Below, piece after piece: positions 1-64,000 of a stretch of DNA of 64,000 nt. The notes beneath the pieces were generated by a model. That model made no database searches, was not told the DNA's origin, and worked only from the letters and a program-made list of their open reading frames with translations. Both the position numbers and the translations under genes were made by a program. The first letter of the stretch is position 1; the number at the start of each line of letters is the position of its first letter. Source of the DNA: an uncultured delta proteobacterium (GTDB taxonomy: Bacteria; Desulfobacterota; Syntrophia; Syntrophales; UBA2185); NCBI GenBank assembly GCA_963695875.1, contig CAVOID010000004.1, positions 192,001-256,000 of the forward strand, written 5' to 3'.

Positions 1-355
1 TTTCACTGAGGGCATTGCAGAAAAGACGTACATCTATGACGTCCGGAGGTTTTATCCATGTAGCAACGATGATCTGGTTGCCCCGTCCATCGGTGTTGCT
101 TTTTCTCTCTTGAGGTTCTGGTGAAAAAGCCAGACCAAACTCTGTGATTTTTTGATAGGACGTAGGTGATTGGAAGGTCTGGGGCACCACAAAGCTGAGG
201 ACCATCTTCTGAATGCCCCCACCTGCCGTAACCTGCTCCTGGAGCTCATAGCGGATATTAGACCCCATATCTCCTTTGACCGTGTAATTCTCAGCCAGAG
301 ACAGGCTTGGCCATGATAAGGCAACGCAGAGCAGTACACCAAGCAGTTTTTTCAT
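1..355 (-). CDS. Secreted protein, N-terminal part (runs off window); possibly transglutaminase-domain family
   Basis: Hand translation from ATG at 355: MKKLLGVLLCVALSWPSLSLAENYTVKGDMGSNIRYELQEQV..., with a signal peptide (SLA cleavage site). Frame is open to position 1. Not in the ORF track. Confidence 0.7.
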   Translation of the reverse strand, partial: MKKLLGVLLCVALSWPSLSLAENYTVKGDMGSNIRYELQEQVTAGGGIQKMVLSFVVPQTFQSPTSYQKITEFGLAFSPEPQERKSNTDGRGNQIIVATWIKPPDVIDVRLFCNALSE

Positions 356-373
356 TGTCCCTTATCTCTCAAA

Positions 374-964
374 TCAAGAAATTGCAGGTTTGCAGATCAC
401 TTCCTTCACCTTCAGGTCAAAAAAACGGGAGCTGTTCGCAGGTTGGAGAACCAGAGCAGCATCAACACCTTTAGCGGTTCCTCCTATGGATATGATATCT
501 TCATCGGTTCTCACAAGGCCGGCATCCGCAGCCATCAAGGCCACTTCGACAGCAACTTTAACCCCCTGACCGAATATTCGCAAAGTATAGGCCATAATTT
601 CATCAACCTGATATGTGGCAAGCTTGTTCCTTACACCACGGCCGACGCCGCCGAATGCATGCTGGCAGGTAAGGATTGTAACTCCTTGCGATTCCAGTTC
701 CCTTCGATCTTTTTCATCCAGTTCCTGGGTATCGGGCTTTGCATAGCCTGTTACATGCGTGACAGCGATGATCTTAATATCCTTGCCGAAAACCTTCAAT
801 GCTTCAAAAGCGGTTCGCCCGCTGCAGGTCGCAATGAGGACTTTTCCTATCGCAAGGTCCGTGGCCCTCCTGGAGACTACTTCAAGTACTGATTTCGTAT
901 TTTTACTTCCCGGCTTTTGGAAATAGCGGCATGGTATATCGTGGTACAGAGATGGTTCGGACAT
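374..964 (-). CDS. Pyruvate kinase alpha/beta (PK_C) domain-only protein, MTH1675-like
   Basis: Motifs YFQKPGSKNT, ATCSGRTA, VTHVTG, TLRIFGQGVKVAVEVALMAADAG, IGGTAKGVD. Start placed at MSEPS after a GGAGG RBS. Confidence 0.8.
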   Translation of the reverse strand: MSEPSLYHDIPCRYFQKPGSKNTKSVLEVVSRRATDLAIGKVLIATCSGRTAFEALKVFGKDIKIIAVTHVTGYAKPDTQELDEKDRRELESQGVTILTCQHAFGGVGRGVRNKLATYQVDEIMAYTLRIFGQGVKVAVEVALMAADAGLVRTDEDIISIGGTAKGVDAALVLQPANSSRFFDLKVKEVICKPAIS

Positions 965-1208
965 GATATTTGACCTCCATGATGAATAAACGATTTTTGT
1001 TTTGAGTGACGGGGAGTATTTAGAACTCCCAAGAAGGTATATAGGCAAGCATTAGCAGTGTGTCAATTAAAAGTTGAGTTTTTTATCCTGGTAAAAAGGA
1101 AGATACTTATAATTCAAAATAACATTTGACAAAATGTTTTAAGTGTATATTTTAATAACAATATTTTAATTGACTGCCGTAAGGCGGTTCATGTGAAAGG
1201 AGTTAACA

Positions 1209-1523
1209 ATGTTTCAAGCAACGGAAAAAGCAGTGGAGATGATTAAAGAGTTTCTTAAGGATAAGGGCGAGGAGCATATTATAAGGCTCATGATGAATGA
1301 AGGTGGGTGATCCGGGTCCTCTCTGGGCATGGCTCTGGATGAGTCAAGAGATGGTGATGAAATATTTAAGGAAGACGGGATCACCTTCCTGATTAACAAA
1401 GAACTGTATGAACTCGTCAAACCGATTACGGTAGATTTTATCAATACACCGCGGGGAAGCGGATTCAAGGTGTCTTCCAGCCTGGATGCCAGCAGTTCAT
1501 GCGGGAAGACATGCTGTAGTTAG
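1209..1523 (+). CDS. HesB/IscA-like selenoprotein (in-frame UGA at 1308-1310 read as Sec)
   Basis: AAGGAG RBS, ATG 1209. Reads MFQATEKAVEMIKEFLKDKGEEHIIRLMMNEGG-UGA-SGSSLGMALDE... in frame with ORF 1329..1523. The UGA occupies the GGC Cys position of IscA/HesB and a stem-loop follows it. Confidence 0.88.
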
Positions 1524-1538
1524 AAGCTTAGACGGCTT

Positions 1539-2490
1539 ATGAGTGAAGAAGGGAAAATAGATTATTTTCATTACCTTGCCGATGATCTTATGAAGGTAAA
1601 GCGGTATGATGATGCTATCATTCTATATGAGAAATTGGTTGATATGCATCCGGGTGAAGACTCCTTTCTTCTCTCATTGGCATGGGCCTACCATGACAGC
1701 GGAAGACTGGATGACTGCTATTGATTGTTTTGAACGCCTCCTCAGCATTGAACTGAAACGGGAAGTTTTTACAGGGTTTGCATTTGATGAGCTTGTCCGG
1801 ATTTTCAGGGAAAATGGAGAATATGGCCGTCTTGTCGATATCTGCGAAAAAGTTGTCGCCGTACAGCCTGGTGATATGGCACTCCTTAGTGATCTCGGTG
1901 ATGCATATCTGAAGGCAGGAAGGGCGAGTGAGGCTGTTGGGGTATTTGAAAAAATTGCTGATATGGAACCGGATGCATCAGCAACTTACTGCAATCTTGG
2001 GAATGCACTCGTCGCGACAGGTGACTTCGATGGTGCTGAAGAGGCGTACCGAAAAGCCGTTGAGATTGATCCGTCGGATGCTGGCTCCTTTTACAACAAG
2101 CTGGCTAACGTATATTCCAATGCAGGACATGATGAAAAGGCAGAAATGACTTTCAGAAGATGTCTCGAATTCCGGTTTGATGAGCCTATGTACCATTGCG
2201 GCCTTGGTGATGTCCTGGTGAGACTGGGAAAGATTGAAGATGCCGAGAGTGCATATGAAAAGGCTGTTGATCTTAATCGTGCTTCATCAGGCGCTTATTA
2301 CAACAGGTTTGGAAACACCCTCGCCAGAGATAATTACCACCTTCAGGCAATAGAGGCTTTCAAAAAAGCCATTACTGCGGATCCTGAAAACCCCTTCTAT
2401 TATATCCATCTTGCAGAGTCATATAACACAAGCGGCTTTCCCGATATGGCAGAAAAGACCTACCTTAAAGCCAAATCTCTTAAAAGATAA
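1539..2490 (+). CDS. Tetratricopeptide repeat protein (one +1 frameshift near 1715)
   Basis: ORFs 1539..1724 and 1606..2490 join into continuous TPR repeats if one base is removed near 1715 (GRLDD-AIDCFE). Confidence 0.8.
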
Positions 2491-2491
2491 A

Positions 2492-3007
2492 TCAGCCCCG
2501 CCCCTTCTTTTTCAGAATTTCTTTATAGACATGGTAAAATGCATCATTCTCGTTAATACCACTCTTGATAATCTGGCCCGCGTCATTGATATTTTTCGTG
2601 TTGATTATTAGATTGGCACTCTGATTATAAGCGGCCATGTTATCCATAGTACGAAATCTGCTGCTTATCACGGTTACAAAAATCTCCCTGCGCGTACTCA
2701 TGTTGAGATTGGCCAGGTATTGAAGCACCTCATTGGTGGCGGGATTGTCGGTGTCGAAATTTTCATTTACAATGACAACATCGTAAACGTGATATCGCAT
2801 ATTTTTTAGGGCGTCTTTTGTCGATGCGGGCTCGGTAATCTGGTACCCCAGGTTTTTCATCGCAGCAGTAAGCTTTTTTTTAAGAGAAGCATCAGATTCG
2901 CAGATCAAAGCTGTTCCGACATCTTCTCCCACAAAATCAAACGGTCTGTCTGACGCATCGTATGTGTCTGATGACACTTCCTTCGTAAGGGTTTTCTTTT
3001 CTTCCAT
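2492..3007 (-). CDS. Degenerate receiver-like protein downstream of the pilT pair
   Basis: ALICESD..LGYQI...YDVVIVNENF pattern resembles a REC fold lacking the canonical Asp. Co-oriented with the pilT genes. Confidence 0.6.
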   Translation of the reverse strand: MEEKKTLTKEVSSDTYDASDRPFDFVGEDVGTALICESDASLKKKLTAAMKNLGYQITEPASTKDALKNMRYHVYDVVIVNENFDTDNPATNEVLQYLANLNMSTRREIFVTVISSRFRTMDNMAAYNQSANLIINTKNINDAGQIIKSGINENDAFYHVYKEILKKKGRG

Positions 3008-3028
3008 GACGTTCTCCTCCTACCCTAT

Positions 3029-4210
3029 TTACATCGATCTTTTGGGTTTACCGTAACCCTTGTCGACTTCAAGCTTTCCCAAGAGATCTGTCGTGGCATG
3101 TCCTCTTTCACTCTTTACAGAATCGATGCCGCGTCCTACTATTCCCCTGTTGGATGCATATGCCTTGGCGGTGTCTTCGCTAATGAGCCCCTGTCTGTAC
3201 AAATCGACAATGTAATCGTCGAATGTAATCATGCCAAAGGCCCTACTTGCCTGGATGATCTCATAAAAGGTTTTTCCTTCTGATTCACCGTGCAGTATGG
3301 CATCTTTTACCCGGATGTTTGAGCCCATTATTTCGAAGGCTGCAATCCGTCGTCCTCCACCCTCTCTGGGGAGAAGCCTCTGGCATACGATCCACCGTAC
3401 CGTGTCGGCAAGGCGCATACGAATTTGGGTTTCTTCTTCTTTCGTAAACATACCCAGAATTCGATTGATCGTGTGGCCGGCATCTATCGTATGCAGTGTA
3501 CTCAGAACAAGGTGACCTGTTTCTGCGGCGCTTAGGGCGATCTCTATGGTTTCCCTGTCCCTCATTTCACCGACGAGGATTACCTGGGGCGCCTGCCGGA
3601 GAGATGCACGAAGACCGTTGGAAAAGGTATCAAAATCTTTGCCCAATTCTCGCTGGTTGAAGGTTGACATCTTGTGAGAATGGGAAAATTCCACCGGGTC
3701 TTCAAGGGTAACGATATGAACGGATTTTTGTTCGTTAATCTCATTCAGTACCGCCGCCAGCGATGTTGATTTACCAGTGCCTGTTGCGCCGGTGACGAGG
3801 ATAATCCCGTTCTTCTCCTGGCTCATTTTGGAAAAAGCCTCGGGTAAGTCTAATTCCTTGCATGTGGGAATATTGGATTCAAGTCTCCTGAGAACGATGG
3901 AGTAGGTATCCCGCTGTGAAAATATGTTCACTCTGAAACGGGCCTTCCCTGGCACCTCGTAAGAAGAATCACATGATCCCTCGTATAGCAGCATCTCCGT
4001 CAGACGACGGTCCTGATTAATCAGATTCAGGGCAAATATTTCCGTCTGAAAAGGGGTTAACCTTTTGAAAAGCGGGTCAAACTCAACGGCCTTTAGTACC
4101 CCTGAACTCACTATCTGGAATGGTTTGTTAACGGTAATGTTCAGGTCAGAAATATCTTTGTGAGAATCCAGCAGCCTGTTTAATATATAATCGATTTCCT
4201 GTTTTCTCAT
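3029..4210 (-). CDS. PilT/PilU family type IV pilus retraction ATPase
   Basis: Walker A GATGTGKST, LEDPVEF, ILVGEMRD, GHLVLSTLHT. Lacks the AIRNLIRE motif. Confidence 0.92.
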   Translation of the reverse strand: MRKQEIDYILNRLLDSHKDISDLNITVNKPFQIVSSGVLKAVEFDPLFKRLTPFQTEIFALNLINQDRRLTEMLLYEGSCDSSYEVPGKARFRVNIFSQRDTYSIVLRRLESNIPTCKELDLPEAFSKMSQEKNGIILVTGATGTGKSTSLAAVLNEINEQKSVHIVTLEDPVEFSHSHKMSTFNQRELGKDFDTFSNGLRASLRQAPQVILVGEMRDRETIEIALSAAETGHLVLSTLHTIDAGHTINRILGMFTKEEETQIRMRLADTVRWIVCQRLLPREGGGRRIAAFEIMGSNIRVKDAILHGESEGKTFYEIIQASRAFGMITFDDYIVDLYRQGLISEDTAKAYASNRGIVGRGIDSVKSERGHATTDLLGKLEVDKGYGKPKRSM

Positions 4211-4272
4211 ACTGTATTCCTCAACATCAATGGTTCTTAAGCACCCCGCGGAAAGTATTACCGCGAGCTATC

Positions 4273-5356
4273 TTACGCCTCTGTAAAATCAGTCGGCGGT
4301 GATTTTCAATAGTGGTCTGAATCTCGTCTTATCGTTGGCTTTCATATATGCATCCTCGACGCCGATCCATCCCCTGTTGCAAAGCTCCAGAATGGCATCA
4401 TCCAGCAATTGCATACCGTATTTCTTTCCTGTCTGAATCATGGAAGGGATCTGGAAGGTTTTGGATTCCCGGATGAGGTTTCGAACCGCTGAATTGGCAA
4501 TCATGATCTCCAGGGCTGCGCAGCGTCCCTTCCTGTCAATCCGCTTGAAAAGAACCTGGGAAATGACTGCCCGGATGCCGTCCGCCAGGGTGGATCGGAT
4601 CTGCATCTGCTCCTCGGCGGGGAACACCTCGATGATCCGGTCAACAGTTCTGGCGGCACTTGCGGTGTGCAGTGTGGCAAAAACCAGGTGACCCGTGTTT
4701 GCCGCTTCAACGGCGAGCGATATGGTTTCCAGATCCCGCATTTCACCGACGAGAATGATATCCGGATCCTCACGAAGGGCTCCTCGAAGCGCCGCGGAAA
4801 AGGTCTTGGTATGGAGACCGACTTCCCTGTGATTCACAATACAGCCCTGGCTTTGGTGAACAAATTCGATTGGGTCTTCGATCGTGATGATATGATCTTT
4901 TCGGCTGCGATTTGCCTCATCAATGATGGCGGCAAGTGTCGTCGATTTTCCACTTCCGGTCGGGCCGGTAACCAGCACCAGCCCCCTCGGTAGGGTGGCC
5001 AGCTTGGAAAGAACGGGAGGAAGCCCTAACTCCTGGACAGTCAGTATTTTGCTCGGGATTTCCCTGAAGACTGCTGCAACACCGTATTTTTGCTGAAAGA
5101 AATTTGCCCTGTACCTGGCAAGATTCGGTATTTCATAGGCAAAATCCACGTCTCCTGTTTCTTCGAATTGTTTGATCTTGTGCTCAGGTGCTATTTCATA
5201 CAGCATGGCCTTGAGTTCGTCATTATCCAGTACGTTGTACTTTATCCGCTCCATCTCTCCCCGTATCCTGAGGGCCGGTTGTTGACCGGACACGAGGTGG
5301 AGGTCTGATGCACCCTGTTCATGCATCAGTTGAAAAAAGGCGTCAATTTTTGCCAT
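4273..5356 (-). CDS. pilT: Type IV pilus retraction ATPase PilT (probable +1 indel near 4303 in the last codons)
   Basis: GPTGSGKSTT, IEDPIEF, GEMRD, TLHT, AVRNLIRE. Removing one base in the homopolymer at 4303-4306 gives C-terminus LKSPPTDFTEA-stop at 4273. Confidence 0.92.
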
Positions 5357-5597
5357 AAAAGGCCTCCTTGGGAATTTAAGGTCTGTTAAGTACATTATTG
5401 ATCTTCTCATGATCGGGATTAAGATTTAATGGATGTTTCGGCAGAAATGGACTTTAACTTTACTAAATTTTTCGGTTTTCCATCCAGTGCGAGAAGTATA
5501 GGGGAAGGGCGGTTGGTTGTCAAGATGAAAAGCCCTTAATTCATTAAGACTTGGCTTTTTCCAAGGCAAAGCGGCAGCAAAAGACCGTAGTCGAATT

Positions 5598-5629
5598 GAC
5601 CCTGAGCGAGTGAAACGAGTCGAAGGGTC
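5598..5629. repeat. REP-like palindrome GACCCTGAGCGAGTGAAACGAGTCGAAGGGTC
   Basis: GACCCT/AGGGTC terminal stem. Fits the CCCTGAGC..GTCGAAGGG type of extragenic palindrome. Confidence 0.55.
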
Positions 5630-5779
5630 TCACATCTAATTTCCTGTGGCGTGTAGTGTAAAGTTGATGCAAGGCTTGCACTGAGGCATTTAACTATCGC
5701 TTGACATGTATAATCGGGATCATATATGATTTTTACAAGTGCTTTTTGTACTTCCGGTAAGCCAGACTTGAAAAAGAGT

Positions 5780-5855
5780 GGGGATGTAGCTCAACTGGGA
5801 GAGCGCGGCGTTCGCAATGCCGAGGTCAGGGGTTCGATCCCCCTCATCTCCACCA
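5780..5855 (+). tRNA. tRNA-Ala (anticodon CGC)
   Basis: 76 nt. Acceptor stem GGGGATG/CATCTCC with the G3:U70 alanine determinant, anticodon arm CGGCG-TTCGCAA-TGCCG, GGTTCGATCC T-arm, encoded CCA. Confidence 0.97.
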
Positions 5856-5867
5856 GGGATGAAAAGA

Positions 5868-5904
5868 TGGGTTGCTTTTTGTCAGTCGTACAAAAAGCAG
5901 CCTG
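5868..5904. terminator. Hairpin between convergent tRNA-Ala and deoxyhypusine synthase-like gene
   Basis: GGGTTGCTTTTTGT / ACAAAAAGCAGCCT inverted repeat. Confidence 0.65.
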
Positions 5905-5912
5905 TTTCTTGA

Positions 5913-6927
5913 TCAAAACATCTTCGCAAACTGCCGCTTCTTTCTCTTTTTCCAGTTACCCTTGTGATAGGCGTAACTTGCCAAGCAACGGCAGTACAGA
6001 AGTAGCTTCGGCAAAGACCATCTGCTCACAGGCCATATCCACCTTTCCCCACGATGTCGCTTCTTTCAGAGTAGAGCTGGAACAGGCCCCGTCCCGCACG
6101 TCTGCCACGGTGATCTGCACGGCATATTTGTGCATGGGACTATCAAATCCCATGATCTCGGCGCAGATTACCGTATCCTGGGCGAAGTTTTTGGGTACGC
6201 CCCCTCCGATAATGAGAAGTCCTGACGTTTCCGCCTTTATCTTGATCATCGTCAATTCGCGAAAATCCTTTACCGAATCAATGGATACATGCTTTTCCGG
6301 ACACTTGTGCTGGTGGAGGACGAGACCAAATCCGGCGCTGCTGTCGGAAAAAGCCGGGCAAAAGATCGGGACGTTATTTTCATAGGCGACCTGAACGAGG
6401 GAATCCTTCTTGGTGGCATATCTTGTTAGATATCGTCCCATTTCATGGATAAATTCCCGTGATGAGTATGGTCCCGGCGGCAGGGAGTCGGCTATCTCAG
6501 TGATTGTTTTGTCACAGGCCTGAAGCTCTTCCTCGTCGATGAATGTATCGTATATCCTGTCAATATAGAGTTTTCTGAGAGTCCGATCATCAACATGCGA
6601 TGTACCCTGGTAGTGCTTGAACCCCAGGGCCTCAAAAAAATCCATGTCTACAATCGTGGCGCCTGTGGCGACAACCACATCCACCATGTTATGTTTTACA
6701 AGATCAGTATATATCTGCATGCAACCGGCGGCACTTGTGCTTCCCGCTATGGTGAGGATGATGGCGCAATCTTTATCTCTCAGCATCCTGTCGTAAATAT
6801 CGGCGGCCTGGGCCAAGTCTCTTGCCGAAAAGGACATCCTCCGCATGGCATCGATGATATCCACTGTGTTGAATAATTTTATATCGATGTGTTCAACTGG
6901 TGTCTTCAGGTAATCCTGCTTTTTCAT
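5913..6927 (-). CDS. Deoxyhypusine synthase-like (homospermidine synthase-type) protein; probable +1 indel near 5981
   Basis: DRIYD, IFCPAFSDSSAG, GGGVPKNF, DGACSSSTLKEATSWGKV (catalytic Lys). Removing one base restores C-terminus LASYAYHKGNWKKRKKRQFAKMF-stop. Confidence 0.88.
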
Positions 6928-7057
6928 AAGCTCCTCTGTGAACTTTTTGATCCTCGGATTATTAAACCATGCTCCAACAAATGTCAATTGAGACTTTGAA
7001 GAAGGTGATTAAAATCCATCTTGTCATCGGGTCTAATATCTGGTAGTTGCACACCAT

Positions 7058-8413
7058 ATGAAGGAAATTCTTACCGTTACGCAGTTGAATGAAAATATCA
7101 AGCGCCTCCTGGAGGAGAGTTTCGATGCCCTCTGGGTGGAAGGAGAGGTGTCTAACTTGCGCCGGCCCGCATCCGGTCATGTGTACTTTACTCTCAAGGA
7201 CGAAAAGAGCCAGATCAGGGCCGTCATCTTCAAGTCCCTGCCTTTTCAGAGACATGCGTTATGGACCAGGACACCACAGTTTGATCTGGAAGAGGGAATG
7301 AGCGTTATTTGCCGTGGAAGGCTGAGTGTTTATCATCCGCGGGGTGAGTACCAGTTGATTGTGGAGGTAGTGGAACCGAAGGGAGTGGGTGCCCTCCAGA
7401 AGGCATTTGAACAGCTTAAAGCCCGCCTCCAGGCCGAGGGGCTTTTTGACCCGGCGCATAAAAAACCAATCCCCTTTCTTCCCCGCAGGATCGGGGTGAT
7501 AACATCTCCCACAGGGGCGGTAATCAGGGATATTCTGAATATTACCGGGCGGCGGTTTCCTTCTGTTGATATTCTTGTTGCCCCGGTGAGGGTACAGGGT
7601 GCAGAGGCGTCTTATGAAATTATCAGGGCTATAACCGATATGCAGGCTGTGCGAAATATTGATGTGATTATCTTGGCGAGGGGAGGGGGATCACTGGAGG
7701 ATCTCGCCCCCTTCAACGATGAGGGTGTCGCCAGAGAGATCTATCGATCCCGGATTCCCGTCATCTCCGCTGTCGGTCATGAGATTGATTTTACTATCGC
7801 TGATTTTGTGGCGGATCTCAGGGCCCCGACTCCTTCTGCTGCTGCGGAGCTGGTCGTTCCGGTAAGGAGAGAACTTGCCGCTTTGCTGGAAACCCTTGAG
7901 GTGAGATTGATAAATTATAAGCGTCGCATGGTGACCAGGCTTTGTGAACAGGTGACATTATTAGCAGAACGATTAAAAGACCCCAAGAGGAGGATTACCG
8001 ATCTGCGCATGATGATCGATGACCGTCTGGAAAGGCTTAAATTGGGTCTTGACCATAAGCGGGCCATACAGAGACCTAAGCTTATTAATCTTGAAGTTCG
8101 CCTGAACCATGCGAACCCCCTTTTGAAAATCCGGGATTATCGGTTTACCCTTGGAAATTTAAGAAAAAATGTGATAGCCGGTTGGCATGATATTATGAAA
8201 CGTCTCAAAGTACGGGTTGAAACAGACATAGCCATACTCGACACGCTGAGTCCTTTGGCTGTCTTGGGAAGAGGCTACAGCATCGTGAAAAAGCTTCCCG
8301 AAGGTTTTATTGTGAAAGAGGCGGCGTCGGTGACTGTCGGCAGCATCGTGGACGTGAAGGTTTCGTCAGGCAGTTTTCAGGCGAACGTAACGGATGTGAA
8401 GCAGGAGAAATGA
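7058..8413 (+). CDS. xseA: Exodeoxyribonuclease VII large subunit
   Basis: WVEGEVSN, SGHVYFTLKD, ARGGGSLEDL, SAVGHEID, RAPTPSAAAE. Confidence 0.97.
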   Translation: MKEILTVTQLNENIKRLLEESFDALWVEGEVSNLRRPASGHVYFTLKDEKSQIRAVIFKSLPFQRHALWTRTPQFDLEEGMSVICRGRLSVYHPRGEYQLIVEVVEPKGVGALQKAFEQLKARLQAEGLFDPAHKKPIPFLPRRIGVITSPTGAVIRDILNITGRRFPSVDILVAPVRVQGAEASYEIIRAITDMQAVRNIDVIILARGGGSLEDLAPFNDEGVAREIYRSRIPVISAVGHEIDFTIADFVADLRAPTPSAAAELVVPVRRELAALLETLEVRLINYKRRMVTRLCEQVTLLAERLKDPKRRITDLRMMIDDRLERLKLGLDHKRAIQRPKLINLEVRLNHANPLLKIRDYRFTLGNLRKNVIAGWHDIMKRLKVRVETDIAILDTLSPLAVLGRGYSIVKKLPEGFIVKEAASVTVGSIVDVKVSSGSFQANVTDVKQEK

Positions 8414-8416
8414 AAC

Positions 8417-8639
8417 ATGGCAAAAGATAAGTTTGAAGAAGCCCTTGGGAGATTAGAAGACATAGTAAGAAAAATGGAGGCAGGGGATATGACCCTGGAA
8501 GAATCTCTCAAGGCTTTTGAAGAAGGGATTAAACTTGCACGATTATGTTCCCGGAAGCTTGATGAGGCAGAAAGAAGGGTGGAAGTTCTGATCAAGCAAG
8601 AGGATGAACTTGTTGTCAAGCCCTTTCAGGTGGAAGAGA

Positions 8640-8656
<17 letters not shown>
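8417..8656 (+). CDS. xseB: Exodeoxyribonuclease VII small subunit
   Basis: FEEALGRLEDIV..LEESLKAFEEG..L motif, directly after xseA. Confidence 0.95.
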
Positions 8657-9550
<894 letters not shown>

Positions 9551-9559
9551 AGAAAGCGT

Positions 9560-11470
9560 ATGAGTAAAGTAAATAGAGACTACAGTGTCCTCGCAACAGT
9601 CAATTTTCCTGATGATATCAGGAGGCTTGATCTTGTTCAGATGAACAGACTTGCCGGAGAGATCCGGGAAAAGATCATCGACACCGTTTCCAGAAATGGC
9701 GGTCATCTGGCTTCGTCTCTGGGAACGGTTGAATTGACGCTTGCAATTCACTACGTGTTTGATACTCCCAGGGACAAACTCATATGGGATGTGGGACATC
9801 AGGCCTATGCGCATAAAATAATAACTGGTCGCAAGGATTTGTTCCATACTCTAAGGAAGAAGGGGGGGATCAGTGGCTTCCCCCGGAGGGAGGAGAGTCC
9901 TTACGATGTATTCAATGCAGGACACAGCAGTACATCTATTTCTGCAGCAACAGGCATCGCGGAAGCGAGATGTCTTACTGGAGGGGACTTCAAGACTATC
10001 GCTGTTATCGGTGACGGTTCCATAGCGGCAGGAATGGCCTTTGAGGCTTTAAACTGGGCAGGAGACCGAAATAAGGACCTGATAATCATATTGAACGATA
10101 ATGAGCTGTGCATCTCGCCCAATGTGGGGGCCATGTCTTCCTATCTGAACCGCGTTATGACCGGTCATACGGTCACAAAATTCAAGACTGAGGTGAAGAA
10201 CTTTCTGAAGTCTATTCCTTCCATAGGGGAACAGATGGTGAAGTTTACTAAACAGATTGAGGAATCGCTCAAAGCTTTAGTTGTTCCCGGTGCCCTGTTT
10301 GAGGAACTGGGATTTACCTATGTCGGCCCTCTTGAGGGGCATCGTCTGGATAATCTTATCAGGAATCTGAAAAACGTGAGAGAGTTGCATGGTCCTGTTC
10401 TTGTGCACGTCATTACGAAGAAAGGTATGGGCTATAAATTTGCCGAGGACGATCCTGCAAAATTCCATGGCATTGCGCCTTTTAAGATCGATACAGGTGA
10501 GCCTCTTGCCAAAGACCATACACCGCTGTCTTACACAAAAATGTTCGGGAGAACGATTATAAAACTGGCCCGTTATAATCCTCTGATTGTCGCCGTAACA
10601 GCCGCCATGAGGGAAGGTACGGGGCTTGATGAGTTTGCTGGGGAATACGCCGAGCGCTTCTATGACGTAGGCATGGCTGAACAACATGGTGTGACCTTCG
10701 CTGCCGGTCTTGCGACGGGAGGATTGATTCCGGTGGTGGCTATTTATTCGACATTTATGCAACGTGCATATGATCAGATCCTTCATGATGTCTGTCTGCA
10801 GAATCTGCCGGTTGTATTTGCTCTCGATCGGGGAGGCTTTGTGGGATCTGATGGCCCTACCCATCATGGACTCTTTGACTATTCCTATCTGCGTTCTATC
10901 CCGAATATTATTGTGATGGCCCCCAAGGACGAAAATGAACTCCAGCATATGCTGAAAACTGCTGTTGAGTGCGGCGGGCCTGTTTCGATAAGATATCCCC
11001 GTGGTAGAGGAGTTGGCGTGCCCATCGATGATCTTCCCGTTTCTCTTGATATCGGAAAGGGTGAAATTGTCTATGATGCGGAAGATGCTGCTCTGGCCAT
11101 CATTGCCATCGGTTCCACGGTTTATCCTGCCATTGCCGCTGCCCTTGAACTTAAGGACGAAGGGATGAATGTACAGGTTCTTAATGCCCGATTCGTCAAA
11201 CCCCTTGATGAAAAACTGCTGTGTGATACGGCAAAGTCCCTTAAGAGAATCATAACTGTTGAAGAAAATGTTCTGATGGGAGGGTTCGGTAGTGCTATAC
11301 TGGAGTTGTTTGAAAAACGGGGCATCCGTAACATTACCGTAAAAAGAATCGGTATTAAGGACGAATTCGTAGAACATGCTTCACAGGCTGAGTTGAGAAG
11401 GATGTGCGGCATAGATGAAGAGGGTATCATGGAAGCCGCGCGGCACATGATGGGCAAAGGGAAGCAATAG
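9560..11470 (+). CDS. dxs: 1-deoxy-D-xylulose-5-phosphate synthase
   Basis: GGHLASSLG, DVGHQAY, GHSSTSIS, GDG..NDN TPP motif, DRGG, DGPTHHG, IRYPRG. Confidence 0.98.
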   Translation: MSKVNRDYSVLATVNFPDDIRRLDLVQMNRLAGEIREKIIDTVSRNGGHLASSLGTVELTLAIHYVFDTPRDKLIWDVGHQAYAHKIITGRKDLFHTLRKKGGISGFPRREESPYDVFNAGHSSTSISAATGIAEARCLTGGDFKTIAVIGDGSIAAGMAFEALNWAGDRNKDLIIILNDNELCISPNVGAMSSYLNRVMTGHTVTKFKTEVKNFLKSIPSIGEQMVKFTKQIEESLKALVVPGALFEELGFTYVGPLEGHRLDNLIRNLKNVRELHGPVLVHVITKKGMGYKFAEDDPAKFHGIAPFKIDTGEPLAKDHTPLSYTKMFGRTIIKLARYNPLIVAVTAAMREGTGLDEFAGEYAERFYDVGMAEQHGVTFAAGLATGGLIPVVAIYSTFMQRAYDQILHDVCLQNLPVVFALDRGGFVGSDGPTHHGLFDYSYLRSIPNIIVMAPKDENELQHMLKTAVECGGPVSIRYPRGRGVGVPIDDLPVSLDIGKGEIVYDAEDAALAIIAIGSTVYPAIAAALELKDEGMNVQVLNARFVKPLDEKLLCDTAKSLKRIITVEENVLMGGFGSAILELFEKRGIRNITVKRIGIKDEFVEHASQAELRRMCGIDEEGIMEAARHMMGKGKQ

Positions 11471-11494
11471 ATGTCATACCGCTTATGATGTCCT

Positions 11495-11658
11495 CGGGAA
11501 ATAAGTTCATCCGCGCTCAGAATCTTGTTTCGACCATACTCCACCTCGCTTTACTGACAACGCAAAAGCTCATGCTGCACACTCAAACACTTGCGTTTGT
11601 GATCGTTTCGCTACGGTGGACGTGGTACCCGAAAAATTGAAGCTCAAAGAGCTTCCCG
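11495..11658. repeat. Long imperfect intergenic palindrome (REP/MITE-like)
   Basis: Nested complementary segments CGGGAA/TTCCCG, ACCAT..TCCACC/GGTGGA.GTGGT and ACAACGCAA/TTGCGTTTGT inside the dxs-tlyA spacer. Confidence 0.5.
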
Positions 11659-11778
11659 GAAAAGAAGATGGTTATTATCTATTGCGCCCCTTACCCTGCA
11701 CTGCAGTGTGGCAGGAAGCGATCGAGGCCTTCACTCCGCGCGTCATGAACCCATTTTCTATTTTTTAAGAGTCATCTC

Positions 11779-12525
11779 GTGGGCGTCAAAATCAAGAAAG
11801 TCAGATTGGACAGGTTACTCGTCGATATGGATATCTGTCTGACATGCGAAAGAGCCAGGGCGCTTATTATGTCAGGGGCAGTGCTCGTGGGAGATACGAG
11901 GATGGACAAGGCAGGTACCCTCGTATCCCCGGATGCAGATGTAAGGATTGAAGGAGAGGATAATCTATACGTCAGCAGGGGAGGAGTGAAGCTAAAAGGT
12001 GCCCTCCAGGCATTTGATATCAATGTCAGGGATATGGTCGTTCTAGATGTGGGAGCCTCCACAGGTGGGTTTACTGATTGTCTTCTTCAGGAAGGGGCAA
12101 GGAAAGTCTATGCCCTTGATGTCGGTTACGGTCAGTTAGCGTGGAGACTGCGGATGGATGAACGGGTAGTTTGCATAGAGCGCACGAACATCCGGTACTT
12201 TAAAGGTGTGGAAATTAAGGAATCCATTGACATGGTAACTATTGATACGTCGTTTATTTCTCTCAAACTTGTTGTTCCTGCCGTACTTAAGGTGAGCAAA
12301 AAAAATGACGCGATTATCCTTGCCCTTATTAAACCCCAGTTTGAAGCCGGACGAGAGGAGATTGAGAAACGTGGTGTGGTAAGAAATCCTGAGGTTCATA
12401 AGCAGGTAGTAGAAGGCATAAAGGAATTCTGCGTGGGATTGGGATTGAATATTATGGGAGTCTGTGAATCCCCTCTTACGGGTCCTAAAGGTAACAAAGA
12501 GTTTTTTATGTATTTAAGAAAATAG
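11779..12525 (+). CDS. tlyA: TlyA family rRNA methyltransferase
   Basis: S4 domain (RLD), YVSRGGVKL, LDVGASTGGFTD, DVGYGQL, LIKPQFE, GPKGNKEF. Confidence 0.95.
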   Translation: MGVKIKKVRLDRLLVDMDICLTCERARALIMSGAVLVGDTRMDKAGTLVSPDADVRIEGEDNLYVSRGGVKLKGALQAFDINVRDMVVLDVGASTGGFTDCLLQEGARKVYALDVGYGQLAWRLRMDERVVCIERTNIRYFKGVEIKESIDMVTIDTSFISLKLVVPAVLKVSKKNDAIILALIKPQFEAGREEIEKRGVVRNPEVHKQVVEGIKEFCVGLGLNIMGVCESPLTGPKGNKEFFMYLRK

Positions 12526-12608
12526 TAAGAAAATAGGTACTGAGGCCTATTTTCTCTCGTTCCAAAGAAACATAATGTCGCAAATAAAATATAGGTTACA
12601 AGACATAA

Positions 12609-14353
12609 ATGGGCGTTAAGCTGGCCAAAACCGCAGGATTTTGCATGGGCGTCAGAAGAGCTGTCGATCTGGTTCTCGACATTGCCCAGCGCAAGGGAAA
12701 AGAAAATGTCTATACATATGGACCCCTGATTCACAATCCTCAGACTATCGAACTCCTCAGGACGAGAGGCATTATACCGATAAGTAATGTCGATGATATT
12801 GATGCTTCCAATAAAGGATCCACGATCATAATCAGAGCCCACGGTATATCACCCGAAGAAAGAAAAAAAATCAAGGAGAAGGGATTCAAAATCATTGATG
12901 CCACATGCCCTAAAGTGGCTCATGTCCAAGCAATTATTAAGAAGCACGTATCGCTGGATTATACTGTTCTTATTATTGGTGACAGGGAACATCCGGAGGT
13001 TAATGGTCTTTTAGGCTATGCCTATGGCAAAGGTATCGTTATAGGCAGCGCTGAAGAAATTGAAAGTCTTCCTTTCACGGATAAGGTTTGTGTTGTTGCT
13101 CAGACCACGCAGAGTATGGATGAATTCATTGATATTGTAGACAGGATCAAAGCGAAATTTTCTGACACTGTCGTCTTCAATACCATTTGCGATTCTACAG
13201 AAAAAAGGCAGGCAGAAGTGAAACGTCTAGCCGAAGAGATGAATGCTATATTTATTGTCGGCGGCAGGAACAGTGCAAACACAAAACGGCTGGTCAGGAT
13301 TTCAGAGCTTCAGGGTAAGCCGACATTTCATATTGAAACGGTGGATGAATTAAAAGAAATTCCCATAAGCCTCTATGAGAAGATTGGTATATCCGCCGGG
13401 GCATCAACACCAAACTGGATTATAGACCGGGTTTTCGACAGCATTATCAGTCACCAGCGTGAAAAAAGTAAGAAGGTTAGAAAGATATTTAAATTTTGGA
13501 TGTTTACCGTTAAAACGGATATCTATTCCGCTGTTGGGGCCGGATGTCTCTCACTTGCAAGTATGCTTTTGCAGAGACTTGATGTGGATGTTTTGAATAT
13601 TATGATAACATCTTTTTATGTATACGCCATGCATGCCCTCAATCGGCTTATAGACAGAAAAGCAAGTACTATAATCGGTTCATTTAGAGAAGAGTCATAT
13701 CGAAAACATGAAAAGACTTATATATTTGTCGCCATAGTGTCTATGGTCCTTGCTTTGATATGTTCCTTCCTCTCAGGGATAAATGCCTTTATATTGCTCT
13801 CTTTAGTTTCAGTGCTTGGTGTACTCTATAATGCGAGAATACTGCCGGAGTATTGGCGCTTTAAAAGTCTAAAAGATTTCCCTGGTTCAAAGAACATATC
13901 AACTGCTATGGCGTGGGCTTCGGTAGCAGCGTGCTTCCTCAGTTTGAAATCAGTGTTTCCGTTACTCCCGGCATGGTAGTTGCGTTTCTTTTTACTTTTG
14001 GGATTGTCTTTGTCTGCTCGGCAATGTCTGATACGCTGGACGTTCAGAGTGACAGACTAATCGGGAGAGAAACGATTCCTGTCCTCATCGGGAAAAAACG
14101 TACCCAAATTCTTTTAAACGGGATACTCATTTTACTATTCATTCTGCTCATTATTTCCGGCTACTTCGTGTGGACTTCTTCAGTAAGTTTTGCCCTGCTG
14201 ACGTGCATTTTTTTTGTATGGATTTATTTTAAGCTTTATGATAGAAGGTCGGCGTTTTCCGGAGTGGTTCAGGGAGGTGTCCTTGAAACCACTTATATTT
14301 TAGCGGGCTTAAGTTCCCTCATATGGCTCTATTTAACTAAGTTGCCTGATTGA
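12609..14353 (+). CDS. ispH: IspH (HMBPP reductase) fused to a UbiA-like membrane prenyltransferase domain (one -1 frameshift near 13930)
   Basis: AGFCMGV, IHN, RAHG, DATCPKV, QTT, TICDST, SANT, AGASTP, then multi-TM region with NRLID, KN and DTLDVQSD..G.ETIP motifs across ORFs 12609..13979 and 13913..14353. Confidence 0.88.
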
Positions 14354-14378
14354 GTTAATCTCAGGGGGTACCGTTGTA

Positions 14379-14966
14379 ATGAAAAGAATGTGTATACTTT
14401 CTTCAGTGGTGCTTCTGATCATTACATTTTTTGGTTGCAGCGGACTTCGCTATTCTCAGGTTACCCCGGAAGCAAAGGATTATCATCCCAAAAGAGTTGG
14501 AGTGTTTCCTGTTGATGTAGGGACATATGAAGAGGCGAGGGGGGTCATTGATCAGATCATCGCAGATGTTCTTGTTGACAAAGGGTGGTTTACGGACGTT
14601 GTCACAGCCGATACGATAAGTAACCAGATTCAGACTAATGAGGAACTTCGGAAGGTTTACCTTGATTACATTTCCAAGCTTAAAGCGGTCAATTTTTCTG
14701 ATCCTGGGCTGAGTAAAAAGATCGGTGAAATAACTAAAGTCGATGCCTTCTTAATTGCCAATGTGGACTACTGGAATTACACGAAGGCAAACGATGACAA
14801 TGTGGCCAAGGTGGACATCGGAATTAAGATGGTTGATGCTTCTTCGGGTATAATTCTCTGGAAAGCGGGTCATCACGAAGTAGGAAGTTATATGCTTATC
14901 AAGCCGAAACTTCCTGACGTGGCGAGGGACCTTGTCAGGAAGCTGATAAAAGAAATGCCCCATTGA
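14379..14966 (+). CDS. Putative lipoprotein (DUF799/LpoB-like fold)
   Basis: Signal peptide ending in FGC. C-terminal V.IGIKMVDA.SG.ILWK pattern. Confidence 0.65.
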   Translation: MKRMCILSSVVLLIITFFGCSGLRYSQVTPEAKDYHPKRVGVFPVDVGTYEEARGVIDQIIADVLVDKGWFTDVVTADTISNQIQTNEELRKVYLDYISKLKAVNFSDPGLSKKIGEITKVDAFLIANVDYWNYTKANDDNVAKVDIGIKMVDASSGIILWKAGHHEVGSYMLIKPKLPDVARDLVRKLIKEMPH

Positions 14967-15053
14967 AAAGGGAGCATATAATTAAAGACTAAGGGCAAAC
15001 TCTTTGATCTTGCACCGTTAGCCTTTGATAGCGTTAAAAATGGAGGTCATATT

Positions 15054-15278
15054 ATGAAGGAGAAAGTGCGCAGTGCCATAGAGCGTATCAGACCGAATCT
15101 TCAGGCTGACGGGGGAGATGTTGAGCTTGTTGATGTCAATGATGAAGGTATTGTCAAGGTAAAACTGCTGGGGGCCTGTCATGGTTGCCCCATGTCGCAA
15201 ATGACCCTGAAGATGGGTATACAGAAGTATCTGCAAAAAGAAGTTCCGGGAGTAAAAGAGGTTGTTTCTGTAGCGTAA
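15054..15278 (+). CDS. NifU C-terminal (Nfu-type) Fe-S carrier
   Basis: [28 protein letters not shown]. Confidence 0.93.
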
Positions 15279-15358
15279 ATTTAAAAAAGAAGCTCTTTTA
15301 AAATAACAAAAGGGCAGCTTAGAGCTTCTTCACGAGGCCGATAAAAATAAAAAGATAA

Positions 15359-15550
<192 letters not shown>

Positions 15551-15577
15551 AATCATACCCGGTAATTAAGACCAAAA

Positions 15578-15631
15578 AGGGGAAACCATCCACCTTAGCG
15601 ACAGGAGGGTGTTTTCCCCTCTTCTTTTTTT
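15578..15631 (+). terminator. Rho-independent terminator after ferredoxin
   Basis: AGGGGAAA.CATCC / GGGTG.TTTCCCCT stem followed by a T-run. Confidence 0.7.
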
Positions 15632-15787
15632 ACTAAGGTTCGGCCAAATCTGACGTAGAAGTAAATTCGGCGATTCGTCGGGAACGGTGCCAAAATTCTG
15701 TATTCTAAACAAATCCATATCAATAAAGTATTTTTTATGTATTATAATTAGTTTATTTCACATGGGGACAGCATTACGGGGATTCTT

Positions 15788-16444
15788 ATGGAAATGGGAC
15801 GATTTATTTCGTTTGAAGGTATTGAGGGTTGTGGAAAAACCACCCAGATTAAGCTTGCAGGAGAATATTTAAAACAAAGCCATATCCCTATTATAATTAC
15901 TGAAGAACCGGGGGGAACTCCTATCGGAAGAAGGATCAGAGAGATTCTTTTAAACAAAGGATCCGGTGAGGAGATTTGTAAAGAAACGGAGATGCTTCTT
16001 TTTTCCGCGGCGAGAGCCCAGCATGTTAGGAATGTGATAATCCCGGCACTGAAGGATGGAACGCTAGTTTTATGTGACCGGTTTTATGATGCAACGATTG
16101 CCTACCAGGGTTTCGGCAGGGGATTAGACATCAATTTTATCAGGTATCTTAATGATTTTTCCGCATCTGATCTAAAACCCGGCTTAACCCTTCTATTTGA
16201 TCTGCCGGTCGAGGTTGGTTTGAAAAGGGCCATGCATAGAATATCCCATATGAAGGAGGGTTCGGCGGAAGATCGGTTTGAAAGGGAGAATTTGGAATTT
16301 CATAGAAAGGTTAGAGAAGGTTATCTTTCCATAGCTGGACAGGATAAAGAACGGTTCAGGATCATCGACAGTACAAGAGATATAGAAACAATCCATAGTG
16401 AAGTATGTATCCACCTTTCTGAATTCATAAACAAAAAACTATAG
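15788..16444 (+). CDS. tmk: Thymidylate kinase
   Basis: FEGIEGCGKTTQ, EPGGT, LCDRF, AYQGFGRG, DRFE. Confidence 0.96.
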   Translation: MEMGRFISFEGIEGCGKTTQIKLAGEYLKQSHIPIIITEEPGGTPIGRRIREILLNKGSGEEICKETEMLLFSAARAQHVRNVIIPALKDGTLVLCDRFYDATIAYQGFGRGLDINFIRYLNDFSASDLKPGLTLLFDLPVEVGLKRAMHRISHMKEGSAEDRFERENLEFHRKVREGYLSIAGQDKERFRIIDSTRDIETIHSEVCIHLSEFINKKL

Positions 16445-16449
16445 ACACG

Positions 16450-16557
16450 AAATCCTAAATTCTAAACAATATTTAAACTCTAATGTTAAAACTATCAGAC
16501 TTTTGATATTAGGGTTTAGAATAGGGTTTAGAATTTAGAGTTTTGAATTTAGGATTT
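16450..16557. repeat. Inverted array of degenerate heptamer repeats
   Basis: AAATCCTAAATTC at 16450 and its exact reverse complement GAATTTAGGATTT at 16545, plus internal TTTAGAA/TTTAGAG units. Confidence 0.6.
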
Positions 16558-16565
16558 TGAAATAT

Positions 16566-17555
16566 ATGTCTTTCAAAGATATTTATGGTCATGAAAAACA
16601 GATTAGCGTCCTTCAAACAGCAGTGGCAAGGGATCGTATTCCCCACGCTTATCTTTTTTACGGCATGGAAGGCATCGGAAAGAGGACAGTGGCAGAGGTC
16701 TTTGCCAAAGCCCTGAATTGCAAAAGTGGAAGAGACATCCTTGACGCATGTGATACGTGTGCGTCATGTCTAAAGATAGATCGTGGGAATCATCCCGATG
16801 TCGTTACAATAAAGGCTGAAGGGCAATTTATAAGAGTTAAGGAGATCAGAGAACTCCAGGAACAGATGAAGTTCAGGCCATTTGAAGGGGGGACGCGGAT
16901 CTTTATCATCTTAGACGCTGATAAAATGAATATCGTTTCGGCAAATGCCCTCTTGAAGACACTTGAAGAGCCGTCGGCATCCAATATATTGATATTGATC
17001 ACATCACGCCTTCATCTGCTTCCCGTGACTATTCTATCCCGGTGCCAGCATTTGAGGTTTAATCCTCTACGACAAGAAACCATTGCCTTATACATACAGG
17101 AAAAATTATCAATGGATCACAAATCCTCTTATTTGATTTCTTTGTCATCCGGCGGGAGCATCGAAAAGGCGCTGGCTTTGAAGGATGATTCCTACCTGAT
17201 AATGAGGAAAGCAATCCTTGACATAATGTCAAAAATCAAGACTAAAGATCCTCTCGGGTTGTTATCCGTCGCAAATGATTTTGGACAGGAAAGACAAGAA
17301 ATAACAGAAAGACTCAGCATTTTAATGATGGGTTACAGAGATGTGCTGCTTTATAAAGAAACCGGTGAAACGGAACGTGTTATCAATCAGGATCACATAG
17401 ACATTATAAAATCTTTTGCCGAGAGGATATCAGGGGAAAATATTCTGAATAGCATAAAAGCGGTAGAGCGGGCTTTCCATGCTATAAATCAGAACGCCAA
17501 TAAACAATTGACTTTGGAGACGATGGTGTTTAAACTTAGCAGGTATTGTGAATGA
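16566..17555 (+). CDS. holB: DNA polymerase III subunit delta'
   Basis: HAYLFYG..GIGK, zinc motif C..CDTCASC, HPD, ANALLKTLEEP, TILSRC. Follows tmk. Confidence 0.95.
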   Translation: MSFKDIYGHEKQISVLQTAVARDRIPHAYLFYGMEGIGKRTVAEVFAKALNCKSGRDILDACDTCASCLKIDRGNHPDVVTIKAEGQFIRVKEIRELQEQMKFRPFEGGTRIFIILDADKMNIVSANALLKTLEEPSASNILILITSRLHLLPVTILSRCQHLRFNPLRQETIALYIQEKLSMDHKSSYLISLSSGGSIEKALALKDDSYLIMRKAILDIMSKIKTKDPLGLLSVANDFGQERQEITERLSILMMGYRDVLLYKETGETERVINQDHIDIIKSFAERISGENILNSIKAVERAFHAINQNANKQLTLETMVFKLSRYCE

Positions 17556-17604
17556 TTGAATTTTTTGTCATTTACGAGATCATTGGAAAAAGGAGTAAGT
17601 CAAT

Positions 17605-18393
17605 CTGAAAAATATTGTCGGGATAAAGTTTAGAAAAGATGGAAAGATATACAGCTTTGATGCCTCTGGTCTCCAGTTGGAAAAGAACGATCAGGTGATT
17701 GTCAATACTGAAAATGGAATGTTATTGGGCACAGTTATTACGGATGTGAAGCCCGTGCCAATTTATCAACTGCCGGTCAACCTTAAAAGCGTTGTTCGTA
17801 AAGCTACTGAGGAGGATTTGAGAGTCAGAAAGGAGAATGAAATACTGGAACAGGAGTCCCGTCAATTCTGCCTGGAAAAAATCAGAGAACGTAATCTTCC
17901 CATGAAGCTGATTGATGTCGAATGTCTTTTTGATAAGAGTCAGATAATTTTCTATTTCACCGCGGAAAACCGGGTAGATTTCAGAGAGCTTATTAAGGAC
18001 CTTGTCCAGCGGTTCAAGATAAGGATTGAATTGAGGCAGATTGGCGCCAGGCATGAGGCCAGGATGATAAAAGGGTTGGGGATCTGCGGCAGAGAAGTAT
18101 GCTGTGCTAATTTGATACCTAATCTAGACCGGGTTTCTGTCAAGATGGCAAAAGAACAGAGTGTGTCTTTAAATCCGGAAAAGATTTCAGGACTCTGCGG
18201 CAGGTTAATGTGTTGTCTGGCCTTTGAATTTGACGGATACCAGGATATGAAAAAAAACATACCAAAGTGTGGAAAGATTATAAACACTGCTGAAGGACGC
18301 GGCAAGGTCATAAGGCAGAATATACTTAAGGGTGAAGTAGTCGTAGAGCTGGAAAGCGGTAAGGAAATTACCGTCAAGATGGAAAATTTGTAA
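17605..18393 (+). CDS. PSP1/YaaT (RicT)-family protein; apparent CTG start
   Basis: RVDFRELIKDL, RIELRQIG, GICGREVCC, KISGLCGRLMCCL. The conserved N-terminus (IVGIKFRKDGKIYSF) extends upstream of the tracked TTG to a CTG at 17605 after an AAGGAG RBS. Confidence 0.88.
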   Translation: MKNIVGIKFRKDGKIYSFDASGLQLEKNDQVIVNTENGMLLGTVITDVKPVPIYQLPVNLKSVVRKATEEDLRVRKENEILEQESRQFCLEKIRERNLPMKLIDVECLFDKSQIIFYFTAENRVDFRELIKDLVQRFKIRIELRQIGARHEARMIKGLGICGREVCCANLIPNLDRVSVKMAKEQSVSLNPEKISGLCGRLMCCLAFEFDGYQDMKKNIPKCGKIINTAEGRGKVIRQNILKGEVVVELESGKEITVKMENL

Positions 18394-18445
18394 GTGTAAG
18401 ATACTCTCTGCTTGTGCCGACAGCTATTTGAAAGAGGAATTATTA

Positions 18446-20353
18446 GTGGAGAATACATATTTTATTACAACACCGATATACTATGTCAATGCCTCACCCC
18501 ATATAGGCCATGCCTATACGACTATTGTTGCCGATGTTTTGGCCAGATACCATCGCCTGTCCGGATACAGGACATTTTTTCTAACCGGCACGGATGAGCA
18601 TGGTGACAAGATAGTTGAGGCTGCCGAGAAAGCCAATACAACGCCTAAAGACTATGCAGATCGTATCAGTGCCCAGTTCAGAGGCCTGTGGCCGGAGCTC
18701 GCCATAACCAATGATTATTTTATCAGGACTACCGATCCCAATCACATTGAGACGGTTAGATTCATCATGCAGAAGGTCTATGATGCCGGGGATATCTACT
18801 TTGGAAAATATGAGGGATACTACTGTGTCGGTTGTGAGCGATTCTATATGGAGAAAGAACTGGTGAATGGGCTCTGCCCTGATCATCAAATAGCTCCGGA
18901 GTATCGTGAAGAGAGCAATTACTTTTTCAGGATGAGCAAATATCAGGATTGGCTGATAAAACATATCAAGGATAATCCTGATTTTATCAGGCCGGAACGT
19001 TACAAAAACGAGGTACTTGCCTTTTTAAGGGAGCCTTTGGAAGATTTGTGCATATCGAGACCGAAAAGCAGACTGAACTGGGGTATAACAATCCCATTTG
19101 ATGAAGAATATGTAACCTACGTCTGGTTTGATGCCCTCATCAACTATGTTACAGGATTGGGTTATCCGGATGGCGAAAATTTCCGGATATTCTGGCCTCA
19201 TGCCGAGCACCTTATCGCGAAGGATATTCTCAAACCGCACGGCATCTACTGGCCCACCATGCTGAAGGCAGCCGGCATCGAACCGTACCGGCATCTAAAT
19301 GTCCATGGCTACTGGGTCGTTGACCAGAGTAAAATGTCCAAAAGCCTCGGCAATGTGATCAAGCCCCTAGACCTGAAGGATAAATACGGCCTTGATCCCT
19401 TCCGGTATTTTCTCCTCCGCGAGATGGTTTTCGGCCTTGATTCCAGCTTCAGCGAAGAGAATTTCGTCCAGAGGATAAACTCCGATCTGGCCAATGATCT
19501 TGGCAATCTGGTGAGCAGAACCATGACTATGGCGATGAAATACTGCGCCGGGAAGGTTCCTGAAGTCCCTTCACCATTCGAAGAAGACCGGCTGCTCAAG
19601 GAGGCGGCAGGTAGAGCCGTTGCCGAGGTGGAGAGCTGCTTTCAGGATCTCGTTCTTCATAAGGCCTTGATTGCCATATGGGATTTTATCAATGTGACCA
19701 ATAAATACATCGTAGAGCAGGAGCCATGGAAACTTGCTGCGCAGGATGCCGTAATTAAGACCCGACTGAAAACTGTTATCTACAATCTCCTGGAATCACT
19801 CCGAATCACTGCAGTCTTGATTTCGCCCTTCATGCCCGGTTCGGCACAGAAGATTTCGGATCAATTGGGTATAACGAGTTCAGCTTCACAAGGTTTTGAG
19901 AGTATACGCGTCTGGGGGGGGCTCACTCCAGGAAATAATCTGAATAGAGCCGATGCGCTCTTTCCGAGGGTCAAATACGAAGAAGAAAAGGAAAAAACAG
20001 AGATGAAGGACTATGTGATTCAGCCTGTAAAACCGTTAATCGATTATGAGGATTTTGAAAAGGTGGACATTCGTGTTGCAAAAATCATTGGGGCAGAGGC
20101 TGTACCAAAATCCAACAAACTCCTGAAGTTGAAGATCGATATGGGCGAAGAAAGAACTATCGTAGCCGGTATAGCAAAGGATTGCAAACCAGAGGATCTC
20201 ATCGGTAAAAAGATTGTCATTGTGGCAAATCTGAAACCGACGAAGTTAATGGGTGTTGAGTCGCAGGGCATGCTCCTTGCGGCCGAAACGGAAGATGGTC
20301 TGACACTCCTGTCTTTTAATAAAGACCCCATTACCGGGGCAAAAATCCGGTAA
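18446..20353 (+). CDS. metG: Methionine--tRNA ligase with C-terminal tRNA-binding domain
   Basis: HIGH, GTDEHG, YVWFDAL, KMSKS, C-terminal NLKP..LMGVESQGM. Confidence 0.98.
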   Translation: MENTYFITTPIYYVNASPHIGHAYTTIVADVLARYHRLSGYRTFFLTGTDEHGDKIVEAAEKANTTPKDYADRISAQFRGLWPELAITNDYFIRTTDPNHIETVRFIMQKVYDAGDIYFGKYEGYYCVGCERFYMEKELVNGLCPDHQIAPEYREESNYFFRMSKYQDWLIKHIKDNPDFIRPERYKNEVLAFLREPLEDLCISRPKSRLNWGITIPFDEEYVTYVWFDALINYVTGLGYPDGENFRIFWPHAEHLIAKDILKPHGIYWPTMLKAAGIEPYRHLNVHGYWVVDQSKMSKSLGNVIKPLDLKDKYGLDPFRYFLLREMVFGLDSSFSEENFVQRINSDLANDLGNLVSRTMTMAMKYCAGKVPEVPSPFEEDRLLKEAAGRAVAEVESCFQDLVLHKALIAIWDFINVTNKYIVEQEPWKLAAQDAVIKTRLKTVIYNLLESLRITAVLISPFMPGSAQKISDQLGITSSASQGFESIRVWGGLTPGNNLNRADALFPRVKYEEEKEKTEMKDYVIQPVKPLIDYEDFEKVDIRVAKIIGAEAVPKSNKLLKLKIDMGEERTIVAGIAKDCKPEDLIGKKIVIVANLKPTKLMGVESQGMLLAAETEDGLTLLSFNKDPITGAKIR

Positions 20354-20416
20354 GCATGATTATTAACGCAGGTTCCCGTATGTCACTGTACTTCCCTTCG
20401 GGGATGGATTCCCGGC

Positions 20417-21286
20417 ATGAATAAAAGACCAGATTCGGAAGATATAGCCGGCGGGCAGGCGATTATAGAAGGCGTCATGATGCGGCATGGGAACAAGATC
20501 GCAGCAGCCGTGAGAAAACCTGACAAGGATATAGCCTTTCAGGAACGATATTATATTCCACTCACAAAAAGGTATAAATTTCTCGGCTTGGCCTTCGTTC
20601 GCGGATCGGTCACCTTGTTTGAAATGATGATAATCGGGATGAAGTGCCTTTTATTTTCCGCTGAGCTGGCCTTGACAGAAGGCGAAAAGAAGCCGGGAAA
20701 ATGGGAGATGACCGTTTCTGTAATTATAAGTATCGGAACAGCGTTATTTTTCTTCATCGTCGTGCCTGCCTACTGCTTTTCGTTGTTAAAAAGCGCCGTG
20801 TCCAGCACTTTGCTTTTGAATATTATGGAGGGCTTTATTCGCCTCGGGATTTTCCTTTGTTTTTTGGGTGCCACGCTGTTGATGGAAGATATGAGGCGTG
20901 TATTCATGTACCATGGGGCGGAACATAAAACGGTATTCGCCTGGGAAAACGGTCAGGACTTGACTGTGGAAAATATCAAGAAATACTCGACCCGGCATCC
21001 GCGCTGCGGAACAAGTTTTGTACTGGTGGTCATGATCACCGCCATTTTGGTGTTTTCACTGCTGGGACGGCCTGATTTCGTTCATAGAGTTTTTTATAAA
21101 CTGATGCTTCTTCCTGTTATTGCCGGAATTTCATACGAAATTATCCGGTTTACCGGAAAATACAGGAACTGGAAATGGGTACAAATCCTGAGCTGGCCGG
21201 GATTGCTGCTTCAAAAAATTACCACGAGGGAACCAACCGACGATCAGATTGAAATAGCAATCGCAGCTATGAAAAAAGTTATTTAG
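20417..21286 (+). CDS. DUF1385 family membrane protein (putative metal-dependent)
   Basis: GGQAIIEGVMM, YHGAEHK, HPRCGTSF, TTREP. Confidence 0.92.
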   Translation: MNKRPDSEDIAGGQAIIEGVMMRHGNKIAAAVRKPDKDIAFQERYYIPLTKRYKFLGLAFVRGSVTLFEMMIIGMKCLLFSAELALTEGEKKPGKWEMTVSVIISIGTALFFFIVVPAYCFSLLKSAVSSTLLLNIMEGFIRLGIFLCFLGATLLMEDMRRVFMYHGAEHKTVFAWENGQDLTVENIKKYSTRHPRCGTSFVLVVMITAILVFSLLGRPDFVHRVFYKLMLLPVIAGISYEIIRFTGKYRNWKWVQILSWPGLLLQKITTREPTDDQIEIAIAAMKKVI

Positions 21287-21298
21287 GTGTCTGGTATA

Positions 21299-21802
21299 AT
21301 GATAAAACAGCTTCTGAAAGTGCGTTTTTATCTGCTTGTCATTTTGTTATTTTCTTTTATAGCCGTATCTGTCCAGGCAGACGACTCCCTGCATGAAAGG
21401 ATGTGGTATGAACTTAAAGGAAAAATTCTTCTTCAAAGGCTTCCCGGTAGGGGAGAGTTCGTAGAATCTCAGCGAGATGTTGATACGAAAAGTGCTGAAT
21501 TTCCATTGAAGGTTATCAGTGACGGATACAGGATGTTGAGTGTCTTTGAGAACTTAATGGACAATTACATAGCAGAATGGGTCTGGAAAGTGACTTTAAA
21601 AAACAAGACGATGAAAGAAGTCATTTTTTCTCTCGAATACAAGCTTCTGGACAAAGATTCGTTTCTGTTGGCATCCAGTCAGGAGCAGTTTAGGAAAATA
21701 GCTCCCGGGGAAACCTTAACGATAGAAAAGAAGGACCAATTGGCTTACGAGAAGGCCAGGCAGGTAACAGCCAGGACACTGGACATCCAGCTTCAGAAAT
21801 AA
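21299..21802 (+). CDS. Hypothetical exported protein
   Basis: N-terminal signal peptide (..VQA). No recognised motif. Confidence 0.6.
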   Translation: MIKQLLKVRFYLLVILLFSFIAVSVQADDSLHERMWYELKGKILLQRLPGRGEFVESQRDVDTKSAEFPLKVISDGYRMLSVFENLMDNYIAEWVWKVTLKNKTMKEVIFSLEYKLLDKDSFLLASSQEQFRKIAPGETLTIEKKDQLAYEKARQVTARTLDIQLQK

Positions 21803-21884
21803 ACATGCAGTTATCTGGGTCCAAGATTTGACTCGACGTCATCCTGTAATATTTTGGATTGAATTCCGTGACAGAGGGGGTTTT

Positions 21885-22238
21885 ATGGATCAAGAGAGGA
21901 GGAAGCGTACACGCGTTCCCATCCAGATTGACGTTGGTATTTTGCTCAAGGGGGAAGTGATACAGCTGCAGGCTCTCAATATCAGCCTTACCGGGGTTCT
22001 CTGTATCTCTGATCCCCTCTTTCGAAAGGATGACCCCTGCAAAGTTATCATTACTTTGAATAAGAATTTCCAAATTGCGATTGATTCTAAGATATTGAGA
22101 GTCGGACAAAAGGAAACGGCTATCAGTTTCATCTCCATGGACGAGGAAAGCTTTTCTCACCTGAGGAAGCTGATGCATTTCAATATTGGGGATGCTGATC
22201 GAATTGATGAAGAACTCCGGTATCCTGCTTTTGACTAA
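21885..22238 (+). CDS. Stand-alone PilZ domain protein (c-di-GMP binding)
   Basis: RKRTR (RxxxR) and NISLTG (D/NxSxxG) motifs. Confidence 0.88.
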   Translation: MDQERRKRTRVPIQIDVGILLKGEVIQLQALNISLTGVLCISDPLFRKDDPCKVIITLNKNFQIAIDSKILRVGQKETAISFISMDEESFSHLRKLMHFNIGDADRIDEELRYPAFD

Positions 22239-22393
22239 GCATAAGGCACAGTCGTGTTCGTTAATTTTATGTTTTGTAACAATGCATACTCAGGAAGCAG
22301 ACTGGACGTATAAAGCACATTCCGCATGCTCCGCCTGTGGGCGGGGAACTTCTCTCATATAGCCATTCACTGCGAAAGAAGCGATATGATATT

Positions 22394-23203
22394 TTACCTC
22401 TTTTGAAAGATGTAAGAACAGTCTTTAAATGATAACAGCGTTGGGATTGGGCAAGGCAGCTTCTCACGTCTTCCTATGAAGAGAAATCCACCTTCGTCAA
22501 GACCATCCATGACCTTCAAAAAGACAGGTGTCCTGTTTTCCTCCGGATAATAAGTAAGCAGACTGTTCCTCAAAAAAATGATTTGAAACTTTCCTGCGGG
22601 GGGCGTCTGCCTCATTAGGTCATGTACTTGCCACACAATATTATCCCTCAAACAATCAACCACGAAGTAGTTCGCTTTGTCCGGCGATGTATGGAAATAA
22701 ATTGCCCTGACGTCGTCCGGTAATCCCTTTAAGCTGCTCCTGCTGTAAGCCCCAGCCTCGGCTCTTTCCAGAAAATCGGGATTGCGGTCGGTCGCCCGAA
22801 GATGAAGTTGGGGAACCCGGGCAAATCTGCTTTTCAGCATATCCCACAGTATAGTGAAACTGTAGACTTCCTGTCCCAGGGCACAACCTGCAGACCAGAC
22901 ATAAATCTTTTCATTATATCTGCTTATGATATCAGGAAGAATGTCCTCATCGAGGACACGCCACAAATACCGGTCACGAAAAAAATGGCTTATGGAAACA
23001 CTCATCAGGTGTTCAACCTTGTTCAGAATATCGGGGTCGTTCAAGGCGTGAAGATATTCTTCCATAGTTTGACAGCCCAATTCCTGCATATGACGGCTAA
23101 TGCGTTCTTTGACTCCCTTTCTCACCTTGGCGTAACCAGGCCAGGAAAGACCAAGCCGATCAAGGAGTTGTTTGAATAAATTATCATCCATATGTTGTGC
23201 CAT
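22394..23203 (-). CDS. CheR-family methyltransferase (orphan)
   Basis: ISHFFRD, WSAGCALGQEVYS, HDL, IFLRNSLLTY, GFLFIG. Confidence 0.88.
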   Translation of the reverse strand: MAQHMDDNLFKQLLDRLGLSWPGYAKVRKGVKERISRHMQELGCQTMEEYLHALNDPDILNKVEHLMSVSISHFFRDRYLWRVLDEDILPDIISRYNEKIYVWSAGCALGQEVYSFTILWDMLKSRFARVPQLHLRATDRNPDFLERAEAGAYSRSSLKGLPDDVRAIYFHTSPDKANYFVVDCLRDNIVWQVHDLMRQTPPAGKFQIIFLRNSLLTYYPEENRTPVFLKVMDGLDEGGFLFIGRREKLPCPIPTLLSFKDCSYIFQKR

Positions 23204-23365
23204 ATCCGAGATTGAACCCGTGATTATTTGATTTTCTTACCATAATAATGCAGCCAAAATCAAAAATGATGATCTTGCAAAAAAACGAATACAGACTTGA
23301 CAAGAAACCCTCATTTCTCCATAATGCCCGGCATCGAGTCATTCTATCAGGGCGGGAGGTGACAC

Positions 23366-24020
23366 ATGGACAGTCCGGTTGATAAATTCTGGCAGATCAG
23401 GCTTGCAGATATTAAGTTGTCATTGGAAGCAAATAACTTCGACGTTTTTATTGCAAATAATGCTGCTGAAGCAAAACAAATTGTTCTTAAAAACATTATT
23501 CCCAAGCTTGGCGCCAAGAGTGTTTCCTGGGGCGGTTCTATGACGTTCATCGCTACCGGGCTCTATGACGCGCTAAAGAACGACAAGAAAATGCAGGTAC
23601 TTGATACCTTCGATAAAACAATCTCACGCGAAGATAACTGGGAACGCAGGAGACAGTCACTCTCTGGCTGACCTGTTTATTACCGGAACAAGTGCAGTGA
23701 CTGAATCAGGAATGTTGGTGAACCTTGATATGATCGGTAATCGTGTGGGGGGCATTACGTTCGGGCCGAAAAATGTGGTCATTCTCGTAGGCAGAAATAA
23801 AATCGTTTCTGATCTGGAAGATGCCATGATGAGGATCAAGAATTATGCAGCACCGGCTAATGCCATTCGATTGAATATGAAAACACCCTGCGTCAAAACC
23901 TCTTACTGTGAAGAATGCAAAAGTAAAGAACGCATCTGTAATACATGGGCAATCACAGAAAAATCCTTTCCGAAAGGCAGGATAAAAGTTGTCCTGATAA
24001 ACGAAGATTTAGGATTATAA
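23366..24020 (+). CDS. LUD/lactate-utilisation domain protein (one +1 frameshift near 23663)
   Basis: GGSMT, ADLFITG.SAVTESG.LVNLD..GNRV, KTPC....C..C....RICN across two ORFs. Confidence 0.85.
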
Positions 24021-24042
24021 ACTGAAAAAGGACAAATCATTT

Positions 24043-25018
24043 ATGCAAATTCAGGATGTCTTCCGTTCCTATGGGGATGACCTAAAAAGCGTGGAAGAAC
24101 ACATGGAGATGTATCTTCGCTCTGAAGTGCACCTCATCCCCGAGGTTATCCATCATCTCGTAGGCAGCGGCGGGAAAAGGTTCAGGCCTCTCCTGCTACT
24201 GACTGCCTCGGCACTCTGCGGCTACAGGGGAGAAAAACGCTACCCCTTGTCTGCCGTGATTGAATTCATCCATACAGCTACACTGCTACACGATGACGTA
24301 ATAGATGCAGCAGAAACCCGACGTGGCAAAATTTCAGCGAACAACGTATGGGGAAATGCCGCCTGTGTTCTCGTGGGTGATTTCCTCTATTCCAAATCCT
24401 TTAAACTTATGACTGAACATGGCAATTTGGCCATCATCAAACTTCTTTCCACAACGACAAACACCATGTCGGAAGGGGAAGTTTTTCAGCTTATCAAATG
24501 CGGCGACATCAACATAACTGAGAAAGAATACCTTACCATAATCGAGAAAAAAACGGCGACCCTTATCTCCGCTGCCTGCGCTGTGGGAGGTGTCTTGGGA
24601 AATGCATCGGACTCTCAGATTGAAGCTCTGACCAGGTTCGGAATGCGCCTAGGCTCTGCATTTCAGATAACCGACGATACCCTCGATTATGTTGCAAAGG
24701 AAGAGGAATTTGGGAAAGCCATCGGCAAGGATCTTGAAGAAGGAAAAATAACCCTGCCTCTCATCCGAACTTTAAAAAAGTGTAAGCCCGAAGAGAAAAA
24801 CATGATCAGGCGGGCGGTTGAGAATAAGGAACAGGATGTCGCAGTTGATAGCAGATATTCTATCTATGATCAACCGTTACGACGGCATCAATTATTCCCT
24901 TAACAAGGCAAAGTCATATATCGGCGAAGGTAAGGGATACCTCGAATCTTTTGAAGACTCTGAACCAAAGGCATCACTGCTGGCGATATCAGAATACATT
25001 GTTGAACGAAGGCTATAA
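24043..25018 (+). CDS. Long-chain polyprenyl diphosphate synthase, IspB/HepT type (one +1 frameshift near 24846)
   Basis: GGKRFRP, EFIHTATLLHDDVID, RRG, KKTA, FQITDD, DLEEGKITLP. C-terminus lies in ORF 24818..25018. Confidence 0.9.
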
Positions 25019-25026
25019 AACTTTGC

Positions 25027-26601
25027 TTACACCACGCACGGCCCTTCGTATATATTTGAGAGGGATTCAGGAAGGCCTTCTCTATCGTACTTCATGGCAA
25101 GGGGCAGATAATCAAGAATATCCTGGGCGGTGATACCATCTTCGCCTTTGTCTGCCGCCGCCAGGTCACCTGAAAATCCGTGGATGAAAACACCTTTTCT
25201 CACCGCGTCCTCCAGTGAGAGGCCCAGGCCGAACATGGCCGCAATGGTTCCTGTCAGGACATCACCCGAACCTGCCGTTGCCATTCCCGGATTTCCGCTG
25301 AGGTTGATAAACACCCTTTCATCGGGATAACCAATCAATGAATGGGCGCCCTTCAGAACAATGATGGCATGGAGCGACATGGCAGTAAGCTGCAGGATGT
25401 CTATTTTTTGCCTGTTGATCTCGCCGGTACTCTTCTTTGCTATGCGGGCCATTTCCCCCAGATGGGGGGTGAGGATAGTTTCTCCTTTCCTTTCCCTGAT
25501 CATCTCCAACTCATTCGCAATGGCCGTAATTCCGTCTCCATCGATGAGGATAGGCTTCTTGATAGTCCTTACGAGTTCCCTGACCAACTGCTGCGTTTCA
25601 GCATCCAGCGAGAGACCCGGTCCGATAACCACCATATCCATCTTTTCCGAGAGTTCAACGAGGCTGTCTCTGTTTTCCAGGGCCAGGCTTCCCGCCCTTG
25701 TTTCTTTCTGAGGAACAAAGACGATCTCGCTTCCTTTTGTGGCAATGAAGGGTGTTATGGATACAGGTGCAGCCGAACGGGCATAACCGCCGCCGGCCTT
25801 CAGGAAGGATAAGGCGGAGAAATACGGTGCACCAAAGTAGGATGCCGCGCCGGCGATAAAAAGGACCTCTCCCATGCGTCCTTTATAGACATCTCTCTTT
25901 CGGGGTGGAAGTTTCACATAGTCGTTGATCTGGACCTTTATAGACTCACCGTTATGGAGAGAAGGAGGAAAGGAAATATGGGTCACGTATAGCTTGCCGC
26001 CAAGATCATATCCGGGATAGAGCATGTTCCCGATCTTGGGCAAACCGAATGTAACCGTATAATCTGCCTTCACCGCCACACCCATGACTTCTCCCGTGTC
26101 GCCATGGACGCCGGAGGGAATATCCAGACTAAGGACCAGTTTGCCGCTGCTATTGATCACCTGGATGACTTCTTTATAGAGGCCCACCGCCTCCCGATCA
26201 AAACCAGTACCAAAAAGCGCATCCACGATTGCATGACAGTGGAGGACATCTCTTCGGACTTCCTCGATAGATTTGATGTTCCGGACTTCGATAGGAAGTT
26301 TCGAAATCATATTCCAATTGGTCTTTGCTGCCCCTTTAAATTTCTTCGGCTCTCCTATGATGAATACTTTAACCAATCCGCCATTGCTGTGAATTTTTCG
26401 TGCTACGACCAGTCCGTCACCGCCGTTATTTCCAACACCGCAGAAGACAACGAATTTCTTGGTTCTTATACCAACCTCTTGCGCTAAGACAAAAGCCGAT
26501 GCCTGCCCGGCATTTTCCATGAGAATCTCTTCGGGAATATCCAGTTTTTCGACTGCAAACCGGTCCATATACCTCATTTCACCGACCCTGCTGACTTTCA
26601 T
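25027..26601 (-). CDS. nnr: Bifunctional NAD(P)H-hydrate epimerase/dehydratase
   Basis: LMENAG, GNNGGDG, DIPSG, GPGL, TPHLGE, LKGA, MATAGSGDVL. Confidence 0.95.
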   Translation of the reverse strand: MKVSRVGEMRYMDRFAVEKLDIPEEILMENAGQASAFVLAQEVGIRTKKFVVFCGVGNNGGDGLVVARKIHSNGGLVKVFIIGEPKKFKGAAKTNWNMISKLPIEVRNIKSIEEVRRDVLHCHAIVDALFGTGFDREAVGLYKEVIQVINSSGKLVLSLDIPSGVHGDTGEVMGVAVKADYTVTFGLPKIGNMLYPGYDLGGKLYVTHISFPPSLHNGESIKVQINDYVKLPPRKRDVYKGRMGEVLFIAGAASYFGAPYFSALSFLKAGGGYARSAAPVSITPFIATKGSEIVFVPQKETRAGSLALENRDSLVELSEKMDMVVIGPGLSLDAETQQLVRELVRTIKKPILIDGDGITAIANELEMIRERKGETILTPHLGEMARIAKKSTGEINRQKIDILQLTAMSLHAIIVLKGAHSLIGYPDERVFINLSGNPGMATAGSGDVLTGTIAAMFGLGLSLEDAVRKGVFIHGFSGDLAAADKGEDGITAQDILDYLPLAMKYDREGLPESLSNIYEGPCVV

Positions 26602-26833
26602 TTCTCTCTCCTAATTTTCAGGACCTGTATTGCAGGCAGATATAATGTATTTATTGCCTTTTATCAAGTGAAAGCGTCTTATTCCAAAACTTCTTGACAT
26701 CATTTCCTTATCGCATCATAATTTATATAAATTTATTTGTATATGAACAGGGTGGCTGTCGGTGTTGTATTTGAGCGAAATTCACATAGTCGATTCGTAT
26801 AGGTTTAAACCACTCTTAAATTGAGGTGACGCC

Positions 26834-27904
26834 ATGTCAAGAGTAATGATCCATCCTGCTACCTATGAGAATGTCCGTCAGGCGGTAGACCGGGCATTTG
26901 AAATCTTCCCCCTGAGATTACAGGGGAAGAAAGTCTTAATAAAACCCAACGTGCTCCGGTCTTCGGATGCGAAAGAGGGCATCGTCACCAACCCCGCGGT
27001 GCTTCGTGCCGTAGTAGAAAAGGTGGAAACAATGAAACCGGCCTCCATCATCGTTGGCGACAATCCCGGTCTCTTTAACTACGGGGCAAACGAAGAATGC
27101 TTTAGAATAACAGGCTTGATGGAAGCTGCCAAAGGCTATTATCAGAACATCGGAAATGATTCGCGGAAGGTTGATTTTAACCCCGTTTTTTTGCCCGCCG
27201 TCGGCGTTTCCGGGGCCGTGCTGGATGCCGACATTATCATCAGTCTGCCGAAGTTCAAAACCCACGGTCTGACCGTGATCACCGGCGCGATCAAAAACAG
27301 TTTCGGTATCCTGCCCGGCGCCCAGAAAGCATGGCTGCACAAGGAATCCGGCAACCCGGTACGCTTCCAGGAAATACTGGTAGATGTGTTCCGCCTGCGG
27401 GTACCTGACCTGTTCATCATGGATGCCGTAGTCGGCATGGAGGGCAATGGGCCGGCCTCCCCGGACCTGAGGGACATAGGCCTGATCCTGGCGTCGGACA
27501 ATGCCATGGCAATGGATGCGGTCGTGGCGACGATGATGGGGTGCGAACCGGGAAGTCTGCGGATCCTTCAGAAGGCGAAGGAAGTAGGTTTGGGGGACTA
27601 CGAATTGAGTACGATTGAAGTCATCGGTGAATTGAAACCAGTGCCCGATTTTAAACTTCCTCCGTTTAGCGGCGAAGTGCTTCTTCAAAATGAAGCCATA
27701 CAGACACTGATCCGCAATCGCACACTCATGCGCCCGCAAGCCGATCCCGAATTGTGCACGGCCTGCGGCACCTGTATCGATCAGTGTACGGTATCGGCTT
27801 TGTCCATGGGCGACGACAACCTCCCCCGGGTAGATGCCGACACCTGTATTTCCTGTTTCTGTTGCCAGGAACTCTGTCCTGAGAAAGCGATTGCGTTGAA
27901 GTAA
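26834..27904 (+). CDS. DUF362 domain protein with C-terminal 2[4Fe-4S] ferredoxin domain
   Basis: VLIKPN, LPKFKTH, GAIKN, MEGNGP, CTACGTCIDQC, CISCFCCQELCP. Confidence 0.9.
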   Translation: MSRVMIHPATYENVRQAVDRAFEIFPLRLQGKKVLIKPNVLRSSDAKEGIVTNPAVLRAVVEKVETMKPASIIVGDNPGLFNYGANEECFRITGLMEAAKGYYQNIGNDSRKVDFNPVFLPAVGVSGAVLDADIIISLPKFKTHGLTVITGAIKNSFGILPGAQKAWLHKESGNPVRFQEILVDVFRLRVPDLFIMDAVVGMEGNGPASPDLRDIGLILASDNAMAMDAVVATMMGCEPGSLRILQKAKEVGLGDYELSTIEVIGELKPVPDFKLPPFSGEVLLQNEAIQTLIRNRTLMRPQADPELCTACGTCIDQCTVSALSMGDDNLPRVDADTCISCFCCQELCPEKAIALK

Positions 27905-27911
27905 ATGGACA

Positions 27912-27946
27912 AGATTCCCCGTCGTCCTTTGGCTCTTCGGAATGAC
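27912..27946. repeat. Degenerate REP-like element (AGATTCC..GGAATGAC type)
   Basis: ATTCC/GGAAT stem ending in GGAATGAC directly after the DUF362 stop. Confidence 0.4.
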
Positions 27947-27999
27947 AGAGAGGCAAGGATCATTCACGGCGCGAAGAAATGCAGAAAGGGAGAATCGAG

Positions 28000-28914
28000 A
28001 TGAGAAAAAATAGAAAGATCAGGAAGGTTATTAAAAGCAAACCAACCATCGAAGGCGCCGGTGTCCATCTAAAGCGGGCATTTGGTTTTAGCGAGGTGCC
28101 TGCGTTCGATCCATTCCTGCTTTTAGATGATTTTCGCTCTGACGATCCGCGGTATTACATCAAGGGGTTCCCCTGGCATCCGCATCGCGGCATAGAGACT
28201 ATCACGTATGTCCTTCGCGGAGATGTAGAACACGGGGACAGCATGGGAAATAAGGGCGTCATCGGTTCCGGGGATGTGCAGTGGATGACGGCGGGCAGCG
28301 GTATCGTCCATCAGGAGATGCCGAAGGGTGATGACAAGGGTCTGATGTGGGGTTTCCAGCTTTGGGCCAATCTCCCATCCTCCCAGAAGATGATGGACCC
28401 CCGATATCGTGATGTGAAAGATAGGCAGATACCGGAGATTTCTGTAGAAAACGGCGTGACGATCAGGATCATCTGCGGCGACATCAAGGGGACGCAGGGT
28501 CCTGTCCGGGATATCGTGATCGATCCGGAATACCTTGACTTTACTGTGCCTGCAGGATCGGAGGTAATTCACCCAACCAAACCGGGGCACACGGTCTTCG
28601 CATACGTTATCGGGGGGAAGGCATACTTCTGCCGGGAGAAGAACCCATTCACCTACGATATGGAGGGAGAAAACTATTTCGACTTCCAAAGAGATCCTTT
28701 TGTGACCAACGGGAATCTTGTTCTGTTCGATGACGGGGAACAGGTAGTCGTCTCTACTGAAAATGAACCTGTTCGCTTTCTATTGATATCCGGAAAGCCG
28801 TTGAGGGAACCTGTCGCATGGTATGGGCCCATCGTAATGAATACGCAGGAGGAATTACAGATCGCCTTCGAGGAGTATCAGAACGGTACATTCATTAAAC
28901 ATAAGAATGCATGA
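28000..28914 (+). CDS. Pirin family protein
   Basis: DPFLLLD, GFPWHPHRGIET, QWMTAGSGIVHQE, QLWANL, GPIVMN. Confidence 0.95.
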   Translation: MRKNRKIRKVIKSKPTIEGAGVHLKRAFGFSEVPAFDPFLLLDDFRSDDPRYYIKGFPWHPHRGIETITYVLRGDVEHGDSMGNKGVIGSGDVQWMTAGSGIVHQEMPKGDDKGLMWGFQLWANLPSSQKMMDPRYRDVKDRQIPEISVENGVTIRIICGDIKGTQGPVRDIVIDPEYLDFTVPAGSEVIHPTKPGHTVFAYVIGGKAYFCREKNPFTYDMEGENYFDFQRDPFVTNGNLVLFDDGEQVVVSTENEPVRFLLISGKPLREPVAWYGPIVMNTQEELQIAFEEYQNGTFIKHKNA

Positions 28915-28972
28915 GTCCATTTTATCAGGATCGTTATATTTCAGAACAAACCTTCAAATTATAGATCGGTAA

Positions 28973-30046
28973 ATGCCTCTTCAAAAATCACAACTTGGTA
29001 AGATTTCAGAAAGTTTTGCCCACAGCGCTGCTCATGAGTTCCGCGGTTCTTCCTCGCTATATGAGGCGTTGGCAACAAGTATCAGTAGGGATCCGGACTT
29101 GCTTGACCTTGCTTCACATGCCCTTTCGAAACCCGTACCGATGATTTTTTTCGCAGCGATTCATTACCTTTTGCTGGATGATGCAGCCCACCCGCTCGCA
29201 ACATTTTATCCCGATATAAATTCAGTGCCACGTGCCACGGATACGGATTTGTGCCAGGTTTTCCGAGATTTTTGCTTTAAGCATCGGGACGAAATCAAGG
29301 ATATCATCTCAACGTATCACGTACAGACCAATGAGGTCCGGCGCTGCGCCTGTCTCCTGCCCGCTTTCGGCATTGCCGAGCAAGAGGCGAAGGGTATGCC
29401 GCTTACTCTTATAGAGATAGGAGCCAGCGCAGGGCTTAACCTCCTCTGGGATCAGTATGGGTATGATTACGGAAACGGCCTCTTCTATGGAAACAGGGCA
29501 TCACCTGTCCAGTTGACCTGTACCTTGCGTGGAAACGAACAGCCTCCGTTTCCGGAAGTATTCCCGCAAATAGCATTGCGCATCGGAATTGACCTCAATC
29601 CAATTGATGTGCGGGATGAATCGGCAGTGAATTGGCTCCATGCCTTCATCTGGCCTGAGCATACCGGACGCTTTGATCTTCTGCACCGAGCCATCAAGAC
29701 AGCACGGAACGACCCCCCGGAATTGCGCAAAGGCGATGCCCTCGAACTCTTGCCCGCCATCATGGAGATAGTTCCCCCTGACTCGCTTCTTTGCCTCTTC
29801 CATGCCTTTGTCAGCAATCAGATGTCACCGGAAGCGCGTAATGCCCTGGCAAGGCTCATTGCAGATTATGGATCAAATCGGCGGATATGTTGTATTTCGA
29901 TAGACTTGTCGGATAAATATAAATACCCGCGACTTGAGATGGTTTCATACATCGACGGAGTCGAGAGACATAGGCATCTGGCGAATTGCAGCGGTCACTC
30001 CCGCTGGATGGAGTGGCTCGAACCTGTGAGAGAATGCAACGATTAA
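28973..30046 (+). CDS. DUF2332 family protein
   Basis: QTNEVRR, EIGASAGLNL, GIDLNP, FIWPE, HSRW. Confidence 0.85.
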   Translation: MPLQKSQLGKISESFAHSAAHEFRGSSSLYEALATSISRDPDLLDLASHALSKPVPMIFFAAIHYLLLDDAAHPLATFYPDINSVPRATDTDLCQVFRDFCFKHRDEIKDIISTYHVQTNEVRRCACLLPAFGIAEQEAKGMPLTLIEIGASAGLNLLWDQYGYDYGNGLFYGNRASPVQLTCTLRGNEQPPFPEVFPQIALRIGIDLNPIDVRDESAVNWLHAFIWPEHTGRFDLLHRAIKTARNDPPELRKGDALELLPAIMEIVPPDSLLCLFHAFVSNQMSPEARNALARLIADYGSNRRICCISIDLSDKYKYPRLEMVSYIDGVERHRHLANCSGHSRWMEWLEPVRECND

Positions 30047-30064
30047 CAAAGCAGGAGGTGAATC

Positions 30065-30628
30065 ATGAAGAAGGTCAAGATCGGGAAAAATAACTTCGTT
30101 TATCCTATGTCGATGGTACTTGTCGGCACGGTTGTCGATGACCGGGCTAATTTCATGGCTGTAGGCTGGGTATCGCGGGTCAACTTCAATCCCCCCATGA
30201 TCGCCGTGGCATTGGGTAAATATCATTACACGAATGCAGGCATCCATAAACACAAAGCCTTCAGCGTGAATATTCCCGGCATAGACTTGGTGGAAAAAGT
30301 CGATTATTGTGGACTTGTATCGGGCGAAAAAACCGACAAATCGAAAGTATTCGATATTTTTTACGGTGACCTCCCGAATGCACCCATGATACAGCAGTGT
30401 ACCCTATGCATGGAATGTGATCTGGTCAATGCTATAGATTTGCCTTCAAATACCCTGTTCATCGGGGAAATTATCGAAACACATACTGAAGAACGCTACC
30501 TGACCGATGGCAAACCTGACATCAAGAAGATGAATCCATTTACCTTGACCATGCCTGATAACAATTACTGGAAGGTTGGTGAAAATGCCGGTAAGGCGTG
30601 GAGTATCGGAAAAGACTTCAGGAAATGA
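30065..30628 (+). CDS. Flavoredoxin/flavin reductase family protein
   Basis: NFMAVGW, FSVNIP, DYCGLVSG..TDK, ECDL, LFIGEI. Confidence 0.9.
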   Translation: MKKVKIGKNNFVYPMSMVLVGTVVDDRANFMAVGWVSRVNFNPPMIAVALGKYHYTNAGIHKHKAFSVNIPGIDLVEKVDYCGLVSGEKTDKSKVFDIFYGDLPNAPMIQQCTLCMECDLVNAIDLPSNTLFIGEIIETHTEERYLTDGKPDIKKMNPFTLTMPDNNYWKVGENAGKAWSIGKDFRK

Positions 30629-30706
30629 AATGCGTGGCATTTGAACTCAGCGCTGATGCTGCGATTCAATTTCCTGAATCGCGGTATGGATATAAAGCAG
30701 AGTAGG

Positions 30707-31393
30707 CTACCGATAGAATCGAACGAGCTTTTCCGGTTTAATCCCGAGTAAGTAAAATGTGATCAGCAGCCAGTTCCTTAGGGTTGTATAAATGACTCCC
30801 TCCCTTTCCCAGCGCCGGGAAGATGTGCGGACTGTCCTGTCGATGATACGGATCTTCCCACCCTGTTTCTTGATCCGCCGCATGATCTCCACGTCTTCCA
30901 TGATGGGAATATTGCTGAAACCTCCTAGTTTGTTGAAAACAGTTTTTCTCATGAACACAGTCTGATCTCCATAAGGGATCCTCGTCAGGCGGGACCGAAG
31001 AGCAGCCGCCTTCTCAATCAATCTGAATATAGGCCTTTCAGAATCGATGGCCAAATCGAAGGCCCCGGCCATAATGAACTCATCCCGCATCGCGGTGTCT
31101 ATGAATGCAAGGGCATCAGGGGGAAGACTGGTGTCAGCATGCAGAAAGATGAGGATATTTCCGGCAGCAAGAGCTGCCCCGTCGTTCATCTGGCTTCCCC
31201 GTCCCCGTTCTGAAATGATTGTTTTGACACCCGCGCGGCGGGCAATCTCCATTGTTTTTCCCGCGGAGTCTCCGTCCACGACAATAATCTCAGCGCCGAC
31301 GGCTGATTGCAGACCGCGGATATGCTCGATTGTTCGTAGTACGACAGATTCTTCGTTCCAGACGGGAATTATGAAAGAAAATTTGGGAGTCAT
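30707..31393 (-). CDS. GT2 glycosyltransferase, TIGR04283-like
   Basis: IIPVWNE, VVDG, GRGSQMNDGA, FLHADT, YGDQ, MED, TSSRRW. Confidence 0.9.
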   Translation of the reverse strand: MTPKFSFIIPVWNEESVVLRTIEHIRGLQSAVGAEIIVVDGDSAGKTMEIARRAGVKTIISERGRGSQMNDGAALAAGNILIFLHADTSLPPDALAFIDTAMRDEFIMAGAFDLAIDSERPIFRLIEKAAALRSRLTRIPYGDQTVFMRKTVFNKLGGFSNIPIMEDVEIMRRIKKQGGKIRIIDRTVRTSSRRWEREGVIYTTLRNWLLITFYLLGIKPEKLVRFYR

Positions 31394-31399
31394 GAGATA

Positions 31400-32083
31400 T
31401 TATGCCAGGCCACTGCCTCGCAGGTATAGCATTGTTTTAGAGTTCGTAAATTCCGTCTTTTCACTTTTTTCGATGAGAACCGCTATGTCCTCGGGCCTGT
31501 CAATATCCTGCCACACGGGCAGCACATATACCAGGGCTCCGGTTCCTTGTAAAAGTGTCATTGTCTGCCGAAAAACGTTTTCCATACCCCACGCGGGCCC
31601 AGTAAAGACATCGGGATTGAATGTTTCCCTTCTGAATCCAATCAGGTAGTAGCCTCCATCAACGGATGGGCCTATAACGGCATCGTGGTCATCCATGGAA
31701 AAGAAAGCTTCTTCAATGATCCATGCCGGCAGATCGGGGCTGTCGCTCCCGATGACAACTACGGATTGAGATCCCTCTGAAAAGCATCGGATGAAGGCTT
31801 CTTTCATCCTTTCACCCAGATTCTCTCCTGCCTGCGGCACGTACGAAAATTCATTCCCGAACATTTCTTTTATCTCGCGTTCTTTATCAGCAGGATAGAA
31901 AGCCATCTGGAACCGATAATGCCCTCTGGAAAGCCTTGCCAGCAAATCTTCTATGAAACAGCGGTAGAGGACTGCAGCTCTCTCTTCACCCAGATCTTTT
32001 GCGAGCCTGGATTTGACCTGACCCCGTTCCGGAAATTTAGTAAACATGATCAGGCATCTATATTCAGTCATAGAATTAATCAT
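31400..32083 (-). CDS. DUF2064/TIGR04282-like glycosyltransferase (CofC-like fold)
   Basis: K.P..G.VKSRL, Q.G.NLGERM, IGSDSP, GPSVDGGYYLIG, W, DID. Confidence 0.9.
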   Translation of the reverse strand: MINSMTEYRCLIMFTKFPERGQVKSRLAKDLGEERAAVLYRCFIEDLLARLSRGHYRFQMAFYPADKEREIKEMFGNEFSYVPQAGENLGERMKEAFIRCFSEGSQSVVVIGSDSPDLPAWIIEEAFFSMDDHDAVIGPSVDGGYYLIGFRRETFNPDVFTGPAWGMENVFRQTMTLLQGTGALVYVLPVWQDIDRPEDIAVLIEKSEKTEFTNSKTMLYLRGSGLA

Positions 32084-32108
32084 GCTAAAAATCCTTTATA
32101 TTTTCTTC

Positions 32109-32963
32109 TCAATCTTTTCGGGGATTGATGAGATTTCTGATCTTTTTTCTCGTCAGGGGCAAGACCAGGAGCCAGGGCAGGGAGAGCTGATTGGAGTCCC
32201 GGAAATAGCCGAGACCGATCGTCATCCCTTTGTGCCCTTCCGACGGTTGTTCCTGATAGGTGCCCAAGAGGCGGTCCCACCAGGACAGATTGAAACCGAA
32301 GTTAGTATTGGTTTCTCGCATGATGACGGAGTGATGGACACGATGCATGTCGGGGGTTACAAGGAAAACCCGGAGAACATGATCTATGCCGCCAGGAATG
32401 TAGACATTGCCGTGACTGAAAAGAGAGGTGCCGTTCAAAACCACTTCAAAAATCAATACGGCCAGCGGCGGGGCTCCTAGAATAACGACTGCCGCCAATT
32501 TTATAATCAGGGACAGGCTGATTTCCACAGGATGGAAACGTATCCCTGTTGTCAGGTCGATATCCAGGTCGGTGTGGTGTACCATATGCAAACGCCAGAA
32601 TAAGGGAACAGTGTGAAATGCGACGTGCTGAAGATATATGATGAAATCGAGGACTATGACGCTGACAATAATGGCCTGCCAGTCAGGCAGGATATAGTGA
32701 TTCAGCAGGCCCCAGCCCCCCTGAGCACCCAAAACCGCCATAGTTATAGGAATCACGGGGAAAAGACCTCGAACCATGACGGAATTTAAGGCATGGATCG
32801 AAAGATTATTGAACCACCGAATGGCCTTTGAAGTAGTCAGGATACGGCGTGGTGAGAGTAATTCGAGGACAGCCATACCAACGAAGATGGCAAGGAAGCA
32901 CCCAATCCTGATGGGAATTTCATAACCAATTGTGTCGACAGACAATCTTTCTATAGAAAACAA
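32109..32963 (-). CDS. Sterol desaturase/fatty acid hydroxylase family membrane protein
   Basis: His boxes HVAFH, HMVHH, RFHP, HGN, HRVHH, and NFG...WDRLLGT. Confidence 0.92.
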   Translation of the reverse strand: MFSIERLSVDTIGYEIPIRIGCFLAIFVGMAVLELLSPRRILTTSKAIRWFNNLSIHALNSVMVRGLFPVIPITMAVLGAQGGWGLLNHYILPDWQAIIVSVIVLDFIIYLQHVAFHTVPLFWRLHMVHHTDLDIDLTTGIRFHPVEISLSLIIKLAAVVILGAPPLAVLIFEVVLNGTSLFSHGNVYIPGGIDHVLRVFLVTPDMHRVHHSVIMRETNTNFGFNLSWWDRLLGTYQEQPSEGHKGMTIGLGYFRDSNQLSLPWLLVLPLTRKKIRNLINPRKD

Positions 32964-33064
32964 GCCCTATCTCCATCATATACAGAATGGTACGATCAAT
33001 CTAATAAACATATCTTAATTGAAAGATAAGAATAATAAAATGGAAAAAAGCACATTAACATTTT

Positions 33065-33179
33065 AGGGTAATATATTCCCTGGGATGTGGAAAGTTACCC
33101 CTCCACCGGAAAGAGGCCATCTCGGTATTTTAAGTGTCGTATGATAACAGGATATTTCAGTTTTGGTATTAATGTTGCG
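33065..33179 (+). promoter_or_regulatory. Sigma54 promoter with tandem activator boxes and IHF-like site, upstream of the Cache kinase
   Basis: AGGGTAATATATTCCC (33065), GTGGAAAGTTACCCC (33087), TAACAGGATATTT (33145), TTGGTATTAATGTTGC (GG 33165, GC 33177). Confidence 0.65.
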
Positions 33180-33302
33180 ATTGTGTTCAGCGGTTGCCAA
33201 ACACGCCGTGTTACCAAAGACTGATTGATTAAAAATTGCCATCGTGATATAATTCAAATAAATTTAATATATTGCAGATATGAGGCACCGCCGGAATACA
33301 CC

Positions 33303-35309
33303 GTGAAAATTGTCGATAGATTGATAAGTAAACTTTTTAAGATAAACCTGCAAAGCCGCCTTGTCGTGGGTTTCCTGATAGCCACGTTCCTTACAGGTTT
33401 TGTGGCAACACTCATAGGAATATGGACGATCAATAAAAGTACTATAGATGAGGTACAAAACAGAGTAAGGCAAGACATCAATACAGCAAAACTGATCTAT
33501 AATCAAACCCTGGAAAAGATAACATCCCAGATTCAATTTGCAGCCGAGGGTGCTGATCTGCATATGTCGATACCCAACCGTGATTTATCCAACATGGTAA
33601 ATTTGAAGGGCTTAATCCGGCACGAACATGGAACTCAGGCACAAGACAAGGATATGTTCCTCGATATGCTCTCGGTGGTGGACGCCCGTGGGTATGTTGT
33701 GTACAGAGCAGCCAACCCCAGAATCAAGGGAGACAATATGCTCTGGGCCCCGGTCGTAAAAATGTGCCTGGAAAAAAAGTCACCGCAGTCATCTACCGAA
33801 CTTATGTCCATTAAAAACATTCTGAGAGAGAATCCACGTCTTGCCGATCATGCCAGGATTGAAATCATCAAAACACCTCTCTCATTTGAGCCGGGGGAGA
33901 AACAACTCTCAGACGGCATGGTCATGATGGCGGCTTATCCCATTTTTGATGCGAAAAAGAATATGCTGGGCGCAATAGTGGGAGGAGTACTCATGAACAG
34001 GGACAATACTATCGTGGACAAAGTAAAAGAAACCGTATACCAGGGGGAAAAGTACAAAGGCCGTGACATGGGTGTGGCAACCATATTTCAGGGTGGTGTA
34101 AGAATTTCTACCAACGTCATGACTAAAGACAACAGAAGGGCTATTGGTACAACTTTATCAAAGGAGGTCTACGAAAAGGTTATAGTGGAAGGCAAAGACT
34201 GGGTTGGCAGGGCATTTGTGGTGGATGACTGGTACATAACCACTTACACCCCGATCTATGACATGAATAAAAATCTCATAGGGATCCTCTATACGGGCAT
34301 GCTGGAGGCAAAATACAGGGACATAAAGTGGCATACTATCTGGGTGAACCTCGGAATAACGTCTCTTGGTATGATCATAGCCTTTGTAATTTCCTTTTAC
34401 CTCGGCAACACCATTATAACACGGATACGCATGCTGAAGGAGGCTGCGGAGGCCATCGCTGCCGGCAATTTAGACTATAAATTGTCCCCCGATAAAATCT
34501 CCGGATTTGACATGCTGGATGAAGCGTTCAATTATATGTCGAAATCCCTGAAGGCCCACGACGAAAAACTGCACAAGGCTCATGAGCAGTTGGCAAGAAC
34601 AGAAAAATTGACCGCACTGGGTGAAATGGCGGCGGGTGTAGCCCACGAGATAAATAATCCTTTAGGGGGGATACTCCTTTACAGCAACCTTGTTCTCGAA
34701 GATATTCCTGCAGACTCTCCGGCACAGGAAAACATGCAGAAGATCATTTATCAGACGAACAGATGCAAGGGAATTGTCCAGAATCTTCTTGACTTTGCCA
34801 GAGCTCCTACAGGTGATATGCTGCCTCTCAAGATAGACAACATCATCAATACTTCTCTCAATTTGGTAAAGGATCAGGCCATGTTCCACGGCATAGAAAT
34901 AAAGACCGAACTCTCGGAGGATCTTCCGGAAGTGGTCGGCGACAAGGCCCGGCTGGAAGATGCTTTTCTGAACCTGTTTATCAATGCAGCTCATGCGATG
35001 AATGGTAAGGGGACGCTCACAATAAGAACCAGGCTAAGCAGAAATAATTCCGTAAAGATCTCCGTATCGGATACAGGCAAAGGAATAGACAAGGAACACC
35101 TCCCCCATATATTTGAACCTTTTTTTACGACAAAAGAGCCCGGACAGGGAACAGGTCTCGGACTTTCGATCGTTTATGGAATCATTAGAAAGCACAATGG
35201 CTTCATCGATGCGGAAAGCGAACCCGGTAAGGGGACGACTTTCATTATTTTCCTGCCTGCGTATATGGGCAAGTACAGCGGTATGGACGATGATGTCTTC
35301 TACAGTTGA
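33303..35309 (+). CDS. Membrane sensor histidine kinase with Cache_3-type sensor domain and HAMP
   Basis: Two TM helices, ATIFQGGVRISTNV..RAIGT..WYITTYTPI Cache motif, H-box GVAHEINNP, NLFINA, DTGKGI, FEPFFTTK, GTGLGL. Confidence 0.92.
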   Translation: MKIVDRLISKLFKINLQSRLVVGFLIATFLTGFVATLIGIWTINKSTIDEVQNRVRQDINTAKLIYNQTLEKITSQIQFAAEGADLHMSIPNRDLSNMVNLKGLIRHEHGTQAQDKDMFLDMLSVVDARGYVVYRAANPRIKGDNMLWAPVVKMCLEKKSPQSSTELMSIKNILRENPRLADHARIEIIKTPLSFEPGEKQLSDGMVMMAAYPIFDAKKNMLGAIVGGVLMNRDNTIVDKVKETVYQGEKYKGRDMGVATIFQGGVRISTNVMTKDNRRAIGTTLSKEVYEKVIVEGKDWVGRAFVVDDWYITTYTPIYDMNKNLIGILYTGMLEAKYRDIKWHTIWVNLGITSLGMIIAFVISFYLGNTIITRIRMLKEAAEAIAAGNLDYKLSPDKISGFDMLDEAFNYMSKSLKAHDEKLHKAHEQLARTEKLTALGEMAAGVAHEINNPLGGILLYSNLVLEDIPADSPAQENMQKIIYQTNRCKGIVQNLLDFARAPTGDMLPLKIDNIINTSLNLVKDQAMFHGIEIKTELSEDLPEVVGDKARLEDAFLNLFINAAHAMNGKGTLTIRTRLSRNNSVKISVSDTGKGIDKEHLPHIFEPFFTTKEPGQGTGLGLSIVYGIIRKHNGFIDAESEPGKGTTFIIFLPAYMGKYSGMDDDVFYS

Positions 35310-35342
35310 TTTTATTACCTCCAAATAAGGAAAATATTTGCA

Positions 35343-36689
35343 GTGACTACAAAAAATAAGAAGATCCTCATCATTGATGACGAGGAATCCATACGAGACG
35401 GATGCATGCAGGTCCTGTCGCGCAAAGGTTATCAGGTGGAAAGTACTGGAGACGCGCTTCAGGGACTTGAGCTGGCTCTCAGGAATATTTATGATATCAT
35501 TCTGGTGGATATCCGGATGCCTAAAATGGATGGATTGGAAATTCTCAAGAAGATTAAAGTCGAGAGAAACATCTCAGCAAAAGTCATTATTATCACCGGT
35601 TATGGAAGCATACCGATAGCTGTTGAGGCCATGAGGAACGGCGCCTTTAATTTTCTCACCAAGCCCTACTCCGCGCCCGATCTGAGAGAGGCTGTCGAGG
35701 GTGCATTGAAACAGTGTGATGCATACGCCGGAGAAAAGGAACTTTCCGTACTTATCGGCTCGAGCGACTACATGAAAGAGCTCAAGGAGTCCATCAGCAG
35801 GATAGCGCAGACTGATAGCACCGTTCTCATAACAGGAGAAAGTGGTACAGGAAAGGAACTTGTAGCGCGCACCGTCCACAACCTCAGCAGAAGGTGTGAT
35901 AAACCTTTTATTCCGGTCGACTGCTCTTCCCTTGTGGAGACCCTCATGGAAAGCGAGCTATTCGGACATGTCAAAGGGGCGTTCAGCGGAGCCACGGAAT
36001 CACGTGAAGGCCGTTTCCAGATGGCCGACACAGGGACGTTGTTTCTGGACGAGATTTCGAACATCAACCTCAACATTCAGGCCAAGTTACTGCGGGTAAT
36101 CCAGGAGCAGGAGGTCCCCAAGGTTGGCAGATCATCGCCTGAGAAGATTGACGTCAGGCTCATAGCAGCAACAAATAAGGATGTCCGGGCGGAAATTGAA
36201 GCGGGGAGATTCAGGGAGGATTTGTTCTACAGGATTTCAGTCGTGCCTCTCCATATAAAACCATTGAGAGAACATAAAACCGACATTCTGCCCATTGCCC
36301 AGCATTACCTCGATATATTTGTGGAGAAGTACGAAAGCAAGGTACGACGCTTCTCCGAGGAAGCAATGAAATCTCTCGTGTCATATCGATGGCCCGGTAA
36401 TGTCAGGGAACTTAAAAATACTATAGAACGTCTCTGCGTGCTTTGCGACCATGAGGTTGTAGACCTGTCCGATATATTCTACTATGGACAAGACGATCAA
36501 ACAAAAGCCCCTGCCGTGGATTCTTCCACGGGCAGGATGACCTTGATAGATGTGGAAAAAGAACATATATTAAAAGCCCTGAATCACTTCCACTTCCAGA
36601 TCAATAAGACTGCAAAATTCCTCGGTATTGACAGAAAGACTCTGAGGATAAAGATGCGTAATTACGGCATAACGATAGAGCATCATTAA
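35343..36689 (+). CDS. NtrC-family sigma54-dependent response regulator
   Basis: REC (DIRMP), GESGTGKE, ESELFGHVKGAFSGA, LFLDEI, FREDLFYR, WPGNVREL, Fis-type HTH. Confidence 0.96.
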   Translation: MTTKNKKILIIDDEESIRDGCMQVLSRKGYQVESTGDALQGLELALRNIYDIILVDIRMPKMDGLEILKKIKVERNISAKVIIITGYGSIPIAVEAMRNGAFNFLTKPYSAPDLREAVEGALKQCDAYAGEKELSVLIGSSDYMKELKESISRIAQTDSTVLITGESGTGKELVARTVHNLSRRCDKPFIPVDCSSLVETLMESELFGHVKGAFSGATESREGRFQMADTGTLFLDEISNINLNIQAKLLRVIQEQEVPKVGRSSPEKIDVRLIAATNKDVRAEIEAGRFREDLFYRISVVPLHIKPLREHKTDILPIAQHYLDIFVEKYESKVRRFSEEAMKSLVSYRWPGNVRELKNTIERLCVLCDHEVVDLSDIFYYGQDDQTKAPAVDSSTGRMTLIDVEKEHILKALNHFHFQINKTAKFLGIDRKTLRIKMRNYGITIEHH

Positions 36690-36708
36690 AAAAATCAGCA
36701 GCTCCATG

Positions 36709-36824
36709 GGGGTCATCCTGCCTCATAACAGGGGAGTTTTACCCCTCAAAGTTTTCTTTTCTTCCCTGCCTTCTATATATTAATCATAAATATCAATATG
36801 TTACAATTTGGCATCATCCTTGCT
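36709..36824 (+). promoter_or_regulatory. Sigma54 promoter with tandem boxes and IHF site (repeat copy 1)
   Basis: GGGGTCATCCTGCCTC (36709), GGGGAGTTTTACCCC (36731), exact IHF consensus TATCAATATGTTA (36791), TTGGCATCATCCTTGCT (GG 36810, GC 36822). Confidence 0.8.
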
Positions 36825-36864
36825 CATATTAATTATACAAAAATCAAAATTGGAGGTGACGGCG

Positions 36865-37254
36865 ATGTCAGTAAAGAAAAAAATTCTGTTAATAGACGAT
36901 GACAAAGATTTCCTGTATGCAACCAAACTGATTCTTGAAAAAGGCGGGTATGAGGTGTTTCTGGCAGAAGACGGGAAGCGAGGGGTTGAGATGTGGAAGT
37001 CGGTGTCTCCTGATCTTGCCATTATCGATATGATGATGGAGACGTGGGGTGAAGGGTTTGAAGTATTGAAAAAGATCCGCGCCACAGATACCGGGAAGGA
37101 CACGCCGCTTTTCATGCTGAGCGCTGTTGACCTGCAGGGTCCATACCAGTCATTTGAACCGCCTCCGGAGTTTCCGAAGGTGAACATGGTGTTGCATAAA
37201 CCTGTAAAGGCTGATGATCTTCTCGGATATATTGCCAGTGAGCTGGGTAGATAG
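36865..37254 (+). CDS. Single-domain response regulator (129 aa), copy 1
   Basis: IDDD, IIDMMME, LSA, HKP. GGAGG RBS. Confidence 0.92.
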   Translation: MSVKKKILLIDDDKDFLYATKLILEKGGYEVFLAEDGKRGVEMWKSVSPDLAIIDMMMETWGEGFEVLKKIRATDTGKDTPLFMLSAVDLQGPYQSFEPPPEFPKVNMVLHKPVKADDLLGYIASELGR

Positions 37255-37259
37255 CCGGT

Positions 37260-37382
37260 ATGATGAAGACTCAAGAACCGCTTATTTTGATCATCGATGA
37301 TGAGGAAGCCTTACGGGACGGGTGCCGTCAGGCGCTGGAAAAGTCCGGATATACCATACTAAACACAGGGGAGGGGCGATAG
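37260..37382 (+). pseudogene. Truncated 40-aa N-terminal fragment of the hybrid REC-kinase
   Basis: MMKTQEPLILIIDDEEALRDGCRQALEKSGYTILNTGEGR-stop matches the first residues of 43081..44211, then similarity ends. Confidence 0.85.
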
Positions 37383-37527
37383 TCTACACAATGGAAGTAT
37401 ACAAAAAGCAGCCTAAAGTCGCCTCCCCATGACTTGCAGCACTGAGCACTCTATAAGAACATACTTGAAAAGAGGGTTGATTTCAGGTAGCCTATATTAC
37501 AGTAAATTCTTGTCGAAGAGAGCATTC

Positions 37528-37749
37528 ATGCCCATAGAATACGACGACGAAAAGTCCTACCGGTTCCACAAAAGTGATTCTGCTGACAAGTGTTTTGCGT
37601 GCAATGAAAACTCCGACAGGTTGCTTATCGTTCGACAGATCAAAAGTATGATGCTTGTTCACCTTTGCCATAACTGCATATCAAACAATTTCTCAGACTA
37701 TCTTTTGGATAACACCAGACCCTGGCTTGGCGAGAAGGGGAATACTTAG
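37528..37749 (+). CDS. 73-aa CxxC..HxCxxC protein of unknown function, paralog 1
   Basis: CFAC-x21-CHNC, YLLDNTRPW. About 60% identical by hand alignment to 44283..44504. Confidence 0.8.
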   Translation: MPIEYDDEKSYRFHKSDSADKCFACNENSDRLLIVRQIKSMMLVHLCHNCISNNFSDYLLDNTRPWLGEKGNT

Positions 37750-37893
37750 ATGTTGCTGTATTTTTAGAAACTCGACTCGCGGAAGCCCCCGGCTTTATTA
37801 AGCATCCGTTATTTAACCTGCCTTCGCAGCCATTATTTCCTCCATTCTTCGTGGTTTCCTTGTTCTTATCTGATGACAATAAAGAAACCCTTA

Positions 37894-38010
37894 GGAGTAA
37901 TATCTCCCCAAAGACGGGGTAAGTTACCCCCTTCCCTGCAACGAATTGGTTGCCGTATCTATGAATATCGAGTGATATCAAGCACTTTTGTTCTTGGTAT
38001 TAAAATTGCC
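37894..38010 (+). promoter_or_regulatory. Sigma54 promoter of the fdh operon with tandem boxes and IHF-like site
   Basis: GGAGTAATATCTCCCC (37894), perfect palindrome GGGGTAAGTTACCCC (37916), TATCAAGCACTTT (37976), TTGGTATTAAAATTGC (GG 37996, GC 38008). Confidence 0.78.
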
Positions 38011-38151
38011 TATATTATATCTACAGTTGTATAGAAAGGGCTATATGTGTGGCTTGGAATCAGGAATTCTTTCACCATTCCAGAGCAATAATTCCATGAT
38101 CTCATATTGCAAGTCTTTAAAATTAGCTCAGTGTGAAAAGGAGGTACTGGC

Positions 38152-38995
38152 ATGGGTAGTCATCCCGGCAACATATATGAACTTCGACCTGTGTCTATTT
38201 TAAGGACACTGCCGCAGATAAAGGATCACAGGTTGTTCCAGTTGAAGCTTGAGGACGGAACGACATGGGAGAGTTTCGGCCATCAACCGGGACAGTTTCT
38301 CGAAGTTTCTATCTTTGGTAAAGGAGAGGCGCCTATCAGCATATCCTCTCCCTCTACAAGGCTGGATACCCTTGAGATATGCGTTCGGCGTGCCGGCAAG
38401 GTGACCAATGCACTTTTCGAAATGGATAGAGGAGCTACTTTTCAACATCCGCGGACCTTACGGCAGGGGATTTCCTGTGGATAAGCTGAAGGGCCACAAG
38501 CTTCTTCTCATTGCGGGCGGTCTCGGGCTTGCCCCTTTGCGCTCTCTTCTCCTGTACGCCCTCGATAGGAGAGGTGATTTCGATGATATCATCCTGATGT
38601 ACGGGACGAATAACCCTGATAATGTCCTGTTCAAGTATGAACTGTTAAGCTTTTATGACAGGGATGACATCAAGTACCTCTACAGCGTGGACAGGGATGA
38701 TGAAGGGATCTGGAAGCAGTATGTGGGGGTGGTGACAGGTCTGTTCGAAAAAGCCGCACTGTCTCCGGAAGACACCTATGCAGTCCTGTGCGGCCCCCCG
38801 ATCATGTACCGCTTCGTTTTGCAGAAACTGCTGAAGCTGGGATTTTCGAAAGATCATATATATATGTCATTGGAGAGAATGATGAAGTGCGGCGTCGGGA
38901 AATGCGGTCACTGCGCCATCGGTGACAAGTACTGCTGCATGGACGGTCCCGTTTTTCCCTATACCGAAATCGAAAGTATCGAGGAGGCAATCTAA
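38152..38995 (+). CDS. FAD/NAD(P)-binding [2Fe-2S] subunit, AsrB/HydG(gamma)/FlxA-like (one +1 frameshift near 38440)
   Basis: QPGQF, GEAPISISS, RGPYGRGFP, AGGLGLAPLRS, CGPPIMY, ERMMKCGVGKCGHC, CMDGPVF. Confidence 0.9.
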
Positions 38996-41032
38996 TGGCC
39001 AGAACACCGACAGTATGTCCTTTCTGCGGGTGCGGATGCAGCTTCTATCTGGTATCTCAAAATGAAAGGGTGGTGGGCATAGAACCAAGCATTGCCAACC
39101 CCGTAAATAAGGGGATGCTCTGCGTGAAGGGATGGAATGCCTATGAGTTCATCCACTCGCCGGACAGGCTCACCACACCGCTGATAAGGAAGCATGGCGC
39201 CCTCGTCGAAAGCACATGGGACGAAGCGTTGAAGATCGTCTCGGAGAGATTGACGGATATTAAATCACGGTATGGCCCCCGCGCCATGGCATTTCTCAGT
39301 TCCGCCAAGGTGACCAACGAAGAGAACTACCTTTTTATGAAGATGGCACGGGCGGCATTCGGGACCAACAATGTCGATCACTGCGCCCGGCTCTGACACA
39401 GTGCAACGGTGGTCGGTCTGGCCGCTGCATTTGGATCAGGTGCAATGACAAACTCCATCAATGAATTTGAAGATGCCGATCTTTTTCTTGTTACAGGTTC
39501 GAACACAACGGCACAGCACCCGCTCATAGGGTCGCGTATCATCAATGCGAAAGAAAGGGGAGCAAAACTCCTTCTCATCGATCCGAGGGAGATACCGCTT
39601 GCCGGTTTCGCCGATCTCCACCTGAGGCAGAATATCGGCACGGATGTTGCCGTGTTGAACGGTATGATGAACATCATCATCGAAGAAGACCTTTACGATA
39701 AGGAGTTTGTCGAGGAAAGAACCGAGGGGTTTGAGCAATTGAAATCTGTCGTCAGCCGCTACACCCCGCGGGTGGTGGAGAAGATATCCGGTATCCCCGC
39801 CCATGACCTGGAGAAGGCGGCGACGGATGTATGCAATAGCGGACAAGGCCATGATCGTGTACGCCATGGGCATAACCCAGCATACGACAGGCACTGACAA
39901 TGTGAAAACCTGTGCGAACCTTGCCATGCTTACAGGCCATATCGGAAGGCCGTCCACGGGTGTCAACCCCTTAAGAGGGCAGAACAATGTCCAGGGCGCG
40001 TGCGATATGGGGGCGCTGCCCAACGTATACAGCGGCTATCAGCCGGTCGCTGATCCGGCCGTTAGGAAGAAGTTTGAGGATGCATGGGGCGTTCAAGGGC
40101 TGGATGATAAGGCAGGCCTGACCATTACGGACATGATGGTGGCTGCCCGGAAGGGAGAAATAAAATCCCTCTACATCATGGGTGAAAATCCCATGATGAG
40201 CGACCCTGACACATCAGACATCGAGCATGCCCTCTCCAGTCTCGAATTCCTTGTTGTGCAGGACATCTTTCTCTCCGAAACGGCAGCGAAGGCCGATGTA
40301 GTGCTCCCCGCCGCGTCATTTGCCGAAAAGGAAGGCACATACACCAACACGGAAAGAAGGGTGCAAATCTCGAAAAAGGCAGTTGCCTCCCCGGGACTGG
40401 CGAGGCCGGACTGGGAGATCATATGCGATGTAAGCAGGCTTGTGGGGTATCCCATGAATTACAGCTCGCCTGCTGATATCATGAAGGAGATCAATACCCT
40501 GACTCCGTCATACGCCGGCATTACTTACGAGAGGCTGGAGATGTGCCACGGACTTCAATGGCCCTGTCCCAATGAGGAACATCCGGGCACAGCCTACCTG
40601 CACAGGGACAGGTTTACCAAGGGCACAGGCACGTTTTTACCCTGTGAATTCAAACCCCTTGCTGAAGTGCCCGATGAAGAGTACGACTTTTTACTCACAA
40701 CCGGGCGTATCTACTACCATTACCATACCGGCACCATGACGAGGCGCACGAGCATACTGGAAAGGGAAGCGCCTGTGCCTTTCGTTGAGGTCAATCCCGA
40801 CGATGCAAAGAGGCTGGGCATAAGGAATGGTGACCAAGTGGAAGTTACATCACGGCGCGGCTCGATAAAGGCCAGGGCGGAGGTTACCACGAGGGTGCCC
40901 AAAAGGGTGGTATTTTCCACATTCCACTTCTACGAAGCGCCTGTCAACCTTCTTACCAACGCGGCATTTGACCCTCTTGCGAAGATACCGGAATATAAGG
41001 GGTGTGCAGTCAAAGTCAGGAGATGCATATGA
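38995..41032 (+). CDS. fdhA: Cytoplasmic Mo/W-bisPGD formate dehydrogenase alpha subunit, selenocysteine-containing (UGA 39394-39396; one +1 frameshift near 39822)
   Basis: [10 protein letters not shown]...LCVKG [4Fe-4S], [51 protein letters not shown]. No Tat signal. Confidence 0.95.
39397..39430 (+). promoter_or_regulatory. Bacterial SECIS element of fdhA
   Basis: Stem GGUGGUC/GGCCGCU with apical GGUCU loop starting 12 nt after the UGA, like the fdhF-type SECIS. Confidence 0.85.
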
Positions 41033-42045
41033 AAACGCTGGCAAAAAAAGACCTCAAAGGCGTAATCAAAGCCTGGACAGAAAAATATCATGTCCTGGCT
41101 CCGAGTAGAATGACAAAGGGGGATTGTATATTTGATACTTTTCAGGAAGAGTCATTTACCCTCGACTATAAAAAACCGCCGCTTCTGCCAAAGGCCGTTT
41201 TTCTTCCCCATAATGAGGTTGTCTTTGAGGTAAAAGAAAATAAGTTCCGTGAGGTCATATCCGCACGAAATACTATCCTCTTCGGGATACGCTCATGCGA
41301 CATGATGGGGTTGCTTCAAAGCACGAGTTTTATGACCCGGGATCGGGATGACATCTATTACAGCACAAAGAAAGAAAGGGCGACAATTATCGTCATGGCA
41401 TGTCCCGGTCCGCAAAATGAAACCTGTTTCTGCACGACAACATTCAGCGGGCCGGTCGCACAAAGAGGCTTTGATTTACTGTTCTTCGATATGGGGGATA
41501 ACTTCATCATAGAAACAGGAAGCGACAGAGGTAAAGAGCTGCTGTCTTCAGGCCCATTTACCGACATGGATGATAATCTTGCCGGAGAGAAAATAAAGAC
41601 GTTCAAGGAAAAGGCTGTCCGGGACATACCGGTGGTGGATGAGGTATATGAAGCCATGAGAAGGCTCAAGGACGGTATAGCCGATGAGAAAGTCTGGGAG
41701 TACTTCGGCCGCAAGTGCATCGTGTGCGGCGGCTGCGCCTTCGTATGCCCGACATGCACCTGTTTTAATGTGTATGACCAAGAATCTGCTCCGGGAAACG
41801 GCGTCAGAGCAAGAGCCTGGGATGCTTGCCTTTACGGTGGATTTACCCGTGAGGCATCCGGCCATAACCCGAGACCGACTCAGGCATCGAGGCTCAAGAG
41901 ACGACATGAGCACAAGCTCCTTTATTACAATGAGACTGATATCCAGGAGAGCTTGTGCGGTTGCGTGGGATGCGGCCGCTGTTCCGACTATTGTCCCGTC
42001 CACATCGGAACCCTGGAGGTGGCAAGAGAAATTGTCAAGGAATAA
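41029..42045 (+). CDS. 4Fe-4S dicluster subunit, AsrA/HydB(beta)/FlxB-like
   Basis: FGIRSCD, C......[47 protein letters not shown] overlap with fdhA. Confidence 0.9.
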
Positions 42046-42086
42046 GACCTGAATATGCATACAAGAATCAAATTTCGGAGGTTCCT

Positions 42087-42476
42087 ATGTCTGAGAAAAA
42101 AAGCATACTCATAATAGATGACGACAAAGACTATGCGGAGGCGCTGAGGATAGTGCTGGCAAATAATGGCTACGACGTGGATCATGCCCTGAACATCAAA
42201 GACGGGCGTAAGGCTATGGAAAAAAATATACCGAACCTCATTATCCTGGATGTTATGATGGATAAACATACAGACGGGTTCGAATTCTGCTACAATCTGA
42301 AGCATGATGAAGAATGCAGGAAAATTCCCGTCCTGATGGTGACCGCAGTTACTGAGAAAACGGGATTCAAGTTTTCTCCGGAGACGGATGGAGAATATCT
42401 GCAAGCTGACGACTACGTGGCAAAGCCCATCCCAGTTGCGGAACTTCTTTCCAGGGTTAACAAACTCATTGGCTGA
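42087..42476 (+). CDS. Single-domain response regulator (129 aa)
   Basis: IIDDD, ILDVMMD, VTA, AKP. GGAGG RBS. Confidence 0.92.
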   Translation: MSEKKSILIIDDDKDYAEALRIVLANNGYDVDHALNIKDGRKAMEKNIPNLIILDVMMDKHTDGFEFCYNLKHDEECRKIPVLMVTAVTEKTGFKFSPETDGEYLQADDYVAKPIPVAELLSRVNKLIG

Positions 42477-42494
42477 ATCTGTTTTGATGTGATC

Positions 42495-42529
42495 GCATCC
42501 CGCCTGCCCCATAGTGTAGGCGGGAATGC
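42495..42529 (+). terminator. GC-rich hairpin after the fdh operon
   Basis: GCATCCCGCCTGC / GTAGGCGGGAATGC inverted repeat, no clear T-tract. Confidence 0.5.
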
Positions 42530-42530
42530 A

Positions 42531-42645
42531 GGGGGTCATCTACCTCACAACAGGGGAGTTTTACCCCCTCAAATCTCTCTTTTTCTCCGCCCTCTCTATA
42601 TTATTCATAAATATCAATATGTTACAATTTGGCATCATCCTTGCT
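42531..42645 (+). promoter_or_regulatory. Sigma54 promoter with tandem boxes and IHF site (repeat copy 2)
   Basis: GGGGGTCATCTACCTC (42531), GGGGAGTTTTACCCC (42553), TATCAATATGTTA (42612), TTGGCATCATCCTTGCT (GG 42631, GC 42643). Confidence 0.8.
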
Positions 42646-42685
42646 CATATTAATTATACAAAAATCAAAAATGGAGGTAACGACC

Positions 42686-43075
42686 ATGTCAGTAAAGAAA
42701 AAAATTCTCTTGATAGACGACGACAAAGACTTTCTATTCGCGACCAAACTGATTCTCGAAAAGGGCGGGTACGAGGTGTTCCTGGCAGAAGACGGGAAGC
42801 GGGGGGTTGAGATGTGGAAGTCGGTGTCTCCCGATCTTGCCGTTATCGATATGATGATGGAGACGTGGGGTGAAGGGTTTGAAGTATTGAAAAAGATCCG
42901 CGCCACAGATACCGGGAAGGATACACCGCTGTTCATGCTGAGCGCTGTTGATCTGCAGGGTCCATACCAATCATTTGAACCGCCTCCGGAGTTTCCGAAG
43001 GTGAACATGGTGTTGCATAAACCTGTAAAGGCTGATGATCTTCTCGGATATGTTGCCAGTGCTTTGGGTAAATAG
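42686..43075 (+). CDS. Single-domain response regulator (129 aa), copy 2
   Basis: Differs from 36865..37254 at 5 residues. Confidence 0.92.
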   Translation: MSVKKKILLIDDDKDFLFATKLILEKGGYEVFLAEDGKRGVEMWKSVSPDLAVIDMMMETWGEGFEVLKKIRATDTGKDTPLFMLSAVDLQGPYQSFEPPPEFPKVNMVLHKPVKADDLLGYVASALGK

Positions 43076-43080
43076 CCGGT

Positions 43081-44211
43081 ATGATGAAGACTCAAAAACC
43101 GCTTATTTTGATCATCGATGATGAGGAAGCCTTACGGGACGGGTGCCGTCAGGTGCTGGAAAAGTCCGGATATACCGTGCTAACCGCAGGGGAGGGAGTC
43201 GAAGGCATCAAGATTGCGCGGGAGAAAAAACCGGAAATAGCCTTTGTGGATCTTAAAATGCCGGGTATATCGGGCATGGAAATAATTGAAATTCTTTCCA
43301 GGGATATCCCTGACATTGTGCTGATTATGATTACCGGTTATGCGACGATTTTATCCGCAGTGGAAGCTATACAGAAAGGAGCGTACGATTACCTGCCCAA
43401 ACCTTTTAGCCCTGACCAGTTGAGGACAGTTGCCAGGCGAGGCCTCGATCATCGCAATCTCAGGATTGAAACACGAAGATTGAGAGAAGAAAAGGAGCGG
43501 ATGGAGAAGAGTTTTATCACCTTTGTAAGTCACGAAATGCGTTCTCCCCTCGTAGTTATTCGGCAATACATAGAATCCCTCAAAGCGATTGCGGGCGATC
43601 GTTTTGATCAAGACGTTTCGGATATCATAGAGAGGTGCAGCAAACGCATTCAGGGACTTGAAGAACTTATTGAACACTGGCTGGATTTGAGCAGAATAGA
43701 AAACGGAACTTTTGTACAAAAGAAAGAGACATTAAAGTTATCTCGTATTACTGCCAGGCTTGCGGAGGAGATGGCTCCTGTTTGTGGGGATAAGGGAGTC
43801 TCTCTGGATATTGATGTACCGGAAAATTCACTCGATATTGTCGGGGATGAGGAAAGCCTGGTGCGGGTATTTGCAAATATCATCGGCAATGCAACAAAAT
43901 ATACGCCGGCAGGCGGTAAAATAACGGTCTCGGCGCGGTCCGACGATTGTTATGTCACCGTAAAAATTTCGGATACAGGTGCCGGCATTCCTCAAGATAA
44001 ACTTCCCTATATCTTCGAGCCGTTTTTCAGAGTAAGGGGAAAGGAGGAGCGGGAAAAAGGTTCAGGTCTCGGACTTACTTTTTGCAAAAAGATCATGACT
44101 TCTCACGGAGGGGAAATAGAGGCATCGTCTAAAGAAGGCGAGGGCACAACCTTTACGCTTAAATTTCCCGTTCAATCGTCCTCGGCGGGAGCTTCCCAAA
44201 TGTCTTCGTAA
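43081..44211 (+). CDS. Cytoplasmic hybrid REC-histidine kinase
   Basis: REC (FVDLKMPG), H-box FVSHEMRSP, NIIGNATKY, DTGAGIP, GSGLGL. Confidence 0.93.
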   Translation: MMKTQKPLILIIDDEEALRDGCRQVLEKSGYTVLTAGEGVEGIKIAREKKPEIAFVDLKMPGISGMEIIEILSRDIPDIVLIMITGYATILSAVEAIQKGAYDYLPKPFSPDQLRTVARRGLDHRNLRIETRRLREEKERMEKSFITFVSHEMRSPLVVIRQYIESLKAIAGDRFDQDVSDIIERCSKRIQGLEELIEHWLDLSRIENGTFVQKKETLKLSRITARLAEEMAPVCGDKGVSLDIDVPENSLDIVGDEESLVRVFANIIGNATKYTPAGGKITVSARSDDCYVTVKISDTGAGIPQDKLPYIFEPFFRVRGKEEREKGSGLGLTFCKKIMTSHGGEIEASSKEGEGTTFTLKFPVQSSSAGASQMSS

Positions 44212-44282
44212 GGGAAGATCTGAACAAAGGTGCAAGGAGGATAAGGGTCAGCTGAATAAAAAGTTGCAGAGTTACAGACTTT

Positions 44283-44504
44283 ATGAAGTATGATGACGAA
44301 AAGTTTTACGAGTTTCACGAGAAAGATGCTCCCGACAGGTGTTTTATTTGCAGCAAAGACACAGCGGAGCTGCTGATCTTTCGACAAATCAAAAGCATGC
44401 TGCTTGTTCACCTGTGCCGGGATTGTATATATGAAAATATTGCTGACTATCTTCTGGATAATACAAGGCCCTGGCTCAGCGAAAAAGAAAGTATCGATAA
44501 ATAG
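44283..44504 (+). CDS. 73-aa CxxC..HxCxxC protein of unknown function, paralog 2
   Basis: CFIC-x21-CRDC, YLLDNTRPW. Paralog of 37528..37749. Confidence 0.8.
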   Translation: MKYDDEKFYEFHEKDAPDRCFICSKDTAELLIFRQIKSMLLVHLCRDCIYENIADYLLDNTRPWLSEKESIDK

Positions 44505-44687
44505 AAACAGCCGTAAATTACTGTCATCCATCCTCAGTTTTATGAGAAATGGAGACTCCTTAATCAAAAGTCACATTTTTCCATAGCCACTTTATCAATT
44601 TTCTTGCCATTTTTCATTCCGAAATATTCACATGCCCGCTATTGTATACATATCAATGTACACTACTTAGGGCAGATTCAGATCCTC

Positions 44688-45737
44688 TTAGATCTGTGTT
44701 CGTAAATCAAAGTGAAAGGAAACATCTGGAGAGGTATTGACAATCAAATCTTCAGAAACTCCTATATCGAGTGTTGTCTGCTTGGACAATGACAGTGTTC
44801 CCCCTATCAAGAGCTGTACGGCTTCGGCATTTAATTCTCGCAGTTGACTGTCCTTGTACAAAGGGGTGTGGGCGTCCAATTGAACCTTGAAAGCGATCCA
44901 GGAAAGAGGGCTCCAACCTGCTCCCAGGCTTCCAAATCCGACCAGATTGCGTTGCTGTTCCTCAATCACCTTCCCATCAGTCATTCCCATAATGCCCGCG
45001 TCACCGAAGATGGTCCAATGGCCGGCTGCGAGCTTATGATCACTACTGGCAGTAAGCCAAATTGCCAAGTCCGCACTGCCGCTGCCGTGAAGTTGACCAC
45101 TGTCGCCCGTGGGGAGCTTGAGGCTTGTCCTTAAAGCCACCGCGTTCGGAAATTCCTTCCCGTCATGATACATTTGAAAGCCGGCGAACAAACTAATGTC
45201 ACCCAGGCCATTGCTGGAGCTGTCAATTCTCATCTTCTCCTGACCGTCACGGGAATAAAGGTAGCGTAAGCGGTTACGGGGAGCTTGATCACGGCCCCCT
45301 TGGGGAAAGCCGAAGAAATCGTGATAGTTAATAATGAAACCGTCAAGAAAGCCGCCGCCGTGAATAACGTAGGGGATTTCCAGCCCGCATTCTACCCCCT
45401 CTGCGAGGCCATATCGACCATTCAGGGTTATGCGGGCGCTTTCCCCATCGAGTACAATGTGTTCCCCGGCATTTGTATCCTCCACATAGTTGCTCGCATA
45501 ATCCAGCATAACACGAAATTCTTTCTGGCACGGAGAAAGCAGAATTGCATTTCCTGGGGCAGGGAGACCGTAAACCTGAACGATGGGGCTCTGATTCTTC
45601 GTATTGAAGGGTATTATATCAAGGGCATGGATGGTAGAGGAGGAAAGGCAGGCCATCATGAAAATGAAGAAGTTCAGAAAAATAACACCTTGCCGCTTGC
45701 TGTTTCTTGAAGGAACGTTCAATTTATTAAGGCTCAC
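44688..45737 (-). CDS. DUF3187 family outer-membrane protein
   Basis: Signal peptide, NQSP, DGE, GGFLDGFI..YH..FG.PQGGR, GLGD, LKLPTG, SEDL, SPD. Confidence 0.78.
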   Translation of the reverse strand: MSLNKLNVPSRNSKRQGVIFLNFFIFMMACLSSSTIHALDIIPFNTKNQSPIVQVYGLPAPGNAILLSPCQKEFRVMLDYASNYVEDTNAGEHIVLDGESARITLNGRYGLAEGVECGLEIPYVIHGGGFLDGFIINYHDFFGFPQGGRDQAPRNRLRYLYSRDGQEKMRIDSSSNGLGDISLFAGFQMYHDGKEFPNAVALRTSLKLPTGDSGQLHGSGSADLAIWLTASSDHKLAAGHWTIFGDAGIMGMTDGKVIEEQQRNLVGFGSLGAGWSPLSWIAFKVQLDAHTPLYKDSQLRELNAEAVQLLIGGTLSLSKQTTLDIGVSEDLIVNTSPDVSFHFDLRTQI

Positions 45738-46525
45738 TTTTTTGATCAGGGAGTATGAGGAAAAGTTCGCAGCGTGTCAAGAAAAGATGGCCATAATATT
45801 GTATGCATGCTAGCAGTCTGCTACGATATGTCCTGCTTTCTGAGACTATTTTAAACATTTTTCCTCTTGTGCCTTCAAACGTCTATCGGATTTGATGAAA
45901 CAGGGAGGAGGGCCATCGGTCTGTTGTTTTTGGCGATTAGTGCCGGAGAAGCTACTGTAATAACCGCCATCTTTTCACCTATATGTCCCAGGCGCCAAAA
46001 GAAGTTGTTGTCAAAAAAAAAATTGTAAGAAATCAGTTGACACAGTGAATCATTTTTTGGTACAGAAAACGCCTCTATAATTTTAGAGGGGGGAATTTCG
46101 AAGACCGGGATGAACCCCTGGCACGAGATGCTCTATTTCTCAACATTCGGAGCTGTTTATTCTACTGCCCGCATGACCTTATTACGATACCATTGGTTGC
46201 TTTAAGGACAACGAAATACTCACGGAATGAAGAACCATGTCCATCTTTCCCCGTGATTGCGATGAATGCTGATCAGCCTGAGGAGAGCTTCAGGTTTTGT
46301 GAGAGCAGATGTATGCTGCAGAGTTGTCCTGAATGCACTTTTCTTTTACAGCTCTATGGCACTGGTTGCGGAAATGTCCGCGTTTATTATCTATGTCGTC
46401 CATGTTATGAGAGACGCATTGCGCGGGGCTTTGTTGAGCCCTAGGAAGGAGGTTTGAGCTACATTTCCAGAAATTGTTGGCATTACTTTAACTTTATTCT
46501 TTATTAACAACAAAAGGAGGATTAC

Positions 46526-47531
46526 ATGGCAGATATCGACAAAAGGATGACGCTCAAGGATGCGGTAGCAAAGTTCATCCATGATGGCGATACGGTTTAC
46601 TATGGGGGCTTCCAGATTCATGGTCCCCATGGCCCTGACTCACGAAATCATCAGACAGAAGAAAAGACACCTCACCACGATCGAATCCTCGACGGACGTG
46701 GGTGGTCTGGATCTCATGGTGGGCGCCGGCTGTGTGACGGAAATTCACACTGCCTGGATCATGAACTGGTACGTGAAGGCGCCCTATGCCATTCGCCGGG
46801 CGTTCAACAAAGGTCACCTCAAGAGGTATGACATCTCCAACTTCGGCGCCACCACCGCCATGATGGCAGGTTTCATGGGCATTCCCTTCATGCCCATCCG
46901 GGGGAATATCGGCACGGATATGATGAAACACAACTTGACGGACCTCAGAATAATAGAAGATCCTTTCACCGGCAAGAAGACAACCGTTGTGCGCGCGTGG
47001 CGGGCCGATGTGGCAATCATCCACGCCCAGAAGGCCGACCGTCTCGGCAATGTGATATCCTATGGAACACGCGGCGTCACCGACGAGTTCGGCGCCAACG
47101 GAGCAACGCGGGGCGTCATCGTTACGGCCGAGGAGATTGTGGAGCCGGAGGTAACCAGAACCGATCCGGACCGCGTGATTGTTCCCTACTTCAAGACCCT
47201 GGCCGTTGTCCACTGCCCGTATGGCGCTCATCCATCGGCCTGCCGCGGCTACTACGGCCTGGACATCCGCTTCAGCCAGTATCAGGGCAGATATGAGCGG
47301 CACGAAGAACTCCTGCCTGCCTTCCTCGATGAATGGGTCTACGGCTGCAAAGACCAGGAAGCATACATCGAGAAATATAAATCGAAATTCGGCCAGAAAG
47401 GCCTGGACCTGCTGAAACCCATTCTCGGCTTTACGCCGAGCCCAAAACTGGGTGTCGATTACGGTTACCATGATCCGGTATGCTGGAAAGGTGTGCCCAT
47501 GTACACTGATGACCGGCTCGACGGCTTTTGA
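46526..47531 (+). CDS. Family I CoA-transferase alpha subunit, GctA-like (one +1 frameshift near 46618)
   Basis: DKRMTLKDAV..FIHDGD...GGF, PMALTHEIIRQ, AG..GIPFMP, GTD, DVAIIHAQKAD..GN, VIVTAEEIV, PYGAHP. Confidence 0.88.
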
Positions 47532-47567
47532 AGAAGCGCTCGCCGCGAAGAAAGGGGGTAAGTAATT

Positions 47568-48335
47568 ATGGCTAATTATAAACTGACAGAACTTATGACA
47601 ATCCGCTGTGCCAGGGAAATTGCAGACGGAGAGGTTGTCTTCGTGGGAGTGGGACTGCCAATTATGGTGGCCGCATATGCCTTTGCCACCCACGCCCCCA
47701 ACATGATTATGTTAACCGAGGGCGGCGCCATCCGGGCGACAGCTCCTCAGGCCCTTGCGATCACCGTGGATGACCCTGCTGCTTTTCTCGGGGGCGATGC
47801 AACATTCGGCATGCTGGCCACCATGGCCGCGTTGCAGCGCGGCGAGGTCGACGTTGCCTTCATCGGCGGCGCCCAGATCGACAAGTTCGGCAACATCAAC
47901 TCGACGGGAGCAGGGGACTGGTCCAAGAAGGAAAGCTTCACCTACTTTGCCGGAAGCGGCGGCGCGAACGACATGGCGACTTCGGGGAAAAGGGTCCTTG
48001 CCATTATGCCCCAGGATAAAAAGAAGTTCGTCGAAAAATGTGAATACATTACCACTCCCGGCTTCCTCGGTGGCCCGGGAGAACGCGAGGCACTCGGCAT
48101 GATCGGTGGGGGACCGGACTGTGTGGTCAGCACCATGGGCGTCTACAGGTTCGATGAAGACACCAAGGAGATGTACCTGGCCGAGTACTTCCCCGGCCAG
48201 TCTGTGGATAAGATCAGGGCCGCCTGCGCATGGGATCTCAAGGTGTCGCCCAATGTGGTAGAGACCACTGTGCCGACCGAGGAAGAACTTAAGATCCTCA
48301 GAGGCCTTGACCCGACCGGTTTCTACCTCGGATAG
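47568..48335 (+). CDS. Family I CoA-transferase beta subunit, GctB-like
   Basis: VFVGVGLP, LTEGG (catalytic Glu), GGAQIDKFGNINS, GSGGAND, ITTPG. Confidence 0.9.
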   Translation: MANYKLTELMTIRCAREIADGEVVFVGVGLPIMVAAYAFATHAPNMIMLTEGGAIRATAPQALAITVDDPAAFLGGDATFGMLATMAALQRGEVDVAFIGGAQIDKFGNINSTGAGDWSKKESFTYFAGSGGANDMATSGKRVLAIMPQDKKKFVEKCEYITTPGFLGGPGEREALGMIGGGPDCVVSTMGVYRFDEDTKEMYLAEYFPGQSVDKIRAACAWDLKVSPNVVETTVPTEEELKILRGLDPTGFYLG

Positions 48336-48365
48336 TTGTAAAGAAAAATAAACCATACAATAACT

Positions 48366-48399
48366 GAGAGAGCGGTGTTCTTTTGCACCGCTCTCTTTT
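48366..48399 (+). terminator. Rho-independent terminator after the CoA-transferase operon
   Basis: GAGAGCGGTG / CACCGCTCTC stem followed by TTTT. Confidence 0.85.
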
Positions 48400-48452
48400 A
48401 GGGGAATTTACCTGATAAGCATCTGATTGAGGTCCTCACAAAGAGGCCAGAT

Positions 48453-48635
48453 CTATCCCATCCTGATATCCAGGGCATTTTTGGCGTGGTTTAAGGGGCG
48501 ATTTTATTCCTGCCGTCGAAGATAATTCACGGCCAGGATGAAATGCGCTTGCGCCAGAGCAAGGTCTATCCGGATGGCTTTCAGGAACGCCATTTTCGCA
48601 TCGGCAAGTATTCCCTTATAAAATAAAGAATTCAT
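48453..48635 (-). pseudogene. Decayed TPR-like gene fragment
   Basis: AKMAFLKAIRIDLALAQAHFILAVNYL, internal stop at 48504, then ..NHAKNALD in the same frame. Confidence 0.45.
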
Positions 48636-48721
48636 AGTCGCGGAACATCACCGCCAAGGGAGCGCGCAGAATATACTGGCGGGCAACAACCGGGCCCGAT
48701 AGTGCGGCTTATATTTTACAG

Positions 48722-49298
48722 GTGATATCATGCAACGAAAGTTCGTGGCTGCAAGCTGTGAAAATAACAAGCCGTAATAAAATGCAGGAAAGATACCTGA
48801 AATACCGGCATTATTATGCAGGCATTGATATTTCCGGCTTTGGCGGTTACGGAAAAGCCGTGTATGCCCCTCTTTTACCGGTGTTTGATCAGTGGTTTGA
48901 AAGGAAATCTCTGGATGATATTCCCCCCAATATCACTTTTCTGGAAGATAGATCGATATCTTATTGATCATCCGGATTACAGGGAGGAAAGAGGGGGCGC
49001 GATCAGCTTTCACATAAAAGTACTGGCTCTCAGCATGATCGGGCTTATTATGAATCACAACAAAGATGTGATTTCAAGGCAACTGCTGCAGTATATAATC
49101 TTTGATGTTTCCAGGAATACCAAGGCGTACGATTATTCTGACTGTGTGTGTTTTTCGATCACCGTCAGAATGTTTATAGATATGTTAAAGGAAGAATTTT
49201 CTCATTTCGGAAGCCAGGTGACGGATCTGTCTTTGCATGATTTTGCCAACGAGGAAACGTTAAACCCAAAGCCACAACAAGTTATCAGCATCCTGTAA
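48722..49298 (+). pseudogene. Hypothetical gene remnant split over two frames
   Basis: Overlapping ORFs 48722..48967 and 48816..49298. No clear start or RBS and no recognised motif. Confidence 0.35.
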
Positions 49299-49481
49299 TG
49301 TATACCGCCCCAAATGATTTTTGACGGCAGTCGATGTTCCAGGGCTGAAGCTCCCGCCGGCATGCACTAAATATTTTAGACATTTGCTCTTGACTCAACA
49401 TTCTCTTAATCCTCATACTTCCACAATAAAGAAGAGAATTCTAATCACATTAGAAAATCAAGACTTTTGGCGACATATGGA

Positions 49482-49750
49482 GTGATTGAGTATCATGGCC
49501 ACACAAGTCGTTACGGTGTAACCAATGCGGGAAGAAGTTTCAGCGGGACGATGTATCGTTGGATATACTTCTTCCCCTATATGATTGCAGTTATGCTCTA
49601 CGGCCGGAGATCGTCTTTTTCGGCGAGGATGTTCATGACTAGGTATTGGTAAATGCATACAAAGCCGGTTGTGATTGTGATCTCGTGTTGATCATCGGCA
49701 CTTCGGCAACGGTGGCTCCAGCCTCCTACCTGCCGAGCAGGGCCAAGGAA
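49482..49750 (+). pseudogene. Sir2/CobB NAD-dependent deacylase remnant (C-terminal half)
   Basis: Motifs in shifting frames: VIEYHG, LRPEIVFFGE, CDLVLIIGTSATVAPASYLP. N-terminal GAG.S..SG motif absent. Confidence 0.78.
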
Positions 49751-49941
49751 GTCCCTGAATGTAATGGTCTTCAAAAAAGTTGTAAACTGAATTGACTTCA
49801 CTTTTATTTAAACGTAAAATATTACAGATAGTTCAAGTGAGAACGTTCATGTGAAAGAAACCCACAAGTATTTGTTAAGTAGAAATCTGTATGGGGTATT
49901 CTTATTGAACTCCCTCAGTGGCTTTTGATTAAAATATTGCT

Positions 49942-50532
49942 ATGACGTTATTTTCGGCTACAGTCTTGCTGTTTCTGGTCATTGACCCCTTTGGGAATAT
50001 ACCGCTTTTTTTAGCTATCCTTAAAAATGTTGATTTCCGGAAGCACAAGAAAATAATCATACGAGAAATGCTGATCGCTCTGGTTGTTCTCGTTTTGTTC
50101 CTTTTTACCGGTCGATATATCCTTGGGTTTTTGGACATTTCCGAGCCTTCACTGAGTATTGCAGGGGGGATCATACTTTTTATGATTGCCTTAAAAATGA
50201 TCTTCCTCGGCTCGGAGAAAATGTTCGGCGATACCCCTGAAGGAGAACCTCTAATCGTTCCTCTCGCAACTCCTTTTGTCGCCGGCCCTTCTGCAATAGC
50301 AACGGTTTTGCTCCTCATGGCCAGGGAGCCGTCGCGATGGCCAGAATGGTTCATAGCCCTTATTTGCGCGTGGTTCCTTTCCGGAATCATTCTCCTGTTT
50401 TCGGACAACATCAGTAATATGGTTGGGGATAGAGTATTGACCGCCATTGAGCGTTTAATGGGCATGCTTTTAACCATGGTTGCCGTGGAGATGTTTGTAA
50501 AAGGTTTAAGACAATTATCTTTTCTTCATTAA
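49942..50532 (+). CDS. MarC family membrane protein
   Basis: DPFGN, IAGGIILF, VPLATP..AGP, ERLMGMLL. Confidence 0.94.
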   Translation: MTLFSATVLLFLVIDPFGNIPLFLAILKNVDFRKHKKIIIREMLIALVVLVLFLFTGRYILGFLDISEPSLSIAGGIILFMIALKMIFLGSEKMFGDTPEGEPLIVPLATPFVAGPSAIATVLLLMAREPSRWPEWFIALICAWFLSGIILLFSDNISNMVGDRVLTAIERLMGMLLTMVAVEMFVKGLRQLSFLH

Positions 50533-50709
50533 CCCCGTAGAGAAGGGCTGAAGAAACTATGAGATATATCGTCGAACTTCGTATTAACAAAAAAATGGAT
50601 AAAATCGATGAGCTATGGTAGAGAAAACTCTCAGATCTGGATATAATTATGGAAAGGCGCTTTGTCATCCCATCCCAAAAATAAGCTAGTGATAAGGGGG
50701 TTATAGCAA

Positions 50710-51534
50710 TTGAAAAGATATCTCGTGCTTTTTGTAATTGTTTATCTTGCATCCATCATGGGCTGTGCAACGACGGATGATGTGCGACGGGTTCGGGGGA
50801 AACTTGAATGGGACATGAGGTCCATAAAAGAGGAAAATGCCGGTGTCCGTAAGGATATGGATAACGTTAATGAATCAATGACAAACTTACGGAAGACGCT
50901 TGCAGACCTTAGTGCAGATATTACTGAGCTTAAAGGCAATATCCAGGCTTTAAGAGGGGAACAGGAAGTATTACAAAAAAACGTCTCTGCTTCAGTGGGG
51001 AAGGAAAGAGGAAGTGATGACATCAAGAAGAAGCTTGACAATATGTCCTCCCGGCTCAATCACGTAGAAAATGTACTTAAGATCAGGAAAAGTGAGGGTC
51101 AGTCGGAGGGTGCTGAAAAAGAAGTCAGGAGCGATTCAAAGGCTGCCTCAACCGGTAAAGCAGACAAAGAGTCGCTTTATGCGAAGGCCTACGAAACTTT
51201 TAAGGAAGGAAAGTATGACAAGGCAAGGACGGACTTCCAAAATTTTCTGAAGCAATTTCCCAACACGGAATATACTGAACGAGCCCAATTCTGGATCGGA
51301 GAGTGTTATTATTTTGATAAGAAATATGAAGAGGCTATCCTGGAATATGAGAAAGTGGTCAAGAACTATCCTAAAGGTAATAAAATATCCTCGGCATTGC
51401 TGAAGCAGGGACTTTCCTTTCTGATGCTGGGTGACAAAGCAAGTGCAAAACTCATATTACGGCAGGTCATAAAAAATTACCCCAACACCAGCCAGGCACG
51501 AATAGCAAAGGCAAAACTGGCAGGTATTAAATAG
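50710..51534 (+). CDS. cpoB: Tol-Pal system protein CpoB/YbgF (lipoprotein, coiled coil plus TPR)
   Basis: Signal peptide ending in MGC, coiled coil, AQFWIGECYY, ALLKQG, YP.T..A..A. Confidence 0.85.
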   Translation: MKRYLVLFVIVYLASIMGCATTDDVRRVRGKLEWDMRSIKEENAGVRKDMDNVNESMTNLRKTLADLSADITELKGNIQALRGEQEVLQKNVSASVGKERGSDDIKKKLDNMSSRLNHVENVLKIRKSEGQSEGAEKEVRSDSKAASTGKADKESLYAKAYETFKEGKYDKARTDFQNFLKQFPNTEYTERAQFWIGECYYFDKKYEEAILEYEKVVKNYPKGNKISSALLKQGLSFLMLGDKASAKLILRQVIKNYPNTSQARIAKAKLAGIK

Positions 51535-51576
51535 TTGCCAAATTGGTAACAGGCAACAGACAATTATATATTTACG

Positions 51577-53697
51577 CTAAGGTTTATGAACATTTAACAA
51601 CTTGAGCATCTCGTCTACATCCGTCGTCGGGCTGTGGCAGGTGAAATTGGTGCAGACATAGGCCGTGGCCCTGCCGTCCTGAAGAGGCTTAAGGTCTTTC
51701 GTGAATGGCGCTATGCTGACTATAGCAGATGCAGCATCATCCGGCGGACGGAGAAGGACAACCGTGTTGGGCAGATAGTGCTGTCTGATCGCACGCACCA
51801 TTTCTTCCGTGTCATCCGCACCGGCTCTGCCGGAAATCACGATTTCATAAGCGGGATATGTCAGAAAACCCACGGCAATCATTAATTGCGCATGTCCTGC
51901 GGGCACGCGATTGACGGCACCGGCAAAAGCACGGCTGATGGCTGCCGCCTGGGTTTCCAGTTCCTGCTTTCCGGTGAGCCGGGAAAGGCGGATCAGATTC
52001 AGCATGGCTACTGAATTTCCGGAAGGAACAGCGCCGTCATATATTTCTTTCTGACGCAGGATCAGGTTTTCGCCATCGTCCGGCGTGAAGTAGTATCCGC
52101 CGTTTTCCTCATCCCAGAAATGTTTCGTCAAATCTTCCTGAAGGCGCAGGGCCGTCTGAAGATGTGTAATGTCAAAGGATGCTTCGTAACACTCGATCAG
52201 CGCCCAGATCAGAAAGGCATAGTCATCGAGGTTGGCCGCAATTGCTGATTCTCCCTCCCTGTACCGGTGAAAAAGTCTTCCGTCCAGCTCGCGCATGTTC
52301 TTCAGGATAAAATTGAGGGCATTTTGTGCTACTTTAAGATACACCTTATCGGCGAAAACCTGGGCGCCCTTCGCCAGGGCGGCGATCATGAGGCCGTTCC
52401 AGTCGGTCAGGATTTTATCGTCTTTGTGGGGACGGACGCGTTCCTCACGAGCGGCGAAAAGCTTCAGCCGTATCGCCGCCAGCCGCTGGCGAAGCGATTC
52501 TTCGGAAATGCCCAGAGATGCTGCAAGTTCGGAAGCCGGCTTCTCCAGGTGAAGAATGTTGTATCCTGTTTTTCCTCCTGCTAAATGATCGACAAAATTT
52601 CCCGCCTTTTCCACCTGAAACACCCTTATCGCCAGTTCCGCCTCAGACGGCTCCAGCAGCTTCTTTATTTCATCATACTTCCAGAGATAATATTTCCCCT
52701 CTTCTCCTTCCGTGTCCGCGTCTTCGGCGGCGCAAAACCCTCCTGTCCGCGACTTCATATCGCGCATGATGTAGTTAAATATTTCGCAGGCCGTTCTTTT
52801 AAACAATTCCTCTCCCGTGGCCTGATAAGCCTCGGTGTAGGCCATAGCCAGCATGGCCTGATCGTAGAGCATCTTTTCGAAATGTGGTACCAGCCATTTC
52901 TCGTCCGTACTGTACCGGTGGAAACCAAAACCCACATGGTCATAAATACCGCCGCAGCGCATGGCACGCAATGTCTGTACAGCCATCTCCAGTGCCTTCT
53001 TTTTGCCGCTCCATTTCCCGTAGCGAAGAAGATACAGCAGTTGATGGGGCATGGGAAATTTAGGTGCCGGACCAAATCCTCCCCATTTGTCGTCAAACAT
53101 TCCTTTCAGCTCTTCATATGCCTTATCGAGAATATCTTTCGAAATGGATTCGTCCCTTGCTTCCGGCTCTTTCTGCCTTAATGCGGCTACGATCTGTGCG
53201 GCCGACTGCAAAATATCGTCGTGCCGATCCTTCCATACCTCCTGGATTTTGGGGATTATATCCAGCATACCGATTCTTCCGAACCGGCTCTCCCGGGGGA
53301 TGTATGTTGCCGCAAAGAAAGGCTGCATCTCCGGGGTCATCACAATGGTCAGCGGCCATCCTCCTGATCCTGTCATTGTCTGGCATGCATGCATGTAAAC
53401 CTTATCAATATCCGGCCGTTCCTCACGGTCGACCTTGATGCAAACAAAGACTTCGTTTAAAAGCCTGGCGACATCAGCATCCTCGAAGGACTCGTGGGCC
53501 ATGACATGGCACCAGTGGCAGGTGGAATACCCTATGGAAAGAAAAACCGGCTTATTTTCTTTACGCGCTTTCTCAAATGCCTCCTCACACCACGGGTACC
53601 AGTCGACAGGATTGTAGGCGTGCTGGAGCAGATACGGACTCTTCTCGTGAATCAGGCGATTTGGAATATTTCCGGCCGTATCTTGATTTTTGTCCAT
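51577..53697 (-). CDS. YyaL/DUF255 thioredoxin plus six-hairpin glycosidase-like protein
   Basis: [51 protein letters not shown]. Confidence 0.95.
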
Positions 53698-53710
53698 AAG
53701 CGATTTCCCA

Positions 53711-54592
53711 TTATCTCATCGGTTCAGCGGTTTTCTGCGCATCGGACTGAATTCGAATAACTTCGGTCGACACTTTTCCATTTTTCACTCTCACAACAAT
53801 GAAATGATATGAATGCTCACCGAAAGCAATCTTTGCATGAAGCGGAGCAGCGGCACCTCCGGTGATTATATATTTCACGCCCTTAATTTCATCCTGAGCA
53901 TAGAGGTGCAGGTGACTGAAAAAAGCAACGGAGACTTTTTTCTCCGCCATGATCTGCATGAGTCTGTCTGCCCCCTTTGAGAAACAATGACTATGTTGCC
54001 ATTTTGGAGTTTTCGGCGGTATATGCATGATCACAAATTTATATTTCCTTGGTGATGTCAGTTGCTCCTCCAAATAATTCAACTGTACCGGAGTCAGTTC
54101 ATACAGGGAATTGTCCAGGACTACAATCTTTATCCCCAGTTTCTTAATATCTAAAACATAATTCAGCGGCCCTATCTTTTCCTGAAATATTGTTTTACCA
54201 TGAGAAGTTTTAATATTATTCGTAAGTTCGTGGTTACCTATGACAACAAAAATCGGCGTGTCAGGTAAATTGGTTTCCGCGATGTCGAGGAAGTGATTAA
54301 ATTTTTTTTCCCTGCCTGTAAAGACGGTATCTCCGCCGTGCAGGATGAAGAGAGGACTTAGTTTGGCTGCAGCAATAAGGAGTCTCTTAAATATTTCATC
54401 ATTATCCCTGCTATCACCCATGACGATAAATGTAAAATCGTCAGGAGATACTGTCTGAAGATTGCTTTCGAGCTTATGGAGGGAACGTTCAAAGAGAGTT
54501 GAGGAATGACAAGTCAAAGGCCAGGCAAAGCCGAGCAGAATAACCGGCAATATTATGAGGGAAATTAAACGATAACGGATTGAAATTCTCAT
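53711..54592 (-). CDS. Exported calcineurin-like metallophosphoesterase
   Basis: GDSR, GGD, GNHE, LDN, HIP, SHLH, TGG. N-terminal signal/TM segment. Confidence 0.88.
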
Positions 54593-54741
54593 ATTTATGA
54601 CCTTTCCTCAAAAAGCTTCGTCAAAACTCTCAAACCGTGCGTTATTTCAGGTCCTAAATGGAACCGGATGAACAGTTAACTCCAAGAAGGAATATCCCGG
54701 CGTGAGGCGAGCTTCCCGGATAAAGGATCGGGTAGAAGTTC

Positions 54742-56796
54742 TCACTTTACTAATACCTTTGCAATCTGGACCACATGCTCGGAGGTAATGCCAAATTTCT
54801 CATAGAGAATCTTATATGGTGCACTTGCCCCAAATCTGTCCATTCCCACAACCACCCCTTCGAGCCCCACATAATGCTCCCAGCCCAGCTTTATGCCCGC
54901 TTCTACCGCAATCCTGACTCTGACATCGGGAGGGAGCACATGATCACGATATTCCACCGGCTGAGCGTCAAAGATTTCCCAGCTCGGAAGAGAGACGATC
55001 CTTACCTTAAAGCCTTCAGACGATAGAGTTCTCCCTGCTTCCACTGTTATAGATACTTCTGACCCGGTACCGATCAAAATAATATCAGGTTTACCGGAGA
55101 CGGATTCCCAGAGAATGTACCCACCCCTCTGGAGACCGCTTGCCGGTGAAAATTCTGTCCCGCTTAAAACTGGAAGATTCTGGCGGGTAAAAATCAGTGC
55201 GGTAGGGCCATGCTGATTAAGGAGTGCTGCCTTCCATGCCTCCGCAGTTTCTCCGGCGTCAGCGGGACGGATAACGGTTAAATTCGGTACAGCACGCAGA
55301 CTCATTATCTGTTCTATGGGTTGATGCGTGGGACCATCTTCCCCGAGACCGATACTATCATGGGTAAAGACAAAAATGATCCGGAGCCCCATGAGGGACG
55401 CTAGGCGCATGGGGGGCCGCATGTAATCGGAGAACGTCAAGAATGTCGCTGTATAGGGAATGAATCCTCCGTGGATGGCCATACCGACAGCAATGGCACC
55501 CATGGCGTGTTCCCGCACACCGAAGTGTATATTACGTCCTCTGTAACCCCATTCACCGCCAACAGCCCCCTGAACATTTCCATGCGCCGGGTTAGGCTTC
55601 TGAAAATCACCGAAACTCTTGAGCCAGGTAAATGTGGACGGGTTAAGGTCTGCTGAGCCTCCCATAAGCTCCGGCAAAAGAGGGGCAAGGGTCTGCATGA
55701 CGGTTTCTGATGCCTTGCGGGTTGCTATATCCTTGGATCCGTCGGGAAACATCGGAAGCTGTAGCTCCCATCCGTCGGGAAGCTTTCCGTTCATGACGCT
55801 CGTGAATTCGACAGCCAAATCATGAAATTCGTCGCGATACCGGTTGAAGGTCTGTTCCCATTCTGCCTCCCATGCACGGCCGCGTTCCATGGATTTACGA
55901 AGAAAGGAAAGTACATCATCAGGGATTAAAAATGCAGGTTCGGTGGGCCAGTTAAGAAAATTCTTTGCTGCCAGCACCTCCTGCGGACCAAGGGGTGAAC
56001 CGTGGACTTCAAATGTTCCCTGTTTATGGGGCGCTCCATACCCGATGGTAGTGCGGACAAAAATAATCGAGGGACGGGTCGTCTCCGCCCTTGCATCTTT
56101 TATGGCACGATCAATTGAGGCAATGTCGTTTCCGTCTTCCACGTGCAACACGTGCCACCTGTAGGCCTCAAACCGTTTTCCAGTGTCTTCTGTAAAAGAA
56201 AGTGACGTTGATCCGGCAAGGGAAATGCGGTTGTCGTCATAGAGAACTATAAGTTTGCCGAGACCAAGGTGCCCGGCGAGAGAGCATGATTCAGATGCAA
56301 CACCTTCCATCAGGTCACCGTCACTGGCGAATACATACGTGAAATGATCGATGATCCTATGACCGGGTCGATTATATCGCGCTTCAATGTGGGCCTCCGC
56401 AATGGCCATACCGACGGCATTACTGAGACCTTGACCGAGTGGTCCTGTGGTCACCTCAACACCGCAGTTACAATCCCGTTCCGGGTGGCCGGGTGTTTTG
56501 CTTCCCCACTGGCGGAATGACTCCAGATCAGAGAGAGACAGGTCGTAGCCGGTAAGATGGAGCAGGGAATACAGGAGCATTGACCCATGCCCTGCCGAGA
56601 GAACAAAGCGATCCCGATCGGCCCACAGGGGATTCGCGGGATTGTGTTTCAGGTGCCTTGTCCAGAGGGTATAGGCCATCGCCGCTGCGCCCATGGGCAT
56701 ACCGGGGTGCCCTGATTTTGCTTTCTCCACGGCATCGGCTGACAGGAACCGTATGGTATTTATGCATCTTTCTTCCAGGATTTTCTGATCAGTCAT
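54742..56796 (-). CDS. tkt: Transketolase
   Basis: [57 protein letters not shown]. Confidence 0.98.
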
Positions 56797-57030
56797 TTTG
56801 CATCTCCATTGGTCATCAAGATTTTCCTTACCGCGAGGCAGGCAGTACATTCGACGGTTCCGCAGTTTATATAACAACAAAAATATTAAGACAAGTAGAT
56901 TAGGAAAAATAAATATGTCGCAAAACTTGACAAGGGCATATTTTTTACATAAAAAGTTGACTCAGGCGAGTTCCATTCAGTGAAACATCGGGAATAAATT
57001 TTCCTCTCAAATGCTTATATATACTTAAGT

Positions 57031-57636
57031 ATGTCCATTACAATTACAGGATTATCCAAACTTTACGGAAAGTTTAAAGCCCTGTCGGAGATCGATCTGA
57101 ATATCCGGACTGGTCAATCCGTCGGTCTTGTCGGTCTCAATGGTGCGGGGGAAACGACATTGCTGAAGACAATTGTGGGACTTATCGTTAACTTTGATGG
57201 AGAGGTTTTGATAAATAATCAGGCGGTTAACGACCGGGATGCAAAATCAAACATATCCTTTCTGCCTGAGGTCTTTGCCGTATTTTTTATGAGCTACAGA
57301 ACTGATTCCGACGGACGCTTAATTTTCGGTTACTTAGACGAGTCGCAAGACAAATTTCCTGATGATTGGAAACTACCCTGGCAGGCTTCTTACGTGGCAA
57401 AGATGAGATTCAAGGATAACGACGTTGCATATCATTATGCCCTCAAGGCGGCAAAAGCCCCATATGCCCCTCCCATTGTGCGCGTACTTCCCGCAATATT
57501 AGAACGAAACCTCGGGAATATCGAGACCGCATATACATATTTGACCACTTTACTAGACTATTCAATAGATTCCAAAGAGATAGAGGCAATAAACGAAGAG
57601 CTAAAAAAGTTAGATAAAAAAGTCTCTCCAAAATAA
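57031..57636 (+). pseudogene. Chimeric ORF: ABC ATPase N-terminal third fused to an unrelated TPR-like C-terminus
   Basis: Walker A degenerate (GLNGAGETT) and Q-loop FLPE present. Signature and Walker B absent, replaced by the helical PDDWKLPW..A...A.KAAKAP.APP segment. Confidence 0.6.
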
Positions 57637-57776
57637 ATTAGTCATTGTTTATGCCTTTGAATAAATCTGGACATTCAACAAGAAGTATGAGCATATATAG
57701 ACTAAATAGAAATTATTGCTTATTCGGCAAAAGATTTTTAAATAAAGTTATTTAACTTTATGAGGAGGCAAAGACC

Positions 57777-57977
57777 ATGTTTGAAGGTCTATTTCAGCCA
57801 ATGCACCTTCTGGTGATATTGGTTATCGTTCTGATTATCTTCGGGCCAGGTAAACTTCCTGAACTGGGAAATTCCCTGGGCAGGGCCATAAAAGGCTTTA
57901 AGAAGGCCATGTCAGAGCCGGAAGAGAAATCAGGAAATATCTCAGAATCAAAGAAGATCGAAGAGAAAAAAGAATAA
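57777..57977 (+). CDS. tatA: Twin-arginine translocase TatA/E
   Basis: [20 protein letters not shown]. Confidence 0.95.
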
Positions 57978-57996
57978 ACGGAACATCTGGATCTTC

Positions 57997-58737
57997 TTGA
58001 TGAATGGACGTTTTGTTTTTAGAATAGTACCTTTACTCCTCATTATCGTTCTATCAACCTATCTTTTTATTCACTACGACCTGTATACCTTCTTCATAGA
58101 TAAGAATAAACTTATCACTTTTATCCATTCTCAACCGTATGATGAACTTGTCTTCATCTTCCTTCAGATCCTGCAGGTGGTAGCAGCCCCGATACCCGGG
58201 GAAGTGACCGGCCTTATCGGCGGGTTCCTGTATGGTCCCGTCATGGGTACGGTTTACTCTACTATTGGTCTCACCATCGGTTCCTGGCTGGCCTTTGCCC
58301 TTGCCAGGTTTTTCGGCTTGCCCCTTGTCGAGAAGGTTGTGAGGCCAGCGATTATTGATAAATACGATTACTTTCTGGAGCACCGGGGATTGTTTGTCTC
58401 CTTTCTCCTCTTTCTTATTCCCGGTTTTCCCAAAGATTACCTGTGCTATATCATGGGCCTAAGCCACATGAAGACAATGCATTTTTTGGGTATTTCGACG
58501 GTTGGGCGTTTACTCGGTACGGTATTGCTGTCCGTGAGCGGCAGTTGTGCCCGCAATAACCAGTACATGGCACTTTTGATTATCGCCGGCGCCAGCTTTA
58601 TTTTTATCACAGTTGCCTATTATTACCGGGACAAATGGCTCGAAGCATTGAAAAAAAGGCATATAATATCAGAAAACCCCCAGAAACCGCACCCTGATCA
58701 GAATCAACGTGAAAATCAGGAAAAACCTCAAAGCTGA
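57997..58737 (+). CDS. TVP38/TMEM64 (VTT/DedA) family membrane protein
   Basis: QVVAAPIPGE, GFLYG, LIPGFPKD.LCY..GL, GR. Confidence 0.9.
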   Translation: MMNGRFVFRIVPLLLIIVLSTYLFIHYDLYTFFIDKNKLITFIHSQPYDELVFIFLQILQVVAAPIPGEVTGLIGGFLYGPVMGTVYSTIGLTIGSWLAFALARFFGLPLVEKVVRPAIIDKYDYFLEHRGLFVSFLLFLIPGFPKDYLCYIMGLSHMKTMHFLGISTVGRLLGTVLLSVSGSCARNNQYMALLIIAGASFIFITVAYYYRDKWLEALKKRHIISENPQKPHPDQNQRENQEKPQS

Positions 58738-58836
58738 CCATACTTTTACAATTACCCTTAGGGCTTGACACACAAGCGTTCTTGACCTATCTTCAAAAAG
58801 ATTTTACAGGAATTAAATTACATACAAGGAGGCACC

Positions 58837-58965
58837 ATGGGAGGGCACAAGAAAATAGAACGAATGAAAGAGATTGACCGTAAAAGGCGCAGAAGAAAAA
58901 AGAGTCTGAAACTTAGAGCCAAACAGCGCATGCAGCAGCCTAAACCTGCACAAAAAACAAAATAA
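58837..58965 (+). CDS. 42-aa highly basic protein of unknown function
   Basis: Strong AAGGAGG RBS. MGGHKKIERMKEIDRKRRRRKKSLKLRAKQRMQQPKPAQKTK fills the gap before the patatin gene. Not in the ORF track. Confidence 0.72.
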   Translation: MGGHKKIERMKEIDRKRRRRKKSLKLRAKQRMQQPKPAQKTK

Positions 58966-58976
58966 ATATTCAGAAA

Positions 58977-59906
58977 ATGAAATTGAGGAGAAAACGTATT
59001 GGTCTTGCCCTTGGAGGTGGGGGGGCCCGTGGGCTCTGCTATATTGGCGTATTAAGAGTATTTGAACAGGAAGGTATTCCTATAGATGTTATTGCGGGAA
59101 CAAGTATTGGTGCTCTGATAGGCGGAGCTTATGCCTGTGGCATATCATCTGACGAACTGGAGCGAAAAGTTCAGGATTATGTCAACAGCGCAGAATTCAA
59201 ATCTTCGGCTATTAAAACCATGTCAGATGCATATGGCGGGGAGCAGGAAGATCTGAGACAGAAGATTCAGAGTTTTTTAAAAAATCAGTTCTATATCATC
59301 CAGATGTTGTTCAAACCCGGTATACTTTCAATTGATGATTTCCAGTCCATGATTGACTATTTCATTCCGGACGTACTAATTCAAAACACCCTTATCCCAT
59401 TTCGTGCTGTGGCAACGGACCTGATTACAGGCGATCAAGTTGTTTTTTCTGAAGGATCTCTGAGGCAGGCCGTGATGGCAAGTTGTGCTGTTCCCGGGGT
59501 TATAGAACCCGTAATAGATGGGAAAAGACTTCTCTCTGACGGCGGTATCATCAGTATGATACCAGTCAATATTGTAAAGAGGGAAGGCGCCGATATTGTA
59601 ATTGCCGTAGCCGGAGATCGTGACACGCGCACAGATGATGAATTAAAAACAGTAAAAGATATTTACTACCGGGCCTCTGAAATAACATCCATTAAACTGG
59701 AAAAGTATGAATTGATGGAGGCGGATATCGTTATCAGACCCGACGTGAAGAATTTACATTGGACCGGATTTTCCCAGGCCATGGACCTGATTAAGGAAGG
59801 TGAAAAGGCAGCAAAGGAAATGCTTTCCGATATCCGGAATAAAAGGTCCTTTTTTAAAACATTGGTAAACTCCATCAAGACATTAGCATCCCACGCAAAT
59901 AACTGA
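58977..59906 (+). CDS. Patatin-like phospholipase (RssA/NTE family)
   Basis: LGGGGARG, GTSIG, ASCAVPG, DGG. Confidence 0.94.
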   Translation: MKLRRKRIGLALGGGGARGLCYIGVLRVFEQEGIPIDVIAGTSIGALIGGAYACGISSDELERKVQDYVNSAEFKSSAIKTMSDAYGGEQEDLRQKIQSFLKNQFYIIQMLFKPGILSIDDFQSMIDYFIPDVLIQNTLIPFRAVATDLITGDQVVFSEGSLRQAVMASCAVPGVIEPVIDGKRLLSDGGIISMIPVNIVKREGADIVIAVAGDRDTRTDDELKTVKDIYYRASEITSIKLEKYELMEADIVIRPDVKNLHWTGFSQAMDLIKEGEKAAKEMLSDIRNKRSFFKTLVNSIKTLASHANN

Positions 59907-59967
59907 ACAAAGCACGCAGGACGAATTGGGTCATGTTGCTTTTACGAGGCACATTATGCGTGCGATA

Positions 59968-60600
59968 CTATGGTACAGCCACTACTATGATATTGAAAAT
60001 CGAGTTCCAGGTCAAAGGCTTGCAGACTGTCTTGCCCCCCAACCGGGCTGCTAATTGCTGCGCCTCCCTCTGATAATTTGAAGCAAAATAAATTGTATTT
60101 ACCGTGAAATCTTTGCGAGGACCTAATTCTATGTCTGCAACCTTGTAGCCCATCCTGATTAGTTTCTTTGACATTTCCCGTGCAGAAGACAATTTGCCGT
60201 TTCCGCTTAATACTTTCACTTTAAGAGTCTTAATATCGATCTCTTTTCCTTGAATAGCAGGCTGTTCTTCGGTTGTTTTCTTTTTTTCAGCTTTACTTTC
60301 TATGGCTTCCTCTTGAATCTGTTGCTCAGCAACGGTACCAGTCTGGGCCGTCAGGGAGTCCTTTTCCAGCACCGCCTCTTCCTCTTCCTTTTGTGCCTCT
60401 TCTTTGAGCTGCTGCACCTCTTTTTTCAGCGTATCGAGCTGCTTATTTAAATCTGTCAACTGGTCATTGAGATGGGCTATCGATGCCTTGGACCTTTCCA
60501 AATCATCTCTTGAACTCTTATCAAAAAAACCTAACGTGGAGCAGCCTGACATCGCCAAACAAAATACCAGGGTAAAGATATATAAAGCTCTCGTATACAT
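59968..60600 (-). CDS. Lipoprotein with coiled coil and LytR C-terminal domain
   Basis: Lipobox ..SGC, VKVLSGNG, L...GY, TIYF. Confidence 0.75.
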   Translation of the reverse strand: MYTRALYIFTLVFCLAMSGCSTLGFFDKSSRDDLERSKASIAHLNDQLTDLNKQLDTLKKEVQQLKEEAQKEEEEAVLEKDSLTAQTGTVAEQQIQEEAIESKAEKKKTTEEQPAIQGKEIDIKTLKVKVLSGNGKLSSAREMSKKLIRMGYKVADIELGPRKDFTVNTIYFASNYQREAQQLAARLGGKTVCKPLTWNSIFNIIVVAVP

Positions 60601-60622
60601 TGTTCACCTCCCCTATGTACTG

Positions 60623-61639
60623 TTAAAGTCTTGCATTGTTAAAACCGTACCATGCTGCACCCATAAGGGCAACTTTGGGATTAAGGATAACGAAAACGGG
60701 CATCTGTAAAAGAAGGTCAGCCATACGCCCTTTATTACGGAAAGATTTCATAAGCTGTCCGTTTTCCAGGTACGGCAGTATACGCCGGGGAATACCTCCT
60801 CCTATGTAAACCCCGTTTGTGGCGAGTACTCTGAGGGCCATATTACCTGCTTCTGCTCCCAAAATGGAAGCAAAAAGATTGAGTGCAATCACACAGAGAT
60901 CACACGCGTTCTCATGATCTAAAGCTGCACTTACGATGACCGGCACAGGGTCCTTTTCCTGGGCCAACTTATCAGAGAGCCATGATGGTTCCTCGCCACA
61001 GCACCTCTCGCGGAGAAAATAATAGATATTTAATATTCCTAATCCCGAGCAGACACTTTCATAACTGACATGGCCAAGTTTCTCTTGAAGGTAACTCAGC
61101 AGTTCCCTCTGAAGATCATTGTTTGGAGCAAAATCCGCATGACCGCCCTCCGAGGCATGTCCTTGGTATCGCACCCCATCCCATGTAAGGTATGCCTCGC
61201 CAAGGCCGGTACCCGGAGCGATGATTGCCATATTTCCTCCGGAAACCGACCGGCCTTCGTTTAAGGTATGGAGATCTGATGATTCAAGGAGGGGTACAGC
61301 AAAAGCAATGGCCGCCAGATCATTCAGCAGTCTGACAGACGAGAGGTTCAGTTCCTGGCGCAGCTGTTTTTCATCTATTATCCACGGCAGGTTAGTAACT
61401 CTGACCACACCTTCCACAACGGGTCCTGCTACGCCGAAGCAGGCTGCATCCGCAGGGATATTCACTCCATTGAGAAAATCCCTGACAATGGTTACGAGGT
61501 CCGGAAATTGTGCGCTCACAAAGTCTGCCTCGGCCAGAGGTAGACGTATACCCTTCTCACGGGAAAAAATACCCAGGTGAGTCTTTGTTCCACCAATGTC
61601 ACCGGCAAGTAGTAGGTTCATTTTTTTATCCAAGTTCAC
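60623..61639 (-). CDS. glk: Glucokinase
   Basis: GDIGGTKT, GVAGPV, TNLPW, LLND, APGTGLG, SEGGH, GGGI. Confidence 0.96.
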   Translation of the reverse strand: MNLDKKMNLLLAGDIGGTKTHLGIFSREKGIRLPLAEADFVSAQFPDLVTIVRDFLNGVNIPADAACFGVAGPVVEGVVRVTNLPWIIDEKQLRQELNLSSVRLLNDLAAIAFAVPLLESSDLHTLNEGRSVSGGNMAIIAPGTGLGEAYLTWDGVRYQGHASEGGHADFAPNNDLQRELLSYLQEKLGHVSYESVCSGLGILNIYYFLRERCCGEEPSWLSDKLAQEKDPVPVIVSAALDHENACDLCVIALNLFASILGAEAGNMALRVLATNGVYIGGGIPRRILPYLENGQLMKSFRNKGRMADLLLQMPVFVILNPKVALMGAAWYGFNNARL

Positions 61640-61940
61640 CTTGAAGCCAATTCAGATATTCTGTGCTGCCCGCCATAATTGGTATGGCTATGATTTCCGG
61701 AACTTCATAAGGGTGGATTGATTTAATGACCTTCTCAATTTCTTTATAACGATCTTCCCTGCTTTTTATCACACATTGCCACTCTTCGGCCTTTTCAATA
61801 TTCCCCTTCCACCGGTAGGTGCTGAAGATGGGCCCGGCGAGCTGCACACAGGCAGCCAACTTACTCTCAACCAGGGTCATGGCAATCTTTTCAGCATCTT
61901 CTTTCTTCCCCGTTGTTGTCACTACCTGAATATATTCCAT
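61626..61940 (-). CDS. cutA: Divalent-cation tolerance protein CutA
   Basis: LAACVQ, S.Y.WKG, HPYEVPEI, Y..W. Confidence 0.95.
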   Translation of the reverse strand: MEYIQVVTTTGKKEDAEKIAMTLVESKLAACVQLAGPIFSTYRWKGNIEKAEEWQCVIKSREDRYKEIEKVIKSIHPYEVPEIIAIPIMAGSTEYLNWLQGELG

Positions 61941-61959
61941 CTCCCTATCCCCTGTCACC

Positions 61960-62736
61960 TTAGCCCTGTTTCGTGCACTCATACATCATAATTGACGCTG
62001 CCTGAGGCAGACTGAGAGAATCTGACTTTCCCGCACCGGGAATGAACCATTGCTCATCGGTCAAACGGAGCAATGCATCCGGCAACCCATGACTTTCACT
62101 GCCCAAGAGAAGTGCCGTATCCTGTTTACATGCATGCGGCATTATGCCTTTCCGTATGCTGCTACCCACAAGAAAATAGAGTCCTTTGATCCTCGGAACG
62201 ATTTCAGCAAAGTCGACATCCGCAATCACTCGCAGATGGAAGAGACTTCCCATGGCGGACCGTACAACTTTTGGATTTGTGAAATCTGCCGAACCGGAAC
62301 TGAGTACGATAGTTCCTATGCCAAACCAGTGGGCCGTGCGCATCACGGCGCCAAGGTTGCTGGGATTATTTATCTGATGCAGCAACAAAACATGACCACT
62401 GACATGCGACAGCAACTTGTCGGCATCGAAACGTGAAGGCATGGCAGCAACGGCCATGATTCCCTCCGGTGCTTTATCTTGGCTTAATGTATTCCACTCC
62501 CGTTCCGATAATCCATAGACGTCAATTCCTTCCGGAACGGTGGACAGGAAAGCGTCCCACTGCGGCCTTCTTCCCTCCATCACCAGAACTGCCCTGGTTT
62601 TCCATTTACTTATGAGCAACTCCTGAACGACCTTATGGCCTTCGGCCATAAAGAGCCCTTCCTGACGGCGGTACTTAGTCTGACTCAGTTTTTCCCACGA
62701 TTTCAATTGTAATTTCGGTGGTCTCAGCAGCTTCAT
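61960..62736 (-). CDS. TrmH/SpoU family RNA methyltransferase
   Basis: F.AEG, NPSNLGAVMRTA, KVVRSAMGS, GSESHGL, SLS...A. Confidence 0.92.
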   Translation of the reverse strand: MKLLRPPKLQLKSWEKLSQTKYRRQEGLFMAEGHKVVQELLISKWKTRAVLVMEGRRPQWDAFLSTVPEGIDVYGLSEREWNTLSQDKAPEGIMAVAAMPSRFDADKLLSHVSGHVLLLHQINNPSNLGAVMRTAHWFGIGTIVLSSGSADFTNPKVVRSAMGSLFHLRVIADVDFAEIVPRIKGLYFLVGSSIRKGIMPHACKQDTALLLGSESHGLPDALLRLTDEQWFIPGAGKSDSLSLPQAASIMMYECTKQG

Positions 62737-62789
62737 GTGAAGTACAGATTCCGTTTATATCGCGGATCCTATATTTGGTTGCAAAAAAT

Positions 62790-62868
62790 GATTCGAGGAT
62801 TCAAGTGATCGAAGGTTCTTTCCAATGCATTTCACTCGAATGCTCGACCCCTAAATTCTTTGAATCCT
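62790..62868. repeat. Inverted array of degenerate octamer repeats
   Basis: GATTCGAG GATTCAAG.. facing ..CACTCGAA TGCTCGAC..TTGAATCCT. AGGATTCAA and TTGAATCCT are exact complements. Confidence 0.55.
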
Positions 62869-62905
62869 GAAAGTGCTATCGACTCTTTTAGCGATGAATC
62901 TTACA

Positions 62906-64000
62906 TTATAACTTTCTTATCAACTCCTGTGCTGTAATGTGAATGGGGTCCCATGCAGGGCCGACAGGGGGCGCGTAGGCAAAGTCCAGGTAAGCGATTT
63001 CATCAAGACCCATACCTGTCCAGAGGGCACAGGAGAGGGTATTTATCCTGCTGACTGCACCCATCGTTCCGACGGCCTGGGCGCCCAGGAGTTTCCCAGT
63101 CGCTCGGTCGGCCACCAGCTTTATTCCCAGTCTCTTCTCACCCGGCATGGATCGGGCGAAGGCATTCCCCCAAATAATGGTGCTGACAGGATGATATCCG
63201 CAACTAAGAGCTTCCGACTCGTCGAGCCCGGTTGCAGCAACCTCAAGAGTGAACAACTTGAAAGACTGGGCGCCGACTACACCCGGAAAGATCATAGAAC
63301 CACCCCCGATATTGTGACCGGCGACGCGGCCTTGTTTGTTAGCAACATCACCGAGGGGGATATGAACCCAGCTCTGGCTGACACGATGATAAACTTCGCA
63401 GCAATCACCTACTGCGTATATTCCTTCTTTCGATGTGTGCTGGGAAAAATCAACCTGTATGGCTCCGGTCTTCCCGATTTGCAGACCCAGATCATGGGCT
63501 AGCTTTACATTCGGTCTTATCCCGACAGCTATCAGGATCATATCGGCCTCCATATCCCCCTTGTCAGTATTCAGGCGGAGACGGTAGTCTTTTCCCCTTT
63601 CAATAGCCTCCATGCGCATATTGCCGTAAAAAGTTATGTTCTGGCGGTTAAGCTCTTCCTGTATCACTTTTGAAAATTCAGGGTCCCATCTGGCAGCGGG
63701 ACGAGGAAGAAGGTCAATAACCTGTGTGTCAATACTCAGAGTTCTCAGCGCCTCACTCATCTCCATCCCGATGAAACCGGCTCCCACGATAATGGCCTTC
63801 CGGCACGTCTTATTTTTGATAAAGGCCTTGATCTGTATCGCATCGGTCAAGTTTTTCAGGGTAAAGACCCCTTCTAGTTCTGCACCGGGAATCTTTGGAA
63901 TAAATGCTGATGCTCCCGTTCCCAGTACCAGGATGTCATAAGGAACAGTTGTCCCATCGGATAACCGGACACTTCTCTTATCAACATCAACGCTGCCCGC
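62906..64000 (-). CDS. CoA-disulfide reductase/NADH oxidase-like FAD oxidoreductase (5' end outside window)
   Basis: Frame open to the window edge. YDILVLGTG, GAGFIGME, YAVGDC, A.KQGR, LLGAQ, YAPP. Confidence 0.9.
   Translation of the reverse strand, partial: AGSVDVDKRSVRLSDGTTVPYDILVLGTGASAFIPKIPGAELEGVFTLKNLTDAIQIKAFIKNKTCRKAIIVGAGFIGMEMSEALRTLSIDTQVIDLLPRPAARWDPEFSKVIQEELNRQNITFYGNMRMEAIERGKDYRLRLNTDKGDMEADMILIAVGIRPNVKLAHDLGLQIGKTGAIQVDFSQHTSKEGIYAVGDCCEVYHRVSQSWVHIPLGDVANKQGRVAGHNIGGGSMIFPGVVGAQSFKLFTLEVAATGLDESEALSCGYHPVSTIIWGNAFARSMPGEKRLGIKLVADRATGKLLGAQAVGTMGAVSRINTLSCALWTGMGLDEIAYLDFAYAPPVGPAWDPIHITAQELIRKL

What the first reader, a model, noticed from the sequence alone, without database searches (positions are those of the whole stretch)
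38152..42045. FdhA translationally coupled between AsrB/HydG-like and AsrA/HydB-like subunits: candidate new FDH architecture
Seen: TAATG (38993-38997) and ATGA (41029-41032) overlaps link the three genes. There is no Tat signal, FdhB/FdnI, NuoE/F-like diaphorase, Hdr or NiFe subunit in the operon. Known: the flanking pair is the flavoprotein/Fe-S module of group 3b sulfhydrogenases, AsrAB and FlxAB, whereas characterised NAD-linked FDHs usually use NuoEF-like (FdsBG/HylBC) modules. Inferred: a three-subunit cytoplasmic formate:NAD(P)+ oxidoreductase or CO2 reductase, in which FdhA replaces the hydrogenase catalytic unit.
Basis: partly seen in the sequence, partly recalled or inferred. Interest (0 to 1): 0.72.

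Follow-up and report, generated by a model that had tools for sequence, protein, structure and literature searches.

The report
Formate dehydrogenase with sulfhydrogenase-type NAD module
Three tightly linked genes, conserved as a set in many sediment bacteria, likely encode a soluble selenium enzyme that swaps electrons between formate and NAD(H) using two subunits known from soluble hydrogenases; this layout was already proposed in two genome papers, I found no bench test of it, and two breaks in this copy are likely assembly errors.

Summary
The three genes and both overlaps are real. FdhA has an in-frame UGA at its catalytic position (selenocysteine). The first two genes each carry a one-base insertion, absent from relatives and likely assembly errors: 19 of 117 tested genes of this genome are frameshifted, and so is rpoB. 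A sigma-54 promoter motif precedes the operon in all 18 core-clade relatives.

The order flavoprotein–FdhA–Fe-S recurs in 22 distinct loci, and a second order (FdhA first) in 12. Both partner subunits form their own clade, outside Hdr-Flx, group 3b hydrogenase and Asr. The Fe-S subunit shares its fold with methanogen FdhB. A cysteine-type homologue pair is predicted to bind (0.85 against 0.00 for controls; possibly by likeness to solved FdhAB).

Best reading: a cytoplasmic, non-bifurcating formate:NAD(P)+ oxidoreductase, NAD weakly favoured. It is not new as an idea. It was proposed for Desulfurivibrio dismutans (PMC12142623) and Iplasma (PMC3750248), and this scan found it before on other DNA. 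I found no purification or assay in nine searches.

The parts
37995..38009 (+). Sigma-54-type -24/-12 promoter motif (TGG-N8-TTGC spacing), likely promoter of the operon
   Evidence: Present upstream of gene 1 in the window and 18 of 18 core-clade relatives; 0 of 3 distinct sister-subclade loci, 1 of 12 FdhA-first loci; shuffles of each 400-base stretch hit in 0-3%. The consensus is recalled, the pattern was set after seeing the window, and kin are not independent.
38152..38995 (+). Gene 1: HydG/AsrB/FlxA-like FAD, NAD(P) and [2Fe-2S] subunit (280 aa in relatives); split in this assembly by a one-base insertion near 38443
   Evidence: (P. furiosus SHI gamma, E 1.7e-62); intact L001 copy scores below all HydG/ShyC/AsrB cut-offs
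38437..38444 (+). One extra base relative to relatives (frameshift 1), likely assembly error
   Evidence: Absent in 7 of 7 relatives covering it; left out in contigs of runs X1, X4 and X5; X3 covered the place without a listed gap
38993..38997 (+). TAATG stop/start overlap, gene 1 to fdhA
   Evidence: overlap in 8 of 22 same-order loci, 0-2 base gap in 14
38995..41032 (+). fdhA: FdhF-type Mo/W-bis-PGD formate dehydrogenase alpha subunit (678 aa in relatives), cluster ligands C8/C11/C15/C43, K45, catalytic Sec134, His135, Arg327; no Tat leader; split here by a one-base insertion at 39824
   Evidence: intact L001 copy read with TGA=U scores 907 bits against a 666 cut-off for TIGR01591; best PDB match is a methanogen F420-FDH alpha, 9T1S_L
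39394..39396 (+). In-frame TGA at the catalytic position, read as selenocysteine
   Evidence: TGA in 21 of 22 distinct same-order loci, Cys in the other; genome has tRNA-Sec, selA and a split selB
39400..39431 (+). SECIS-like hairpin after the UGA (weak evidence)
   Evidence: Predicted stem with GGUCU loop, but not more stable than shuffles (z 0.41); a similar loop sequence occurs in a Cys homologue
39824..39824 (+). One extra base (frameshift 2), likely assembly error
   Evidence: Absent in 8 of 8 relatives; left out in contigs of 7 of 8 runs laid, the eighth showing no cover at that place
41029..41032 (+). ATGA start/stop overlap, fdhA to gene 3
   Evidence: overlap in 22 of 22 same-order loci
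41029..42045 (+). Gene 3: HydB/AsrA/FlxB-like Fe-S subunit, 338 aa, intact; 15 conserved Cys plus His295 (room for up to four clusters, inferred); FrhB-like domain plus ferredoxin domain
   Evidence: model matches SHI beta (Z 27.1, 322 aligned, rmsd 3.4) and methanogen FdhB 7BKB_E (Z 14.3, 260 aligned, rmsd 4.3)
42087..42476 (+). Single-domain response regulator directly downstream; a regulator of this kind follows gene 3 in most same-order loci
33225..36689 (+). Cache/HAMP sensor kinase (33225-35309) and sigma-54-dependent response regulator (35343-36689); likely activator of the operon
   Evidence: the pair lies upstream or downstream of the operon in most core-clade loci with enough flank; regulation itself untested

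Best explanation
The three genes likely encode a soluble cytoplasmic, selenocysteine-containing formate:NAD(P)+ oxidoreductase in which FdhA is predicted to dock on the HydB/AsrA-like iron-sulfur subunit, which would pass electrons to the HydG/AsrB-like flavoprotein. Shown by sequence: intact catalytic motif (Sec, His, Arg) and cluster ligands in FdhA, conserved cluster Cys in both partners, one conserved operon. Predicted: the FdhA [4Fe-4S] loop touches the first ferredoxin-type cluster of the Fe-S subunit. Inferred from the P. furiosus SHI beta/gamma pair: onward transfer through the Fe-S subunit to the [2Fe-2S] and FAD of the flavoprotein, then hydride transfer to the nucleotide. Inferred: no electron bifurcation (one FNR-type flavin, no HdrA, NuoF or NfnB subunit in the operon); NAD slightly favoured over NADP (about 60-65%). 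Inferred, about 55%: in the cell it mostly reoxidises NADH by reducing CO2 to formate when partners keep formate low; formate oxidation, or supply of the Wood-Ljungdahl methyl branch, is the alternative. Expression is likely driven by sigma-54 and the neighbouring two-component system.
For: Same order with junctions of -4 to +2 bases in 22 distinct loci, among them genomes of four family codes (f1, f17, f60, f85); FdhA-first order in 12 more. Own clade for the flavoprotein (22 rows, SH-aLRT 98; 96/94 in a careful subset) and the Fe-S subunit (27 rows at 83, core 22 at 100); the Hdr-Flx clade (95 and 98) excludes them. 21 of 22 FdhA rows form one clade (98) with the same core/sister split. The Fe-S subunit fold matches methanogen FdhB along its length, a protein that natively binds an FdhA. 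The FdhA's best PDB match is a methanogen F420-FDH alpha. Predicted complex of the Cys-type homologue L042: score 0.85, best control 0.00, contacts agree at 97% or more, partner pLDDT 84 or more; this mark was reached by 116 of 157 solved and 2 of 215 mismatched pairs; the interface joins FdhA 39-47 (ligand C43) to the C223/C226/C311 cluster. The genome holds one copy of each partner and no AsrC/Dsr-type siroheme protein or group 3b large subunit, and it holds selA, selB, tRNA-Sec and fdhD. Flavoprotein site: Asp where NAD-using PyrK has Asp and NADPH-using P. furiosus HydG has Thr, and Asn in 18 of 22 where HydG has Arg.
Against: No biochemistry. The complex was predicted for L042, a long-branch homologue (FdhA 61%, Fe-S subunit 35% identical to L001) whose FdhA falls outside the main clade, not for the window's own proteins. 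It may pass by likeness to solved methanogen FdhA-FdhB complexes. The flavoprotein's binding was not modelled. The Asp does not separate groups in my sample: 11 of 12 bacterial group 3b rows also have it, so NAD versus NADP is weak. Two frameshifts in 3.9 kb are more than the genome's average predicts (0.61 expected, P of 2 or more 0.13). The operon is patchy: no match in either same-genus genome, 10 of 21 in the family. The genome is 82.6% complete, so absences are soft. In D. dismutans the related genes are weakly expressed.
Confidence: 0.74

Rival explanations
1. The trimer is the input arm of a larger, possibly bifurcating assembly with the HdrL/MvhD/HdrD/HdrA proteins encoded elsewhere, as FdhAB is in the methanogen Fdh-Hdr complex.
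For: hdrA, hdrL-like, mvhD and hdrD genes exist on contig C11. No flx genes were found, so the only FlxA/B-like proteins are these. The Fe-S subunit shares the FdhB fold, and FdhB links to Hdr in structure 7BKB. Fdh-Hdr-Flx clusters exist in the phylum (L172, L176).
Against: No hdr or mvhD gene in any of the 22 same-order or 12 FdhA-first neighbourhoods. Both partners lie outside the Hdr-Flx clade, and union with Fdh-Hdr-Flx FlxA is rejected. The C11 cluster is packed with 2-oxoacid:ferredoxin oxidoreductase genes and has its own NAD(P)-binding HdrL-like protein.
Confidence: 0.1
2. In this strain the operon is decaying: the two insertions are real, and genes 1 and 2 are pseudogenes.
For: Both insertions are in the assembly. 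No laid run holds half of the window's words, so the strain's own reads were not seen. Same-genus genomes lack a match.
Against: 19 of 117 orthologues sampled from a near-complete relative are frameshifted in this assembly. rpoB lies in three frames; selB and the acetyl-CoA synthase match are split too. There are no premature stops or deletions in the operon, and identity to the intact L001 copy is 94-99%. Relatives and run contigs lack both bases.
Confidence: 0.07
3. The genes are co-transcribed but act apart, or with another acceptor: FdhA works with ferredoxin alone, and the HydB/HydG-like pair acts as an NAD(P)H-dependent sulfur, polysulfide or sulfite reductase module.
For: The pair is annotated as sulfur reductase subunits of sulfhydrogenase and as AsrAB. 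FdhA alone of T. onnurineus Fdh3 can use ferredoxin (passages).
Against: No siroheme (AsrC/Dsr) protein found in the genome (82.6% complete). FdhA sits between the two partners, with concordant trees. A predicted cluster-to-cluster interface exists.
Confidence: 0.09

Closest known systems
FdhA-HydB-HydG cluster of Desulfurivibrio dismutans AMeS2 (RS03135-03125; PMC12142623, passages read)
   Same: Same three subunit types, no HydA/HydD; the authors propose HydB and HydG shuttle NAD(P)H electrons to FdhA for CO2 reduction.
   Different: Locus tags imply FdhA-HydB-HydG order, against flavoprotein-FdhA-Fe-S here. In my trees the FdhA-first loci form separate clades, though one origin is not rejected (p-AU 0.24). 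I did not have its sequences. It is a hypothesis, with expression data only.
asrA/asrB-like genes beside fdhF in 'Iplasma' (Yelton et al. 2013, PMC3750248, passages read)
   Same: asrAB homologues without asrC next to an FdhF alpha gene, suggested to be FDH subunits.
   Different: Archaeal; no mechanism or assay; sequences not compared here.
Pyrococcus furiosus sulfhydrogenase I (group 3b [NiFe], HydBGDA; PDB 9NEZ/9NF0)
   Same: Beta and gamma subunits are the closest solved relatives of genes 3 and 1.
   Different: No NiFe large or small subunit; scores far below the HydB/HydG cut-offs; separate clade; residues at the nucleotide site differ.
Methanogen F420-dependent FdhAB (PDB 7BKB, 9T1S) and ElpB (8RVU)
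   Same: FdhA of similar length without extra N-terminal domains; the Fe-S subunit shares the FdhB fold over 260 residues.
   Different: 16% identity in the beta subunit; a separate FNR-type flavoprotein supplies the nucleotide site; no Hdr/MvhD in the operon. Whether gene 3 binds a flavin is untested.
FlxABCD-HdrABC and Fdh-Hdr-Flx clusters
   Same: FlxA and FlxB are homologous to genes 1 and 3.
   Different: No FlxC/D, MvhD or Hdr nearby; distinct clades. The Flx clade was identified by gene neighbourhood, not by a named characterised sequence.
Thermococcus onnurineus Fdh3 (PMC8965080, passages read)
   Same: Purified cytoplasmic FDH that reduces NADP+ through a non-NuoF flavoprotein and Fe-S subunits: a functional analogue.
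   Different: Its flavoprotein was modelled on NfnI and it has two small 18 kDa Fe-S subunits; not HydB/HydG-type.

Membership tests
Mo/W-bis-PGD formate dehydrogenase alpha (FdhF type) | Catalytic Sec/Cys, His and Arg; N-terminal [4Fe-4S] motif with Lys | tested here: met
   Sec134 (TGA), His135, Arg327, C8/C11/C15/C43, K45
Mo/W-bis-PGD formate dehydrogenase alpha (FdhF type) | Score above the TIGR01591 cut-off | tested here: met
   907 versus 666 bits for the intact 97-99% identical L001 copy; the window's pieces score 175, 171 and 513
Mo/W-bis-PGD formate dehydrogenase alpha (FdhF type) | Formate/CO2 turnover and metal identity | not testable with these tools
   Needs purified enzyme
Selenoprotein FDH | In-frame UGA at the metal ligand plus Sec machinery | tested here: met
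Selenoprotein FDH | SECIS hairpin 3' of the UGA | tested here: inconclusive
   Hairpin predicted but z 0.41; loop sequence also in a Cys homologue
Proposed FdhA-HydB-HydG (AsrAB) NAD(P)-linked FDH | Catalytic fdhA adjacent to hydB/asrA and hydG/asrB homologues, without hydA/hydD or asrC | tested here: met
Proposed FdhA-HydB-HydG (AsrAB) NAD(P)-linked FDH | The subunits form a complex | tested here: inconclusive
   Prediction supports FdhA/Fe-S subunit binding in homologue L042 (0.85 vs 0.00); possible likeness to solved FdhAB; flavoprotein not modelled
Group 3b [NiFe] sulfhydrogenase | HydA and HydD subunits in the operon | tested here: not met
   None adjacent; genome NiFeSe_Hases matches are a periplasmic-type pair and a complex-I-like subunit
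Group 3b [NiFe] sulfhydrogenase | Partners in the HydB/HydG clade or above the cut-offs | tested here: not met
Anaerobic sulfite reductase AsrABC | Siroheme subunit AsrC | tested here: not met
   Not in the operon; PF01077 not found in the 82.6% complete genome; AsrA/AsrB scores below cut-off and in a separate clade
Hdr-Flx / Fdh-Hdr-Flx | hdr, mvhD and flxC/D genes in the cluster, and partners in the Flx clade | tested here: not met
   p-AU 8e-9
NuoEF-type NAD-linked FDH (FdsABG, FdhA-HylBC) | NuoF-like FMN subunit and NuoG-like N-terminal Fe-S domains on FdhA | tested here: not met
   FdhA starts at the [4Fe-4S] domain; NuoF-like genes lie elsewhere in the genome
Methanogen F420-dependent FdhAB | Beta subunit with FrhB-like plus ferredoxin fold | tested here: met
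   Z 14.3, 260 aligned, rmsd 4.3 to 7BKB_E; Z about 10-11 to FrhB subunits
Methanogen F420-dependent FdhAB | FAD and F420 binding in the beta subunit | not tested
   No ligand modelling or F420 pathway search was done
Periplasmic FdnGHI/FdhAB | Tat signal and FdnH/FdnI partners | tested here: not met
   a cytochrome-b-linked FDH is encoded elsewhere (L193)

The most novel reading that the evidence does not exclude
This is an unassayed class of metal formate dehydrogenase: the bacterial counterpart of methanogen FdhAB. The HydB/AsrA-type subunit is an FdhB-fold protein that docks on FdhA the same way, and an FNR-type flavoprotein replaces the F420 site. In this Syntrophales family, where no Hdr-Flx was found, it serves as a sigma-54-controlled, non-bifurcating NADH-to-formate outlet for syntrophic growth.
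Probability: 0.35. Interest if true: 0.62.

Novelty: new member of a known kind. Interest (0 to 1): 0.42.

Why it matters
Cytoplasmic formate dehydrogenases are central to interspecies electron transfer in methanogenic habitats and are sought as CO2-reducing, NAD(P)H-recycling catalysts. A compact three-subunit NAD(P)-linked type without a NuoF module would be a new biochemical class, though already guessed at in print. It also matters for annotation: these partner genes are labelled 'sulfhydrogenase (sulfur reductase) beta' in databases, which can be misread as sulfur or sulfite reduction. New here, relative to the passages I read: a separate clade with its own gene order, the FdhB-like fold, a controlled complex prediction and a conserved sigma-54 site, which together give specific tests.

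Tried and rejected
Programmed frameshifting or true pseudogene: rejected as the main reading, because relatives are single-frame and the assembly is frameshift-rich.

SECIS stability test: not significant. Sigma-70 promoter and terminator scan: counts close to shuffles, 13 vs 9.5 and 7 vs 7.6.

NAD versus NADP from the Asp position: does not separate my groups.

Fusion evidence: of 16 longer relatives, one (P0245) joins an FdhA C-terminal part to a truncated Fe-S subunit. It is a single sequence on a 3 kb contig, so it may be an artefact and was not used. Fourteen are Fe-S/flavoprotein fusions.

Expression: contigs of RNA runs X19 and X20 cover parts of the operon at 90-99% identity, but the shares were small (0.07-0.08), no silent control stretch was laid, and contigs cannot show transcription, so this was not counted.

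No FocA-type formate channel was found (incomplete genome). One origin of both gene orders was neither shown nor rejected. Look-ups of earlier scan findings by sequence and by place found nothing.

Literature: nine searches listed no purification or assay of this enzyme type. Passages of PMC7382037, PMC5947623, PMC10553843, PMC7082340, PMC9686372 and PMC13101534 did not describe it. A 2011 comparative-genomics review of sulfate reducers that I recalled was not retrieved, the SHI structure paper did not turn up in my searches, and I read no supplements; any of these could mention the cluster.
Full report
Observation. TAATG (38993-38997) and ATGA (41029-41032) are present. The genes match HydG/AsrB, Fdh-alpha and HydB/AsrA families, and the closest solved partners are P. 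furiosus sulfhydrogenase I gamma and beta. FdhA begins directly with its [4Fe-4S] motif, so it has no Tat leader and no NuoG-like extension. The flanks hold two-component regulators, not redox subunits. Records titled Syntrophaceae or Deltaproteobacteria carry 93-97% identical Fe-S subunits, so the host is likely a Syntrophales bacterium.

Neither gene 1 nor fdhA is one open frame in the window. Gene 1 has one extra base near 38443, absent in 7 of 7 relatives that cover it; fdhA has one at 39824, absent in 8 of 8. Run contigs leave out the base at 39824 in 7 of 8 runs laid and the base near 38443 in 3 runs; X3 covered the first site without a listed gap. The assembly is error-rich: of 209 proteins sampled from 320 kb of near-complete relative G007, 117 had a scorable orthologue and 19 of these are frameshifted in this genome. 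rpoB lies in three frames, and selB and the acetyl-CoA synthase match are split. The rate predicts 0.61 shifts in the operon, with P of two or more 0.13, so error is likely but not shown. The TGA at 39394 sits at the catalytic position and is kept in 21 of 22 distinct same-order loci; tRNA-Sec, selA, selB and fdhD are in the genome. The hairpin after it is not more stable than shuffles.

Conservation. I examined 169 loci with a gene 3 homologue: 9, 80 and 80 regions picked mostly by score. Most of the phylum matches (261 of 401 genomes matched) were not opened, and the short loci L010-L029 were left out of this count. Labels came from neighbourhoods, set before the trees: 23 same-order (22 distinct), 8 cut same-type, 11 FdhA-first plus 2 cut (L150 was later found to be a twelfth), 10 with a catalytically degenerate FdhA-like gene, mostly beside membrane subunits, 51 Hdr-Flx, 33 group 3b, 5 Asr, 26 other. 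In same-order loci the FdhA/Fe-S overlap holds in 22 of 22, and the first junction overlaps in 8 of 22 with a 0-2 base gap in 14. Distribution is patchy: 10 of 21 family relatives matched, and neither same-genus genome did. A sigma-54-type motif at 37995-38009 recurs in 18 of 18 core-clade relatives, 0 of 3 distinct sister-subclade loci and 1 of 12 FdhA-first loci, with 0-3% of shuffles hitting (my note said 17, the recount is 18). The consensus is recalled and kin are not independent. A sigma-54-dependent regulator and sensor kinase travel with most core-clade loci.

Phylogeny. Fe-S subunit tree (122 of 148 rows; group 3b thinned to 12 of 23, 'other' to 4 of 19): same-order rows are one group (SH-aLRT 83; core 22 rows 100), outside Hdr-Flx (95), Asr (100) and the group 3b rows (100). 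Flavoprotein tree (107 rows; L001 standing in for the broken window gene): same-order 98, Hdr-Flx 98. A careful 43-row subset gave 96/94 and 100/99; joining same-order rows with the Fdh-Hdr-Flx FlxA rows is rejected (p-AU 8e-9), and joining both FDH gene orders is not (0.24). FdhA tree (57 rows): 21 of 22 same-order rows form a clade (98) with the same core/sister split; L042 falls elsewhere. The Flx clade is defined by neighbourhood, as no named characterised sequence was available. Both partners score below every curated cut-off for HydB/G, ShyB/C and AsrA/B. The genome's hdr genes lie in a POR-HdrL-MvhD-HdrD-HdrA cluster with no flx genes, and no siroheme protein was found; completeness is 82.6%.

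Structure. The gene 3 model (pLDDT 78.6) matches SHI beta (Z 27.1, rmsd 3.4, 322 aligned), then methanogen FdhB 7BKB_E (Z 14.3, rmsd 4.3, 260 aligned) and 8RVU_E, then FrhB-type subunits (Z about 10-11). Fifteen Cys and His295 are conserved across groups. FdhA's best PDB match is a methanogen F420-FDH alpha. So an FdhA bound to a subunit of this fold has solved precedent. A complex prediction on the cysteine-type same-order homologue L042 (FdhA 2-676, Fe-S subunit 1-325, with my alignments) scored 0.85 against 0.00 for the best of three controls, with contacts agreeing at 97% or more and partner pLDDT 84 or more. That mark was reached by 116 of 157 solved and 2 of 215 mismatched pairs. The closest contacts join the FdhA loop carrying ligand C43 to the C223/C226/C311 cluster. 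This is a homologue, may reflect likeness to solved FdhAB, and leaves the flavoprotein unmodelled.

Mechanism. Shown: motifs, operon, clades. Predicted: the FdhA/Fe-S interface. Inferred from the SHI beta/gamma pair and general knowledge of FNR-family flavoproteins: formate, metal-Sec site, FdhA cluster, Fe-S subunit clusters, [2Fe-2S], FAD, NAD(P). No known bifurcating flavin subunit is in the operon, so I infer a simple reversible enzyme. NAD is weakly favoured: Asp as in NAD-using PyrK where P. furiosus HydG has Thr, and Asn in 18 of 22 where HydG has Arg; but bacterial group 3b rows also have the Asp. The genome encodes formate-THF ligase, acetyl-CoA synthase and AcsV and ETF genes beside a CCG-domain oxidoreductase, so both NADH disposal to formate and Wood-Ljungdahl supply are plausible. 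Passages of PMC7382037 report formate-generation genes expressed by most syntrophic fatty-acid-degrading Desulfobacterota, which tips me slightly to NADH disposal (about 55%).

Prior knowledge. Earlier scan notes pointed to two papers, which I checked by reading passages. PMC12142623 describes FdhA RS03135 next to HydB and HydG without HydA/HydD and proposes NAD(P)H-to-CO2 transfer, with low expression. PMC3750248 ties asrA/asrB-like genes without asrC to an adjacent fdhF in Iplasma. T. onnurineus Fdh3 is a purified NADP-linked analogue with different partners (passages). Nine searches listed no assay of this type. The library lacks most subscription papers and I read no supplements.

Verdict. 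The architecture is already proposed in print and was found before by this scan on other DNA. This is a new, selenocysteine-type, differently ordered member of an unassayed kind. Interest 0.42.

Noticed in passing
window 36708-37375 and 42530-43200: A block of about 670 bases (response regulator gene plus the start of a hybrid kinase gene) is duplicated on both sides of the operon, also in L001, L002 and L005. In L003 and L130-L132 the regulatory genes instead form one block downstream, which suggests a rearrangement in the window's lineage.
   Followed up: partly
window 37429-37749 and about 44283-44486: Small Cys-containing ORF with no Pfam or NCBIfam match, present in two paralogous copies (63% identical) and recurring near the operon in family relatives.
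   Followed up: no
G000 whole assembly; window 46526-47531, 48770, 48955: About 16% of tested genes are frameshifted, including rpoB, selB and a CoA-transferase gene in the window; other 'broken gene' findings in this genome should be treated with care.
   Followed up: yes
L122, L123, L126, L136, L151, L152, L155, L163, L169, L044: FdhA-like gene lacking the catalytic Cys/Sec-His motif, followed by the Fe-S gene and mostly the flavoprotein and membrane complex-I/group-4-hydrogenase-like subunits; their Fe-S subunits form one clade.
   Followed up: partly
L043, L183, L150: FdhA-first operons followed by an AcsV/RACo-cluster gene (cluster c26), a link to the Wood-Ljungdahl pathway.
   Followed up: no
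P0246-P0260 (except P0253); P0245: Natural Fe-S/flavoprotein (HydB-HydG type) fusions, one named from Proteiniborus; a single unverified FdhA/Fe-S fusion.
   Followed up: partly
L191:4880-7573 (G000 C6); L200:6755-9835 (G000 C8): A second cytoplasmic FDH with NuoG-like N-terminal Fe-S domains and no adjacent NuoEF genes; a stand-alone 1027-aa NuoF/GltD-like fusion lies on another contig and could be its partner.
   Followed up: no
L124, L129, L135, L139, L140, L146: In other families of the order, Hdr-Flx clusters are directly followed by an NfnA/NfnB-like pair.
   Followed up: no
P0139, P0142, P0143, P0159, P0182, P0192, P0215: Cys-type FdhA relatives of L042 at 62-67% identity come from several other phyla by their names (Latescibacterota, Planctomycetota, Coatesbacteria and others); their neighbours could not be checked.
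   Followed up: no
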